A DNA stretch of 64,000 bases from Vitrella brassicaformis CCMP3155 (GCA_001179505.1 CDMY01000613.1:186001-250000); one strand, 5' to 3'; shown: positions 1-64,000, numbered from the stretch's first letter. The notes: generated from the letters alone by a model not told the origin. Numbers and translations: made by a program.

Positions 1-213
1 GACTGCCACGAGCGGGGCGGCGTCCGTCAGCAAGAGTCAAGACAGGACCAAGCCAAGCCAAGACAGCCGTATTCGAGACTGTCGGTTTCCACGGCCCGGC
101 CATCGGATTGCGGTGCGTGCGGTCGTGTTGTGTGTCGCATCATCACCATCAGTGGTGCGCGCGGGAGTCTTCGCGGGGAAGACCAGTAGTGCATCATCAG
201 CCCTATCATCGCT

Positions 214-1060
214 ATGGAGACCTTCCACCGGTCATCCACTCAGTGCCCTGACAGGCACTTCAGGAGGTACGCGGGAGGGAGGGATGGGGCAACAGAGAAG
301 AGAGAGGCCGGAACGGGCCCTGCAAGGTCATGTCTCCCTTGCCCAATGTGCGCTGTGTGCTTCTTCCTCTGTGTGTGTGGTGTGTCTCTTGTCAGTTTGA
401 TGTCCAAGCTATCGTTGTGTCCGCCTGTGTCATCTTCATCACCGGACCTAACACCGAAACGGACACACGGACATATGGTACGCCACCACAGACCCCACAC
501 ACGCGCTTGCCGCTCGCACAATCCCTCCCCTGTTGTGTCTGCGTGTGTGGTGTGTGTGTCAGTCGAGTACCCCTCTTCGCCGTACCGTGTCGTCGTCATC
601 TGGTCGCGTTGGCGTGAGTCCGTCCTCATCACACGTCAAGAAGGCGGTGAGCACATGACACAGATGGATGAAGGTGTGGTGTGACGGTGTGTGTGATGGT
701 GTGTCATGTCAGCCGCATCCCGAGGAGGTGCCCGTGCCGGTGCTGCTGCTGCTGCCGTCGGCACTGTCCACCACCGACGGCTCGGCGGCCTCGTCCAGCC
801 CCTGCAGGGACGAGGACAGCCTCTGCGGCCGATCCAGCGACGAATCATCGGCTTCAAGCACATGTTCTTCGGCGGTACGCCACACACACTGCACACACAC
901 ACTGCACACACTGCGCATACGACACAGACAAGGGACGCACCCCATGTGTGTTGTGTGTTGTGTGGTGTGTGTGTAGGATTTTCGTCCCCGCAAGCCCATT
1001 CGTGCCCACCGGGCGCGGTTCACGAGAGGGCAGCGGGGCCGGTTCGCCCCCATGTCATAG
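214..1060 (+). CDS. Ser/Pro-rich hypothetical protein, 5 predicted exons (may be 5'-partial)
   Basis: GT-AG introns give one consistent frame: METFHRSSTQCPDRHFRS|LMSKLSLCPP...HGHM|SSTPLRR...HVKKA|PHPEEVPVP...STCSSA|DFRPRKPIRAHRARFTRGQRGRFAPMS* (TAG 1058-1060). No recognisable domain. Confidence 0.5.
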
Positions 1061-1099
1061 CTTTGACATGTATATATCTGCCCACGTGTATGGCCATCG

Positions 1100-4000
1100 C
1101 AACCGCCGACTGACGCCCTGACAGACACCTGCTGGACAGACAGCCACGACGAATGGATCGATCGGGAGAGCGAGCGAGCGAGAGTGAGGGAGTGGATGGA
1201 TTGACCATCCGTCCATTCATTCAGTCATTCATTCATGGATCGGTCTGTCATCTTGATGGTCTATCTCTCTGCGCTGTGGGTGGTGGGTGATGATCTGTGT
1301 CAGTCGGCGACTGACCGATGGCCTGCATGTGTCTTGCATGGATTGGATGGGTGCGTCTGTGTGGGGTGGTGTGTTGTGCCGTTTCATGGGCTGGCTGGTG
1401 ATTTGTTATGTATGTTGGGGAGGGGGTATCTGATTGGGGGTTGGGGAGGGAGTGGTTGGTTGGTTGGTTGAGGGAGGGAGGGAGGGAGGGAGGAAGTAGC
1501 GGCGTAAGCTATGAGGCCTTACTGCGTTCGTTGGTCAACTGGTAGGTTGGCTGCCGTGCAGTGCTGTGCGTCTCTGCTGGAACCCTTCAGTCATGCAGAA
1601 GGAAAGAAAGCAAGCAAGAGAAAGAGAGAGAGAGAGATGGGGAGAGTGATGAAGAGGGATGGGGTGTAGCAAGGAGGAGCCAGTGATCTGTTGCCTTGCC
1701 GATTCTCTGCCTGCCTATGACAAGAACAAGAACAGCAGCCCACGACACATCGATCAGTGCCAACACACGAGTGGCCTGCCAGCCTGCCTGCCTGCCTGCC
1801 TCGCCGTCTCGTGTTGACTGTTTCGTGCCTGCATGCCTGCCACTCTGCCTTTCTGCCTCTGTGTGTGTGTATGTTATGGCCTCGCTGCCCGGTGATCGTG
1901 ATTCATCCATCCATCTCACTAGCCTGCCTGCCTGTTTCCCTCTTTCTTGATCGAAGTGTGTCTGCCTGCCTGCCTGCCTGGGGGACAGTTCTGACCCTCC
2001 CTGTCTCTCTCTACATACCGCATCCATCCATCTATGTGCGCATGTATATGTAAGGAGGTACATAACATATCTATCGTCACATATGATCGATATCGATACG
2101 TGTGTGTATGAGCTGGCTGCTCTTCTGACGCGCTGGCCAGCGACGGAAGGACTCGACGGACGGACAGACGGCACACACACGTCCCGCTTTTCTTTCCGGT
2201 CGATCTGTCTGTCTATCTGTCTATGAGTGAGCCAATGGATAGAGTCAGGCGAGTACGGGGGCCTGACCGACACCGACTGATTGACTGGCCGACCGACTGA
2301 CTGGGTGGCTGGCTGGCTTGCCGGCTGCGTGTGGGCGTTGGTGTGCTGGGCGTGGTACGGTCATTCATGTGTGGTGTGATGTGATGTGATGTGCTATGGT
2401 TCGTCTTATCGGGCGTGTCAAAGTGACTGCTCGTCTATCGAGACAATCAATCAATATCACGAGTAGATATTCCCACTGACTCACTGACTCACTCTTTGCC
2501 TGTTTGCCGTTTCCGGGGTGGTGATTTACTGACGGCTATTCTTTCTGTTTTGCCGTCGTCTGTTTCCTGCCTGCGTGCATACATCTGGCTGTGTGTGGCG
2601 GGGTGTGGGGGAGTGGAGGGGAGGGGTGAGAGATTGGCGGCGGTCTGATCGACGGCCATTTGTTCCTGCCTACGTGTCTGCCTGCCTGAGGCCCTCTCCC
2701 TCTCTCCCTCCCTCCCTCCCTCCCTCTATTCTTTCTGTTTGGCTGCCATTTGTGCGTGCCTGCCTGCATGTCCTACGTGTGTGTGTGTCGGGGATTCCTT
2801 TATAGTCATTCATTCCTTCTTTCACGTCCATACCCACACTGCCTCTCTCCCTGATGTATTTCGTACATCCATCCGTCCACCCATCCATCCATCCATCCAT
2901 ATGGTGTCATCTTTGTCGATGGGTTGCTGACTGACTGACTGCCTCTGGATGGATGGATGGGTGGACGGACGGGTGTGCCTCTGCCGTGCCGTGTCTTTTG
3001 AGAGCTAGAGGAAGGACGCCAGCGTTTTGCCCGATAGACAGGAAACAGACAGACAGACGGACAGCTGGCTGTTTGTGTTTGCAGCATGGCATCCATCGCA
3101 CAACACACACAGAACACCGAACACAACACAACACAGGACACACAGAGACATACAGCGAATTTTCAAGCAAGGCACATCAGAGGAAGGAGAGATCGGGGCG
3201 TCACGTGTGTGTCCGTCCGGCTAGTCCCTGGGTGCCATCCGTGGCGTGGCATCGCAACTGGGCGCCGTGGCTAGCTCTGGCACGCAGGCAGGCAGACAGG
3301 CAACCACTGTCCATGTGCACACAAGTGATACGCCGACCGGATTTTTGCACGGCACGTGCGTCGCAGTCAGTGGGGCTCGTCTGTCGGTGGGCATGCTGGC
3401 GTCTCGTCACAGTGAGCCGCTAGTGCTCTTTTCCCTCACTCTGACGCCTCTAGCCTGGCCGGCAGGTGGCCCTGCTCACGACAAAAAAAGCTAGCTCTCG
3501 TGCACGCACGTGGACTGGCTGTCTGACTGGATGCTGATCGACTGGATGGCACCTCTAAGTGGCGTGGTAATCGTGTCGGTCTGCCTGGTGCGTCCGTGCT
3601 GTCTTTGAAGCGACCGGCACACGCGCGATGGACTGCCCCTGTCTCCTTCCTCTCTGCTGCTCGATTGACGATGGACTGACTGATGATGGCTGCCTACACG
3701 TGGCGAATTTGTTTCCAGAGTGTCCGTATGGTATGGTTTGGTGGATGCGCGGGGTTGTGGGCGGGTGGTGGGCGGTTTGCCATGATGGATGGATGGATGG
3801 ATGCGGCTGCATTGTGTTGTATTGGGTGAAGGGATACTTGGCTTGTACAGAGTGGTTGGTCGGTTGGTTGGTTGTTTGTTTGGTTGTGTTGTATCGAACG
3901 GATCGATGGACGGCTGGATGCCTCTCTGCCTCTCTGCCTCTCTCTCTTTCTTCTCGCCATGCCTGCCTGCCTGCCTGCCCGTTTCCCCGTCTATGTGCTA

Positions 4001-7000
4001 ATCTGACTGCCATGCAGCGACACGATAGACGGCCGGGCGGGCGGGCCATCGGCCGCCATCGTCACTATGTACTTACTACTTTCTTGTGTGCTGTCGTCCT
4101 CATGGGTTTGATCATCTCCTTTCCGCTCTCCCATACCTGGGTCGAGTGAGTGACATTTTAATAATTAGAGGGCGGCATAGGCGGGCCTCTCTTGACGGCT
4201 GCCCACACACACACAGACCCGCACTCACGGAGCCCACACACAGACTCACATGCGCCAGCTAGCCATCGACGAAGTGATGGATTGACTGTGTACAGCTCGA
4301 GCTCCACCTGATTGATTGGCCACTAGGGCGTTTTTTCTGCCCGTCCCTCGCCTCGCTTACAACACAACAGATCAGACCGCCGGATGCGATGCGATGCGTG
4401 TGTGCGTTGCGTCCGTGCTTGTTTGGTTTGCGTGTCTGCCTTCCGTATGTGTGTACATATGTGTCTATGTATGTATGTGTGTACGGCGATGGGGGCAGCC
4501 ATGCGTGTGTGAGTGAGTGTGTCCATCAATCAAACCATCGGCCGCTGGCCGCCCATATACTCTTCTGTCTATCTTTCTGCATCATATCTATGCTCTCATC
4601 GCAGCCTCCTGTGTGTGTGGGTGTGTGTGGGTGTGTGTGGGTGTGGTGTATGTGATGCTGGTCTGCGCCATGCAACTCGCTCGCCAAGAAACGACAAAAG
4701 ACGAGACAAAGACGAGACAAGAAGACAGACACGTGAGTGGATGGCTCGCGCCATCCATGCATGTGCATGCCACGTGCGGCGTCACGTGCGTGTATGTGTA
4801 TGTCGTTGCTGGCCTCCCTCCCTGCCTTCCTGCCTTCCTGCGTCGGGTTGGCTTCCTGCCGCCCCTCAATATATGCATGCGCGGGAGTGAGGGAATCAGT
4901 CAGTCAGTCCAGTTACCCACCCACTCGGGCAGGGCAACGAGCCTGCGCTGTCACACACATATACACACATACACACATACATATATATATCTCTGTATGC
5001 ATAGGTATGTACCTACCTACTCACTGACTCACTGACTCACTACTATCTTTGTGTGTCTCTCTGTCTGTCTTGCGTGTTGTGTTATTGTCTGTCCCTTTCG
5101 GCCGCGCATGGCCGGGCAAAAGGGCCTGAAAGGCATACTGCACGCACAAACGATACGTCTACTACAAGTGAGAAAGACAGGAACCAACGAGCGAGGCGAG
5201 CGTGCACCCATTCATTCTTTCATGGGTGCGGCTGTGAATGACTAGGCTGGCTTACCTCTCTGCGTGTGAGGGTGCCTTTTCTGTCGCTGCTGCTGCTGGT
5301 TGGATCAAGGACCTGACTGACTGCTATTTTTCACCCTCTGCGCGCGTCCGTGCGTCCGTGCGTGGACGCAAGCAGAGGGCGACAAGAAGTCAAGACAGAC
5401 AGACACTGCTAGATGAGCGAGCAGATTCTCAGTCACTCGCTCCTCTCAGTCTGGACGGAGAAACGAGAGACAAATGCTGGCGGCTTGGTGTGTGCTGTAT
5501 CGTGTTGTGTATTGTGTGCATGTGGCAGAGGCGAGACGAGGCAAGGCAAGGCAAGGCAGGCACAGAGAGGCAGGCATGGTATGGCACGGCATGGTATGGT
5601 ATGGCGAGGCACTCACCTTTCACAGAATGGATGGACGATATTGGGCGACAGCGGCAGGCAGGCAGAGGCATGGCAGGCAGATCGCTTTTCATCTTGTTGT
5701 TGTCCGGGCAGGCACTTTTGCTGCTCTAACGGGCTGGCTTCTCCTCACCTTCATCTCATCTCCTTTCCTCTCCTCCCGTCTGATCTCTCTCATACACGCC
5801 GTCTGCACACACAGATGGTCGGCGCACTTGTCATGGTTGTGTCTGCCTGCATCTGTGCAAGGGCTGAACACACACCATACATGGCCGGTGTGGATGCGAT
5901 TTGTGTGTTGTGGACCGGCGAAGGAGCGATGTAGCAATGACGACAGTCCGCAGAGACCAGAATCAGAAAGAAGTACGGTCGGTATATATATGGAGAGGCC
6001 GTTATCTCACGTCACATATCTGTGGTGTGGTGTGTGCGCGCGTGTGTGCCGTTTCAAGTGAATACGGCAACATCAGATAAGCAAGTAGCATTCATTGGCC
6101 TCTTGACTGACCGACTCACTCGGTGACGTTGGTCGCATTGCAATGATGCATTGTGTGTGATTGATTGTGTGTATGTGGTCTGGCCGTGCGTGTGATGTCA
6201 TGCTGTGGGGTGTCATGGCGTCCTATGACGTGCTGTATGTGTGTTGGTGCTACCGCTGCCTGTCTGGCTGGCTGGCTGGCTGCCGGGCTGACTGGCCGAC
6301 TCACTCACTGCTCATTTCACACACGAGCAGGCAGACAGGCAGGCAGGTCAGCGAGCGAGTTGAGCGAGGAAGAGAAGTGCGGGAGGGAGTGGTCTTTCAC
6401 CGACCTACCACACCACACTCACACCATACCCCCCTACCGTATTGCTACCTACAATCTCCTACTCATGCGGCAGGCAGGAAAGACTTGAAATTTTTAGAGC
6501 GCACGGATGGCTGGGTGGCTGCCTTTAGGTAGGTGTCTGTCTGTCCCTCGATCGGTGTTTGTTTTTGCGTGGCTTGGCTTGGCCTGGCGTGGCGTGCGGC
6601 GTGTCTGGCTGTCGGTCGGTCAGGGAGCCTTCCGTCTGTCTGTCTGTCTGGCTGGTCTACTCTTATCTGTCGGTCACCGGTTTGCGCGCCGTCAAGACAC
6701 AACAGCCCAGCCCAGCCTTTGTCCCCAATAACAAGGACTCAAGCTAGCTAAGACGTATGCGTGCATGCGAGCGTCCGTATCTGCCCACCACACCACACCC
6801 ACCACACCACACCACACCTGTGTGCAACTGCAACTGCTCTCTCTCTCACCGTCCTGTCTGTCTGTCTCTACCTACCTATCTATCTCCCACCCTCACCCCC
6901 TCACCCCCTCACCCCATCTGTCTGTCTGTGTGTATGTCTGTTCGGCCGTCCGTTTACTGTGATTCGATTCGTTGCATATGTGCATGTCATGCCATGCCAT

Positions 7001-9600
7001 GCCATGAGTGCCCGCGTACGTGCCCGTACGAGAGAGCATCGTTTTTGTCGATACCTACCTACTGCAGACATACGATACGTGTGTGCATGTATGTGGTGTG
7101 TTTGTGTGCCGTGTGTGTGTGTGTGTGTGCCGCCGACCGCCCTAATTAGTCGATGAGGGGGTGGGTCTCATGGCTGGCTGGCTGGCTGGCTGGTCCGCTC
7201 CGCTCTCTTCCATCCCACCACAAGCAACGGAACGCTATGCTATGCTATGCGGCATTCATTCATGTGCTGAGTGTTTAAGATACCTACACACTTAATGGTC
7301 GATGGACGGACGGGGGGGCGTCTGTCTTTTCCTTTCACACGCACATCCTCTCAGTAGAGGCGCACACACAGGCACACAGACAGACAGACAGGCAGCGGGG
7401 GGGCAAGAGGAAGGCAGCTAGCTAAATGAAGGCACAGACAGGCATTCACACGTGCTCGCCTTCGCTCTCTCTCCACTCGGCCGCGTAGTCGTCCAGCCGG
7501 CCCGCCGTCTTTTTGCCCTCTCGATGTGATTGATGCCTGTGTCTCTTTCCAATCCTGTCCTGCATTGCGCTGCGGTGTGTTGTGCTGTGTGCTCCATTGC
7601 TGCGGCTGTCGATAGACACAGACGACCGACCGACCGACCGACCACCCGAACGAGCGGTTGACGGCAGCCGTGTTTTGTATAAAGCACATACAGGCAAGGC
7701 AGACGAGCAGCCAGGCAGGCACAGGCAGGCAGCCGGAAAGAAAGAGTTGCACGCGTCTATGAGCATGCCATTTATGCGCGCGCGTGTGTGTGTGTGTGTG
7801 TGTGTGTCCGTAAGAAGGGCCCGCAGGCGGGCGATGTGCGTTCGTTTTGTTTGAGCACTCCATAGATCGGTTGACTGACTCGACTGACTGACGTCAGTCA
7901 GTCCGTCGTTCATTCAGTCATGGCTGTAGAGTACGTGATGTGCTGTGGTGTGCTGCTTTCACGGTGGTGCTGTGGTGCTGTGGGCGGCGTGGGTCTCATC
8001 GGGGGCGTGGCGTCCCCTGTGCATACGGACGGACGGACGGACGAATGGGAAGACACACCTGACTGACATGTCATGTATTTCATTCGATTGCATTGCGTGT
8101 GTGTGGGCCGGCCGGTGTGTCTTTTCCTGCCCTGTGCTCTGGTCTGGTCTGTCTGTCTATCTATCTCTCTGCCTACCTACCTACCTCCCTGCTTTTGCAC
8201 ACCTACCTCTACCGACACACACACATACACACCGACTGACTGACTGACTGACTGACACGGGCAGCATACCTGCGTGGCGTGGCGTGCGTGTAGGGACAGA
8301 ATGAGTTGTCTTGATGGATGGATGTGGCGAGCAAGGCGCGGCACGACATGGGCTACTTGAGCTACTTACTTAGCCAGCAAGCATCAGGACATTACTAACT
8401 AGCCAAGGACGGACGACGGGCGGCAGACAGACAGACAGGCAGGCAGGCGGGAAGGCTCCTCTTTTTTGCTTACTTACATGACACCCTTCCCCTTCCCCCC
8501 TCTCTCTGTGTCTGTCTGTCTGTCTATTGTGTTGTGCTGTGTGTATTGTGTGTGTCCGTGTGTGTATCGCATGCCGTGCCGTGCACCTCTCTCATCTCAT
8601 GTGTGGAGTGGACGACTAGTCAGTGGACGGATGGCTGGAGGGATGGCCGGATGAGCTGAGCACGGCTGTCTGTCTGTGTGCGCTGAATGGGATTGGCAGG
8701 CAAGAAGGAAAGACGAGCTACCGTGGACAGCACGAAACATACACACAGGTGGGGAGGGAGGGATGGGTGTGGTGTGGTGTGGTGTGAGTATGGGGGGGGG
8801 GTTGCGTGAGGGAGAGGAGAGGAGGGGAGAAGAGCAGCAGCAGCAGCAGCACGATGAGCTATCGATACCACACACACACACACACACACAGAGAGACATA
8901 TATATATCGACGTACACACCGGAGGAAGTTTTCCCTTTTGCCGCCCACCACACAGCACAGCACAGCACAGCACAGCAGAAGAGGAAGCGGGTGTCTTTTG
9001 TGGCTGGCTGGAGACAGACGGTGTGGTGCCTGGCGGGCGACACGGAGAGAGATCTGCCCACTCGTTTGTATTGGCTGTCGTCGCGTCGCGTCACACACAT
9101 ACCACACGTTTGCACGTCTTTTTTGTGCGTGTCGGTCTGTCTGAGGTCGCTGTGTGTCGTTGATTCGTAGAGAGACTTCTCGTGGCTTGGCTGCCTGCTG
9201 TCTTGTGTGTCGGTCGTGTGTGTCGCTGCATATATCATGGCGGCAGCTGCCGGGACACGCAGGGCTGCATGGGCTGGCTGTCGATGGCATGGCGTGGTGA
9301 GGGGGTGGGAGTGGGCGCACACAAAGGAATTAGCGGACGAACGACCAACGATGGACACCAACACAGGCAGGTCGTTTCATGACCGATGGAATCAAAGCAA
9401 CGCTGCAGGTGGAAGGCGTATGCGCCATCTGTCATCACTGCAAACAAACAAACGGCCGACACACACGTCTCTCACAGCATCTCGCCGCACCCAACATCCA
9501 CTCGCAGTCCCAGCCCATCACGCAGCTGAACCGGTTCGTGCTTGTGGTTGAAATGCACAATGTGAGCGCTCGTCGGTCCGGTCAGCAAACACGAGACAAA
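1100..9600. repeat. Microsatellite-saturated region with no convincing CDS
   Basis: Continuous mosaic of (GGAT)n, (CTGA)n, (CCTG)n, (CTGT)n, (GGCT)n, (GGGA)n, (GT)n and (GTGAT)n. The ORFs here translate the repeats themselves. Confidence 0.75.
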
Positions 9601-9688
9601 TACCTTTCTACTAGTCTAATCTAGGCATCCGCACACAAAACAACACACCGCACCCCCACGTCAATCATCATTTCAAGCCAGTCAGTCA

Positions 9689-12010
9689 TCACCCCTGTCC
9701 GTCCCCCTCCCCCTCCCTCTGTGTGTGGGGCGTGTACGCCGGTGGCACATAGCTCTGCACCGGCCCGGCCCCCGCCACCCCAACACGCACCGGGGGCAGA
9801 CTCGGCAGCACCACATCAGCAGCGCCTGTCGTCGATGGCTGCTCCCGCCTCCCTATGTTGACCGGGTCGGTCGTGGCAGCGGGGCCGCCGGGATACAGCG
9901 AATAGGGAGGGGCGTGGTCCTCTACTCGAGCCGTCGTGATGGCGCCTGCCGACAGAAGGTGGACCCGGAAGGGACGCACAATCGAACACACCGCACTGCA
10001 GACCAGATTGAGAACCAACCAAGAGAAGACGCACACACAGTTTCCTCTCTGTGTGTGGTGTCTGTCTGGTCTGGGTATGGTGTGGTTACCTGGCGTCCCC
10101 GCAGAAGAGGGCATCGAGTGGGCTGTCGACGTGGAGGCATGTGATGGGGATGTCAGACTCGGAGGGCAGCTCGGCCCCCAGCTGCCGGATGAGCACGCAC
10201 TGGATCTTGCCGTCACTCCCCCGCCGCAGCAGCCGCCGCATCACCAGAGAGCCGTCCACACCGGCCTGCAGTGATTGATTGATTGCATGAGCACACACAT
10301 CGGAATGGTTGGCAGCAGTGCCTTTGTCTTGTTTGTTCACCCCTCGGCCACCCACCAGCAGCAGGATGGACGCGGGCGCCGCGTGCGACCCGCCCAACGG
10401 CTCGTCCACTACTTTGATGGACGACAAAAGAGACCCACACGTCATTAGACCCGCTGAGTACCTGCACGCCACACCACACCACTCTCAGTGATCAACACAC
10501 TTCCCCAGCCCAAGTCCCGCTCAGCTCACCGTTGCACTATCGACATGGTCTCGGCACTCAGAACAAAAACCGACCTACTACCCACCAGCGCCAGCAACAG
10601 CCCCAGCGGGGCGCACCAACACAGCGCGTTCACAGGCAGACCGCTCTCCATCTCTGTCGCGGGACTTGCGCCGCCCTCACTGTCGATCGCCTCGCCCCCT
10701 CCCCCCTTGGCCTCTGCGGCGAAGCTTATGGTGGTGTCGAGCCTGAAGTCCTTCAGCTGGTACACGGCCACCATGCCGCTGCCGTACCCCACCCACAGCT
10801 GACGCAGCGCACGCACCACCGCCATGCAGCCAATGAAATCACGACCCTCGGACACCTGATGGATAGAACCAAACACTTGTGTGGCCGTGATGGGGATTGT
10901 GTGTGCAGTTTCTTGCCAGCGATGATGCCCTCCGCCAGCCGCCCTGCGAGCCGTCTTCTTGTGAGGGCCTCCTCCCGTCCGATGGCTGCTGCCCCTCGTC
11001 ACTAGGTGCAGTGGGTGGAGCGTCTGACGACCGTGCTGCTGTCGATGCGGCCGACAGGGATGTGCCGTGTGACGTGACGAGTCGAGGGGAGCTGATTGTG
11101 TGCAACACCCGCTCACTGGGCACCTCCCATATAATCACCTGTCAGTCAGACACAACACACACACGCCAAAGGGAGAGAGTCGAGCGGGCCGGGCGTATTC
11201 CCGTGTCCGTGTTTTCGCCCATCACGTACCTGTCCCCTTTGGTTGCCTGCAAGCACCCTCTGCGCGAATCCGTCTAGCCCCGTGTAGACCCCCACAGCCG
11301 TGATGCTCAGGTCGAGGGCACCTGCCGCCATCCCAGTGGTCGGCAGGGAATCGCCATGGTCGGCATCTCCGTCAGCCGCATCTGCAAAACCAACCAACCC
11401 CAAACAAACACATGGATCAATGTGTCATCGACAGGTACACCTGTATCAACCCACCTGTGTGCCGCTCGTTGTCCGGCAGCTCCAGCACCAGAGCCACCTC
11501 CAGGCTGCCAGCCTTGAGCACCACCACCCTCCCATCAAGGCACCCACATAGGTGACAGCTGCCCACCCCCGCGATGCGCGTCGTCTCGAAGGCTGCCATG
11601 GCCGGCTGCATGGGCACCCGCCCTATCCTGTTGCCTCCCTTATCGTACCTCTCCAGCCACCGGGGGGTGGCCAGCACGATGGCATGAAAGTTCACTGGCG
11701 ATGGGAGGGGCTGGTGGTGCGCAGGTGGGACGGTGGGAGGGTGCGGGCTGCTGGAAGGGGATGAGTCAGCCGAGTTGGGCAGTGCCTGGTGGACGCCGCG
11801 CTCGACAGCAATGCCTATCACCGGTCCCTGTGTGGAGGAATGAATGGACACCAAGTGCTTCAGCCAAGGTGCCGCTCACGTCTGTGGAGCACTCACCGGT
11901 TTGCCTGGCTCGTTTGCACTACCGATGCGGTCAACGAGGCCGTCGTCGTCGCTCTTGGCCTTGCCAGCCGCTTCCGTCAAGTAGGACGAGAGGCTGCGGA
12001 ACAGCTGCAT
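9689..12010 (-). CDS. WD40/beta-propeller-like protein, about 7 exons
   Basis: Spliced model MQLFRSLSSYLTEAAGK...|GPVIGIAVERG...CGCLDGRVVVLKAGSLEVAL...|...ITAVGV...VLAGNQRGQ|VIIWEVPSERVLHTI...|...QLWVGYGSGMVAVYQLKDFRLDTTI...VNALCWCAPLG...|...AGVDGSLVMRRL...ITCLHVDSPLDALFCGDAR. WD-like blade motifs. One GC-AG intron (donor 10916). Confidence 0.7.
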
Positions 12011-12244
12011 GGTGCCGAGATGGATCTCAGGACGCCCTCATCCACTCCACGGCAGGCTCTGCCGCATCCAACCACTCATTAGAGAGGCCACAGTGACCAC
12101 ATTCGTCCATCTGCATCCAGAGAATGCCTGAGAATGCCACGCAATGCACATCTTTGGCTCCAGATCCTTGGTTTTGCTGCCTCCCTACCTCTCTCCAGCT
12201 TACGTCCACGCTACGTGTCCATCTTCACCCTCAAACTTGGGATC

Positions 12245-12256
12245 TCAAGCTCGCAC
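12245..12256 (+). promoter_or_regulatory. AAGCTCGCA motif in the WD40/E2 divergent promoter
   Basis: TCAAGCTCGCAC. The same core or a one-base variant recurs in other divergent promoters (20505, 27215, 32010, 52279, 61683, 61697). Confidence 0.5.
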
Positions 12257-12362
12257 CTCAAGGAGCGACCCAACCCCTTTCCCCCTTTGCCTTCGGGATG
12301 AAGCCTCGGCGCAGCCTCATGTTGGTTTTCTCACTCATCATCGATCTGACCACGTGCCTCTG

Positions 12363-13449
12363 ATGACCAGCGTCTCGGTAAGCAGATCAGAGCGGTCTTG
12401 TCTGTCTGTGTCAATCAATCAATCATGTTTGGTCCATTCAGGCTCGCCGTGTGGTGGAGGATGTGCAGGAGCTGGCGCGTGAGATCCCCGACGGGACAAG
12501 GTTTGGCGTGCCCGACGAGAACAGCCTCTCGGAGTTCACTGCCGTCATACGGGGGTGCGTTGCGTCGATGACGTGCATACCAACGACACCCCAATACACA
12601 CACACACACGATGGATGGCTTGTGTGGACTGTGTTGTTGATCTGCCAGGTTTGAGGGTTCGGTGTATGAGACGGGCCAGTTTCACCTGAGCATCACGCTG
12701 CCCAGGCCCGAGAACCGCCGGGACCTGGAGTACCCCGATGTGCCGCCCAAAGTGGCCTTCACCACACCCGTGTACCACCCCAATGGTGAGGGAGGGAGGG
12801 GGATGCATACGACCATTGCTGTGTGTGCGTGTGTGTGTGTGTGGTGCAGTGTACAAGGACGGCAAGATCTGCTGGGAGCTGCTGGAGGGGAAGGGGTGGA
12901 ACTCGAGCATCGGCTTCAAGGGCCTCCTGTTCCACCTGCAGGTGACGTGCCTGCACATACACAGACAACACAATAAACACATTTCATGCCCTGGACGGTG
13001 TCTGTCTGTTTGTCCACCTTCATCAGACTTTCCTGGAGAACCCCAACGCCGAGTCGCCCGCCAACCAGGAGGCCGCCCGCCTCTGGCAGACATACGAAAA
13101 AGTGACGGCACCACACACACCACCGCACACAACCAACCAACGAACGCAGCCTTCCCCATAACATGTGTGTGTGCAGGTGAAGCGGCTGAGGATGGAGGAC
13201 AGGCTGGGCGAAGCCACGCACGAGGAGCGTCGCGAGGCCCGGCAGTTCAAGCGGAAGGTGCTCGAGTGCTGCAGCGACTCCTGGATCAGCAACCTCTCGC
13301 GCGACCCGCGCTTCAACAGGGCCGAGAGGATCTTCGGGGAGATGACCGACGACGGCAATACTGGGGAGAGCGGTTGTGGCGATGGTGCCCTCACTGGCAG
13401 TGGGGCGAGTCTGCCGGGGCCGCCGCCGCTCAAGATACACAAGTTGTAG
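12363..13449 (+). CDS. Ubiquitin-conjugating enzyme E2 with C-terminal extension, 6 exons
   Basis: MTSVS|ARRVVEDVQEL...|...YPDVPPKVAFTTPVYHPN|VYKDGKICWELLEGKGW...|TFLENPNAESPANQEAA. Canonical HPN motif and catalytic Cys, followed by a ~95-aa tail. Confidence 0.92.
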
Positions 13450-13958
13450 AGAAGGAGAGGAGATAGGGGGGGAGGGAGGGAGGGCGGGTGCGTGGGTCTG
13501 TGGCCGACCGCTGTAGTGTTGACTGATTTACTTGTGTGAATGAATCGATGTGATCCTTTGTTGTTGATCCCTCGGTGGCTGCATGCATTTGTTATTTGGT
13601 GAGCTTCAAGCCACGTCGTATTTGCGTCTACAAAGAAACATTCGTTCACCCCAACCCCACCACAAATCGCCCACACACACATCACTGACCAGGGTGTGTG
13701 CGTGTGTTAGTGAGGTACTTTGATTGTTTGAGGTAGCTTGGTCAGAGTACATGCAGTCAGCCAGCCAGCAAGCCAGCCAGCCAGCCATAGAATCCCATCT
13801 CGTCTCGGTCCGACAGCCACACACACATCCGAGCCACACACACACACACACACTAAAGCGAAGGCGCAGTAACGCCCCCGTTTGATACCGCCATACATGT
13901 ACTGGTACACACACTTCGGCCGATCTGTCCACGCCCCTCCATCGACGCACTGATCCCC

Positions 13959-14571
13959 TTATTTCTGAAAAGCCCAGTTGAAGCCAGCAAGCAGAAACCC
14001 GATCCACAGCACCATACCCACCAAGCCGAGAAGAAAAGCTAGTGCTACCGCACCGGCCTCTTTCAAGGGATCTGCACACAGCGATAGATGACCACACCGC
14101 ACAGACAGACAGACGGACAGGGAGGGAGGGAGGGAGGGAGAAAACTCATGTGGTGTGTGTGTGTGTGTGTGTGCGTGTATGCCTTTGGTCTGCTGGATGA
14201 GCTGCCTCTTTTTCTGCTTGAGCGCCTCAAACTTCTTGTACTTGGCCATAAAGAACCTGTCCCGTTCGAAGCTGCCGAGCTCCTTGTCCACGTCAGCTAT
14301 CCGCCGCTGCTTACCCGCACCCTGCTGTGACACACACACACACACACACACACATGGTTCTTGTGGTGCATGCTGCTGCGGGTAAGACACGCAAGACGAT
14401 AGTACCTACCGTGGTGGGCGATTTGATGCCTGTTATCTGTGAGTACACTGACAGCAGTCTGCCCCGGTTGATGCGGGAGAGACGAAGGGGCGGGTGGACA
14501 AAGGCCGACGCCGCCCCGGGCAGACACTGAGAAGTCAGCAGGACGACAGCCAAGACCACCGCCAACATCAT
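13959..14571 (-). CDS. Small putative plastid-targeted single-pass membrane protein, 3 coding exons
   Basis: Signal peptide MMLAVVLAVVLLTSQCLPGAASA is followed by F and an Arg/Ser-rich transit-like segment (ASA|F motif), a charged helical middle and a C-terminal TM helix AVALAFLLGLVGMVLWIGFLLAGFNW. The second intron needs a GC donor at 14182. Confidence 0.7.
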
Positions 14572-15145
14572 GGCACCTGCATCAACAGCACACAGCCACA
14601 GACCTCCGACAGAGAAGGAGACCTCAATGGAGAGAGAGCTGACGTACCCGTCATGTGCAGCGCTGCGCTTCTGTGAGTGCTTCTGAGTCTAAGGAACGGC
14701 AGGAGGGGACACTGGGGAGAGAGGTGCAATGCATCCTTCTCTTGGCGCTTGCCGCGACGCGGGCGATCTCTCCATCTTGTTCTGTGTTTGTTGGCACCTA
14801 CCTTGGCCATAAGTGAGCTTGGAGGCCTCATGGTCCTTTCAGCTGTGCAATGAGAAGCGGTCATCGTTGCAGCCGACCTCTTTCAGCTGCCGTTCTTTCG
14901 CTTCGGGCGATCAGAACTGCGAGCGCAGATGCTTTCCGCAGTTTTCGTACCGCCCTGAACCCTTGGCACCGTTTTCTCCGCTCGCGCGTACCCTCCTGCT
15001 ATCGACACTCCAGATCTCTCCATTTGCTGGCCCGCCTCTGGAGAGCCATCGGCCTTTCTGCTGCTGCTGAGCCTGTCAGGCGTCCCCTGTCGGCTCATTA
15101 GGACACACAGAAGCTGCGCTGCCTTGCCTGTTCATCGCGTCAGCC

Positions 15146-17684
15146 ATGCTCTGGCAAGTTGACATTCGTCGCTTCCTGCGGCCGGCCGCTGCATCAGACA
15201 AGGCGGATCAGGAACCTCAGCAGCAGCACAATGAGCAGCAGCCGACAGGTGACATGATGGCACTCACGATACAGACGTGGTGTGCAATGCGTCGTTGATG
15301 CACTTTGGTGTGTTAATGTATGTGTGTGTGTGTGTGTGTGTGTTTCAGATTTCAGCAGCCCGGAGGCTCAGGCCATCGCCAATGAAATCGTCAGACAGCG
15401 AGACCTGGTGAGTCAAAGACGCTACGTGAAGCAAACACCCATCCTCCCCGCACACACGTCGTTTGTTTGCTTGTTTGCTCGCCATTGTGGTCAGGCTGCC
15501 CCGCCGCCCAATGCGTCGCTGTGCGGCGTCCCGCCCGAGAAGCTGGCCCACGTGTGTGACCACATGCCGACACTGGAGGCCGTCCGTCTGGCTCTCATCA
15601 ACAAGACTCTCCAAGACACGTGCCGGTCGCCGTTCGTCATCCGCCATCTGTTCATCACCCCCGCCACCCACCAGATGTGGCGCAGAGCATCGCGGGCCGT
15701 CCTGCGGCAGCTGCGGTGCCGGCTGACCCACCTGCAGACGGCCGCCATCACCACAGACGAGGAGGTCTACTCGCGGGGGCCCGGTCAGGACCGGCCGGGC
15801 GATGACACCGCCAGTGACGACGGGCGAGAAGGGGATGATGAGCCGCCGCAAGTGGTGGGTGGCAACGACGAGGCGACGGAGGCGCGTCGCCGTGCCCTCG
15901 GCCATCGGGCAGTGTACGCCAAGGTGCTCGAGGGTTCGGCGGCATCGCTCAAGAAGTGTCGACTGGAGGACAAGACGACCACCGTGCCCATCTCGCCGTC
16001 CAACTTGCCCGTCACCGCCAACCCTCGGCCGCCGATGGTGACCTTCGGCAAGCTTGAGGAGGTGGTGCTGTACGGCACACTGTGGCAAGGCGCGGCATAC
16101 GATCGGCGATGGTCCCTCCCCGCCCTCAAGACACTCGTCGTCAGCTTTCCCATTGCGCCCCAGTACTTCAGGAGCTGGGTCAAGGCATCGCCCCACCTCA
16201 GCCACCTCCACGTGACGCCCTTCCCCCTTCCCCACCTCACCTCATCCCTGTCGGCCGCCCCCTCCCTGGCCGGCCTGACCTCGCTGGGCTGCATCGACCT
16301 GACGGCGACGGACGCCTCATCCTGGCAGCCGCTGCTGAGTGTGCTGGAGAGCAAGGGGGCCGTCGGCCGCAACGGCCGCATCCACACACTCGGCGTGTGT
16401 ATTGACGTGGAGGACATGGAGCCAAATGGCATCCTCACCAGCTTGCGAGCCCTCGCCACGGCCATCCATCGGCTGGCGGGTGTGGGCATATCGGCAGCCG
16501 TCCCACACGTGACGGTCATCCCTGACGTGTCGGTCATCCCCGGCGCACCGCGGGCGTGGGATGACCACATCATGGCCAATGTGATCAACCATCCTCGCCA
16601 GGTGGATTCCGTCGCGGCTCGGCCGTCTTCGAGCGCTGCAGCTGCGTGTGAGCCATCGGTGGGCGGCGAGAGGAGGGCGCCCCTCTTCCCCAACATGGTG
16701 CCCACAGATGACCATGACGGTGCGAGTGGCGAGATGGTGGACAAGAGGCCCACTCAGCGGCCCTTCCAGCTGCTCGTCAAGACGTCTCCCTTATTTGACG
16801 ACAGGCTGCTGCGTCTCGGTCTGACGGCCTCCGATGCGCTGCCTAGGAAGATCATCCGTGAGATGGCCCGGATGGCAAGGTCAATGGTGGTCAAGGCCGT
16901 GTCGATCGCGGCACCGGCGACCGGCAGCGGCAGCTTCGGCGATTACGTCTTCGAGTCGCTGGACAATCTGACCATCTGTGGCTCCCCCGCTATCACCAAC
17001 TGCGTGCTGCCATCGCTCCCAGCGGCCCCGCGCAGCCGCTTTCCGCGACTCGAGACCGTCTGCTTCAAGAGCCCGTCCATCCGTTTGATTCGACAGGGCG
17101 GGGTGAGAGAGCTGCTCATGCCAGTCAGGGGGCAGCTCACAAGGACCCGCATCGAACTGAGGAACACACCCAGCAGCTACGACACGAGCTACGGCAGCGA
17201 TGACGACCCGCCGCCACCTGAGGCCGCTCCCGACCTCCTCGCACAGCTGATACTCGAGTGCCTGAAGACGACCGGCCATGTAGACAAGGTGATATTGCGC
17301 TTTCGGACGATCCATATGCTTGCTGACATCGCGGAGTTCCGGCCGCAGACGTCGCCCATCAACCACCTCTTCACGACGCCCAACCTCGCCGGCGGACTCC
17401 CGCCCATCAGGGAACTGTTCATCGAGACACCCTGTTGTGTCCACGACCGATTCGGCGATGTGCAGACCGACTTCATCATGGCCGTTATCCGCAATACACC
17501 AGGCCTCAAGAAAGTGGAGTTCAGCGATCATATGACTCAGGCACTGGTCCGCAACCTCACACCGCATCTGCTGCGTCACTCCCCCGCCTATCTGGCGACT
17601 GCTGCTGTGGATGAGGCCTTGGCGTCGGCCGGATCGCCGTTTGTGGTGGTGTTCAGTGATGACACCACACTCTGCCTGAAGTGA
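15146..17684 (+). CDS. F-box-like / LRR-like protein of a lineage-expanded family
   Basis: Exon 1 MLWQVDIRRF... (15146-15248), acceptor at 15348, probable in-frame 87-nt intron 15408-15494. F-box-like SLCGVPPEKLAHVCDHMPTLEAVRLALINK, then one ~2.2-kb exon with LRR-like segments (LPALKTLVVS, FPRLETVCF, LKKVEFS). Confidence 0.75.
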
Positions 17685-18476
17685 TAGAGAGAGGGGGATG
17701 GGTGCGGTCTACTGCGGAAGAGGGAGACGAGCATTTCACATAGGGGCGGTTGACAGCCTGTCAGTTGGACCATGGTGTCGCGTCATCGACCTTTACACGT
17801 ACATAAGTGCTTCATGTAATGAATGTCTCTCGCGTCAGGCCGCTTGCCGTCCACCCACCTGTCCAGCCATCATGCTGCCCTCCCCACCCCCATATCGCAC
17901 CGTCAACCATCCATCCATTCATCCATCCAATTACTCATCCCCACACGCCAGCCGGTCTTGCAATTCCACCAGGAGAGTCCTTCCTTCTTTGCGTGTGTGT
18001 TATCATGTGGTCAGTCGGTCGGCGTCTTTTGCACCGCCTACTGTGTGTGTTTATGTGACTTGGCGTGCCCCCTTACGACAAAAGAAAGATCGATCTCACT
18101 GGCGGTGGCGTCTCGCCCATGAATTCATCCGCCCGCCCGCTCTCTTAGGCGGTGAGTACGGGGATCGGTGTGGTGTGTGTGGGACCCATCGAATTCACCC
18201 ACCCTCTCCCGCCCGCCAGCAAAGATGAGAATGCACACAGTGAGAGAGAGAGAGAGAGTTTAGGTGTGATATCTATGGGTAGACAGCCTCCACAGCAGCA
18301 CCAGCATGCAGCCCCGCCGTCAGTGCATCACCACCAGCCAAGCAGTCAACCAAACACACAGCTGCACACACGGCAAGTAATGAACGACATCGCACATTGC
18401 GTGTGTGCTGGTTGTGGTGGTGCTTGGCCGCTCACTTCAGTGTGTGTGTATGTGTGTCTCGGGGTTTGTTTGGGCA

Positions 18477-20318
18477 TCAAAAGTACAAGACGCTGCCGAT
18501 GCCGAAGTAGCCCGGCAGCGACCACTTAGCTATCAGCGCGTCATGCTGGCCCTGCATCAACACACATCCGCAGAGAAGTGTGTGTGTGTGTGTGTGTCCA
18601 TCTGTGAGAGTGAGTGCCGTGTGGACGCACCACAGCCTGGTCGGGTTTGCCGTAGCTCCTCCCCAGGTTGCCCATCCGCGTGACGCACTCGCCAAGCAGC
18701 TCACTCTTCTTGCCCTTCTTGATGCCCGTCACTGTCACCAACGTGTCCGTCTGCACACACACACAAACGACAGACACCCCAGCCGTCAAGACATCCATGG
18801 TGTGTTTTTCCTTCCTCCGCCAGACAGACGCACCCAGGTTCTCTCGCCGTGCAGCGGCTGGCCTTCCCGGAGAAGAAATTTCTTGCGGCTCATGTACACG
18901 GCAGCAGCCTGGCCGATCGATGGCATGGGAGTATGTCATCAACACCACACACAGACAGTGAGGGCGAGGCGAGAAATGGGTGTTGGTTTGTATGTGTGTG
19001 TGTCTGTGTGTGTGTCCATACCGCGGTCATGCTGGCCTTGTACTTGGAGAAGTTATAGTCCGTCAACGACAGCTCCTGCACACGCACACACGACACAGAC
19101 ACGACACGGACATATGAGTGGTGCTGTGATGCTGAGGTGTGGTTGTGGACGAACTCACCAGGAGGAAGTGGACGAAGGCGTGTTCCTTGGAGCCCATGGC
19201 GATGCCGCCCGCCTTGGCGAACCGATCAGCAAACGTGGCCGCAGTCGACTCCGGCAACTCCATGCCCACCGTCCTGCATCAAGGCACCACACACACAGGT
19301 GTCACCCTCCCTCCCTCCCTCCCTCTGTGTGCGGCCGTACATGAGTATGTGGATCTCCAAGTTGAGGAGGTCGACGGCGGTGTAGGTGCGGTCCCTCATG
19401 CCGCTGGCCAGCGGCACCTCGTTGATGAGGTCGACCAGCTGGGCCACACTCACGGGCACCTTCTCCTCGTACTTGGACGCTATCAACAGACACGCGAAAC
19501 CCACCTGACAGACACAATACACACACACACACACACACACGGCTCTCGTGTCTTTCTGTGTGTGAGGATTGATTTGACGTACCGCCATTGGGTTGCGGAC
19601 CAGCAGGTCGGTCTCCTCCTTCCGCTGCTGCCACACTGCACACCACAACACAGCACAGCAAAGAGGGAATGAGTTCAGTGTGTGTATCCCATCTGGATTT
19701 GTGTGTCTGTGTTGAGTTACGTTTGTGCTCATAGTGGTCGAAGAGGCGCACAGCCAGGTGCTGTGCCGCCCTCGTCACGTCCATGCGGTCGCAGCCGTCG
19801 GCCACTCGGTCCACCGTGAAGCCGCGGAACTGGTTGAACGTGTTGCCGCAGCCCTGCAGGAACTCCTCAGACACCTCATAACGGTCCTGCACACACCACA
19901 CCACCACAGCCACCACACAATGCACACGCGCCGGATGGTCAGTGTGCGGTTTGCTCCCTTACGCGGCTCTTGTGTGCGGGAATGATGGAGGGGTGCTGTG
20001 CCACCGTCAGGTTGTTCTTGAACGCCGCCTCACTGTAGTCGGGCGTCATGGCCTGGAGCTTCGCCATCCTGCCATTGCCCAACACGGCCTCTCGCTCGGC
20101 GGCATTCTGCCGCTGAATCGTGAGCTGCACCTGGTCAGTCGCCTGCTGGTTAGCCTTCTTGGTCTTGCCGCCTTTGCAGTAGGGCTGGCTGCGGCCTGAG
20201 GAGCGTCCCTTGGAGCCCTGCAATGACACACACACATTGTTTGTATCAGTGTGAGGCTGCCGGTGGATGTGGCTGCTGCATGCACGCCCTGCCTCCCCTG
20301 ACATACCGCTTTCGGCAT
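18477..20318 (-). CDS. A/B-like cyclin, paralogue 1, 9 exons
   Basis: MPKA|GSKGRSSGRSQ...|...QFRGFTVDRV...|VGFACLLIASKYEEKVP...LLNLEIHILM|TVGMELPEST...HFLL|ELSLTDYNFSKYKASMTA|AAAVYMSR...GYFGIGSVLYF*. Cyclin N- and C-box motifs. I saw no premature stop. Confidence 0.9.
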
Positions 20319-20580
20319 CGGACAGCGTAGAGAGAGCAGAATGAGACGATTCGACGCCAGTCAGTACCAAATGGTCAGTACAGAAGACGGACGACGCAGA
20401 AAAGTGGACAAAGCGACAAAAGAAGTGAACAACTCGACAACAGCGACAGATCCGCCGAAGACTTTCTCTGGAACGAACCCTGAACCCGAGAAACCCTCCA
20501 CATCCGCGAGCTTAGCTTTCGCGCGTGCAGTGAAGGGATCACCTCGACATTGCGCTAGGAGGAATTGTACTTGCGCAGCC

Positions 20581-20814
20581 ATGGGACTTCGCGACTTTGA
20601 CTTCTTTCGGTGCGCCAGATCTGACTGACTGACTACGCATTACTGCACTGCTGCCTGTCTGTCTGTCTGTGTGGTGCAGGAAGATCCCTTATGAGATCCG
20701 CAGTCAGACCGAGCCGCCCTATCACTCATTCCTCTCGCTGCTGTGCCTCGCCTTCATCGTCTTGTTCGGCTACACCAGCCTGCAGAACTTCCTCACGCCG
20801 CAACCCAGCAGAAG
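20581..20814 (+). pseudogene. ERGIC3: Truncated ERGIC3/Erv46 fragment (exons 1-2 only)
   Basis: MGLRDFDFFR|KIPYEIRSQTEPPYHSFLSLLCLAFIVLFGYTSLQNFLTPQP is near-identical to the 5' end of the intact gene at 52212. Homology ends inside intron 2 at about 20868. Confidence 0.85.
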
Positions 20815-21183
20815 GTCAGCAAGCAAAGTGAGTGACGGCCGCATCGCATCGCGGGCTGTGTGCTCGGCTGTATGTGTTGTCAGGTGTTGAGCCCTGGGTG
20901 AAGAAGCAAACGGAGAAGCAGCGCTGCGTTTGTCTTGGGGTGATTCACCTGCCGATGGTATGGTATGAGGACGAATGAACGAATCAACGATGTGGGATGG
21001 AAAAGCAAATGGGCGGAGAAGCACATGGGCGTGGCATCTCTCTGTGTTGTCACTGCAGGTGTCGTTGGTGGCCACCGACTGACTGACTGACTGACCAGGT
21101 GCGCCAGCAACGTTGAAAGAAAGAAGGCTTGCAAGTGACTGTGTGGGTCGCTGTCTGTCCGCGCAGGCTTGCGACCTGGTGCG

Positions 21184-22835
21184 ATGGCTCAATCGTCCTC
21201 TGCCGCATCGCAAGCACCTCCTCCTGCTAAGGTCCCACGCGGCTGTAGGCACCTGGACAAAGTCGACATCGTCCCTGATGCGGGCGTGAGTCGTGTCAGC
21301 CGACAGCTGTTGGAGGGCTGCATTCGGCGCACCTTCACTTCGGCCGCCCAAGTCACACAGCTGATCCACCAAGGAGCCGACCCGAGAGCCTTCGGCGGAA
21401 TGTGCGTCCGCAGCGCCACAGGGAGCTCCCTGGGCTTGCGATGGCGATACAGCTGCCTGTCTTTCGCCATCGACAGCCCAGCAAACACACCATTCCTCTA
21501 CGCGCGCGGCGCTCGTAACCAAGAGGTGCCCGTGGTGTTGCCGCAGTGGTCCTCCGGTCAGCTGCAGCGTGACGTCATCAATGCACTCATCGACGGCGGG
21601 GCGAACATCAATGGCGGCGGGTTGGAGCAGCGGGTCATCAGGGTGGCGGTTCGTGCGGGCAACTTGACGGCTGTCGAGGCCCTCCTGGCGCGTCAGGCCA
21701 ACGTGCAGGGAGTTAGGGCGATGGGGCTTCCCTACTTCGACGGTGATACTGCCCCTCCCGCCACTCGTGAGTACGAGGACATTCTCATGTCAATCTACCG
21801 TCGGCTCCTCGAACACGACAGCACACTCGCCGCAGAGCGGTCCTTTGGAGCCAATCTGGTACATATGGCAGTCTCGGTCCCTTCCATCTTCTCCCAGCTG
21901 TTCATCGATCAGTACCTCACCCTCATCACCAGCCACGTCGGAGCCGACACGACGGCAACAGACAACTTCGGCTGCACGCCACTGCACTTGGCGGCATCGT
22001 TTGGCTCCTACTATGTGGCTGAGTGGCTGTGCCGCCAGCTGACAGCCGGCGACGTCAACAGAGGGAAGCCGAACCACCCCGACAGAACACCCCTCGCAGA
22101 GGCTGCCCAGGCGCTCGACTCTTGTGCGCGGCATCAATATGGACAGGGAGAGGAGGAGCGGCGCTCAGGACACATCCGCAAGTACAAGACCATCATCGGT
22201 ATGCTGCTGCGGACCGGGGCGGCCCCATCCATCGCCCGCATGCTCACCGCCACCGAGGAGCAGCGCCGGTGCCGCCAGCTGGTGCTGACCGAGTATGCCA
22301 CAGTGCTGAATGAGTTGTCCGAGGTCGTCATGTCGGCCATCAATGCCGCCCTCGCCCCCCAGCGTGACCACTCGATGCTTCTCGCCCGTCTGCTGCCCCT
22401 CGCCCCCCACCACGACGGCGCCCACCCAACCCCTCCCCATCCAACATGGCATTCGGCCCACATGAGGCAGAGGCCATCGGATGGAAGATCGGCGCCTTCC
22501 TGCACGACCCCTCCGCTGCTGTGGCCGCCATCGACCAGTACCTCACCGGCGAGTCGCCGCTGAGGCGCCGCGTGGGTGCGGCCGTCGGCCACTTCGTCAA
22601 GTCGGCGGCCACCCAGACGAGCAGCAATAAGGAGGTGGTGGGCGGGACGAGACACGAGCAGCAGGGCGACAAGCGCGTCAAGGTGACCGTGCCGCCGCTG
22701 CAGTGCTTTAGGGTGGGCGGTGTGGGTGGCCGCAGGTTGGGTGTGCGTGAGGTGGTGCATCGGGCCCGGCTGGACGAGGCGCAGTATGGTGTAATGGGTG
22801 TGGTCAAGGGCTTCAACGAGCACCTCGGGTATTAG
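21184..22835 (+). pseudogene. Intronless ankyrin-repeat gene of the expanded family, with an apparent 1-nt frameshift near 22428
   Basis: Ankyrin motifs ALIDGGANIN, AVRAGNLTAVEALL, GCTPLHLAASFG, RTPLAEAA. The frame breaks at cac cca a|cc cct: restoring one C gives HDGAHPHPSPSNMAFGPHEAEAIGWKIGAFL, joining ORF 21169-22563 to ORF 22446-22835. Confidence 0.75.
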
Positions 22836-23386
22836 GACTGCCAATTCTCATGGCAACAGCTGGGAAGCATCGACAAGGCTACCGGGCTGTTTGTGTCGCT
22901 GGGCATCGACTGACTGTGACGGAGAGGGATGGAGGGAGACAGAGGGGAGGGAGGGGGGATGAGTGGGTGAGTGATTGTGGATGGGGGAAGCGGCGGGTTT
23001 GTGTATGGCTCGTGCAGCTCTTTCAATTTTATTGTGGCATGTTGCGAGAGACTCTCATGATCTGTGTATCTCAACGACGACTGTGTTTCGGGTACCTGAA
23101 ACGTCTTGATGCGTCCGGATCCCCTAGTGGCTGCATGGCATGACAATTAACTGTCCAGTGCCCACACCCACGTCATGCACGGCGTCTGGCGGGCCACTCG
23201 CACACATGAATGAATCAAGACAGTGTCTACTCAGCCCTTTCTACACAGATGACCTCGGTCATTCGGCAACTATGGCTACGGTGCTGTCTTGTCATGGGCA
23301 GCTCGACAGACTGCAGCCTGACCACACACACACACGTGCACACACCGTGAGCCCTTGTCCTTCTCCATGTCACTCACTCACACGCT

Positions 23387-26300
23387 TCAAGAGAGACGAG
23401 TTGCCTCCACCACGAAGACGCCGAGGCCGTCCGATATGGTGACGTCAAAGCCGCCTATTTGCATGCCGTTCGGGAGCACCTGCCGAAGGACCGTCCCAAA
23501 CATGTCGTCATATGGCGCTGCCAACCACAGCTGCACTGCCGTCAGGCCTGGCACGCCAGCAGTGAGCAGTGTCCACAGGAGGTCGTGGGCGAGTACGGCA
23601 GCATCAGAGAACTCAGGCACTGAATGACGAGACATTCACACGCGCATAATACCGGCGGACAATCAGTGAGTGCACTGACTGCACTTCAGTGCATACCTTC
23701 CACGTCTAGCCGTATGTTGTGAATCGATGGCGATGTCGCCGACCCCCACACGCCAAAGGGGTTCTCGGTGAGATCTTCCCCAGCAGCGACAGCAGCCACC
23801 TCCCTCTCACTCCCCAATCCGTCGAGCACCTCGTCCCTCTCCTCCCTGCTCACGCCTTTGCGGAATCCCACCTTCCCCATTTGCATGGGCATCTTCTGCG
23901 CCAACAGCCGGCCTGCAGCACTCCCCAGAAGGCCGATACGCAGCTCTCTTGCATTTGGGAACGGCTGCAGGTGGCTGATGATGGCGGGGGCGGGTGAGGG
24001 CGTGCCGGGAAAGATCGCGACGCCAGCGGCCCTCTCGACTGTCACGCGCTCCGCCCTCTCGAATGAGAGGCTCGATGCGATGTCGATGGCGGCCTGGGTG
24101 GGATTGTCGATGGGGTGGGTGATGTCATGATTGGTGAGGGAATAGCGCACCTTGGTTGCCCGCCGTGCCGCCTCCTGCATAGCAGCCTTGACGAAGGGGG
24201 ATGGGCGAGGGGGGAGTGCGTCGGCGTAGAAGACGGCCAGGTCGAAGGAGCTCGGCGTAGACGTCACGGTGATGGGGACGTCGGACGACACACAGCACAT
24301 GTTGATCAGGTCGTCGATGGCGAGCAGATCGGGGAGGGTGCTGGCTTGCATTGACGGTGGAATGTGCACGTCGAGCCCCGTCAGCGACTTCTGGCAGCCG
24401 CGCGACGTGAGCAGATCCTAAGAACAAAAGGACGGTAGGAAGGACGTCATATGCATGAGCGAGCACACGCACAGACGATGCCTTTGCTGTGTGGCGCGGC
24501 AATTGCCCACCTGGAGTTGTCTGGCTCCTTCCGTATCAAGCCTGAGTGCTCCGATGCGCTCCAGCTGTCTGAGCGGCCCTGGCTGCCCGGCAGGGGCCTC
24601 GGGTATGCGCCTGAAGACAGCCGCCCAGTACCACCAGGAGAAGCGACTCCCACTGACGGCCTTGAGCGACTGCGACGAGCTGATGAAGCGGCCCAGCGTG
24701 CGGGCGCCCCACCCCACCTGCTCCACACACTCGAGCGCGGGCATCTTCCAGCCCGTGTTGACCAGCACGTCGTGCTGTGGGAGGGCTCCAGTGACGGCCT
24801 TGAGGGCATGGAGGGTCGGGGGCGAATTGGTGAATGAAGGAGGGATAGGGGGACGGTTGCTGGTGGTCGTCGCGGTGGTGGTGGTGGTGCTGGTGGTGGT
24901 GGTGGTGAAGTGGATGGTCTCGAGGGATCCCTCCGCCATGTGCTGCTGCCCCTCCTTCTTGCACACCTCGCCACGCCCCGCCGCCTGGCCCTCTACGATA
25001 GCTATCATGCTGTCCAGGCACCACAACGGATTGTCCGATGGCTGCACGAGGCTGAGGGCTGTCAGGTTGACGAGCCCTCTGCCGAGCCCGAACGCCTCCT
25101 CAGGCGTCATGTTCTCCCAGAAGTGGCGGTCGTCATCGGTGAGAGGGTGGATAGCGACGTGTGTCTGCTGGTGAAGGGCTGCCATGTACACGGGGGACTC
25201 GCTGCTCTCCGTGACACTACCGGTTGATCGCTGCGCGAAGGCCGCTTCGCCAAACCGGCTGCCGCCGGTGGACAATGACGCCCCACTGCCGCTGGAGAGG
25301 GATGACGCCGTCATACCTGATCCATCCACACACACACGCAGCCGGCATGAGATTCATCCATCCATCCATCCATGTGCGTCGGCCCCCCCCCGTCACTCAC
25401 CAGTGCCGCCAAAGATGCTGCCCGTCGGGCCGACTCCACCGAACAGAGACTCACCACCCAACGCTGCCTCAGCACCAAACAGGCCGCCACATCGTCCCTT
25501 TGTGGACGCCTTATCGAGCCGTGATGCGGTTGGCGGCCGTGATGCGGTTGGCGCTTTCGCAGGCGCGAATAGGCTGCCACTCTGGGTCTGGATGCTGCCG
25601 CCGAAGAGGTCGACTGGGGCTGTGGTCGTGGTGGTGGTGGTGAGGCTGGCGCTCGAAGCGGGCGCAGGGGCTGTGCTCACGGGCTTGTTCCAAATGAGAT
25701 GCGGGGGTCGTGACTGAGATGCGGGGGTCGTTGCGCCGAATGTGAAGAGCGACGCTGTGCCGCCGCCTGGTGGCGCGGCAGCAGTCGCCAGGCCCCCCTC
25801 TCCCGTTGATGTGCATATCACAGACGACCCGCCAAACAGGGATGCTACCGATGGCACAACCCGCCGACCGCGGCCTCGCCGACCACGGCGGCCGATGGCG
25901 GGACCTCTCTCCTCGGATACCTCCGTGGTCTCGCTGCCGGCGGGCTCTTCTATCGCATTGGTCGATCCGAATGTGGCGCCGGCAAATAGCCCACCGCCAG
26001 TAGTCGACGGCAGGGCGGAAGACGGTGTGATGGGCGAGAGGGGTGAGTCGCTGGTGGCGTCGCCGCCAATGGCTCGAACACGGCTGAAGAGAACACCACA
26101 GAGGAAGGAAGGGATGCATCCATCCATCGCTCTTGGCATCCAAAGCTGTCCTTGCCGTCCATCTGCTCACTTACCAGCCAGATTTCCTGCGTGTCTGCTT
26201 GTGTCTGCGGGACTTCTTGTTGAGGAGGGTGATCGTCTCAGGGCCGGTGCTGCAAGGGGGCGGGAAGAGGGCGGACAGCTCGCGAGGGGACAAGAAGCCG

Positions 26301-26947
26301 AACACCGATGCCAGAAGGTCCTCGCCAAAACCAACAGGGGCCTGGCGGCAAAGCAGAGAAACGACCAAGGGAGAATGGGTCGCGTCGTTCGTGTGCTGTG
26401 TGTGCCTGTGTGCGCTACCTTCTTGTTGCAATCCCACCGCTGCGGATATACAACACCGACACAGCACACAGCCGACCCGAGCACCCCACCAAAAACAGAC
26501 GTCAACCAGTGGGTCCGTCCAGGGAGCTGAGCCTTTGTTGTGTGAGGTGTATTGTGCCTGCCTACCACGGGCGTCGATGCGTTCGAGTTTGTGGTCTTGT
26601 TGGTCTGGTAAGGCACCACTTGCTCATACTGCTCCCCCCTCCCGCCCGCCTCCCTCATGTGGAGATCCATCCCCTCACGCAGAGTGCCCTCCCTCATGTA
26701 GAAGACGTGTGGGACGATGCTGACCACCTCGGCCTTGACCCACACGTAGTCCTCAGTGGGAGCCCTCTTGGTGGTCGACATCAGCAACACACGAGTGCCC
26801 TCCTGATAACGACTACTTGCGCAGCATGGCGTCGCCTGATGAAACCGGCAAACACACACATCGTTTGCAATGGCAGTCTACGGTAGCCGTGCCTTGACTC
26901 ACCTCCGCCCGAGGGCGAGAGGCAGATGACGAAGCTGCCGCTCCCAT
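23387..26947 (-). CDS. Putatively N-myristoylated F-box-like family protein with an FG-rich insert, multi-exon
   Basis: Starts MGAAASSSASRPRAE|ATPCC. F-box-like EDLLASVFGFLSPRELSAL (~26300), FG-rich exon (25393-26090), then family core HQQTHVAI...FWENMTPEEAFGLGRGLVNLTAL...WCLDSMIAIVEG...HMAEGSLETI, ending ...VEATRLS*. It could be two genes. Confidence 0.65.
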
Positions 26948-27172
26948 GGCTACACTCAAACACGGCAGAGGAGAAGAGCACAGAGGCGTGCTTTGCTCTC
27001 ATCCTTCCCTCCCGGCGAGATCATCTCTCCTCCTTCCTCCTTTGCCGAGCAGAATGGTTTACACGAGATGGTATTTTTCCCTCGGCCAATTGCCCTCGTC
27101 TATTGGACGCTGGTCTCCCAGGCCTGGCGGCCGACGTGTGTGACGCTAACAACCCAACCCAACCACCTTCCC

Positions 27173-27225
27173 TTTAGGGTTTCGCACTTCAGGGTTTGGG
27201 GTCTAGGGTTCAAGTGCGAGCTCAA
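27173..27225. promoter_or_regulatory. Telo-box-like repeats plus a TGCGAGCTC motif in a divergent promoter
   Basis: TTTAGGGTTT (27173), TTCAGGGTTT (27188), CTAGGGTT (27203) and TGCGAGCTCAA (27215). Confidence 0.5.
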
Positions 27226-27406
27226 ATAGCCCCAAGCGAAGAAGAGACAAACAGGTAGGATAAAGAAGCATAAAGAAGCATCGGCAGACACAGTCGTGCT
27301 ATCGGTCTGGGAGATCTCTCCGTTTGCTGATCACTCCAATTGCCAGGACTGCTGCTGCTGAGCCTCAAAGTCAGCTCATCTAGCCACGCACGAGCTGTCC
27401 ATCGAG

Positions 27407-27922
27407 ATGTTATCGTTCCTGATGACCCCGCTCTACTACGTCATGCTGTCGGCTTTCATCTCGTTCCTCTTTCTGTGCTTCGCACCTCTAAAGATGAAGT
27501 AGGCAGCCATGCAGGTCGACCAGACAGACCCACCAGCCACGCGTGTGGCTCGTGGCGTCTGTTCTGTGGCTGTGGCTGTGTGCACTGCAGGCGGGAGGCG
27601 GCCTCCTTCTTCGGGCAGAGCAACATCCAGACGGCCTTGGCTGCTCTCTCCGTGGTGGGTGAGCGATGAGAGGAGAGAAGAGCACGCTGTTCGCTTCGGC
27701 TCGCTGTGTGCTGTCTTGAGGACTGCTGTGTGTCCGTCTGTCGTGCAGGTGTGGTTTGTGGTGTGGTGTGTGTCGATGAACGAGTGGAAGAGCGCGTGGA
27801 CGGAGTCGCCCAGCTTCGAGGACAAGGCGTCCTACTGGCGGTCTCAGCGGAATCTGTATATTGCTGCCTGCGGGTTCGTCTGCACCGTCGGCATATCGCG
27901 GCTCAGCTCCCTTATCAAGTGA
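27407..27922 (+). CDS. BAP31: BAP31/Yet-like ER membrane protein (N-terminal TM domain only), 3 exons
   Basis: Three hydrophobic segments and the Bap31 signature YWRSQRNLYIAACGF. Stop follows ...RLSSLIK. Confidence 0.75.
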
Positions 27923-28270
27923 AGTGGACTGACGACTGGTGACGGACGGATGGCCTTAGTTGGTCGTGATGGGATGGGATAGATTGATGGATGGCATCTT
28001 CTGTGCCAGCCTTCATGCTTCGGACTTGTTTGTGTGAGCTCAGCTTTTTTGGTGAATTCGGTGGGGAGGGGGGAGGGAGGGAGGGAGGAACACATTTGTG
28101 CGGCCGGCGATGTGACCGTCCAATGCAATTTAGACACCCGTTAATCAAAGTGTCATTCCTGCCATGAAGCCGTGTTCACAACTATCCATCCATCCATCCA
28201 GACAAGCCAATGAATCCCGCTGCACCACACACAAACTTCTCCTCACCCCCGCCCCGCCCCTCTTGTGTGG

Positions 28271-31200
28271 CTAGGTCGATGGCCCGGCCGATGGCGGCCC
28301 TGCACTGTCATCCGGGTTGCCGCTGCCTCGTCCACCACCACCACCACTCCCGCCCCCATTCCTCCGCTCCTGCTCGGCCGACCACGCCGGCTTGTTCATG
28401 TGCGCACCTCGGCCCAGCGCTACCAGTATCCCCCGCCCAGCTGCTCGCGCACGAGCAGCCGCCGAAGGGCCACTCAGGGCAGAGCTGCTGTTGCTGCTGG
28501 TGTTGCTGGGCTGAATGGACGGATCCGGGAGAGGGGGCCTGGGTGAGTCGATGTCCACGAAATTATCGTCTGGCGCGCGGGTCGTGGGTGGCTCGGGAAC
28601 ATGTGACGCAGGGTCGGCGATAGCGATGGCGCGGCTGCCGGGCTGCCCACCACCACCACCACCACTGGGACCGTCTTGCTGTCTCCTGCTGGTGCCATCA
28701 GGGTGCATACGACGATACATCTCGTAGGTCTCGAACAGCCGCTGGCGCCTCGCACGTGCCTCGGCTCGGTCTCTATAGCGGCTCGGCGCCGGGGATCCCC
28801 ACTCGTCACCCATTTCGGGGTTGGGGGTGGGCGTCGGGGTGGGGGCGCGGCGCGGCTCTCGGTCGGGAGGGGAGTTTGCCACCTGGTTGCCGCTGCCGCC
28901 TCCTCCCCGTTGTTCTCCGGAAGGCGCCACTGGCTGGTTGTGGACGCGACGACGCTCGCGAGCCGCCTCCCTGTCCTGTCGGCGGCCCGCGGCCTCCTCC
29001 TGTCGGAGGCTATCGAGAAAGGCATCCTCACGTCGCGCCTGTCGCTCCTCCCTTATCCGGTCCCTCTCTCTGTCGAAGGCGGCGCTGGCGATGCGGATGC
29101 GCTCACGGCCGTACTCAGCGATGGCCTGCAGCTCCTCCATGTGCCGCTGTGCGTAGGCCCGTCGCTCCGCCATCCGCTGCCGCCTCGCACGTTCTGCACG
29201 CTCCTCAGGACTGGCCGAGGGGTCGTCAGGGTCGTTGTCAGGATCTGGATCATCAGTCACTGATGGACAGCAACCGGCACACACACACACACACACAGTG
29301 GGTGGAGCGTATGGACGGCTGACTGATTGACTGACGTTAGTGAGTGGGTGAGCCAACTCACCGTTCGCCAGCTGTGCGAGTGGGCCGAGCAGTTCGCTGG
29401 GGACGTCATCATGTCGGCTGGATGGGCCGGATGGCGGGGGCGGGGGTGCACGGGTCATCGGCGGTGGGTAGTCGAGAGGCGTCGGCCAGTCGTCGAAGTC
29501 CCGGCGGCGACGACGGGAGGGCAGAAAGAAGGGGCGATACTCCCCCGGCCCCCCCATCACATCACCACCGCCTCGGGACGCAGCGGCCGACGGATGCCGC
29601 GCCTGACACACCGGATGGGATGGATGGACGGAGAGATTCACACGACACAACACAACACAACGCAACACAGCACAAGAGATGCTGTGGGTGTGAGAATGGT
29701 TTGGTTGCAGAGGGAGGTGTGTGCGTACCGCAGCTTGGTGTAGGTTGAGACGGCAGAGTGGGCAGCTGGCGTGCTTCTCGAGCCACTCATCCAGGCACCA
29801 CACTGACAACAGACAGACAGACAGCCAGACAGGTACATCGCATCGAGTGCTGTCACACGAGTGCGTGGCTCTACTGCGCGAGCGGCTTGGTGCCTACTGT
29901 GGTATTTGTGTCCGCATTCATCCACTCGTCTGAGCTGTGCCAGTACATGCATCTCCTCGTGGCATATCGCACACACCTGCCAAGCCAGCCCCGCCAGCCA
30001 ACACAACACGACACGACACGACAACCAAACCACAACCAAATACACACCACACATGTTCTCCCTCTCAGTCATCCCTCACTCACCTGTTTGTCGTTGCCAT
30101 CCTCCTGGCCCGTCCCCTTCTTATCCTCCCCACCAGCGCCCTCTGACACAGCAGCGGCAGCCGCACCACCACCACCACCACTAGCACCACCACCAGCACC
30201 ACTGGCAGATGCGGCCGCCGGTGCAGTCTCACTGCTCTCGCCCCCACCCTTGTCCTTGTCCTTATCGCCCCCCCCACCAGCTGATGACTGTGAGGACGGC
30301 TTGGCTGGCGCAGGGAAGTCTGCAAAGCGGTCAGGGTGTTTCGTCCAGAAGTCGTGCACGGCGTCCTCGGCCAAGGTGGCGCCATTCACCACTACCGATG
30401 TGGCCTTGCGGATCTCACTGGACACAGCAGGGACACAGCAGGCATAGCGAAACACGTGTTTGTACTCAGTCATTGTGTCCTCTCTCTCTGTCTGTCTGTC
30501 TGTCTGCTTGTCCACTGTCGCTTACGCAAAAGTGAGAGGCATATCAGGTCGCATGAAGAGCCGCGGCCTCATGTCAATGTCCGGGCGGTGCCTCAGCGAG
30601 GTGGGCTCCTCGGCAGCCACCACCCGTGCACCCGCCCCAGTGGCCATATTGCGCGCCCGCCATCTCTGCCGCGCCTCAAGCCGCCCCTGCTCCCATATCG
30701 ATGCCCCCCGATCTCTCTCCCGCCCCTCCCACGCCCTTGGCCGCCCGCCAAACCGAGGCACGTCGTCCATGCTATCGTCGTCACGGTCATCCGGGGGAGG
30801 CCGTCGCCGCAGGACATCCATGAAGTGAGCCCCCCGCCCCCGCCGCTCTGGAGGCGGGCTTGGGGGCGCGTCCATCAGGAAATCAGACGGACGGTATTGA
30901 AATTGCGGTTCGCGCATCTCTGCCAGTGCACGATCCGCAAGAGGAAGTGTGTCGATGTCGACTTGGGGAGGCGCACTGTCTCCGGCCTCGCTGCCGATGG
31001 ACTCAGGGGGTGACGGCGGGACGGGGGAGGGCGACGGCCTGGGCAGGTCCTCCGAGGTGATCCTCCCAGCGTCTGCAGCAGCCTGGTCCATCATCTGGTG
31101 GGCGGCGGTCTCCCCCCAGCGCGGCCCGTGTTGCTGATGGTCGGGTCGTTGGAAGAAGTTCATCATCTCCGAAAAGATCCGCTCTGCTCCCCAGTTCCGT

Positions 31201-31835
31201 CCCCCAGTGGCAGGCTGGTTGGCCGTCGACGGGGCCCCTTCCGGCTGGTGGTGCCCCTCTGTCGCCGCACTCGCAGCAGCCGCAGCTCCGTTGGCGCTGG
31301 TGCTCGCCGCTGGCGGGTCGGCCTCCACCATCAACGAAACATGGGCCGAGAGAGGGCTCTCGGCATGATGCGATGACGAAGGTGGTGGGGCAGCGCTCTC
31401 GCTGATCCGCAGACGCACCTCTCCACCATTATTCAGGTCGGTCCGTCGTGCGGGCGGAGGTGTCGGTCTCGGCCGCGGTGTCGGCGGCCGATCCAGCCGG
31501 GCCGATGGCCGAGGGCTCTCACGCAAGGGCACATTCTGGATGCGACGCCTCTCACGTGCTGGTGCCTCCCCACCGACATGGTGGCCGGACGGCCCGGCTT
31601 CGGCCGGCGGTGGAACGGTGCCAGTGGCGACTCGCATGTCCGGCTGGCGCAAGACGGGCACACGCACGGCGCGGTTGTCGGATGGCGACGCTGGCTCGGG
31701 GAAGGGAGGGACGGCTGGCCATGGAGAGAAGGAGTCGGGGAGCTGGGCTGGTGGCGATGCTGGTCGGAGAGCGATGACCACGGGGGATGAGGTGTCCTCG
31801 TTGGGTCCCTCGCCCTCGGGAGCCGACGAACTCAT
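28271..31835 (-). CDS. RING-H2 E3 ubiquitin ligase with long disordered flanks
   Basis: Spliced RING: VCAICHEEMHVLAQLRRVDECGHKYH|MWCLDEWLEKHASCPLC (C3H2C3). Long Pro/Arg-rich N- and C-terminal exons (ORFs 30522-31835 and 28271-29809). Confidence 0.88.
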
Positions 31836-32068
31836 GCTCCGCTATGCTGTGCGACGATGGCGATGATCAGATGCAAATCAGATGCGCCGAGATGTCCTGC
31901 CGACGCACATCCCTACTTGGTCCGACAGGAGTAGAAACACCAGTAAAGGCCGCAGTGATCGATAAGCATACGATGTCCCTCCTTCCATTTCCATCTCTCT
32001 GGGAGCTAGAAAGCTCGCAAAAGTGGTATGGCCGGCCTCCTTCTCCAGGCGCATAGGTGTGGTTTACA

Positions 32069-34800
32069 ATGTGTACATCGCGAGAATACGTCTGCGGCGA
32101 CTTTCGGGTGTTTGAGCAGGGTGAGAAACACACGATAGAAGCGACGAAAGCAAGCGGGTGGACGAAAGGCCGTATCAGGGATCTATTCTCTGTGGAGTGT
32201 GCTGCGTGTGTTCCATTTGTCGATGCAGAACTGACTCGTTTGGACGGCAGTGTCGAAGTGAAGCTGACTGAGGTGAGTGATAACATGGGCTCTCTGTCCA
32301 GGCAGACACCCTCTGCTCTCTCTCTCTCTCTCTGTGTTTGCTTTGCCTTGTGAAGACGGTCAGCTCTGAAGAGGGGGATGATCTGTTCCTGGCCTATCCC
32401 ATAGAGGTGGGCGCTCACAAGCAAAGCAACCAACAGCCCAGCACAGCCCATACTGCTTCTTGCCTGCCTGCCTGCCTCTTGCATCCTTTCTGGCCTGTCT
32501 GTTTGATGTGATGTGATGTGATGTGATGTGATGTGATGTGATGATCGGTCAGTGTGACGTGCCATCGCTGACGTGGGTGCGTGACGAGGATGGGTTCATG
32601 GCGGTGCCCCAGTGCGAGGCGTGGGCCACCACGGCGGCAGACACGGCCTTCATCGAGCTGTCCAACGACTGGTGGGTGGCCATGAGATACCACTTCGACC
32701 CGCTCATACGCAGATACCTCCACTTCGCATCATTCGGTCAGTCAGGCAGTCAGTGGGGTGGGGAACACACGTGTGTGTGGTGGGAATGAGAGAGAGACGA
32801 GTGTGTGTGGATGTGTGTGTGTGTGTGTGTGTGTGCAGCTCGTGGTTTCTTTCGCGTGTTCATTCTGCCTGTGTTTGCTGACGAGTACGCCCGCATTGTA
32901 GTGGTGACGCATTTCCACAAGCTGCGTGAGCTGACGTGCACGATGCCTGAGGACAAGACAGACTACGACACCATCGCTCTGCTCAAGCAGTGCATACTCG
33001 GTCACAAACACACACACACACACACACACACAGAGTGAATGATGCACCACTTTGCTCTCCGTGTGTGCGTCTCGTATCAGCCCCGTGTGTGGGCGAGTGG
33101 CCGTCCCTCCCCCTCCCCCTATTAGACCCCTCGCCCTCGCCCCCGCCCCACTCCGCCCCAGCAGCAGCATCAGAGGACATCTCGCTCTTTCCCCATCAGC
33201 AGGCCACAGTGGACTGGATGATTGCCACCGAGCGGGCCGACCCAGGCCAGCTCGGCAAGCTCGAGAGGCGGCTGCCGGACGAGTACGGCCACTGCTTCTC
33301 ATTCCACACAGAGGAGGTGCCGCTCAAGCACAACTCGCAGAAGCCGTGGCTGTCCAACAATCGGAACGGTCGTCGGGCGGAGATCTGTCGGCCGCGGGGC
33401 GGCATGATATGCCACCCTGTGGGGGCGGGCAAGACCGTCATTGCCGCAAGCGTGATAGCCAACAACTCGCGGGAGGGCAAGAAGACGCTCGTGTTCGTGC
33501 CGGACCATCTGGTGGGCTGGGGAGGGGGGGGGTGGTGGGATCGTGCAATGGGTCGGGGCCCAAAAGCTGACTGACGTCACGCATTCATGGCATTTGTCGT
33601 CATTGTCTGTCTTCCGTGTCAGGCTGGGCAGTGGATGCGCGAGCTGCTGCGTGTGATCCATCCCTCGTCATGTCCGTCGGAAGACCACCCCTCCGGCCCT
33701 GCCGAGGGCGCCCCTCCCTCTCCGCGCGACCCCAGCCTCTCCCCGCTGCCATTGCTCGACCCCTACGGTCCTGCTGAGGAGGCCAAGCCGTGTGGTGGGG
33801 GCCTGCGGGTGGTCATGTACCATAGCGACGGATACCGACCTGGTCAGTCTGTCAGGCATCGTGGCTAGATGAATCCATTCCATTGACGGCAGTGCATGGC
33901 ATGCGGTGGTTTCTTGTGTGTGTGTCCATTAGAGGACGGTCATGCGGATCACGAGTTGGAGGACGACATGTTCGACGAGGAGGACTTGGAGAACTTCGAT
34001 CTCCTGCAGCTCTTCGAGAGCGACAATCCACACCCACACCTGCCACACACAGCAACACCCACACCCACACGAACACCACTGCCCCACTCGCCACCATTCC
34101 ACCCTCATCCACACCCACATGACGCCTCGTCGCCCCGCTCGTGTCTGCCCAAGCTTGACAGGCACGGCCGAGTGTCGCTGGACCGGAGCTCGTCGTCGTC
34201 TGCGGTGTGGTTCAGCAACGAGGTGGATGGTGCGGACGTGATAGTGGTGCCTTACGGGATGCTGCGGCGGTTCTTCAAGAGGGAGGGGTACAAGATGATT
34301 AGGGACAGGGCGCTGGAGAGGGTCGTCATCGACGAGCCGCAGGATATTCTTGGTCAGGCAGACAGCGAACGAGGGGCGATGGAGGGGAGGGGAGGGGAGG
34401 GGACGGGGATGTGGGAAGAATGTGTTCTGTGTGGTGTGGTCCTTCCTGTCTGAGTGCAGATCCGTCGTCTAAGTCCAGTGGTATGCTGTTCAGCCTGCTG
34501 CTGACGTTCTGCGACCCCCAGCAGCAGGACCAGCCCTTCTCAAGGTCACAAGAAACAAAGAAAGCCCTCGCACCAGTGCCATGCCATGCATTCCTGTGCA
34601 CAATATATTCCCCTCTGTCTGTCTGTCTGTCTGTGTGTGTCTGTGTGCGTTAAGGTGGATTCTGACGGCGACGCCGATGATCTGTCTCGACCCGCTGCTC
34701 ATGCTGGCCATCGGCTTCCGCATCACGCCCGCATTCGCTGCGGCCATCCGGGCCGACTTCATCAGAAAGTCCGTACGCCACACCTCCAGACACACGCACA

Positions 34801-34835
<35 letters not shown>

Positions 34836-37808
34836 GTGCTGTATGGTGTGCATGTGGTTATGCGGGTCATTCAGATGTTGTGTGCGGAATCCGCTGTCTG
34901 AGTGCCTGGTGCCTCCCCCGATCCACTTCCACATGCTGCCGGTGACCCTCACGCTGGAGGAGACCTCCTCCGTCCTCTACCACGCCATGACCACACAGAC
35001 ACTGCAGACAATGGTCAGTCCAACCACAACCACACCAATGACGCACGTTTCCCTCCTGTGTGGGGGTGTGTGCAGGTGCGTGTGTGTTCCGAGGGTCCGA
35101 TGAGTCTGCACCAGACGCCCCCTGAGGAGGAGAGCTCCATCCTCAAGAAGGCTGCCAGGAAGTTCGGCTCGGCGTCGGACTGGTACACGTCGCGCAAGAC
35201 CGCCACACTGAGAGCCATTGCGGTGAGTGAGTGAATGAGTTGGCGGACGATTGGTGCCCCTATACGGCCATTGCTGTTTGGGTGTCCTGGTGTGTGTCGG
35301 TCAGGCATTGCGTCGCGAGCTGAGTGAGATCGAGAAGACCATCGAAGCGTCGGAGAATCTGTCCAATCTTGTCGAGGTGAGAACGTCCACCTCATGTGTT
35401 CTGTGGGGATGCGCGGCCATTTTGTTGTTCGTTTGTGTGTGTGTGCGTGTGTGTGTGTAGGATGGGGACATTGGTTATCCTGAGGGCGACACTGACGACG
35501 ACCCCGACCTGCCTGAGTGGGTGGAGGAGGACGACAGACACATCATCTTCAGGCGGGACCAGCTGCTCAGATCCCTCAGGGAGAAGGACAGATTCCTTAT
35601 ATTCATGGTCAGTGTCAGTCGGGGGGGCACGGAACAAACACATCACACACACACAACCACACACGCCATTTCTGCCGCCATTGATCTTAATCAGGACCAC
35701 GTGATGCTGACGCTGGAGGGCGACGCATCCCACCGGCCCCCACACCCACACCCACACCCACAGCCATCACCCCCCTCTCCCCTCACACACCACACCCACA
35801 CCCACACCCCCAGGCACAGCAAGCGGCACTCGCACAAGAGCAGTCAGTCGCGCACATCCGACTCGACGCCCCCCTCCCAGCACCCAGCCCCCGCCCCCTC
35901 CCCATCGGATGACATGGACCTGCCATTGATGCCGCTGCCAGAGGCCCATCCAGAGGGGATCTTGGCGTCTGAGAGAAATAGAGACAGGGATGAGGATGGT
36001 GGGAGGAGCTCGCCGAGGAGGGACAAGGGGCGCACTCGGGGCGGCTGGCGAGGGGGGTCGTCGCCGCGCGTGGCTGCTGCTGCCTCTGCTGCGGCGCCAT
36101 CTGGTGCCGGAGAGGCTGTCGTCGCCTCTAGTGTTGCTGGTTCTCCGTGTGGCGTGACTGAGAGCGACGTCAAGGCCGCAGGTATGTTAATGAGCATGGG
36201 AGCAATCGCATGCTGATTGATCGATCCACTGATGGTTGTGTGACGTCTTGACGTCTTGTGCAGCGTGTTGCATCTGTTTCGAGGGCGTGGCTCAGAAGGG
36301 CGCCGTGACGGTGCTGCCCTGCTTGCATTGGGTGTGCAGACACTGCTCCGCAAGACTGGTCGACGAACAGGTAACCAACACACGACACACATAGCACATG
36401 GCACACATGGCACACATGGCACAAGAAGCACCACCACCACAACCATCGCTCTCTCTCTCTCTCTCTCTCCCCCTTTATCTCTCTGTGCAGGCCAAGATTC
36501 GTTGCCCGATGTGCCGGAGCGTGTCTGCAGTGCGGATGGCCTGCACCTTCACAGTGGGGCCCAAGCCAGGACACACACCCAGCGGCCGGCACTCCCATGG
36601 ACATGGCCAGGGACATGGACAGGGCAGTGCGCCGTCATCGCTGGGCGAGTGCAGCACCAAGATCGGCTACCTGTGTCTGACCATACGGCAGCTGCTCGAA
36701 CAGACGGATGACAAGTGCATCGTATTCGCTCAGGTCAGCGGAGAAAAGGGCTCTTGAAAGATGGCCGTGTGGAGGAAGGGCATTTCCTGTCTCTCTCTCT
36801 CTCTCTCTCTCTGTGATGTTCAGTGGCAGAGCTTGCTCGAGTCGATAAGAGCGGCCCTGACTCTTGCGTGTGGCAATGAGTCGGTGCTGATGCTGGGCGA
36901 GGGCATGTCGATCCGCGAGCGCATCACCGTCCTGGACCGGTTCTGCCTGCGACACCCACACCCACACCAGCATCAGCACCACCCCACCCACCCCAGCAGC
37001 AGCAGAACCGCATCAGGCACACCATCGCCCGTATTCCGGCCCCTCCCGTCGCCCACACTCACCCACGCGCAGTCCCCGCCAGCATCCTCCTCTTCCTTTG
37101 CGTGTGGTGCTGCCGCTGCTGCGGCATCGAGCAGCAGCAGCACCAGCAGCTCGTTCCGCCACCGAATCTTACTGCTATCGTCGGAGCAGCACGCTTCAGG
37201 TGGGTGAGGGAGGCCCGTGCTGTGGTGGCTGTCAAGCGTGTGTGCTGTACATGTCTCTCTCTCTCTCTCTCTCTCCCTCCCTCTGTGTGTCTTTGTGGCG
37301 TAGGTGCGTCGCTGCACATAGCGAACCACATCTTCATCGTGCACCCCTACTGCGGGTCCGAGGCGTGTGCCGTCGACTGCGTCCCGCTGGAGCGGGCGCT
37401 CGACTTTGAAAGACAGGCCATCGGTGAGGGAGGGAGGGAGGGAGTCAGTGATGAGTGGGAGAGAGAGTGATCACCGCACCGCCTTTTGTGGACGTGTGGT
37501 TCCGTGTGGACATGTGTCCCGGCAGGTCGTGTGCATCGGTATCCGCAGGAGAAGGAGACACACGTCTACCGCCTCTACGCACAACGGTCGGTGCGGTGCA
37601 TCAGAAGACACAATACCAACCGAGAGGGGCAGCTGGGTGGACGGAATTGTTCGTTCGTGTGGTGGGTCTGGTGTCTGGTGTCTGTCGTGTCGTGTGTGTC
37701 CCCAGGTCGATAGAGGAGGAGCTGTACGCCCGGTGGAACTGGATGCGGGCATCGCCGCCGCCGTCGAGACCACTCAGCCCCCACCATGAGGGCCACATGG
37801 AAGACTAG
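32069..37808 (+). CDS. SNF2-family helicase with inserted RING finger (Rad5/SHPRH-like), many exons
   Basis: Q motif LFPHQ, Walker A HPVGAGKT, motif Ia TLVFVPDHL|AGQWMREL, motif II VVIDEPQD, motif III WILTATP. C3HC4 RING CCICFEG...PCLHWVCRHC...|...RCPMCR. C-lobe DKCIVFAQ|WQSLL and QAI|GRVHRYPQEKETHVYRLY. Confidence 0.88.
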
Positions 37809-38486
37809 ATAGATCCACGGAGAGGAAAGGGCTGTTTTGTAGCCCCCCAGATACAAGCATGCCACGGTGGAGTGGACTCTTTTTGCGTCCAGGGAGTGTG
37901 TATGTGTGTATGTCAGCTAGCAGTCGAGTCAACGTCACCACACCACACCACACCACACTGTATAGTAGCTTCTGCCTGCCGGTCAGGGTGTGTGGACTTT
38001 TTCATCACCCCCGGGTGGGGTGGGTGCATGCCATGGCACGACAGACACCTTTTGCCGTCCGTTTTGGCCCGTCTGTCTGTCTGCCCGCCATCGATTGGTC
38101 CGCATCCATCCATCCTATATTCATCCTTCCTTCCAATCTTCCTTCTGCCTATGAGTGAGTGTAATGATGAGCAGTGTGCGCGATGGGGTGTGGCAGGGCA
38201 TCTAGTAGGCTGGGCTGCATGGGTGTCTCAACCAACCGGCTGGGCTACATGTGTTTGCATGTATGGGTGTGTGGGTGTGTGGGTATGGGGATCGGGCCAC
38301 TTTCTGTTGTTTGTGTAGAGGACAGCCGGGCTGTACAAAGCACATCACATACGGGGGGGGATGCCTGAGGTTACCGTGCGTGGGTCCTGAAAACCCTACA
38401 CCCTACAAACCCTTCCCCGATCGTTTTCTGCGAACTTTTGAAGTGGAGTTGAGATTGTAGGGCGGCAGCGGCGTTGGTTCAACAGC

Positions 38487-39503
38487 ATGTCGGTGACCGG
38501 TGGCCGCCCCCCCGAAGACGTCAACACGTTGGTCAGCCTCAAGGTGGACAACCTCGACGACCGTGTAGAGCCCGACTCCCTCAGGGATGTCTTCAAAAAG
38601 TCAGCAACCGACACCACACCACACCACACCACACAGTCCCACGGAGTAAAGTGGGAGGGAGGGAGGAGGTTTCGTGCATCCATCCTTCAATGGCATGCGC
38701 CTTGGCTGCCGTGTGCCGTCTGCCGGTGTGGTGTGCGTGCCTCTGTCTGTCTGAGCAGGTTTGGTGAGGTGGCTGACGTGTACATCCCGATTCACCCGCG
38801 CAACAACCGGCCGCGGGGCTATGGGTTCGTGAGGTTCCGTGACAAGAAGGCCGCTGACGAGGCCATAGCCGGCACCGACGGCATGGAGCTCGAAGGTGCG
38901 CACGCACATGTGGCTGGCTGAGTGGCTGAGTGGGTCTATGTCGCCCGCTGCTGTGCTGTGCTGTGCTGTGGTGTGTGCAGGTCGGAAGATCACTGTGGGT
39001 GAGGCCAAGTATGGGCGAGACGAGGGACGCAAGTAGGCACGACATACGATACCACACCCCTCCACACACACTTACGTGTGCACTCAACACCGGGGCGTAC
39101 GTAGGCGTCTTGCGCACGACAGGCTTTGCCGGCTCGACGCAGACACACGCAGACACCCAGACAAGCAGAGAGGCAGACAAGCAGCACAGTGACTGACTGA
39201 CTGGCAGATCGGATCGGCAGACTGGCAGAGTGGCCGGGTGGCAGAGTGCAGAGCAGTGCAGCGCAGCGCAGACAGGCAGTGGCCGGCTGGCTGGCTGATA
39301 AGGAGGACGCAGTGCAGTGCAGTCGGGCTGGCAGCCGGCAGAGAGACGTCCTCCACCTCCATCTGCCCACCCATAGCCATGCAGCCATCCGTCCACACAC
39401 GCAGCAGAGACGAGCAGAGCAATCCATGTGTGTGCGTGTGAGTGCCTCTGTGCACACTTGACTTGATGTCCGTAAAACACACTCACCTGTGCCTTCCTCC
39501 CTC

Positions 39504-39535
<32 letters not shown>

Positions 39536-40332
39536 GTGTGCAGGCGCATGCGCGAAGACGAGGAGCGACGCGGCCCCCCGCGCGACCGAGACCGATACGT
39601 ATGAGGCCACCCAAACCCCACCCCCCCACACACATCTTCTCTCCCTGTCTTCGGTGTGTCGCCTGGTTATCAATCAGGAGTACGACCGTCGTGACCCCCG
39701 TGACGACCGATACGACCGCTACGACCGTGGTGGGTATGATCGTGGATACGACCGTGGTGGTGGGGGCTACTACGACCGGGGCGGCGGATACGACCGCGGG
39801 GGATACGGGAGGGACCGGGACTACCACGAGTGAGCGTGACACGGAGGGGCAAAACCGACAACAGCATGGGGGGCTCATAGGTGTGTGTTGTGTTGTGTTG
39901 TTGGTGTGTGTGTGTCGGGTGGGGTGGTGCAGTAGGGACAGGGACTACAGGGACAGGGACCGGTACGGCGGGCGTGACGACTACAGGGACTCGAGACGCG
40001 ACGACCGCAGGGGCGGGGGAGGAGGGGGAGGGGGAGGAGATGACTCCTACAAGCGACCAAGACACGATGACAGGGATGAGGTCAGTCACTCAGTCACACA
40101 CACACACACAGAGTGCTCATCGATGGGATGGCCTTGATGCGATGCATTGCTTACTGACTGGGTGTTGTGGTCCTTGTGTCGTCTCGTGTGCCTGTTATAG
40201 CGGCCCAGTGATCGTCGGCCCGGTGAGCAGGATGATGAGAAGGATAAGCACATCAATGGCGTGGATAGAGACGCGGCCAACGCAGGACACGAGAACGGAC
40301 ACCGAGACGACGACAGAGACCGACGCGACTGA
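38487..40332 (+). CDS. SRSF2/SC35-like RRM protein with an RD/YDRG-rich tail, 7 exons
   Basis: RRM: LVSLKVDNLDDRVEPDSLRDVFKK|FGEVADVYIPIHPRNNRPRGYGFVRFRDKKAADEAI...|GRKITVGEAKYGR, which closely follows the SC35 RRM pattern. The tail consists of RD and YDRGG repeats. Confidence 0.85.
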
Positions 40333-41311
40333 CCAGACACCAGAGTCACGGAAACACGCGCACCTCTGCACCAGGTGGGCCGGATGGGGCGGCAGAAAGG
40401 GGTGGAGGAGGATGGAGGATGGTGTGGCCAGGTGTGCTCTGTCCAGCCTGTCTGTCTGTGATTGTGATTCCATCCACCTTGAAGAGAGCGCTGTTGCGTG
40501 GGATGGCACCGATGTGATTTGATTTGATGTGCTGTGATGTGTGCGTGGGTAGGGAGGTAGCTAGCGCCTAGCGGCTGGCGGAGAGAGAGACAGAGAGAGG
40601 GAGAAACCAACCAGCGTTGGCATCACGTGTATTCGTTTCCAGCCGCTCCCCATCTCCTCTCCACTGTGTCCATGTCCACTGTAGAAACCAAGAGAGAAGC
40701 CGCCTGACTGCCTGCCTGCCTCTGTGGCTGATTATCCACTCTCTCTCTCTCTCTCTGTGCGTGTGTGTGTGGGTCACCAGTTAATTGTCCAGTTCGTACG
40801 TGCGTGCAGATTCTTGAGTGAGTGCGTGAGTACAGCAGCATAGCTAGGACGACAGTGAGTACTCCATGATACCACTGACGGTGGCGTGTTGGTGTGTGTG
40901 GACTGACAGACAGACAGACACACAGACATGGATGGATGGATGGATGGTGGATTCTCGTGTTCGTGTCTGTCTGTCTGCCTTCGTTTTAATATCGTGGCGA
41001 CCGCCAGTCATTCACGCCGCTCTACTCTAATCCGCCGCTGGCTGGTTGGCTGGCTGGCTGGCTAAGGTCGATCAGTCATATCCTCATACCTAACAAACCA
41101 CAGCAGTAGCCACACGCTGTCCTTCGACACGCAGCACCAGCCGCACATGAAAATTCCCCATATCCACACTACACACAAACACATACGAGCACATGACAAG
41201 AACAACTCACACGAGAGAGACGGGGGAGCCAGGGGGGATGCAAAAAAGCACTCTACACCACCACACACGACATGTCCCAACCGCCGGCCATGTGGCCGGG
41301 TGACCCACCCA

Positions 41312-41611
41312 NNNNNNNNNNNNNNNNNNNNNNNNNNNNNNNNNNNNNNNNNNNNNNNNNNNNNNNNNNNNNNNNNNNNNNNNNNNNNNNNNNNNNNNNN
41401 NNNNNNNNNNNNNNNNNNNNNNNNNNNNNNNNNNNNNNNNNNNNNNNNNNNNNNNNNNNNNNNNNNNNNNNNNNNNNNNNNNNNNNNNNNNNNNNNNNNN
41501 NNNNNNNNNNNNNNNNNNNNNNNNNNNNNNNNNNNNNNNNNNNNNNNNNNNNNNNNNNNNNNNNNNNNNNNNNNNNNNNNNNNNNNNNNNNNNNNNNNNN
41601 NNNNNNNNNNN
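41312..41611. other. Assembly gap (300 N)
   Basis: Run of N. Confidence 1.
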
Positions 41612-41689
41612 CCACATCCCTCTGTCTAGCTCTCAGTGCGATGTGATGTGCGATATGCGATCCATCCATCCATCAGATGTGTCAGTCAG

Positions 41690-43836
41690 TCAGGCCCACC
41701 GCGCCACTGTCTGGTTAACGGCCAGCATCTCGTCCCTCAGTGCGATGTAGCTCTGCTTGGGGCGGTAGGCTGCGTCGAAGAGGAGGGGGTAGTCGGGCCG
41801 GAACATGTCGCGGTTCAGCCACGTCGACTTGTCTACGATGCCCCACGTCAGGAAAGCCGTGCAGTTGGGCTCCTCCAGACACACACGCATGAACCGCCGG
41901 TACACGTCGGCCTGACAAACACAACACATACACAGGAGAGCGATCGGGACTCAAGCGGTTTCGCCCGCCCACCTGTTTCTTCTCAATCTCCGGGCCCCAC
42001 TCATTGTCGTCGCCGCACTTGATCCAGTTGCCCGTTCCCTCTGGGGCTCCGACATGCTCCCAGCGGCCGCACGAGACATCCAGCTCGGTGAACTGCACCT
42101 CCAGGCCCAGCGCCCCCAGCCGCCTCATGTTTGCCCTTATCCCGTCAAAGAGGTCGTAGTCGTGTGTCACGTGCGACTGGAAGCCCACCTGCATACGCAG
42201 AGCACACGAGCAACTCATCAATCAAACATGGCACCAGCAGATGATGGTCAGCGTGGTGTCGTCAGTCACCCCGTCGACGGGAATGGCGCGCCTCTTCATG
42301 CCTTTCATCAGGTTGTAGAGGGCGTCCGACTTGCCGGCGCTGTAGCCGTCGGCAGACTCGCACCAGTACTCATTATAGATGAGCTTCATGGGCGGCATGG
42401 GGGTGTCGTGCAGGGCGTCGGCGGCTTTGGCGGCCTTGGAAGCCGTCACGAAGGCGAGATCAATGAACTCGGGGATGTCTGGGTACCACACGGTGTCGCG
42501 CAGCCTGTAGCCGCCCTTCCGCAGTTGGTCGGCGTCCTGAAAGTCGTCAAGGGCTGCACACACACACACACACACACAGAGAAAAGAGAGAGAGAGTGAC
42601 AAAGGGGTACACAGGAGGGCGGCGGGCGAGTGAGCCTGTGTGTCTGGTCTGCTGCTCACACACACCCTCATTGACAACGTCCCAATGGATGAGATTGGGG
42701 TACTCGGGCGTCCTGAACCGCTCCACCATCCTCTCAATATGCCCCACAAGCTGGTTCCTCTTATCGGCAGCACTTAGCGTGGGCAGCCACACCCCCACAT
42801 TCCCATAATTGACGTCCATGTACCACAGCAGCGTGTGAAACCGCGCCTTCTGCCCGTTGGCCTTGGCAAGCCTGAAGATCTGCTCGCAGGCGTCAAAGGC
42901 AATGTTGTCGAGGTCGGCGTCCGTCCGGGTCGTCCACCACTTGCACTCTCGCTCGGCCGAGATGACTCCCAGCTCCTCCTTGACGATCTGCTGATAGGCT
43001 GCCTCGCCGCCATATCGGCACCTGGGGTTGTTCTGGGCGTCGAGGGGCGCCTGGCAAATGACCGACCCGAAAGCGATGCCCGCCTTGGCCGCTGCGGCCT
43101 TGAGCGACCCCACCCACTGAGAGGAGCTCTCCCCATTGGCTGCCTGAATGCCAGTCAGAGCCAAAGTAGTGTTCGTCAGTGGCGAGCTGCCTGAGAGCCA
43201 GCAAACAGCACATCAGATGGGATGGGATGGCGGGGCGTTTTGGCATCCTCTCACCGCCTGTGTCCACAGTGAGGTTGACGGTGTAGATTGTCGGTGAGGC
43301 GTCCCCGTCCCTCAGCACCGCAGCCTCCAATGTGTGATCCCCATCCAGCAGGAAACTGTGGTCCGACGCCTCCTGCAGCACCCTCAGCGCCCTGCTGGCC
43401 TTGGCGGCGCCCTCAAACACACTGCCGTCGCGGGGAAACAGCGAGTACGGCGGGAGGCTGGCCTGGTGGTGGAAGACATTCTCCCCGGAGGTGTCCGTGA
43501 CTGTGAAGTCGACGGAGACGATGGGCGGCAAACCTCTGATGTGCTCGGGGTCTGGCTGGAAGAGAATGGTGATTGGGTCGGGCAGGTTGGCCGGGAGGGG
43601 GAAGGGGCTGCTGGTGAGGGGGAGGGCGTTGAGCAGGCGGCCGTTTGTGGCGTCGACGAAGCTGAGGAGGAAGACCTGTTCCTCGGGCGCAAACACACTT
43701 TCCTGAGCATCTGCACACAGACAGACAGACAGACAGACAACGTTGCAGACAGGGGCCGCTGCAACGTTGCTGTCTTGTGACCTGCAAATAGTTGTGCCAC
43801 CGCCAGGGACGCGCAGATAGGCCAAAACAGCTGCAT
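41690..43836 (-). CDS. Secreted glycoside hydrolase family 10 (endo-1,4-beta-xylanase-like) with an N-terminal Ig-like module, 6 exons
   Basis: Signal peptide MQLFWPICASLAVAQLFA. GH10 motifs ERECKW, ARFHTLLW, WDVVNE (acid/base Glu, ~42667-42684), KLIYNEY, PVDG|VGFQSH, VQFTELDV (nucleophile Glu, ~42075-42095), TWGIVDKSTWL and PLLFDAAYRPKQSY. Confidence 0.93.
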
Positions 43837-43996
43837 TGAATCGTAAAGGTACTTGAATGCCAGGTAGAAATAAAGGTACTTGAATTGTAAATCAGCCGTT
43901 GGAAGCAGACGCAGAATGATCCAGCGGATATCTCGCAGTTACTTGTTGCCCTGAGAGTGCGCAAAACCACCCCCTGACTCCTGAGGAAGCGCGGAG
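43837..43996. promoter_or_regulatory. 160-bp divergent promoter region between GH10 and the PQQ dehydrogenase, with a 15-bp direct repeat
   Basis: The ATGs at 43836 (-) and 43997 (+) face away from each other. TAAAGGTACTTGAAT occurs at 43844-43858 and 43871-43885. Confidence 0.65.
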
Positions 43997-46900
43997 ATGG
44001 AGGCGCTCCTTGCTCTCGTGTGTGCCGTCGTCTTGATGACGGTGATACCTGGGTGGGCAGCACCCCCACAGAGCAAGAAGCCAAGGGCAGGCCCGTCATT
44101 GAAGAAGCCTGAGGAGTCTAAGCCTCTGCGACCACCATTGAAGCGGCACCGGATGAGGCCGAGGCAAAAGGCTGTGACAACCTTCGAGCCCGAGAGGCCG
44201 GGGAAAGGGGAGCTGTTCGACGAGTGCGATGAGGTGCGCCACGCAGAGCTGCCCGCCGGATTCCGGGCGTGCGTCGTTGCAACGGGGCTGCAGTAGGACA
44301 GCAAAGAGAGAGAGAGAGAGAGAGATGGGTGGGTATGATGCGCCTGGCTGTCTATATGCTGCTGCTGCTGTTGCTGTTGTGTGTGTGTGTGTGCAGGCAG
44401 CCCCGTCAGCTGGTGGTGTCGAATGAGACTGATGACGCCATTGTGCTGGTCGACAGGGTGGGGTGCAGCTTCTTGCTGCCAGGTGGGCTGGGTCGGGGTG
44501 TGGGGAGTAGTAGCGTCTGGGCATATTTCTCTGTCTTTCCTCTCTCTCTGTCTCTGTGTGTGTGTGCAGACCAATGTGACGCCATGTGCGGCCAAAGTAA
44601 GCAAGCCTCGGAGGAAGGAATGGTCCGCTTGGACCTTCTCACTCACGACCCTTTGGTTGCTTCTTTTCCTCCTTGTGCAGGTGGCAATGACAGTATCATC
44701 ACAATGAAGGACCTCAATCGCAACGGGGTGTGTGAGTGAATGAGTGAGTGCACCTCGACGGTCAGACTGTGTACTGTACCTCTCGTCCCTCTCTCTGTCC
44801 AGCTGATCGACAAGAACGAGAGGTACGTCTTGTGGGAGGGCGACGAGTTGCGGCTCAGCCACGGTGAGCCAGGCAACACAAACACACACTCACACGCATG
44901 GCTGGTCGCTCGACGCACACGCGCCATCCATAAGCTGTGCTGCTGTGTTGTGTGTAGGGCTTGCTGTCCACCGCGGCTACCTCTTCGCCAGCAATGCGAC
45001 ACACGTCATGAGGTGGGTGAGGTGACCTGGGCGCCTCCGCCATTGTTCAGAAGGGGATTTTTGCCATCCCGTGTGTTGTGTGCGTGTGTGGTTGTGGTTG
45101 TGTGTGCAGGTGGCCTTACACGCCAGGCCAGACGTCTCCTCTGAACGAGAGCCAGCGTGTGGTGGTCATGACCGGCATGAACATCGGGGGCTGCGGGGCT
45201 GCCGCCCTCGGACACCTCGTAAGTCGGTGTGATGTGCAAACAGTGCACACTGCTTGCTGCGGATTATGATCATCATTGCAAGCTGTGGTGTGTGTTGTGT
45301 GTTGTGTCTTCTTGTGGTGTGTGGTGTGTGGCAGACGAGGACTCTGATCGTTGACGACCAGGACCGGCTGTATGTCACCATCGGGAGCTTCAGAGACTCG
45401 TGGCCAGGTAGGCTATCTATCGCCTTTCTATGGACAATATGCCTACGTGTTGTGTTGGTGCTGTGTTTGTCAAGGTGATGAGGACTCATCCAGGGCGAGA
45501 ATACAAAGGTTGGTTGGCAAGAATGAGTGAATGGACCGATGACACACCAGGGAGGGAGGCGGGAATATTTCTGTTGTTTGCTCTTTCAGGTTCGAGAACG
45601 TGACAGACCCGCTGGTCCTCCACACGTACAAGACACAGAACTGGACAGACGGGGAGGTCTTCGCGGTGAGTGAGCCCATGCCTCTCATCCATCCATCCAT
45701 CCATCCATCCACAGCCCTCCACTCCCTGCCACCCACCCACCACGTCTGCCTGTCTCTGTCTATGTCTGGGTGGGGTGGGGCAGGACGGCACGCGCAACAC
45801 AGTGGGGCTGGCCTTTGATCCAAAAGGTGACACACACATGAATGACAGAGACACGATGGATGGATGCCATGATGGCATCAACAGTCGCATGTGACTGACT
45901 GACTGACTGACCGATCGCAGGCCGACTGTGGGGCGTCGACACGAATGACGACTTCATCACACACGAGGAGCTTGGCGGAGACGACGTCCGGGAAGGTACA
46001 CACACACCCTCGCTGTCTCCACTGATCTCCTCTCCCCTGCAGACAACCCCTCGGAGGAGCTGAATCTCTTCACTGAGGAGCGAGCCGGCAGGTCCTTCGG
46101 CTACCCCCGCTGCTGGACAGAGGGACGACTCGGCCCCAAACACGCACGCGGCCGCGGCTCACAGTGGTCCGTCCCGGGCCGCAACGACACCTACATCAAG
46201 GGCCAGGGCCGCAGCAACGACACCACACGCTTTCTCAATGACACCTGGTGCCAGAACATCTCCAACAACCAGCCGCCCGAGCTGCCGCTGCAGGCGCACG
46301 CCAGCCACATCGGCATTGCCTTCCTGGGCGGCAAGGGGAGCAGCGACAGGTGGCGGGAGAGGTGTGAGGAGACGGGGGAGAGTGCCAACGGCGGCTTTCC
46401 CTGTGAGTATGGGGGCGATGCCTTCCTGGCTGCCCATGGGACCTACCAGGCCGAGGATTGCCCGCCGTGCGACAGCCGGTCGCAGCTGGCGGGCTACCAA
46501 GTCAGTCGCGTGTTGATGGACGAGGATGGGATGCCCACTGGGGAGGTGCTCAAGCTACTGGCTGAAGAAAGTAAGCCTTGCATGAGGGCCAGATACAAGC
46601 AACCACCCTGTGTGTGTGTGTAGCCGGGAGCAACGATTGGGATGTTCGGCCAGTCTCGACTGCCTTTGACAGCGAGGTCAGTCAGTCGTCGAAAGATGAT
46701 ACCACACCACACCAACCATACGTCTCAATTAGGTCTTCTCTTGTCTCTATGTGTCAGGGCCGGATGTTCGTGTCGGATGACGGGACCGGCCAGATACTCA
46801 TGGTGAGTCAGGAAAGGAGAGCAAAGGAGAGACACCCACCTGTTTGCCTTTGCCGCGTACATACACCAACCAGGTGTACTACAGAGCGGCCCTCGCAGAG

Positions 46901-47743
46901 ACCGCCATCACCGAGTCCCCATCCCCCCTGCCGCTTGTGGCCGGATTCACACCCGCCCAGCCACCCAAGTGTGACCCCGCCAGAGCCGCAGAAGCCCCAT
47001 CAGGCCGGTCACCCCTCGCCATGCACAAACACATCAGCCAGTGCGCCTCAAGCTGCCTTGAGAGGGGGTCGTCGCAAAGAAGCACTGCTGGCTTTGACGG
47101 CGACGGCGGGGGCATCGCGGACTTGTCGATGGCGTCAGCTGCGATCGACAAGAGCTGTGAGGGCTTCTCTGTGGACGTCAATGGCACGTGTGCGGTGCAT
47201 CCCGACGAGGCAATGCACAAAGCGCAGGGGAGCCCGCCGTGCACAAAACTGACGTACAGGAGGGCGGCGCCGCCCGAGGGCTACTTCGAGAAGGGCGTAG
47301 GCAGCTGCAGGGCCTTCTCGGCCTACCCCGCGCCCCTCAAAAGAGGCAAAAAATTCTCCATGTCCTACTCACGGCTGGTGCCCGCCGGTCCGAACGCCAA
47401 GACCATCGACTTCGCCAACTGTGTCAATGCGTGTGACGACTACGGGGGCAAGAGCAAGTGGTGTGTCGGGCTGGACTACGACTACGCCAACAGGTCCTCC
47501 TACCCCTGCCACCTGTACGTGGCGGCAACCAAGGGGAAACTGGTGTACGCGCCTGTGGACCACCGGCTGACGCAGCGGGCGTACCAACGGCCGGATCGGT
47601 GGTGCCTCGGCCGCGACGTGCCGCGGGAGATACTTGAGGAGGCCGAAGCGGCCATGAAAAAGGTGAAGCTCACCACAACAGAAAAGCCGAAGCTTAAGAA
47701 GGCAGAAAGGAAAGGCCACAAGCAGACAAGAAGTAGTGTGTGA
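43997..47743 (+). CDS. Secreted PQQ-dependent sugar dehydrogenase (AA12 / glucose-sorbosone dehydrogenase-like propeller) fused to C-terminal PAN/apple-like domains, about 15 exons
   Basis: Signal peptide MEALLALVCAVVLMTVIPGWA. Motifs LPAGFRACVVATGLQ|QPRQL, LSH|GLAVH, GHL|TRTL, GTRNTVGLAFDP, DNPSEELN, FGYPRCW, LQAHASHIGIAF, AFLAAHGTY, AGYQVSRV, RPVSTAFDSE|GRMFVSDDGTGQI. The last exon has Cys-patterned modules (CVNACDDYGGKSKWCVGLDYDY...PCHLY). Confidence 0.85.
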
Positions 47744-48751
47744 GCGCAGTTCAGTTCAGCTCAGTTCAGTTCAGTCAGGTGCGGTGGATGCATCCCATCA
47801 TGGCCACGCCATCCATCGGTGCGTGTCGATGGCATGGCGATGGAGAGAGACACGTGTATGCGCTGTTGGATTGCTGGACGGCTCGGCTCATTGGACTATG
47901 CTATGTGGTGTGGTGTATGTGATGTGCGTCCCTAGGGTACAGCGAGCGGCGGCCGGGTGGTCGGTGGCGGCTTGCTGTGGGTGGTGGTCTTAGCAATTCA
48001 CACACTATTCCACCGCCACCCTCCATGACAGACATGACTGACGTACGTGTGGTGTGCAGCGGGAGACCGAGGCAGTGCGTGTGTGTGTGTGTGTGTGTGT
48101 TCGTCCTGTCTGCCTGTCTGCCTGCCTGCCTCGCTCGCAGAGCCTTTTGCTATGTCGATGAGTGTGTGGCCGTCACTGTGGATAGGGTATGGTAGGGTTT
48201 GTGGCACTGATGAAAGTCTTTGGTGTCCCTATCTGTTTTGTCTGCATGCCATGTGTGCTGTGAGTGTGTCGTGTCGCCCGTCGTGTCACTCATTGACGTC
48301 ATGATACGATGGATGGACCGGCGGTGATTTAAACTTATCGCATTCGTGGAAGCATTGTCACGAACACGCCCGGAAACAATCAAGGGCGGACCCGACAGTG
48401 GCAATTCTCCGCTGCAGCTGTCATGGCCATCATGATTATGTAGCTGCACAAGGAACGCACCAACGATGTCACAAGACACGCACCAGTCCTAATTGATGTC
48501 CATCCATCCGTCCATCCCCTGGCTGGCTGACGGACTGACACATGCATTGCAGACCAAAGGCCGACATCACCTCCCTACGCACTGCCTGCCTATCCCACTG
48601 TTTGACTGGATGATATGTACACACATCGATACTCTCACTCGTTGCCCGCCCGCCTCACCTCACATCGGTCGCATCGCATCAACACACCCGGCCCACACGC
48701 ACGATCCATGCATGGGTGTCACACATCTATACGACACACGGAGGGGTCATG

Positions 48752-51700
48752 TCATGCCGCCCTGGGATGGACCTTCAGGCTCACGCCTCCAGTGAGAGCG
48801 TCCAGCAGCCGAGACAGGAAGGACGTCAGCGCCAGGAAGCCCCCTGACCGACCACACACACAGGGAGGGAGAGATGGAAAGGGGCCAACGTGTGGCCGGG
48901 CTGGATCGGCCGGTCGGTCGAATGAATGAATTAATGAGCTGATGAGGGAGGGGAGGCGACGTACCAAAGATCTTGCAAAGCTCGACCAGGTAGGCGGCAT
49001 ACGACATCTCCTGAGCACACGAACCGAACCACCGATGAGACGACACGACGACCCACACATGGTATGGATGGTATCAGTTGTCTCCTGTCCCACCTCCCAG
49101 TAGTACTCGACACGAATGGGATCGATGTCGTAACGAAAAAACACTGCGGGCATGCAGGAGGACCACACCACACCACACCGTACTTAGGCGGGCTGCAGAC
49201 CCGGGGTTGGCTTGACACAAGCAAGAAACATACGTACCTGCGGGCCCGACGAGTTCGCTGGTAATAAAAGAGCTGGCCGACAGCTGGTACCCCCTGGCAG
49301 CCTCAGACGCGCCTGCCGGCTGCAATGACGACGGGATGACCGTCAGGTAATACTGCACACACAGACACAGACACAGACGCACACATGAGAGAGATGACCT
49401 ACACACGCCTTACTGTATGAGCGGGGGGTGTCGGTCGCCGTCTGACTGACTGCCTGACTGACTGACCTGGAATGTGTATGCAGGTGGCGACCGAAAGTTG
49501 TCCAGCGGGATGCGATTCTGATAGGGAGCAAAGCACAGAGTGAGTGATGTCGGCTCGGTTCCCCCCACCCATCCTCACCCCTCCCTCTACCGTTACCCCA
49601 CCTGCAGCTTGGTGAGCGCCCACTGGTGTCTCCATGAGTGCTTCTCATCCTCCTCTGGGTCGCTGATGGACAGGTGGTGGATGGTGTGCTCCATGTCCAC
49701 ACGGCCGCCGCCAAACGCCTGGACAGACAGTACACACGGACCGCACGCAAGGAGCCACAACATGACATGAGCAGGGCAAACAGACAATGAACGAACGATG
49801 AAATCACCACCGACTGACATTACCGATCTGAGGGCTTCTTGTGGCAGGGCGTGCGTGGCGATGTGGAAGTTGCCCGGCACCTGCATCCATTTATCAAATC
49901 AAACACGACAGTGGACTGGACAGGGCTCCCCATCAAATGGAATGTGCTTTCTCACTGCCTGACCCGATAGGTATCGAAGTAGCCATAGATCTGACACGTC
50001 TCGTCACGCTGCTCTCGTAACTTGGCCAGCTGCACACACACACACACACACACACAGAGGGAAGGGATGGCCATGTGTGTCGTGTCGTGTACGCACCTCA
50101 GCTTCGTGGAACGAGGGCAGCACGGGCAAAAAGTACTGCACCATACCACCTGGCCGCGAGTGCTGAATGACGGCAGCAGGCGCAGGAGCAGCAGCAGGGG
50201 CCACCTTGACAGCGGCGTCCTCGGCCGTCAGTCTCCGCCGCCTTGCCGACACCTCCACGTCACCCTCATGCTGCTGCTCCTGCTGACCTTGGTGCTGCTG
50301 TTCTTGCTGCTGCTGCTCTTGCCCCTGTCCGTCCCCCTGCCCGACTTGAGCAGGGCCCCCTGCTGCCTGCTGATCCTGCGGTGGTGGTGCCTGAGCATCG
50401 CCGTCCTGCCCGCTGGCCGCTTCCTTCGGTGGTTGCCTTGCGGCCTCCTCGGCTGGCTGCGCAGGGGGTGCTGCAGGGGGAGGGCCATCTGCTTTTGGCT
50501 GCTCCTGCTTCTGCTGCTGCTGCTGCTGAACTGGCGGCAGTGGCTGCTCCGGCTCGTTGGCCTTGGCCATGTCTTTCTGCTGCTGGACGGCCTCCTGGAT
50601 GCTGCGGTGAGAGTCGGGGGGCGGCTGCCTGGGTGGCATGGGGGGCAGCACTGGTGGAAGGGGGGACGCTATGGACCTGGACGGGATCTGGCCAGCTGAC
50701 ATGGGAAGAAGGATGTGTGGCTGTGTTGGTTGGCTCGTGCGCGTGTGTGTCTGTGGCTGCTTGCCTTTTACGGCCTGTTCGAGCACTTTGTCGTCCTGTG
50801 CGAAGTGTTTGAAGGTGCCCGGTGCACCTTGCTGCTGGTCCTCCGTCTTGGCGGCCTCCTTGGGCGCCATGTCGTGGTCGTGAGAGGCCAATAGGTCCTT
50901 GGCCGTCACGCCCGTCTTCGGCTGGGTGTGCTGGGCTACACGCACAACGACAGACAGACAGGACATGCCATGGGAGAATTCAAGTGTGTGTGTTGGTTCA
51001 GATGGGATGCGCTTGCCTTGTTCGATGATAGATGGGATGACCTGGCCCAGGTTGAAGTCGCCGAGACGAATAATGGTTGGAGGCCTGTACATGGACGCCG
51101 CCTGCGGGTCATTCCTGACGCACACACCCATGCATGCATACGGATGACCAAGCGGACATCTCCTTTTCTCCCTCCCGCATATGTACCCACCTGCATTGTT
51201 CGACATCCTCGATCCTGGGCAGAGCCCATCTTCTCAGCCGGTAGGCCAGCATCACGTCCGAGCAGGTGTTGCAGCAGTCGTCGTCACCCCCCGCGCCGTA
51301 GCACGTGCCACACGTCTCATTCTTGCCTCCCTGCAGATCCATATGAAGGGAAGCCTCCCACTCCTGTCACATCAAACTGGTATGTGTATCCTTCGATCAA
51401 GGCCCACCACTTTTAATGACGGTCCCGTCACGGATGTGGATTTCCTTTGCATGCCTCCCTGACTGGGGTCGTTCATCGAATCACGAGTTCTCAGAGGCCT
51501 GCATGCACAGTATCCACCATCACACACACACACACACACACACAGACAGACAGACAGACAGGCGTGTGTTTCTTCGGTCCTGGTGTGTGTGTGACCAGAG
51601 AGCGTTTCTTCGGCCCTGGTGCTGGCAGTGTCAGCTGACCTGCCAAATCTGTCGAGCCTCTTCTTGAATATGGTGCTGCGCACATCGACCACGTGTGAGC

Positions 51701-52212
51701 CCATGGCATCCTGGATGGACACACACTCACACAGTCAGTGGCTGGCACGTCTGTGTAGAGCGACGGACAGACAGACGGCGTACTGTACCGAGAAGTCGAG
51801 GGAGATGGCCGAGCACGGCAGCGAGTGCAGTGTCATGTTCAGGTTCACACGCATCTTCTTCATGTCGGGCCCAGTGTCAATCACAAACCTGTAGCCTCAA
51901 GCACTTACAATCAATTACACGCAGCCGGCCGAGCACACAGCCCGCGATGCGATGCGGCTGTGTTCACTTTGCTTGCTGACCTTCTTCTGGGTTGCGGCGT
52001 GAGGAAGTTCTGCAGGCTGGTGTAGCCGAAAAAGACGATAAAGGCGAGGCACAGCAGCGAGAGGAATGAGTGATAGGGCGGCTCGGTCTGACTGCGGATC
52101 TCATACGGGATCTTGCTGCACCACACACACACACACAGACAGGCAGCAGTGCAGTAATGCGCAGTCAGTCAGATCTGGCGCACCGAAAGAAGTCAAAGTC
52201 GCGAAATCCCAT
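48752..52212 (-). CDS. ERGIC3: ER-Golgi intermediate compartment protein 3 / Erv46 with a large Q/P-rich luminal insertion
   Basis: MGFRDFDFFR|KIP..., TM1, FVIDTGPDMKKMRVNLNMTLHSLPCSAISLD, CGTCYGAGGDDDCCNTCSDVMLAYRLRRW, CQIYGYFDTYR|VPGNFHI, HTIHHLSI, YYLTVIP, VFFRYDIDPIRVEY, TM2 and C-tail ...LKVHPRAA*. Confidence 0.92.
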
Positions 52213-54809
52213 GGCTGCGCAAGATCTGTACTTCTGCCTCCTAGCAATAGGTCATCCCTTCACTGCACGCGTGAAAGCTAAGCTCGCAGACGTCGAGGGT
52301 TTCTCGGGTTCAGGGTTCGTTCCAGAAAAGCCCTGGAGAGGGTCTCGACAACAGCGGGACCTTCGCTGTTGTCGAGTTGTTCACTTCTTTTGTCGCTCTG
52401 TCCACTTTTTTGCGTCGTCCGTCCCTGTACTGACCATTTGGTACTGACTGGCGTCGAATCGTCTCATTCTGCTCTCTCTACGCTGTCCGATGCCGAAAGC
52501 GGTATGTCAGGGCAGCAGGGCGTGCATGCAGTAGCCGCATCCACCGGCAGCCTCACACTGATACGAACAATGTGTGTGTGTCATTGCAGGGCTCGAAGAA
52601 ACCCGCATCAGGCCGCAGCCAGCCCTACTGCAAAGGCGGCAAGACCAAGAAGGCCAAACAGAAGGCGACTGACCAGGTGCAGCTCACGATTCAGCGGCAG
52701 AATGCCGCCGAGCGAGAGGCCGTGTTCGGCAATGGCGGGATGGCGAAGCTCCAGGCCATGACGCCCGACTACAGTGAGGCGGCGTTCAAGAACAACCTGA
52801 CGGTGGCACAGCACCCCTCCATCATTCCCGCACACAAGAGCCGCGTAAGGAAGCAAATCACACACACGCACTCTGACCATCCGGCGTGTGTGCATCGTGT
52901 GGTGGCTGTGGTGGTGTGGTGTGTGCAGGACCGTTATGAGGTGTCTGAGGAGTTCGTGCAGGGCTGCGGCAACACGTTCAAGCAGTTCCGCGCCTTCGCG
53001 GTGGACCGTGTGGCGGACGGCTGCGACCGCATGGACGTGGCGAGGGCGGCCCAGCGCCTGGCTGTGCGCCTCTTCGACCACTATGAGCACAAACGTAACT
53101 CCACACACACACACAGGGGATACACACACTGAACTCATTCCCTCTTTGCTGTGGTGTGGTGTGTTGTGGTGTGCAGTGTGGCAGCAGCGGAAGGACGAGA
53201 CCGACCTGCTGGTCCGCAACCCAATGGCGGTACGTCAAATCAATCCACACACACACAGACAGACCCGAGAGCCGTGTGTGTGTGTGTGTGTATTGTGTCT
53301 GTCAGGTGGGTTTCGCGTGTCTGTTGATAGCGTCCAAGTACGAGGAGAAGGTGCCGGTGCCGGTGGCCCAGCTGGTCGACCTCATCAACGAGGTGCTGGC
53401 CAGCGGCATGAGGGACCGCACCTACACCGCCGTCGACCTCCTCAACTTGGAGATCCACATACTCATGTGCGCCCGCACACAGAGGGAGGGAGGGAAGGGT
53501 GACACTTGTGTGTGTGGTGCTTGCAGGACGGTCGGCATGGAGTTGCCGGACTCGACTGTGGTCACGTTTGCTGATCGGTTCGCCAAGGCGGGCGGCATCG
53601 CCATGGGCTCCATGGAACACGCCTTCGTCCACTTCCTCCTGGTGAGTACACACACACACATCTCAACACCACAGCACACCATGGCACCACTCATATGTCT
53701 GTGTCGTGTTTGTGTGTGTGTGTGTGTGTGTGCAGGAGCTGTCGTTGACGGACTATAACTTCTCCAAGTACAAGGCCAGCATGACCGCGGTATGGACACA
53801 CACACACACACACACAATAGACACACACACATACAAACCAACGCCCATTTCTCGCCTCGCCCTCACTGTCTGTGTGTGGTGTTGATGACATGCTCCCATG
53901 CCATCGATCGGTCAGGCTGCTGCCGTATACATGAGCCGCAAGAAATTTCTGCTCCAGGAAGGCCAGCCGCTGCACGGCGAGAGAAGCTGGGTGCGTCTGA
54001 CGGAGGAAAAGGAACACACCATGGATGTCGTGACGGCTGGGTGTTTGTCGTTTGTGTGTGTGTGCAGACGGACACGTTGGTGACAGTGACGGGCATCAAG
54101 AAGGGTGCGCTGTTTGGCGAGTGCGTCACGCGGCTCGGCGACCTGGGGAGGAGCTACGGCAAACCCGACCAGGCTGTGGTGCGTCTACACGGCAGGCGCT
54201 CACTCTCACGGATGGACACACACACACTTCTCTGTGCGGATCTGTGTTGATGCAGTGCCAGCATGACGCGCTGATAGCTAAGTGGTCGCTGCCGGGCTAC
54301 TTCGGCATCGGCAGCATCTTGTACTACTGATGCCCACACAAACCCCGAGACACACATACACACACACTGAAGTGAGCGACCAAGCACCACCACAGCCAGC
54401 GCACAGGCAATGTGCGATGTCATTACCTGCCGTGTGTGCAGCTGACTGTTTGGTTGACTGCTTGGCTGGTGGTGATGCACTGACGGCGGGGCTGCATGCT
54501 GATGGGAGCCCCACCCTTACACACACACACACCACACCGATCCCCATACTCACCGTAGAGAGCGGGCGGGCGGATGAATTCATGGGCGAGACGCCACCGC
54601 CAGTGAGATCGATGTTTCTTTTGTCGTAAGGGGGCACGCCAAGTCACATAAACACACACAGTAGGTGGTGCAAAAGACGCCGACCGACTGACCACATGAT
54701 AATACACAGGCAAAGAAGGAAGGACTCTCTTGGTGGAATTGCAAAACCGGCTGGCGTGTGGGGTGAATGGATGGTTGACGGTGTGGTACGGGGGTGGGCA
54801 GCATGATGG

Positions 54810-54842
<33 letters not shown>

Positions 54843-54926
54843 CGGCAAGCGGCCTGACGCGAGAGACATTCATTACATGAAGCACTTATGTACGTGTAAA
54901 GGTCGATGACACGACACCATGGTCCA
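51928..54926 (+). repeat. Inverted segmental duplication, probable source copy (paralogous to 17766-20868)
   Basis: See 17766-20868. ERGIC3 is intact only at this locus. Confidence 0.93.
52490..54330 (+). CDS. A/B-like cyclin, paralogue 2, 9 exons
   Basis: MPKA|GSKKPASGRSQ...QFRAFAVDRV...VGFACLLIASKYEEKVP...LLNLEIHILM...ELSLTDYNFSKYKASMTA...GYFGIGSILYY*. Same exon structure as paralogue 1. Confidence 0.9.
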
Positions 54927-55162
54927 TCACCCCAACGCCCCCTCTGATACAACCAATGCCACCGGCCCTTCCTCCTGGGCCGCCGCAGACACGCAGACAC
55001 CGAACGAGCCAGGCACACTGACAGCCGCGCCCGAATCCATTGCTCGACCCGGCCGACACCATATCTGTCCCATCCGCCCCTCTTGTTGATGAGCTCGGCC
55101 AACCGGCGAATGAAGCGATCGGCCTCCCTCCCATAGACGCCGTCACACGTCACGGCAGCCGC
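54927..55162 (-). mobile_element. 3' fragment of a CRE-like (restriction-like endonuclease) non-LTR retrotransposon
   Basis: Translates AAVTCDGVYGREADRFIRRLAELINKRGGWDRYGVGRVEQWIRARLSVCLARSVSACLRRPR. This resembles the conserved C-terminus of CRE-type ORFs (DG..G.EA..F.KRLA..L..KW...Y..V..W.RARLS..L.R....CLRG.R), recognised from memory rather than by a search. Confidence 0.7.
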
Positions 55163-55900
55163 TTACCGACCGTTCCTGTCGTTGTGCAGTAAAAGCCCTT
55201 GCTTTTGTTGGGGCGAATGCTTTTGAGCAGCCGCAGGGGCGGGGTGGAGCAGTCTGGGCCAAGGCTGAGCTCCATAGCTCGAGGGTCCGACGTCTTGGCC
55301 GGTGCAGGGATCCAATGGGGCGGCGGCTTGACGATCTTCCCGTCTGCGTCGACACGCGCACACCTGCCGATGCCCACGCCGCTCACATCGGGCCCCCCCA
55401 TCGCGCTGTCCCCATCGCGAATGCTAACGCGCTTGACTATACACGTCTCGCCCTTGGGGCAATCGAAATGGCGGTGGTAGGAATAGCCGTTGTAGTAGTG
55501 CTTCTCGTACTCGATGCTCGCCTCCGATCGGTAATGTACGAAGGAGAGGACGCACATCTTTGGCCCCGGCTGGAACGACGCGCGGCCGAGGGAATCTGTG
55601 GCAGACAGACACAACAAAAGATATGGCATTGCATGCAGACAGAGCAATATATGGCCTCTGGCCTTCTGCATGCACGGCAGGGTGTCGGTTGCCCGTTCGT
55701 ACCGCTCAGGGCGCCACTCTGTGACTGCATGGGGATCCTGTTGGCATCGGCCAGATCCTGCTGCAATGCCGCTGCTGCCGCAACAAAACACAAAATCATA
55801 TATCAGGCCCGTTTCCCATGCAATGTGCCCATATCACCGTCGCATTGGTGGGTGGCGCAGGAGAGAAGGAGCAGCAAGAGAACGAGGGGAGGCGCTATCG
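55150..55900 (-). CDS. Cys-containing hypothetical protein, possibly secreted and possibly 3'-truncated
   Basis: Exon DSLGRASFQPGPKMCVLSFVHYRSEASIEYEKHYYNGYSYHRHFDCPKGETCIVKRV...GFYCTTTGTV ends at a GTAAGC donor (~55166) a few nt before the retro fragment. A hydrophobic PLVLLLLLLSCATHQCDG exon lies near 55845-55900, but I could not place a start codon. Confidence 0.5.
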
Positions 55901-56015
55901 GAGCTTTCTTCGTCTCCCGGACCGTAGGCCCCCATAGAGTTCCGATTCACTGTTGGCCCCAAAAGGGAAGACGCCCCCATCGTGCCCTCACAGAAGTGAC
56001 AGACGGAAAGAATCA

Positions 56016-58274
56016 ATGGGGGAGGTCAACGAAGTCACTATTGCTGAAGTCATCATCGACACGCCAGCTTCCTCACAGGAACAGCAGCAACCCATCACGA
56101 AGCTCAGCGACGAGAGCACGGGCGCGGCTGCGGCTGCGGAGACCTGTTCAGAGAAGGGGGCTGGGGACAATGAGGGCGGAGAAGAAGATGGGCAACCATT
56201 GCGGAGGGAGGAGTGCGAGTTGGCGGCCATGGTAGCTGAGTTTCGACTCTGTGCGGGACCTGCAGCCTCCTTTCAGGAGTTCGAGACTCACTTACGCTAT
56301 GAAGGGGATTCTTTTGTTGGTGCTGTGTTCACCCCGGAGCCCTTTTGGAAGACAGTGAGGCGGACGGCAAAGGTACTCGTCTTCCAAGTGGCCGCTGCGG
56401 CAACCATCGCATCTATTTGGTCTCTGATTTGGGTGGGATACTGGTGGGTCTGCTGTGCGAGAGGACGGTGGATGACAGTGCTTGATGTCGCTCGCCGGAT
56501 TGTTATTGCCCTATGCTTTGTCACTATGGTGCTTCTCGTGGCTGAAGGCAGCTTTCGTGGGGCCCTCCATCGCTTGACAACCACGTGGCCCTTCTTCGCT
56601 CCCGCCGTCATCATACACGTCGGCGCTGTTGTGTTCTTCCACGTGGAGGTCTTGCTGCCTTACCGCATCATTGCGGTCTGTTTCATTTATACGCAGATGA
56701 TCGTCCTCCCATTTGCGTAAGGAAGGAATAGATGAAGGACACTCTTAAAATTGCAGCTCACACTCTCTCGTGTGCTCCCCGCAGGGTCTTCCGCCAGATG
56801 GCTCGGACATCGAGGACAGTCGTGAGGAAGCGGCGCTATGTCCTCCAAATGGGGCTCGTATTCTTTCTGCTAGCGACTATTCCGTCTTCAACACGATCCT
56901 ACTTCCTGCCGCTTGCCAAAGACGCAGCGAGCGGTGGCGGAAGTGCTCGCGGCAGGAGCATTGTCGTCATCACTTGGTTGCTCGCAATGTCTCCTGTTGT
57001 TGCACTCTGTAAGGACATCGTAGTGCACCATTCTCGTATGCCTTCAATTGGCCTTCAGTGACGGCGCTGGTCCGTTCATTGCGCGACGGTCCTGCACTGC
57101 AGACGGGTCCGGCGATCTCTTATCCGGCTGTAGTTTTGGTTCTCTTTCCACGGATCGTACAAGCAGAGATGCAGCATCTGTCGTCTCAGGTGAGTTGGAC
57201 TATGCTGCCTGTGCCTTGTCCAAATTCCTCTTCCTTCTCTCGTCTCTTCCCAGGTTTTGACCTCACTAATCCTTGCGTCATTCGACTTGTATGTGCCCAT
57301 AGCCACAGCACAACAGAGATGCATGCATGCGTGTGTATATATGTGTGTGTGCATGTGTATGTCAGAGTATCTGACATGGCCATCCCATATGGTTGGTAAC
57401 AGACATGACACTCTGTCTGTCTCTCTGTCTGTCTGTCTGTGCATGCAGTGATGCTTCTTGGCGGTGCAGCTAAGAGAGCTTTGGTGCGGTGCCTGCTGTC
57501 ATGCGAAGCACGCAGGAAAGTCCGACATCAGCATTCAAATGACACGTCCCACACCATCGCTGCCGAAGACACCAAAAACACTAAAGAAACAATCACCGAC
57601 AAGCAGCCTCCGGCCAAACTGCTCAGCCGTCTGTCAAGTACCGTGATGAGCTTCTACACAAGGAGTCGCACAGGTGACAGCACTCTTTTCAGCCGCCAAT
57701 TGCTGAGGTCCTTGAGCTCGTTTCTCGATGTCCCCACACGAGTTGTCCAGTTCAGGCTTCACCCAATATTCCTCAGAAGACTCAGCGACGTAAGGGAGGA
57801 GCAAGTGAATTGTCTTCATACCTTCAAATCCACGTCTCGCTGTTCTGGCTGATTTCCGTCGATCAGCGATGAATGCAGCAGGTGCACGCTTACGGATTGG
57901 TGGAACTTACGGTGCTCATTCTCACCAACCTATGCATCATCACTCTCGACCAGGTGCTGTCTCCATCGGTTCCGCAGCTGCTTGAAAGGATGGCTGGTCT
58001 GCTGATCATGGTGTTTATCGAGCTGGTCTTTGAGGGCGTGCTGTTCATCTGGTTGGTCCGGTCCGCCGATTTGCCCCTCCTTAGAAGCATGGCGGAGCCC
58101 GGTTCTATGAAGATGTATGTAGTCGGACTGGCGATCGGCGGCGGCCTATGTATGCTTCGTGGAGGGCCATACTTTGTGCTGTGGAACTTGAGCGCTGTGG
58201 ATGAAAGCAGATACGGCCAAATGGGGATGCAGGAGTTCTGTCCATATCACTCGACCCTGCAAGGTCTGCCATAG
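56016..58274 (+). CDS. Multi-pass membrane protein of unknown function, about 6 exons
   Basis: ORFs 55953-56720, 56732-57061, 57058-57399, 57439-57852 and 57873-58274 join through GT-AG introns, including a 50-nt intron 57009-57058 that removes the apparent stop. Roughly 8-10 hydrophobic helices. Confidence 0.7.
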
Positions 58275-58966
58275 GCTTCGTGATGACTTGTGTACGCGTA
58301 GAGATGAGATCAAGGAGTAGGTATAGAGCGGTAAACGACTGTCTGGCCTGCCTTGTGAATATACCAACGGTATGGCATGGCACAAGGGACTTTTGCTTAC
58401 GTCAATGTGTCATTTGTGGCAATTAACGAATGTGGACAATGCTGAGACACTCTTGACGTGAGTGGCTGGGATCTCTTTGTCTTCGAAGCCTGTATGCCTG
58501 GCCGTCTCGCTGATGTTCACTGAAGAATTTTCTTGATGTCTGTCGTGTCTCTCCTCATTCGCAGGGTCGTCAATCACTCATATGCGATATGCGGCTGTAA
58601 ATGTATATATACACGTACTTATGTCTCATCTGCATTTCCGCTTTCCTTCCATGTATATCCTTGTGTATATCAATTTGTATGTACGCGCCGTCCAGACCTC
58701 GCCAGTCGATCTCTCGTTCGCTGCCCGTCTTTGTGTGCCGTACATGGTTGTTGCTCGGCGTTTCCTTCTTACTTTCGTGTAGTCGTTGCACTGACGGCCT
58801 TGAGTTATGGATGGACTTCTGTGTCCTTCTATCTACCGTAGATCAACCCCGTATCTACCGTGGAATCACGTCACCCTCCGGCCGCGGCCCCCCGAGCCGC
58901 GGCCCCGTTCGGCCCCTGGTTTGTCCCTGCTCTCCCCTCCGGCCACCTCCCCTCTTCTTCTCCTCC

Positions 58967-59719
58967 ATGGATGCCACTGCCTCCAGCAGTCTCGCGTCCA
59001 GTCGAAGGTGAGCGACAATCACAACGACCTCCCCCACCCACCCCCAAATGATCCATGACGGATGCTCCTTCCATTGTGGGTGCATGCGTGGCTGATGGAT
59101 GCAGGTTCTGCATAAGCGACAGCAGCCACATCCACTACCTCAACCATTCCCTCGGGCTCGTTTCGGATGCACATGAGGTCAGACTCAATGAATGGCCCCC
59201 CTTCCCTCATGACGTGCACTGCTCATGCCGCCCATGCAGCGTCTGCGGCGGCATGAGCACGTGACAGACGAAGAGCTGCTCATGACGGGGGTCTCCAAGG
59301 AGGGGCACGGTGACCGACCAAGCAGTCAGAGAAAAAAGAGGAACGTGTGTTGTCTGTCGTTTGCTACTCATGCGCACACAGGGCGGGCTGCCTACTTGAA
59401 GTCCCGCAAAAGGCTCAGCCCACAGGAGCGGTAGGCAAAGGCCAACACCTGAGAGACCGTATGTAACGCTTCAAGCGCCTGTCTGCCTGCAGCTATCGGC
59501 GTCCGATGACGGCCAGCCAGGAGATCGGCTGGAGGGCATGGGAGCCGCCGAAGAAGACGAGTTTCTACGTGCGGAAGCCGCTCATCCAGGCCACCTTCTA
59601 CCGACCCACAGGCGTATGCCGCCGGCCCATTCACAGAGAGACACGGATGCCTTGTGCTGTCTGATATCTCTCTTTGTTTGTGCTTGCAGGCGTTCGATGC
59701 CTGGAAGACTGACAAATGA
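58967..59719 (+). CDS. SPMIP1/ATP6V1FNB-like axonemal microtubule inner protein candidate, 6 small exons
   Basis: Spliced: ...EELLMTGVSKEGH|GRAAYLKSRKRLSPQER|YRRPMTASQEIGW...|AFDAWKTDK*. Resembles the LLY.G.S.EG.GR..YL..R....P.E.Y..P..SS.EYGW pattern, recognised from memory. Confidence 0.65.
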
Positions 59720-59978
59720 CCGTGGTGGCGCTGCGCAGGAGGAGTACATTGGAATGCACGTGTGTGTCTCGTTGAGTCAACTCTTGCACGCAAAATGCAG
59801 AAGGAAGGATGGTCAGCCTGATTGAGGATTCAATGAGGAATATACATTACATATGTCGTGGGCCAATGTATACGGACTTACACGAGCTGCTGTACACTGC
59901 ATCCAACGCTCGTCAGATCACTCACTGATAGGACGAGTGAGCGCATGTACGCCACACACTGATCCTTACTAGATGCCC

Positions 59979-61618
59979 TCAGGAGTCTTCCTTCTTGACC
60001 ACTGGGGCCGCCATTCTCCCACCTGCACCATTCGACGGGTTCGTCAGCTCATTGAGACGGTCCAGCACTCGGGCAATCAAGAAGGGGGCCTGTTGTGTTT
60101 GTCATCGCGACACAGACGCAGAAGGAATCACACGCACACACGCGTGAGTGACGAACCGGCAGGTGTGGTGAAGGCCATCCCATCGACTTACCGTAAGCCC
60201 GAGTCCCCTTAGATCATGCTCATTGAAGCGACTGAACGTCCTGACAGACAGACAGACAGACCGACAAAGGCGTTGCACACAGCAAGATGCATGTGCTGCT
60301 GACCCCTCCCTGCCCTCTTACTTTCCGTCGACACCGAACCGCTCGCAGGCAGCGGCAAGCTCCGGCAGGTCCATGCCAAGCCGAAGCATGCTGGCGACCT
60401 GACCTGTGCTCCACACCTCCAACCCTGACACGCGCAAGCAGAGAGAGGCACGGGCATGCCCATACCCACCTCCCTTCCATCTACCTGTCCGGGGCGGCAG
60501 ATAGATCTCCTGTCCAATACTTATCCTCTCCTGCCCGTCGTTGCCCTCTTTGCCTTGGAAGACCACGGCCTCAGCCCGCAGAGTCGACCCCTTGTCTGCG
60601 TGCAGCCCCTCCAGCCGCCCCCTCCCCTCACACACCAACACACCTGCACCACCACGGCCCTCCCTCCTGAGGCCGCTGACATCCACCTCAGTCGTCACAC
60701 AGCAACCTGACCCCTCCTCGGTGCTGGCGGCAGTGGCCTGCACCCGTAGTCTGTCGTGGCACCACAGGCTGCCCAGCCTTGCCGTCAGGGCGGCCTTGAC
60801 GTGAAGAGTGACGGACGAGGGCGTGATGGACTCCAGAGCCACTCGCCCGTCGATGACCGCTGGAGGGAGGGGGGGAGGGGGAAGGGCAGGAGCTGAGGAC
60901 GGGCCGGCCTTATGCCTCTTGGCGCCATCAGCCCTTTCTTTCACCGGCCGCTTCTTGGGTAGTGCCGTGTCTGTCGGCTGATGTTGCTGCTGCTGCTCAT
61001 GAGGAGCAAGTGCCGCAGAAGAGGCCTGGTCCTCGCCAACACCACCACCACCATCACGACCATCACCATTACTATCCGGCTCGTCGCTGCCTGATGACGC
61101 CCCCGATGACTCGTCTTCGTCTGGGCTGTCTAGATGGCTGTCATCCTCCTGGCCTGTGCCGTCCTCAGTGGAGCCATGATAGAGCAGATGGGGCTGCAGA
61201 ACCGTGTTGACGTGCGGGATGGCCTCATCGCTGCCGCCGGCGATGCAAAACGACGGCACGTTGAGCAGAGAGCGGAGCGGTTCGTCGCACACGGCCACTC
61301 GGCCGTTTGCGGGGTCGACCAGTCGTCGATCCTTGACATACTGCCACAGTCTCTTGACGACCTCAGGACGGCTCAGCCTCTCCTCACATCTCAGGAATGC
61401 TCGCAACGGGGCCGAGAGAAGAATCTGACACACACAAGAATGCCACTCCCTGCGTTTTCACGTTCAAAATGGGTCTGCTGCAGGGAGAGCTGCCTGCCTG
61501 CCTGCCTGCCTGCCTGTTGATGCCACTCACTGACCGGCTTCTGTATCGAGGTGCGCCCCGCCTCGCGTTTTTTGGCACTCACACGTCGCCTTCTTCTCCG
61601 CCGCTTCTTCTGAACCAT
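59979..61618 (-). CDS. SWIB/MDM2-domain protein with a C-terminal SAM-like domain
   Basis: Basic NLS-like start MVQKKRRRRRRR. SWIB: LSAPLRAFLRCEERLSRPEVVKRLWQYVKDRRLVDPANGRVAVCDEPLRSLL. SAM-like: VWSTGQVASML...ACERFGVDGK|TFSRFNEHDLRGLGLT|APFLIARVLDRLNEL. Confidence 0.8.
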
Positions 61619-61682
61619 CGTTGCGCTTCTCCTTTGCTCTGCTCTGCGGCTTTCCTTTCCCTGTTCCCTGCAGCAGCAATTT

Positions 61683-61708
61683 TGCGAGCTTGAATGTGCG
61701 AGCTTGAA
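61683..61708. promoter_or_regulatory. Tandem TGCGAGCTTGAA motif in the SWIB/Lon-N divergent promoter
   Basis: Two exact 12-mers at 61683-61694 and 61697-61708, within a ~160-bp ATG-to-ATG spacer. Confidence 0.55.
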
Positions 61709-61779
61709 AAAGATCTGCATTCGCATGAAAAACCTGACGATCCTGTTGCGATGCATTCGCTGATTCGCCGTGAGCCGTG

Positions 61780-63443
61780 ATGGCGTCCGTTGTAGCCGCG
61801 CAACTGATCATGGTTTTGGCGCTCGTAGATGAGTGCGTTGCTGCCGTGCTCTCGCCTTCAGCCTCCCGAGCACCCACAGCCACATTCATCCACCCACACG
61901 TGCAGACGAAGCGCCATCGGATGAGTCATGAACGGCTGAGAGCGCCGCTATCTCTTCGGGTGCTTCCCCATCTGCCTGTCCTTTCGCCATCAACGACAGC
62001 CACAGGCACAGCCACAGCCGCTCACTCACCGCCAACCGGGGATGAGTCTGCGATCTCCTCTCCCCCTTCCCTCTCCCCCTCCCCCTCCCGCTCTCTCCCT
62101 CCGTCAGCATCTGCCCCGGTGGGTTATTCGGATGCGTATCTGCGGTGGAATGCCGAGCACGAGGAGGCTTTGGCCAGAGGCGTGGAGCCCGTGCAGAAAA
62201 CTGTGGGCGTTCTCCTGATATATCCGGAGCCTGAGACCCCCATGACGGTCAGATATGCAGCAGACAGACGGACAGACAGACGGATGGACAGAAACGGGAG
62301 GGCAGGAGGACAGGAGGACAAGGTGCCCGGCTGTCTGTCTGTCTGTCTGTCTGTATGTGTGTGTGTGTGTGGTCGGCAGGTGGGTGTCTTTTCTAACGTG
62401 ACCTACACCGAGCCGCAGGCGCGTGCGATGCTGTACGAGGCCGTCAATAGCTGCGGCGGCCTGTTTGCGCTGCAGTTCGTCAACAAGGAGGCCAACGAGA
62501 TCAAAGCCGTCGGGTTGCTCGCACAGGTACGTGACGTGGTGGAGGGACGCGGAAGCCATCCAATCCATCTGTGTGGGTGGGTTGGATGGGTGTGTATCTG
62601 GTATCATCCCGCCCGCTCAGATATGTGATCTGCGTACATCGGAGTTTGGCGTGCACGTGGCGTTTTGCACCGTGGACCGGACTGACCTGCGGCAGGTCGA
62701 GCCAACGGCCACTGACAGTGGGGAGCCGTACACGCAGGGGCGGGTGACGCTCTGGCAGGACACACCCAACTCGTACAGGACCAGGGGCATGTGCGCAACC
62801 ATGGCCGAACAAATCTACAACATGTACGCAGCCAGCCAGGCAGGCAGGCAGACAGACACCCAGCAACCATTGCGCGGTCCCCCTCTCTTTATTTCGTTCC
62901 TTCGTTCTTTCTTTCAGGGATGTGCAGGCGAGTCGGCTTGAGGCCGAGCTGTGGCGCTACAACGGCAACCTGCATGAGGCCGCAAAGGCCGACGCCAGAC
63001 CTTCACTTGAACAACGGGTCGAGGAAATGATCAACTCGTACGTACCCAACACACACACATACACACTCCCTCTCTCTTTGTATCTCATTCCCTCTATGGA
63101 TCCTTCTTTCATCGGTTACTGCAGTTTGTACGAGAACCCGAGCACATGTGAGATTTGGACGTGTGTGTGCTGGGCGGCGCTGCTGTATCACTTCGACACG
63201 CCCGTGCGGTACGAGGCGCTGCAGACGCAGGACAGCGAGCAGCGGTTGGCCTTCATCTGGAAGGCCTACCAGGACCTCATCGACAAGCTCACCAAGGAGA
63301 GACAGCACTTCAGGCGCCAACAGGAGGCGTACGGGTCGAGTGAGGAGGGAAATGCATTGGGGGGGCTTGGGGGGAGGGCGTCAGCTTACTACGTTGGTCT
63401 GGCTGATGGCGATGTCGTTCGAGACGTCAAGGCCAGCTACTGA
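61780..63443 (+). CDS. Lon-protease N-terminal (substrate-binding, PUA-like) domain protein, probably plastid-targeted
   Basis: Signal peptide plus S/P/T/R-rich transit-like leader. TEPQARAMLYEAV...GGLFAL...VGLLAQ|ICD...EPYTQGRVTLWQD...EIWTCVCWAALL...YEALQTQDSEQRLAF. No AAA or protease domain. Confidence 0.7.
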
Positions 63444-63804
63444 TGGATGGATGGTTGAACCACACATACGTGTAAGGACCCACCACCCACCATCATCTCG
63501 TGGCCAGCCAGGATCATGGCCGTCTCTCGCGGGAATCAACACAGGAAGTTGTCTGCATGCAGTGATGCAGTGATTCACTGAATGAATTGAATCACAATGA
63601 TCCATCATTGACATGTACAAAGCCGCCATCAACATGGACCTGTTAACCTTCTTTGCTGGTCATGAAGCCGAGGCCATGTTTCAATTCCTGTCATCTCTCA
63701 CGACACGCATATGGTCAGCTACATACCGACTGCCGTGACCAGAGAATGCGCAATCAAAGGGACAAGGGAGGTCGATTCCACTGACTTTAACACTCATGTC
63801 TCGC

Positions 63805-64000
63805 TCAGCTCGGCCTGGCCTCTTGGCTGCAGAAGATGCTGTCAGCCAGCGACAAATGTCTTCGCGCCCCTGCCTGGACACGGTCCATCTCCTGCCCCTC
63901 GCCTGGACACGGTCCATCTATACCGCCCTCTTCATCGCCATCCTCATCACAGACCGTCTCTGCCGGGCCGCTCGACCTCCCAAACTCACCGGTCGCCAGA
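63805..64000 (-). CDS. Possible 3' end of a gene entering from beyond the window
   Basis: Open frame LATGEFGRSSGPAETVCDEDGDEEGG...EARPS* with the stop at 63805-63807. Contains an 18-bp direct repeat CCTGGACACGGTCCATCT. Confidence 0.35.
   Translation of the reverse strand, partial: LATGEFGRSSGPAETVCDEDGDEEGGIDGPCPGEGQEMDRVQAGARRHLSLADSIFCSQEARPS

What the first reader, a model, noticed from the sequence alone, without database searches (positions are those of the whole stretch)
41690..47743. Head-to-head secreted GH10 xylanase and PQQ-dependent sugar dehydrogenase: a candidate two-gene polysaccharide hydrolysis/oxidation module in a photosynthetic alveolate
Seen: two genes with signal peptides start 160 bp apart on opposite strands. 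One has both GH10 catalytic glutamates (WDVVNE, TELDV). The other has the PQQ propeller motifs (GH-x-TRT, GxRN, DNPxEE, FGYP, AHG). Known: GH10 enzymes release xylo-oligosaccharides, and GSDH/AA12 PQQ enzymes oxidise aldoses. Characterised eukaryotic PQQ enzymes are fungal AA12, and eukaryotes are generally thought not to make PQQ. Inference: the pair may be co-regulated to cut and oxidise xylan (algal wall, host mucus, or own wall remodelling at sporangium release) using bacterially supplied PQQ, which would imply a metabolic link to the microbiome. Caveat: divergent pairing is the norm in this window, so adjacency alone is weak evidence.
Basis: partly seen in the sequence, partly recalled or inferred. 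Interest (0 to 1): 0.85.

Follow-up and report, generated by a model that had tools for sequence, protein, structure and literature searches.

The report
Neighbouring xylanase-type and PQQ enzyme genes
In the coral-associated alga Vitrella brassicaformis, a secreted xylanase-family gene and a secreted PQQ-type sugar-oxidising gene start 160 bases apart on opposite strands, but apart from being neighbours nothing I could test suggests they work as a unit.

Summary
On Vitrella brassicaformis contig C613, a 6-exon GH10 gene (minus strand, 585 aa) and a 16-exon gene (plus strand, 825-829 aa) have start codons 160 bp apart. Both begin with signal-peptide-like N-termini. Spliced RNA-like contigs from one public run cover both.

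- **GH10 gene:** both catalytic glutamates are present. A previously unassigned Ig-like N-terminal domain is shared with three other Vitrella GH10 paralogues.
- **Second gene:** it belongs to the fungal-type AA12 family, not bacterial GSDH. A family profile matches both solved AA12 enzymes end to end (E 1e-98 and 4e-85). Every PQQ and Ca2+ ligand of the C. cinerea enzyme (CcPDH) is conserved. UniProt already auto-names it.

The "cut and oxidise xylan" module is not supported.
- Vitrella has about 20 GH10 loci and about 7 AA12-like loci, and only this pair shares a contig.
- The sister paralogue with the same architecture lies next to TRAM and ankyrin genes.
- Three non-Vitrella homologue contigs carry no GH10.
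- The characterised AA12 enzymes oxidise L-fucose, D-arabinose, L-galactose and D-glucosone. D-xylose gave no activity in the three enzymes tested on it.

Dependence on outside PQQ is plausible and matches fungal AA12 biology. Other windows of this scan had already noted AA12 and GH10 genes in this genome. Verdict: ordinary new members of known families, and probably a coincidental pair.

The parts
41690..43836 (-). GH10 gene. Six exons: 43836-43782, 43710-43255, 43190-42666, 42553-42270, 42188-41973 and 41911-41690. Product 585 aa.
   Evidence: All introns are GT-AG and the frame is open. PF00331 matches exons 3-6. In RNA-like contigs of X1, the 41911-41971 intron is shown by a joint. Contig breaks at 42549/42666 and a loose end at 42189 fit two further introns.
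43782..43836 (-). GH10 exon 1: signal-peptide-like N-terminus, MQLFWPICASLAVAQLFA.
   Evidence: Read from the sequence and a hydropathy scan. No signal-peptide predictor was run.
43255..43710 (-). GH10 exon 2: an N-terminal domain of about 150 aa, predicted to be an Ig-like beta-sandwich. No Pfam family.
   Evidence: No Pfam hit. The domain sits directly upstream of the GH10 exons at three other Vitrella loci: C231, C850 and C435. The AF2 model has pLDDT 67.7 and is all-beta. Foldseek finds only generic Ig-like folds at TM about 0.4: RhoGDI, CbhA Fn3-like and BT4673.
42667..42669 (-). GH10 catalytic acid/base, Glu345 of HWDVVNE.
   Evidence: Aligns to WDVVNE of Streptomyces Xys1, 1NQ6. Coordinates.
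42084..42086 (-). GH10 nucleophile, Glu475 of QFTELDVS.
   Evidence: Aligns to TELDVS of the endoxylanase 2F8Q. Coordinates.
43837..43996 (.). 160-bp divergent intergenic region between the two start codons. GC 0.49. Contains two copies of AAAGGTACTTGAAT, at 43845-43858 and 43872-43885.
   Evidence: The 14-mer occurs only at these two places in the 72.7-Mb genome.
43997..47743 (+). AA12-type PQQ dehydrogenase gene. Sixteen exons: 43997-44292, 44397-44482, 44570-44596, 44681-44727, 44803-44863, 44958-45012, 45110-45218, 45335-45407, 45475-45508, 45590-45665, 45784-45826, 45921-45995, 46043-46570, 46624-46676, 46758-46802 and 46874-47743. Product 825 aa. The public annotation (P0151, 829 aa) instead splices to a last exon at about 47936-48028.
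   Evidence: model; seven introns are confirmed by GT..AG joints, and one RNA-like contig links exon 13 to exon 16; the first 799 aa equal P0151. PF22807 at 45 bits.
43997..44059 (+). AA12 signal-peptide-like N-terminus, MEALLALVCAVVLMTVIPGWA. A Lys/Arg/Pro-rich stretch of about 60 aa follows.
   Evidence: Read from the sequence and a hydropathy scan.
44245..46802 (+). Six-bladed AA12 beta-propeller, residues about 84-556 of P0151, spread over exons 1-15.
   Evidence: Family profile A1 matches TrAA12 6I1T (E 1.1e-98, chain 8-404 of 405) and CcPDH 6JT5 (E 3.6e-85, chain 4-409 of 410). The best bacterial-type hit, 3DAS, reaches only E 3e-11.
45213..45215 (+). His226 of GHLTRT. Equivalent to the catalytic base His363 of CcPDH and His153 of TrAA12.
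   Evidence: Alignments. Residue roles from PMC6881789 and PMC6881810. Coordinates.
45793..45798 (+). Arg292-Asn293 of GTRN. Equivalent to Arg430-Asn431 of CcPDH, which contact the PQQ quinone oxygens.
   Evidence: (invariant columns). Residue roles from PMC6881789.
45950..45952 (+). Asp313 of VDTNDD. Equivalent to the Ca2+ ligand Asp451 of CcPDH and Asp242 of TrAA12.
   Evidence: Residue role from PMC6881789.
44404..44406 (+). Arg102 of QQPRQ. Equivalent to Arg273 of CcPDH and Arg57 of TrAA12, which bind the PQQ C-2 carboxylate. The remaining PQQ ligands are His413 (46297-46299), His459 (46435-46437) and Arg512 (46647-46649).
   Evidence: Residue roles from PMC6881789.
46874..47680 (+). C-terminal Cys-rich region of about 270 aa in exon 16, with 11 cysteines conserved with paralogue P0001. 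It may form two PAN/apple-like modules, but this is unverified.
   Evidence: conserved Cys pattern, 43% identity to P0001; language-model features point to PAN clusters at 0.85-0.88, below the 0.9 guide. Against: no Pfam hit at E<=1, an AF2 model with pLDDT 38, and a null hhalign against the Pfam-positive PAN of P0019.

Best explanation
These are two independent secreted carbohydrate-active enzyme genes of Vitrella brassicaformis that happen to share a short divergent intergenic region.

Gene A is an intact GH10 retaining endo-glycanase, most likely a beta-xylanase. It carries a lineage-specific Ig-like N-terminal domain. It is one of about 20 GH10 loci in an expanded family that probably serves wall remodelling or degradation of external glycans.

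Gene B is a six-bladed AA12 beta-propeller. It would bind PQQ and Ca2+ taken from the surroundings, since no pqq genes were found. By analogy with CcPDH and TrAA12, it would oxidise C-1 of a free aldose by hydride transfer to PQQ, with His226 as the general base. Its Cys-rich C-terminal region probably tethers it to a glycan or protein surface.

Shown here: gene structures, apparent transcription, family membership and conserved catalytic residues. Inferred: secretion, PQQ use, substrates and the tethering role. The adjacency itself most likely has no functional meaning beyond possible shared promoter activity.
For: - Gene models are consistent, and spliced RNA-like contigs cover both genes.
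- GH10: Pfam matches on four exons and both catalytic Glu residues aligned to solved xylanases.
- AA12: PF22807 is above its cut-off. The family profile matches both solved AA12 structures end to end. All nine PQQ/Ca residues are conserved, eight of them as invariant columns and Arg512 as a nearly invariant one, in a 23-sequence family alignment.
- About 20 GH10 loci lie on 17 contigs and about 7 AA12-like loci on 7 contigs. C613 is the only contig with both.
- The sister paralogue P0001 has the same architecture and groups with P0151 at 100/100 support. It has no GH10 within 10-16 kb; its flanks show a TRAM_2 gene and an ankyrin gene.
- The contigs of P0152, P0153 and P0155 carry no GH10.
- The intergenic 14-mer repeat is unique in the genome, so it is not a shared regulon element.
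- Known AA12 substrates are L-fucose, D-arabinose, L-galactose and D-glucosone. D-xylose was inactive in the three enzymes tested on it (PMC4332668, PMC6881810, 10.1101/2025.09.02.673750).
Against: - A GH10-AA12 neighbour pair is nominally unlikely by chance. The expected number is about 7 x 2 x 20 / 22,800 = 0.012. The gene count is from memory of the genome paper.
- A 160-bp head-to-head spacing makes some shared transcriptional control likely.
- Both genes have contigs in the same RNA-like run.
- This AA12 subclade sits on a long branch. Its substrate need not match the fungal enzymes.
- No expression series could be examined.
Confidence: 0.68

Rival explanations
1. A shared bidirectional promoter co-expresses the GH10 and the AA12. 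The GH10 releases xylo-oligosaccharides or xylose, and the AA12 oxidises their reducing ends using bacterial PQQ.
For: The start codons are 160 bp apart head to head. Both products look secreted. Both genes have contigs in the same RNA-like run. Chance adjacency of these two specific families is nominally about 1%.
Against: Linkage is absent at all other AA12-like and GH10 loci, at the sister paralogue, and on three homologue contigs. The characterised AA12s prefer 1C4 sugars, and D-xylose was inactive where it was tested (PMC4332668; 10.1101/2025.09.02.673750). The pair was picked post hoc from a genome rich in secreted glycan enzymes. The scan also flagged a head-to-head GH10-sulfatase pair elsewhere.
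Confidence: 0.07
2. Loose co-regulation without substrate hand-over. The two genes share promoter activity as part of a general extracellular glycan or wall-remodelling programme. They act on different sugars of the same matrix: xylan backbone versus fucose-, arabinose- or galactose-type sugars of wall or coral mucus.
For: The divergent spacer is short, and a locally duplicated 14-mer lies 9-49 bp upstream of the GH10 ATG. Both genes are expressed in X1. Both carry extra non-catalytic domains that could bind surfaces.
Against: There are no expression data across conditions. The 14-mer is not found at other GH10 or AA12 loci.
Confidence: 0.2
3. Gene B is a non-catalytic propeller, acting as a lectin- or HHIP-like binding protein, and does not use PQQ.
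For: More than 25% of fungal AA12 sequences lack the catalytic His (PMC6881810). TrAA12 has very low activity. The protein carries a large adhesive-looking Cys-rich tail.
Against: The catalytic His226, Arg292/Asn293, the Ca ligand Asp313 and every PQQ-carboxylate ligand are conserved.
Confidence: 0.05

Closest known systems
CAZy AA12 PQQ-dependent pyranose dehydrogenases: Coprinopsis cinerea CcPDH (PDB 6JT5/6JWF) and Trichoderma reesei TrAA12 (PDB 6H7T/6I1Q/6I1T)
   Same: Both are six-bladed propellers, and the family profile matches the solved structures end to end (E 4e-85 and 1e-98). The Arg, His, Arg-Asn, Asp, Glu, His, His and Arg residues that bind PQQ and Ca2+ in CcPDH are all kept (PMC6881789). 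Both are secreted enzymes in an organism with no detected pqq genes.
   Different: The host is a photosynthetic alveolate, not a fungus. There is no AA8 cytochrome or CBM1. Instead there is a basic N-terminal stretch of about 60 aa and a C-terminal Cys-rich region of about 270 aa. The propeller carries an inserted loop in exon 13 (about residues 360-395). Pairwise sequence similarity is modest (phmmer E about 1e-13). Activity and substrate are untested.
Bacterial soluble glucose/aldose dehydrogenases (Pfam GSDH PF07995; sGDH 1CQ1, E. coli YliI/Asd 2G8S)
   Same: Same fold class and the same proposed general-base/hydride-transfer chemistry. The His and Arg-Asn motifs are shared (PMC6881789).
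   Different: P0151 scores below the PF07995 cut-off (22 bits against 25). The best bacterial-type PDB hit reaches only E 3e-11, against 1e-98 for AA12. The Ca site and the PQQ C-7 carboxylate loop are of the AA12 type.
GH10 endo-beta-1,4-xylanases, for example Streptomyces halstedii Xys1 (1NQ6) and S. olivaceoviridis/S. lividans xylanases
   Same: The (beta/alpha)8 family profile is covered from 1 to 310. WDVVNE and TELDV align exactly. The GxQxH and WG..D..SW motifs are present.
   Different: The gene is intron-split and eukaryotic, with a novel Ig-like N-terminal domain. There is an insert of about 30 aa after the nucleophile strand. Glycone-subsite positions differ: ENE becomes ERE and WHSQ becomes WYMD. 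The roles of those positions come from my own knowledge of GH10 structures. Specificity for 1,4-xylan, 1,3-xylan or another glycan is therefore unproven.
Other Vitrella AA12 paralogues: P0001 (C219), and P0019 (AA12 + PAN + trefoil; UniProt 'Apple domain-containing protein')
   Same: P0001 has the same three-part architecture and is the sister sequence (69% identity on exon 13). P0019 shows that AA12 fused to adhesive modules recurs in this genome.
   Different: None of these paralogues lies near a GH10. The C-terminal region of P0151 shows no detectable profile similarity to the PAN of P0019.

Membership tests
GH10 (Pfam PF00331) | Sequence match to the family profile above the curated cut-off, across the whole (beta/alpha)8 domain | tested here: met
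   Exons 3-6 score 70.9, 31.9, 30.1 and 48.8 bits against a 22.1 cut-off. They cover profile positions 1-137, 132-201, 201-242 and 252-310.
GH10 (Pfam PF00331) | Catalytic acid/base Glu (end of strand 4, ..NE) and nucleophile Glu (strand 7, TELD) | tested here: met
   E345 in WDVVNE and E475 in TELDV align to the same residues of 1NQ6 and 2F8Q.
GH10 (Pfam PF00331) | Endo-beta-1,4-xylanase activity | not testable with these tools
   Two glycone-subsite positions differ from the consensus. An enzyme assay is needed.
CAZy AA12 (Pfam PF22807 TrAA12-like) | Profile match above the curated cut-off, closer to AA12 than to bacterial GSDH | tested here: met
   P0151 scores 45.0 bits against 30.9 for PF22807, and 22 bits against 25 for PF07995. 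The family profile gives E 1e-98 and 4e-85 to the solved AA12 enzymes, against 3e-11 to 3DAS.
CAZy AA12 (Pfam PF22807 TrAA12-like) | PQQ-binding residues of CcPDH: Arg273, His363, Arg430, Asn431, His539, His560 and Arg621 | tested here: met
   The equivalents are R102, H226, R292, N293, H413, H459 and R512. Most are invariant in the 23-sequence alignment. Residue roles from PMC6881789.
CAZy AA12 (Pfam PF22807 TrAA12-like) | Active-site Ca2+ site: Asp451 (or Glu) side chain and Glu471 via water | tested here: met
   D313 in VDTNDD and E332 in DNPSEE align to D451 and E471.
CAZy AA12 (Pfam PF22807 TrAA12-like) | PQQ- and Ca2+-dependent oxidation of a sugar | not testable with these tools
   This needs recombinant protein with PQQ and Ca2+ and a DCPIP or cytochrome c assay.
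PAN/apple domain (C-terminal region of gene B) | Significant match to a PAN profile or PAN fold | tested here: inconclusive
   No Pfam hit at E<=1. hhalign against the PAN of P0019 is null. The AF2 model has pLDDT 38. Only sub-threshold language-model and low-TM leads point to PAN clusters.
Co-functioning gene pair or cluster (eukaryotic 'polysaccharide utilisation' module) | Linkage conserved in paralogues or relatives | tested here: not met
   C613 is the only contig with both families. The sister paralogue and three foreign homologue contigs lack a GH10 neighbour.
Co-functioning gene pair or cluster (eukaryotic 'polysaccharide utilisation' module) | Product of one enzyme is a substrate of the other | tested here: not met
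   This rests on literature only. The characterised AA12s do not use D-xylose (PMC4332668; PMC6881810; 10.1101/2025.09.02.673750). The Vitrella enzyme itself is untested.
Co-functioning gene pair or cluster (eukaryotic 'polysaccharide utilisation' module) | Co-expression across conditions | not testable with these tools
   Only one RNA-like run, held as contigs, could be laid. Contig depth cannot rank expression.

The most novel reading that the evidence does not exclude
The pair is a true bidirectionally regulated unit. A chromerid alga cuts a xylan-type glycan (its own wall at sporangium release, or host or algal material) and oxidises the released reducing sugars with an AA12 enzyme loaded with PQQ made by associated bacteria. 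That would be a cofactor-level dependence of an apicomplexan relative on its microbiome, and an AA12 specificity (xylose or xylo-oligomers) not seen in fungi.
Probability: 0.06. Interest if true: 0.7.

Novelty: new member of a known kind. Interest (0 to 1): 0.3.

Why it matters
If the coupling were real, it would be a rare two-gene glycan-processing unit in a eukaryote. It would also show a PQQ "vitamin" link between an alga related to malaria parasites and its bacteria.

What the evidence supports is more modest but still useful.
- Vitrella carries a small family of about seven AA12 PQQ-type dehydrogenases with intact cofactor sites.
- It also carries an expanded GH10 family of about twenty loci with lineage-specific add-on domains.
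- The AA12 genes extend the range of likely PQQ-using eukaryotes beyond fungi. They are reasonable targets for testing whether chromerids depend on bacterial PQQ.
- The pairing itself should not be used as evidence of function.

Tried and rejected
- Pfam on single AA12 exons gave nothing. The family only became visible through a library-wide HMMER search with exon 13 and then through the full-length database proteins.
- A PDB search with exon 13 alone hit only a designed Kelch propeller, which is spurious blade similarity.
- pqqC and pqqE HMM searches of the genome were blank. The pqqC model rang in no control genome, and six-frame search is weak across introns, so these are weak negatives.
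- LPMO AA9, LPMO AA10 and AA8 cytochrome models were also blank. This gives no support for the fungal "AA12 feeds LPMO" route, but the negatives are again weak.
- The look-up of encoding contigs does not serve this genome, for P0001 or P0151.
- Pfam on ten large ORFs flanking the pair in the window found no families, so no wider CAZyme cluster was seen.
- The C-terminal domain fold prediction failed (pLDDT 38), so I ran no fold search on it. hhalign against a true PAN domain was null.
- The fold search for the GH10 N-terminal domain returned only generic Ig-like folds. No CBM family could be named.
- I considered a plastid-targeting reading of the basic stretch after the AA12 signal peptide. 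I could not test it, and I judge it unlikely for a PQQ/Ca2+ enzyme.
- Literature searches found no paper linking AA12 or GH10 to chromerids.
- In scripts, exons were concatenated only to check the frame and map residue coordinates.
Full report
**Organism and locus.** The window is contig C613:186001-250000 of a 72.7-Mb, 1064-contig assembly. Database proteins identical to the window's products are labelled Vitrella brassicaformis CCMP3155.

**Gene A (GH10, minus strand).**
- From the sequence I derived six GT-AG exons: 43836-43782, 43710-43255, 43190-42666, 42553-42270, 42188-41973 and 41911-41690. They give 585 aa with no internal stop.
- Each of exons 3-6 independently matches Pfam PF00331 above its cut-off. 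Together they tile profile positions 1-310 of 311.
- The acid/base Glu (E345, WDVVNE) and the nucleophile Glu (E475, TELDV) align to the same residues in solved endo-1,4-beta-xylanases.
- Two glycone-subsite positions differ from the usual consensus: ENE becomes ERE and WHSQ becomes WYMD. The roles of these positions come from my own knowledge, so "xylanase" is the likeliest activity but not a proven one.
- Exon 1 encodes a signal-peptide-like leader.
- Exon 2 encodes a domain of about 150 aa with no Pfam match. The same domain sits directly upstream of GH10 exons at three other Vitrella loci: C231, C850 and C435.
- A four-sequence AlphaFold model of this domain (pLDDT 67.7) is an all-beta sandwich. 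It resembles only generic Ig-like folds at TM about 0.4.

**Gene B (plus strand).**
- Sixteen GT-AG exons from 43997 to 47743 give 825 aa.
- Single exons gave no Pfam hit.
- Exon 13, searched against 1.84 billion representative proteins, found 195 relatives. The best was an 817-aa Vitrella paralogue, P0001.
- A search with P0001 returned P0151 (829 aa). P0151 is identical to my model over its first 799 residues. I used it as the referenced full-length protein from then on.
- P0151 passes PF22807 (TrAA12-like, 45 bits against 30.9) and fails bacterial GSDH PF07995 (22 bits against 25).
- A 23-sequence family profile matches the two solved AA12 enzymes end to end: TrAA12 at E 1.1e-98 and CcPDH at E 3.6e-85. 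The best bacterial-type structure reaches only E 3e-11.
- I took the holo-CcPDH residue list from PMC6881789 and mapped it with the printed alignments. Every ligand is kept:

| Role (CcPDH residue) | P0151 residue |
|---|---|
| PQQ ligand (R273) | R102 |
| Catalytic base (H363) | H226 |
| PQQ quinone contacts (R430/N431) | R292/N293 |
| Ca2+ ligand (D451) | D313 |
| Ca2+ via water (E471) | E332 |
| PQQ ligand (H539) | H413 |
| PQQ ligand (H560) | H459 |
| PQQ ligand (R621) | R512 |

- Eight of these nine are invariant columns in the family alignment, and R512 is nearly invariant.
- UniProt already auto-names this protein a PQQ-dependent pyranose dehydrogenase beta-propeller domain protein.

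**Extra regions of gene B.**
- After the signal-peptide-like leader comes a Lys/Arg/Pro-rich stretch of about 60 aa.
- After the propeller comes a region of about 270 aa with 11 cysteines conserved with P0001.
- Language-model features and low-TM atlas matches point to PAN/apple clusters, but below the tool's own guide values.
- Pfam is blank, hhalign against a Pfam-positive PAN of paralogue P0019 is null, and the fold model failed with pLDDT 38.
- I therefore call it Cys-rich and possibly PAN-like, unverified.
- The public annotation adds a last exon (about 47936-48028) encoding a hydrophobic tail. The X1 contig instead runs unspliced through to 47743, past the stop at 47741. I favour the 825-aa soluble form but cannot exclude the other.

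**Transcription.** Run X1 holds 35% of the sampled words and is only guessed to be RNA. Its contigs carry GT..AG joints at seven AA12 introns. They carry a CT..AC joint at the last GH10 intron, and contig breaks that fit two more. DNA-like runs X2 and X3 cover the introns. Both genes therefore appear transcribed and spliced in that sample. Contig depth cannot be used to compare expression, and the single reads call is spent, so co-expression is untested.

**Is the pairing meaningful?**
- The start codons are 160 bp apart (43837-43996).
- The spacer holds two copies of a 14-mer, AAAGGTACTTGAAT, that occurs nowhere else in the genome. It is a local duplication and not a shared regulatory word.
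- Genome-wide, GH10 exon matches fall at about 20 loci on 17 contigs. AA12-like matches fall on C613, C219, C275, C1028, C840, C414 and C214. C613 is the only contig in both lists.
- The sister paralogue P0001 groups with P0151 at 100/100 support. It lies at C219:137121-140941. The 30 kb fetched around it has no GH10 similarity and no synteny with the window. Its flanks show a TRAM_2 gene and an ankyrin gene.
- The contigs of three of the closest non-Vitrella homologues in the length-limited search (one eukaryote-like, two bacterial-looking) have no GH10.
- Ten large flanking ORFs in the window have no Pfam family, so no wider enzyme cluster is apparent.
- The nominal chance of one GH10-AA12 neighbour pair is about 0.012, using a gene count of about 22,800 from memory. 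But the pair was chosen post hoc in a genome rich in secreted glycan enzymes. The scan's notes list another head-to-head "GH10 + sulfatase" story.

**Biochemical plausibility.**
- CcPDH prefers D-glucosone, L-fucose, D-arabinose and L-galactose, which are sugars in the 1C4 chair. Only L-xylose was tested, and it was poor, with a Km of 236 mM (PMC4332668).
- TrAA12 is weakly active on L-fucose and D-arabinose (PMC6881810).
- Nothing known about AA12 therefore predicts oxidation of GH10 products.
- The fungal link from AA12 to LPMOs also finds no support. AA9, AA10 and AA8 models are blank in this genome, though these are weak negatives.

**PQQ supply.** pqqC and pqqE models find nothing in the genome. 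These negatives are weak, because the pqqC model rang in no control genome and six-frame search is weak across introns. The result agrees with the view that fungal AA12 enzymes take PQQ from the environment (PMC6881810).

**Distribution.** Relatives include a Marchantia paleacea protein, fungal proteins, MMETSP protist transcripts and many environmental sequences. [quoted passage not shown] A non-fungal eukaryotic PQQ oxidoreductase was reported in T. cruzi in 2026 (PMC13384848). I found no paper on AA12 or GH10 in chromerids.

**Verdict.** Both genes are sound new members of known families with some lineage-specific add-on domains. The functional-module reading rests on adjacency alone and fails the linkage and substrate checks that could be made.

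Noticed in passing
window 43845-43858 and 43872-43885: Two exact copies of AAAGGTACTTGAAT lie 27 bp apart, 9-49 bp upstream of the GH10 start codon. They are the only two occurrences in the whole 72.7-Mb genome. This may be a local promoter or 5'-UTR duplication.
   Followed up: partly
window 43255-43710 (-); L005:1501-1956, L006:1501-1812, L007:1501-1788: An unassigned Ig-like N-terminal domain of about 150 aa heads four different Vitrella GH10 genes. It has 12 invariant residues, including an SLF motif. It could be a new carbohydrate-binding or spacer module.
   Followed up: partly
window 41312-41611: A 300-N assembly gap begins 78 bp after the GH10 stop codon. RNA-like contig 1 of X1 extends about 155 nt leftward from 41744. 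The 3' UTR therefore appears to run into the gap.
   Followed up: no
window 47680-48028: The public annotation of P0151 splices out about 47680-47935 and adds a 30-aa hydrophobic C-terminal exon. The X1 contig instead reads straight through to the stop at 47741. This could be a mis-annotation or an alternative membrane-anchored isoform.
   Followed up: partly
whole genome G000: GH10 is expanded to about 20 loci on 17 contigs, with several in tandem (C571, C573, C656). AA12-like propellers occur at about 7 loci. One of these, P0019, is fused to Pfam-significant PAN and trefoil domains.
   Followed up: partly
window 45307-45330 and 45890-45911 (introns of gene B): Short dispersed repeats, including a TGAC/CTGA tetranucleotide run at about 45885-45910, break many DNA-run contigs and give numerous loose ends. 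A similar TGACTGACTGAC run follows the GH10 stop codon at 41690.
   Followed up: no
window 42667-43188 (-), GH10 exon 3: Positions that are usually ENE...KW and WHSQ in GH10 read ERE...KW and WYMD here. This hints at a modified -1/-2 subsite and possibly a non-canonical substrate.
   Followed up: no
P0002 (Marchantia paleacea KAG6554811.1): The best named non-Vitrella relative of exon 13 is a liverwort protein (49% identity, E 4.5e-24). AA12-like propellers therefore also occur in land plants.
   Followed up: no
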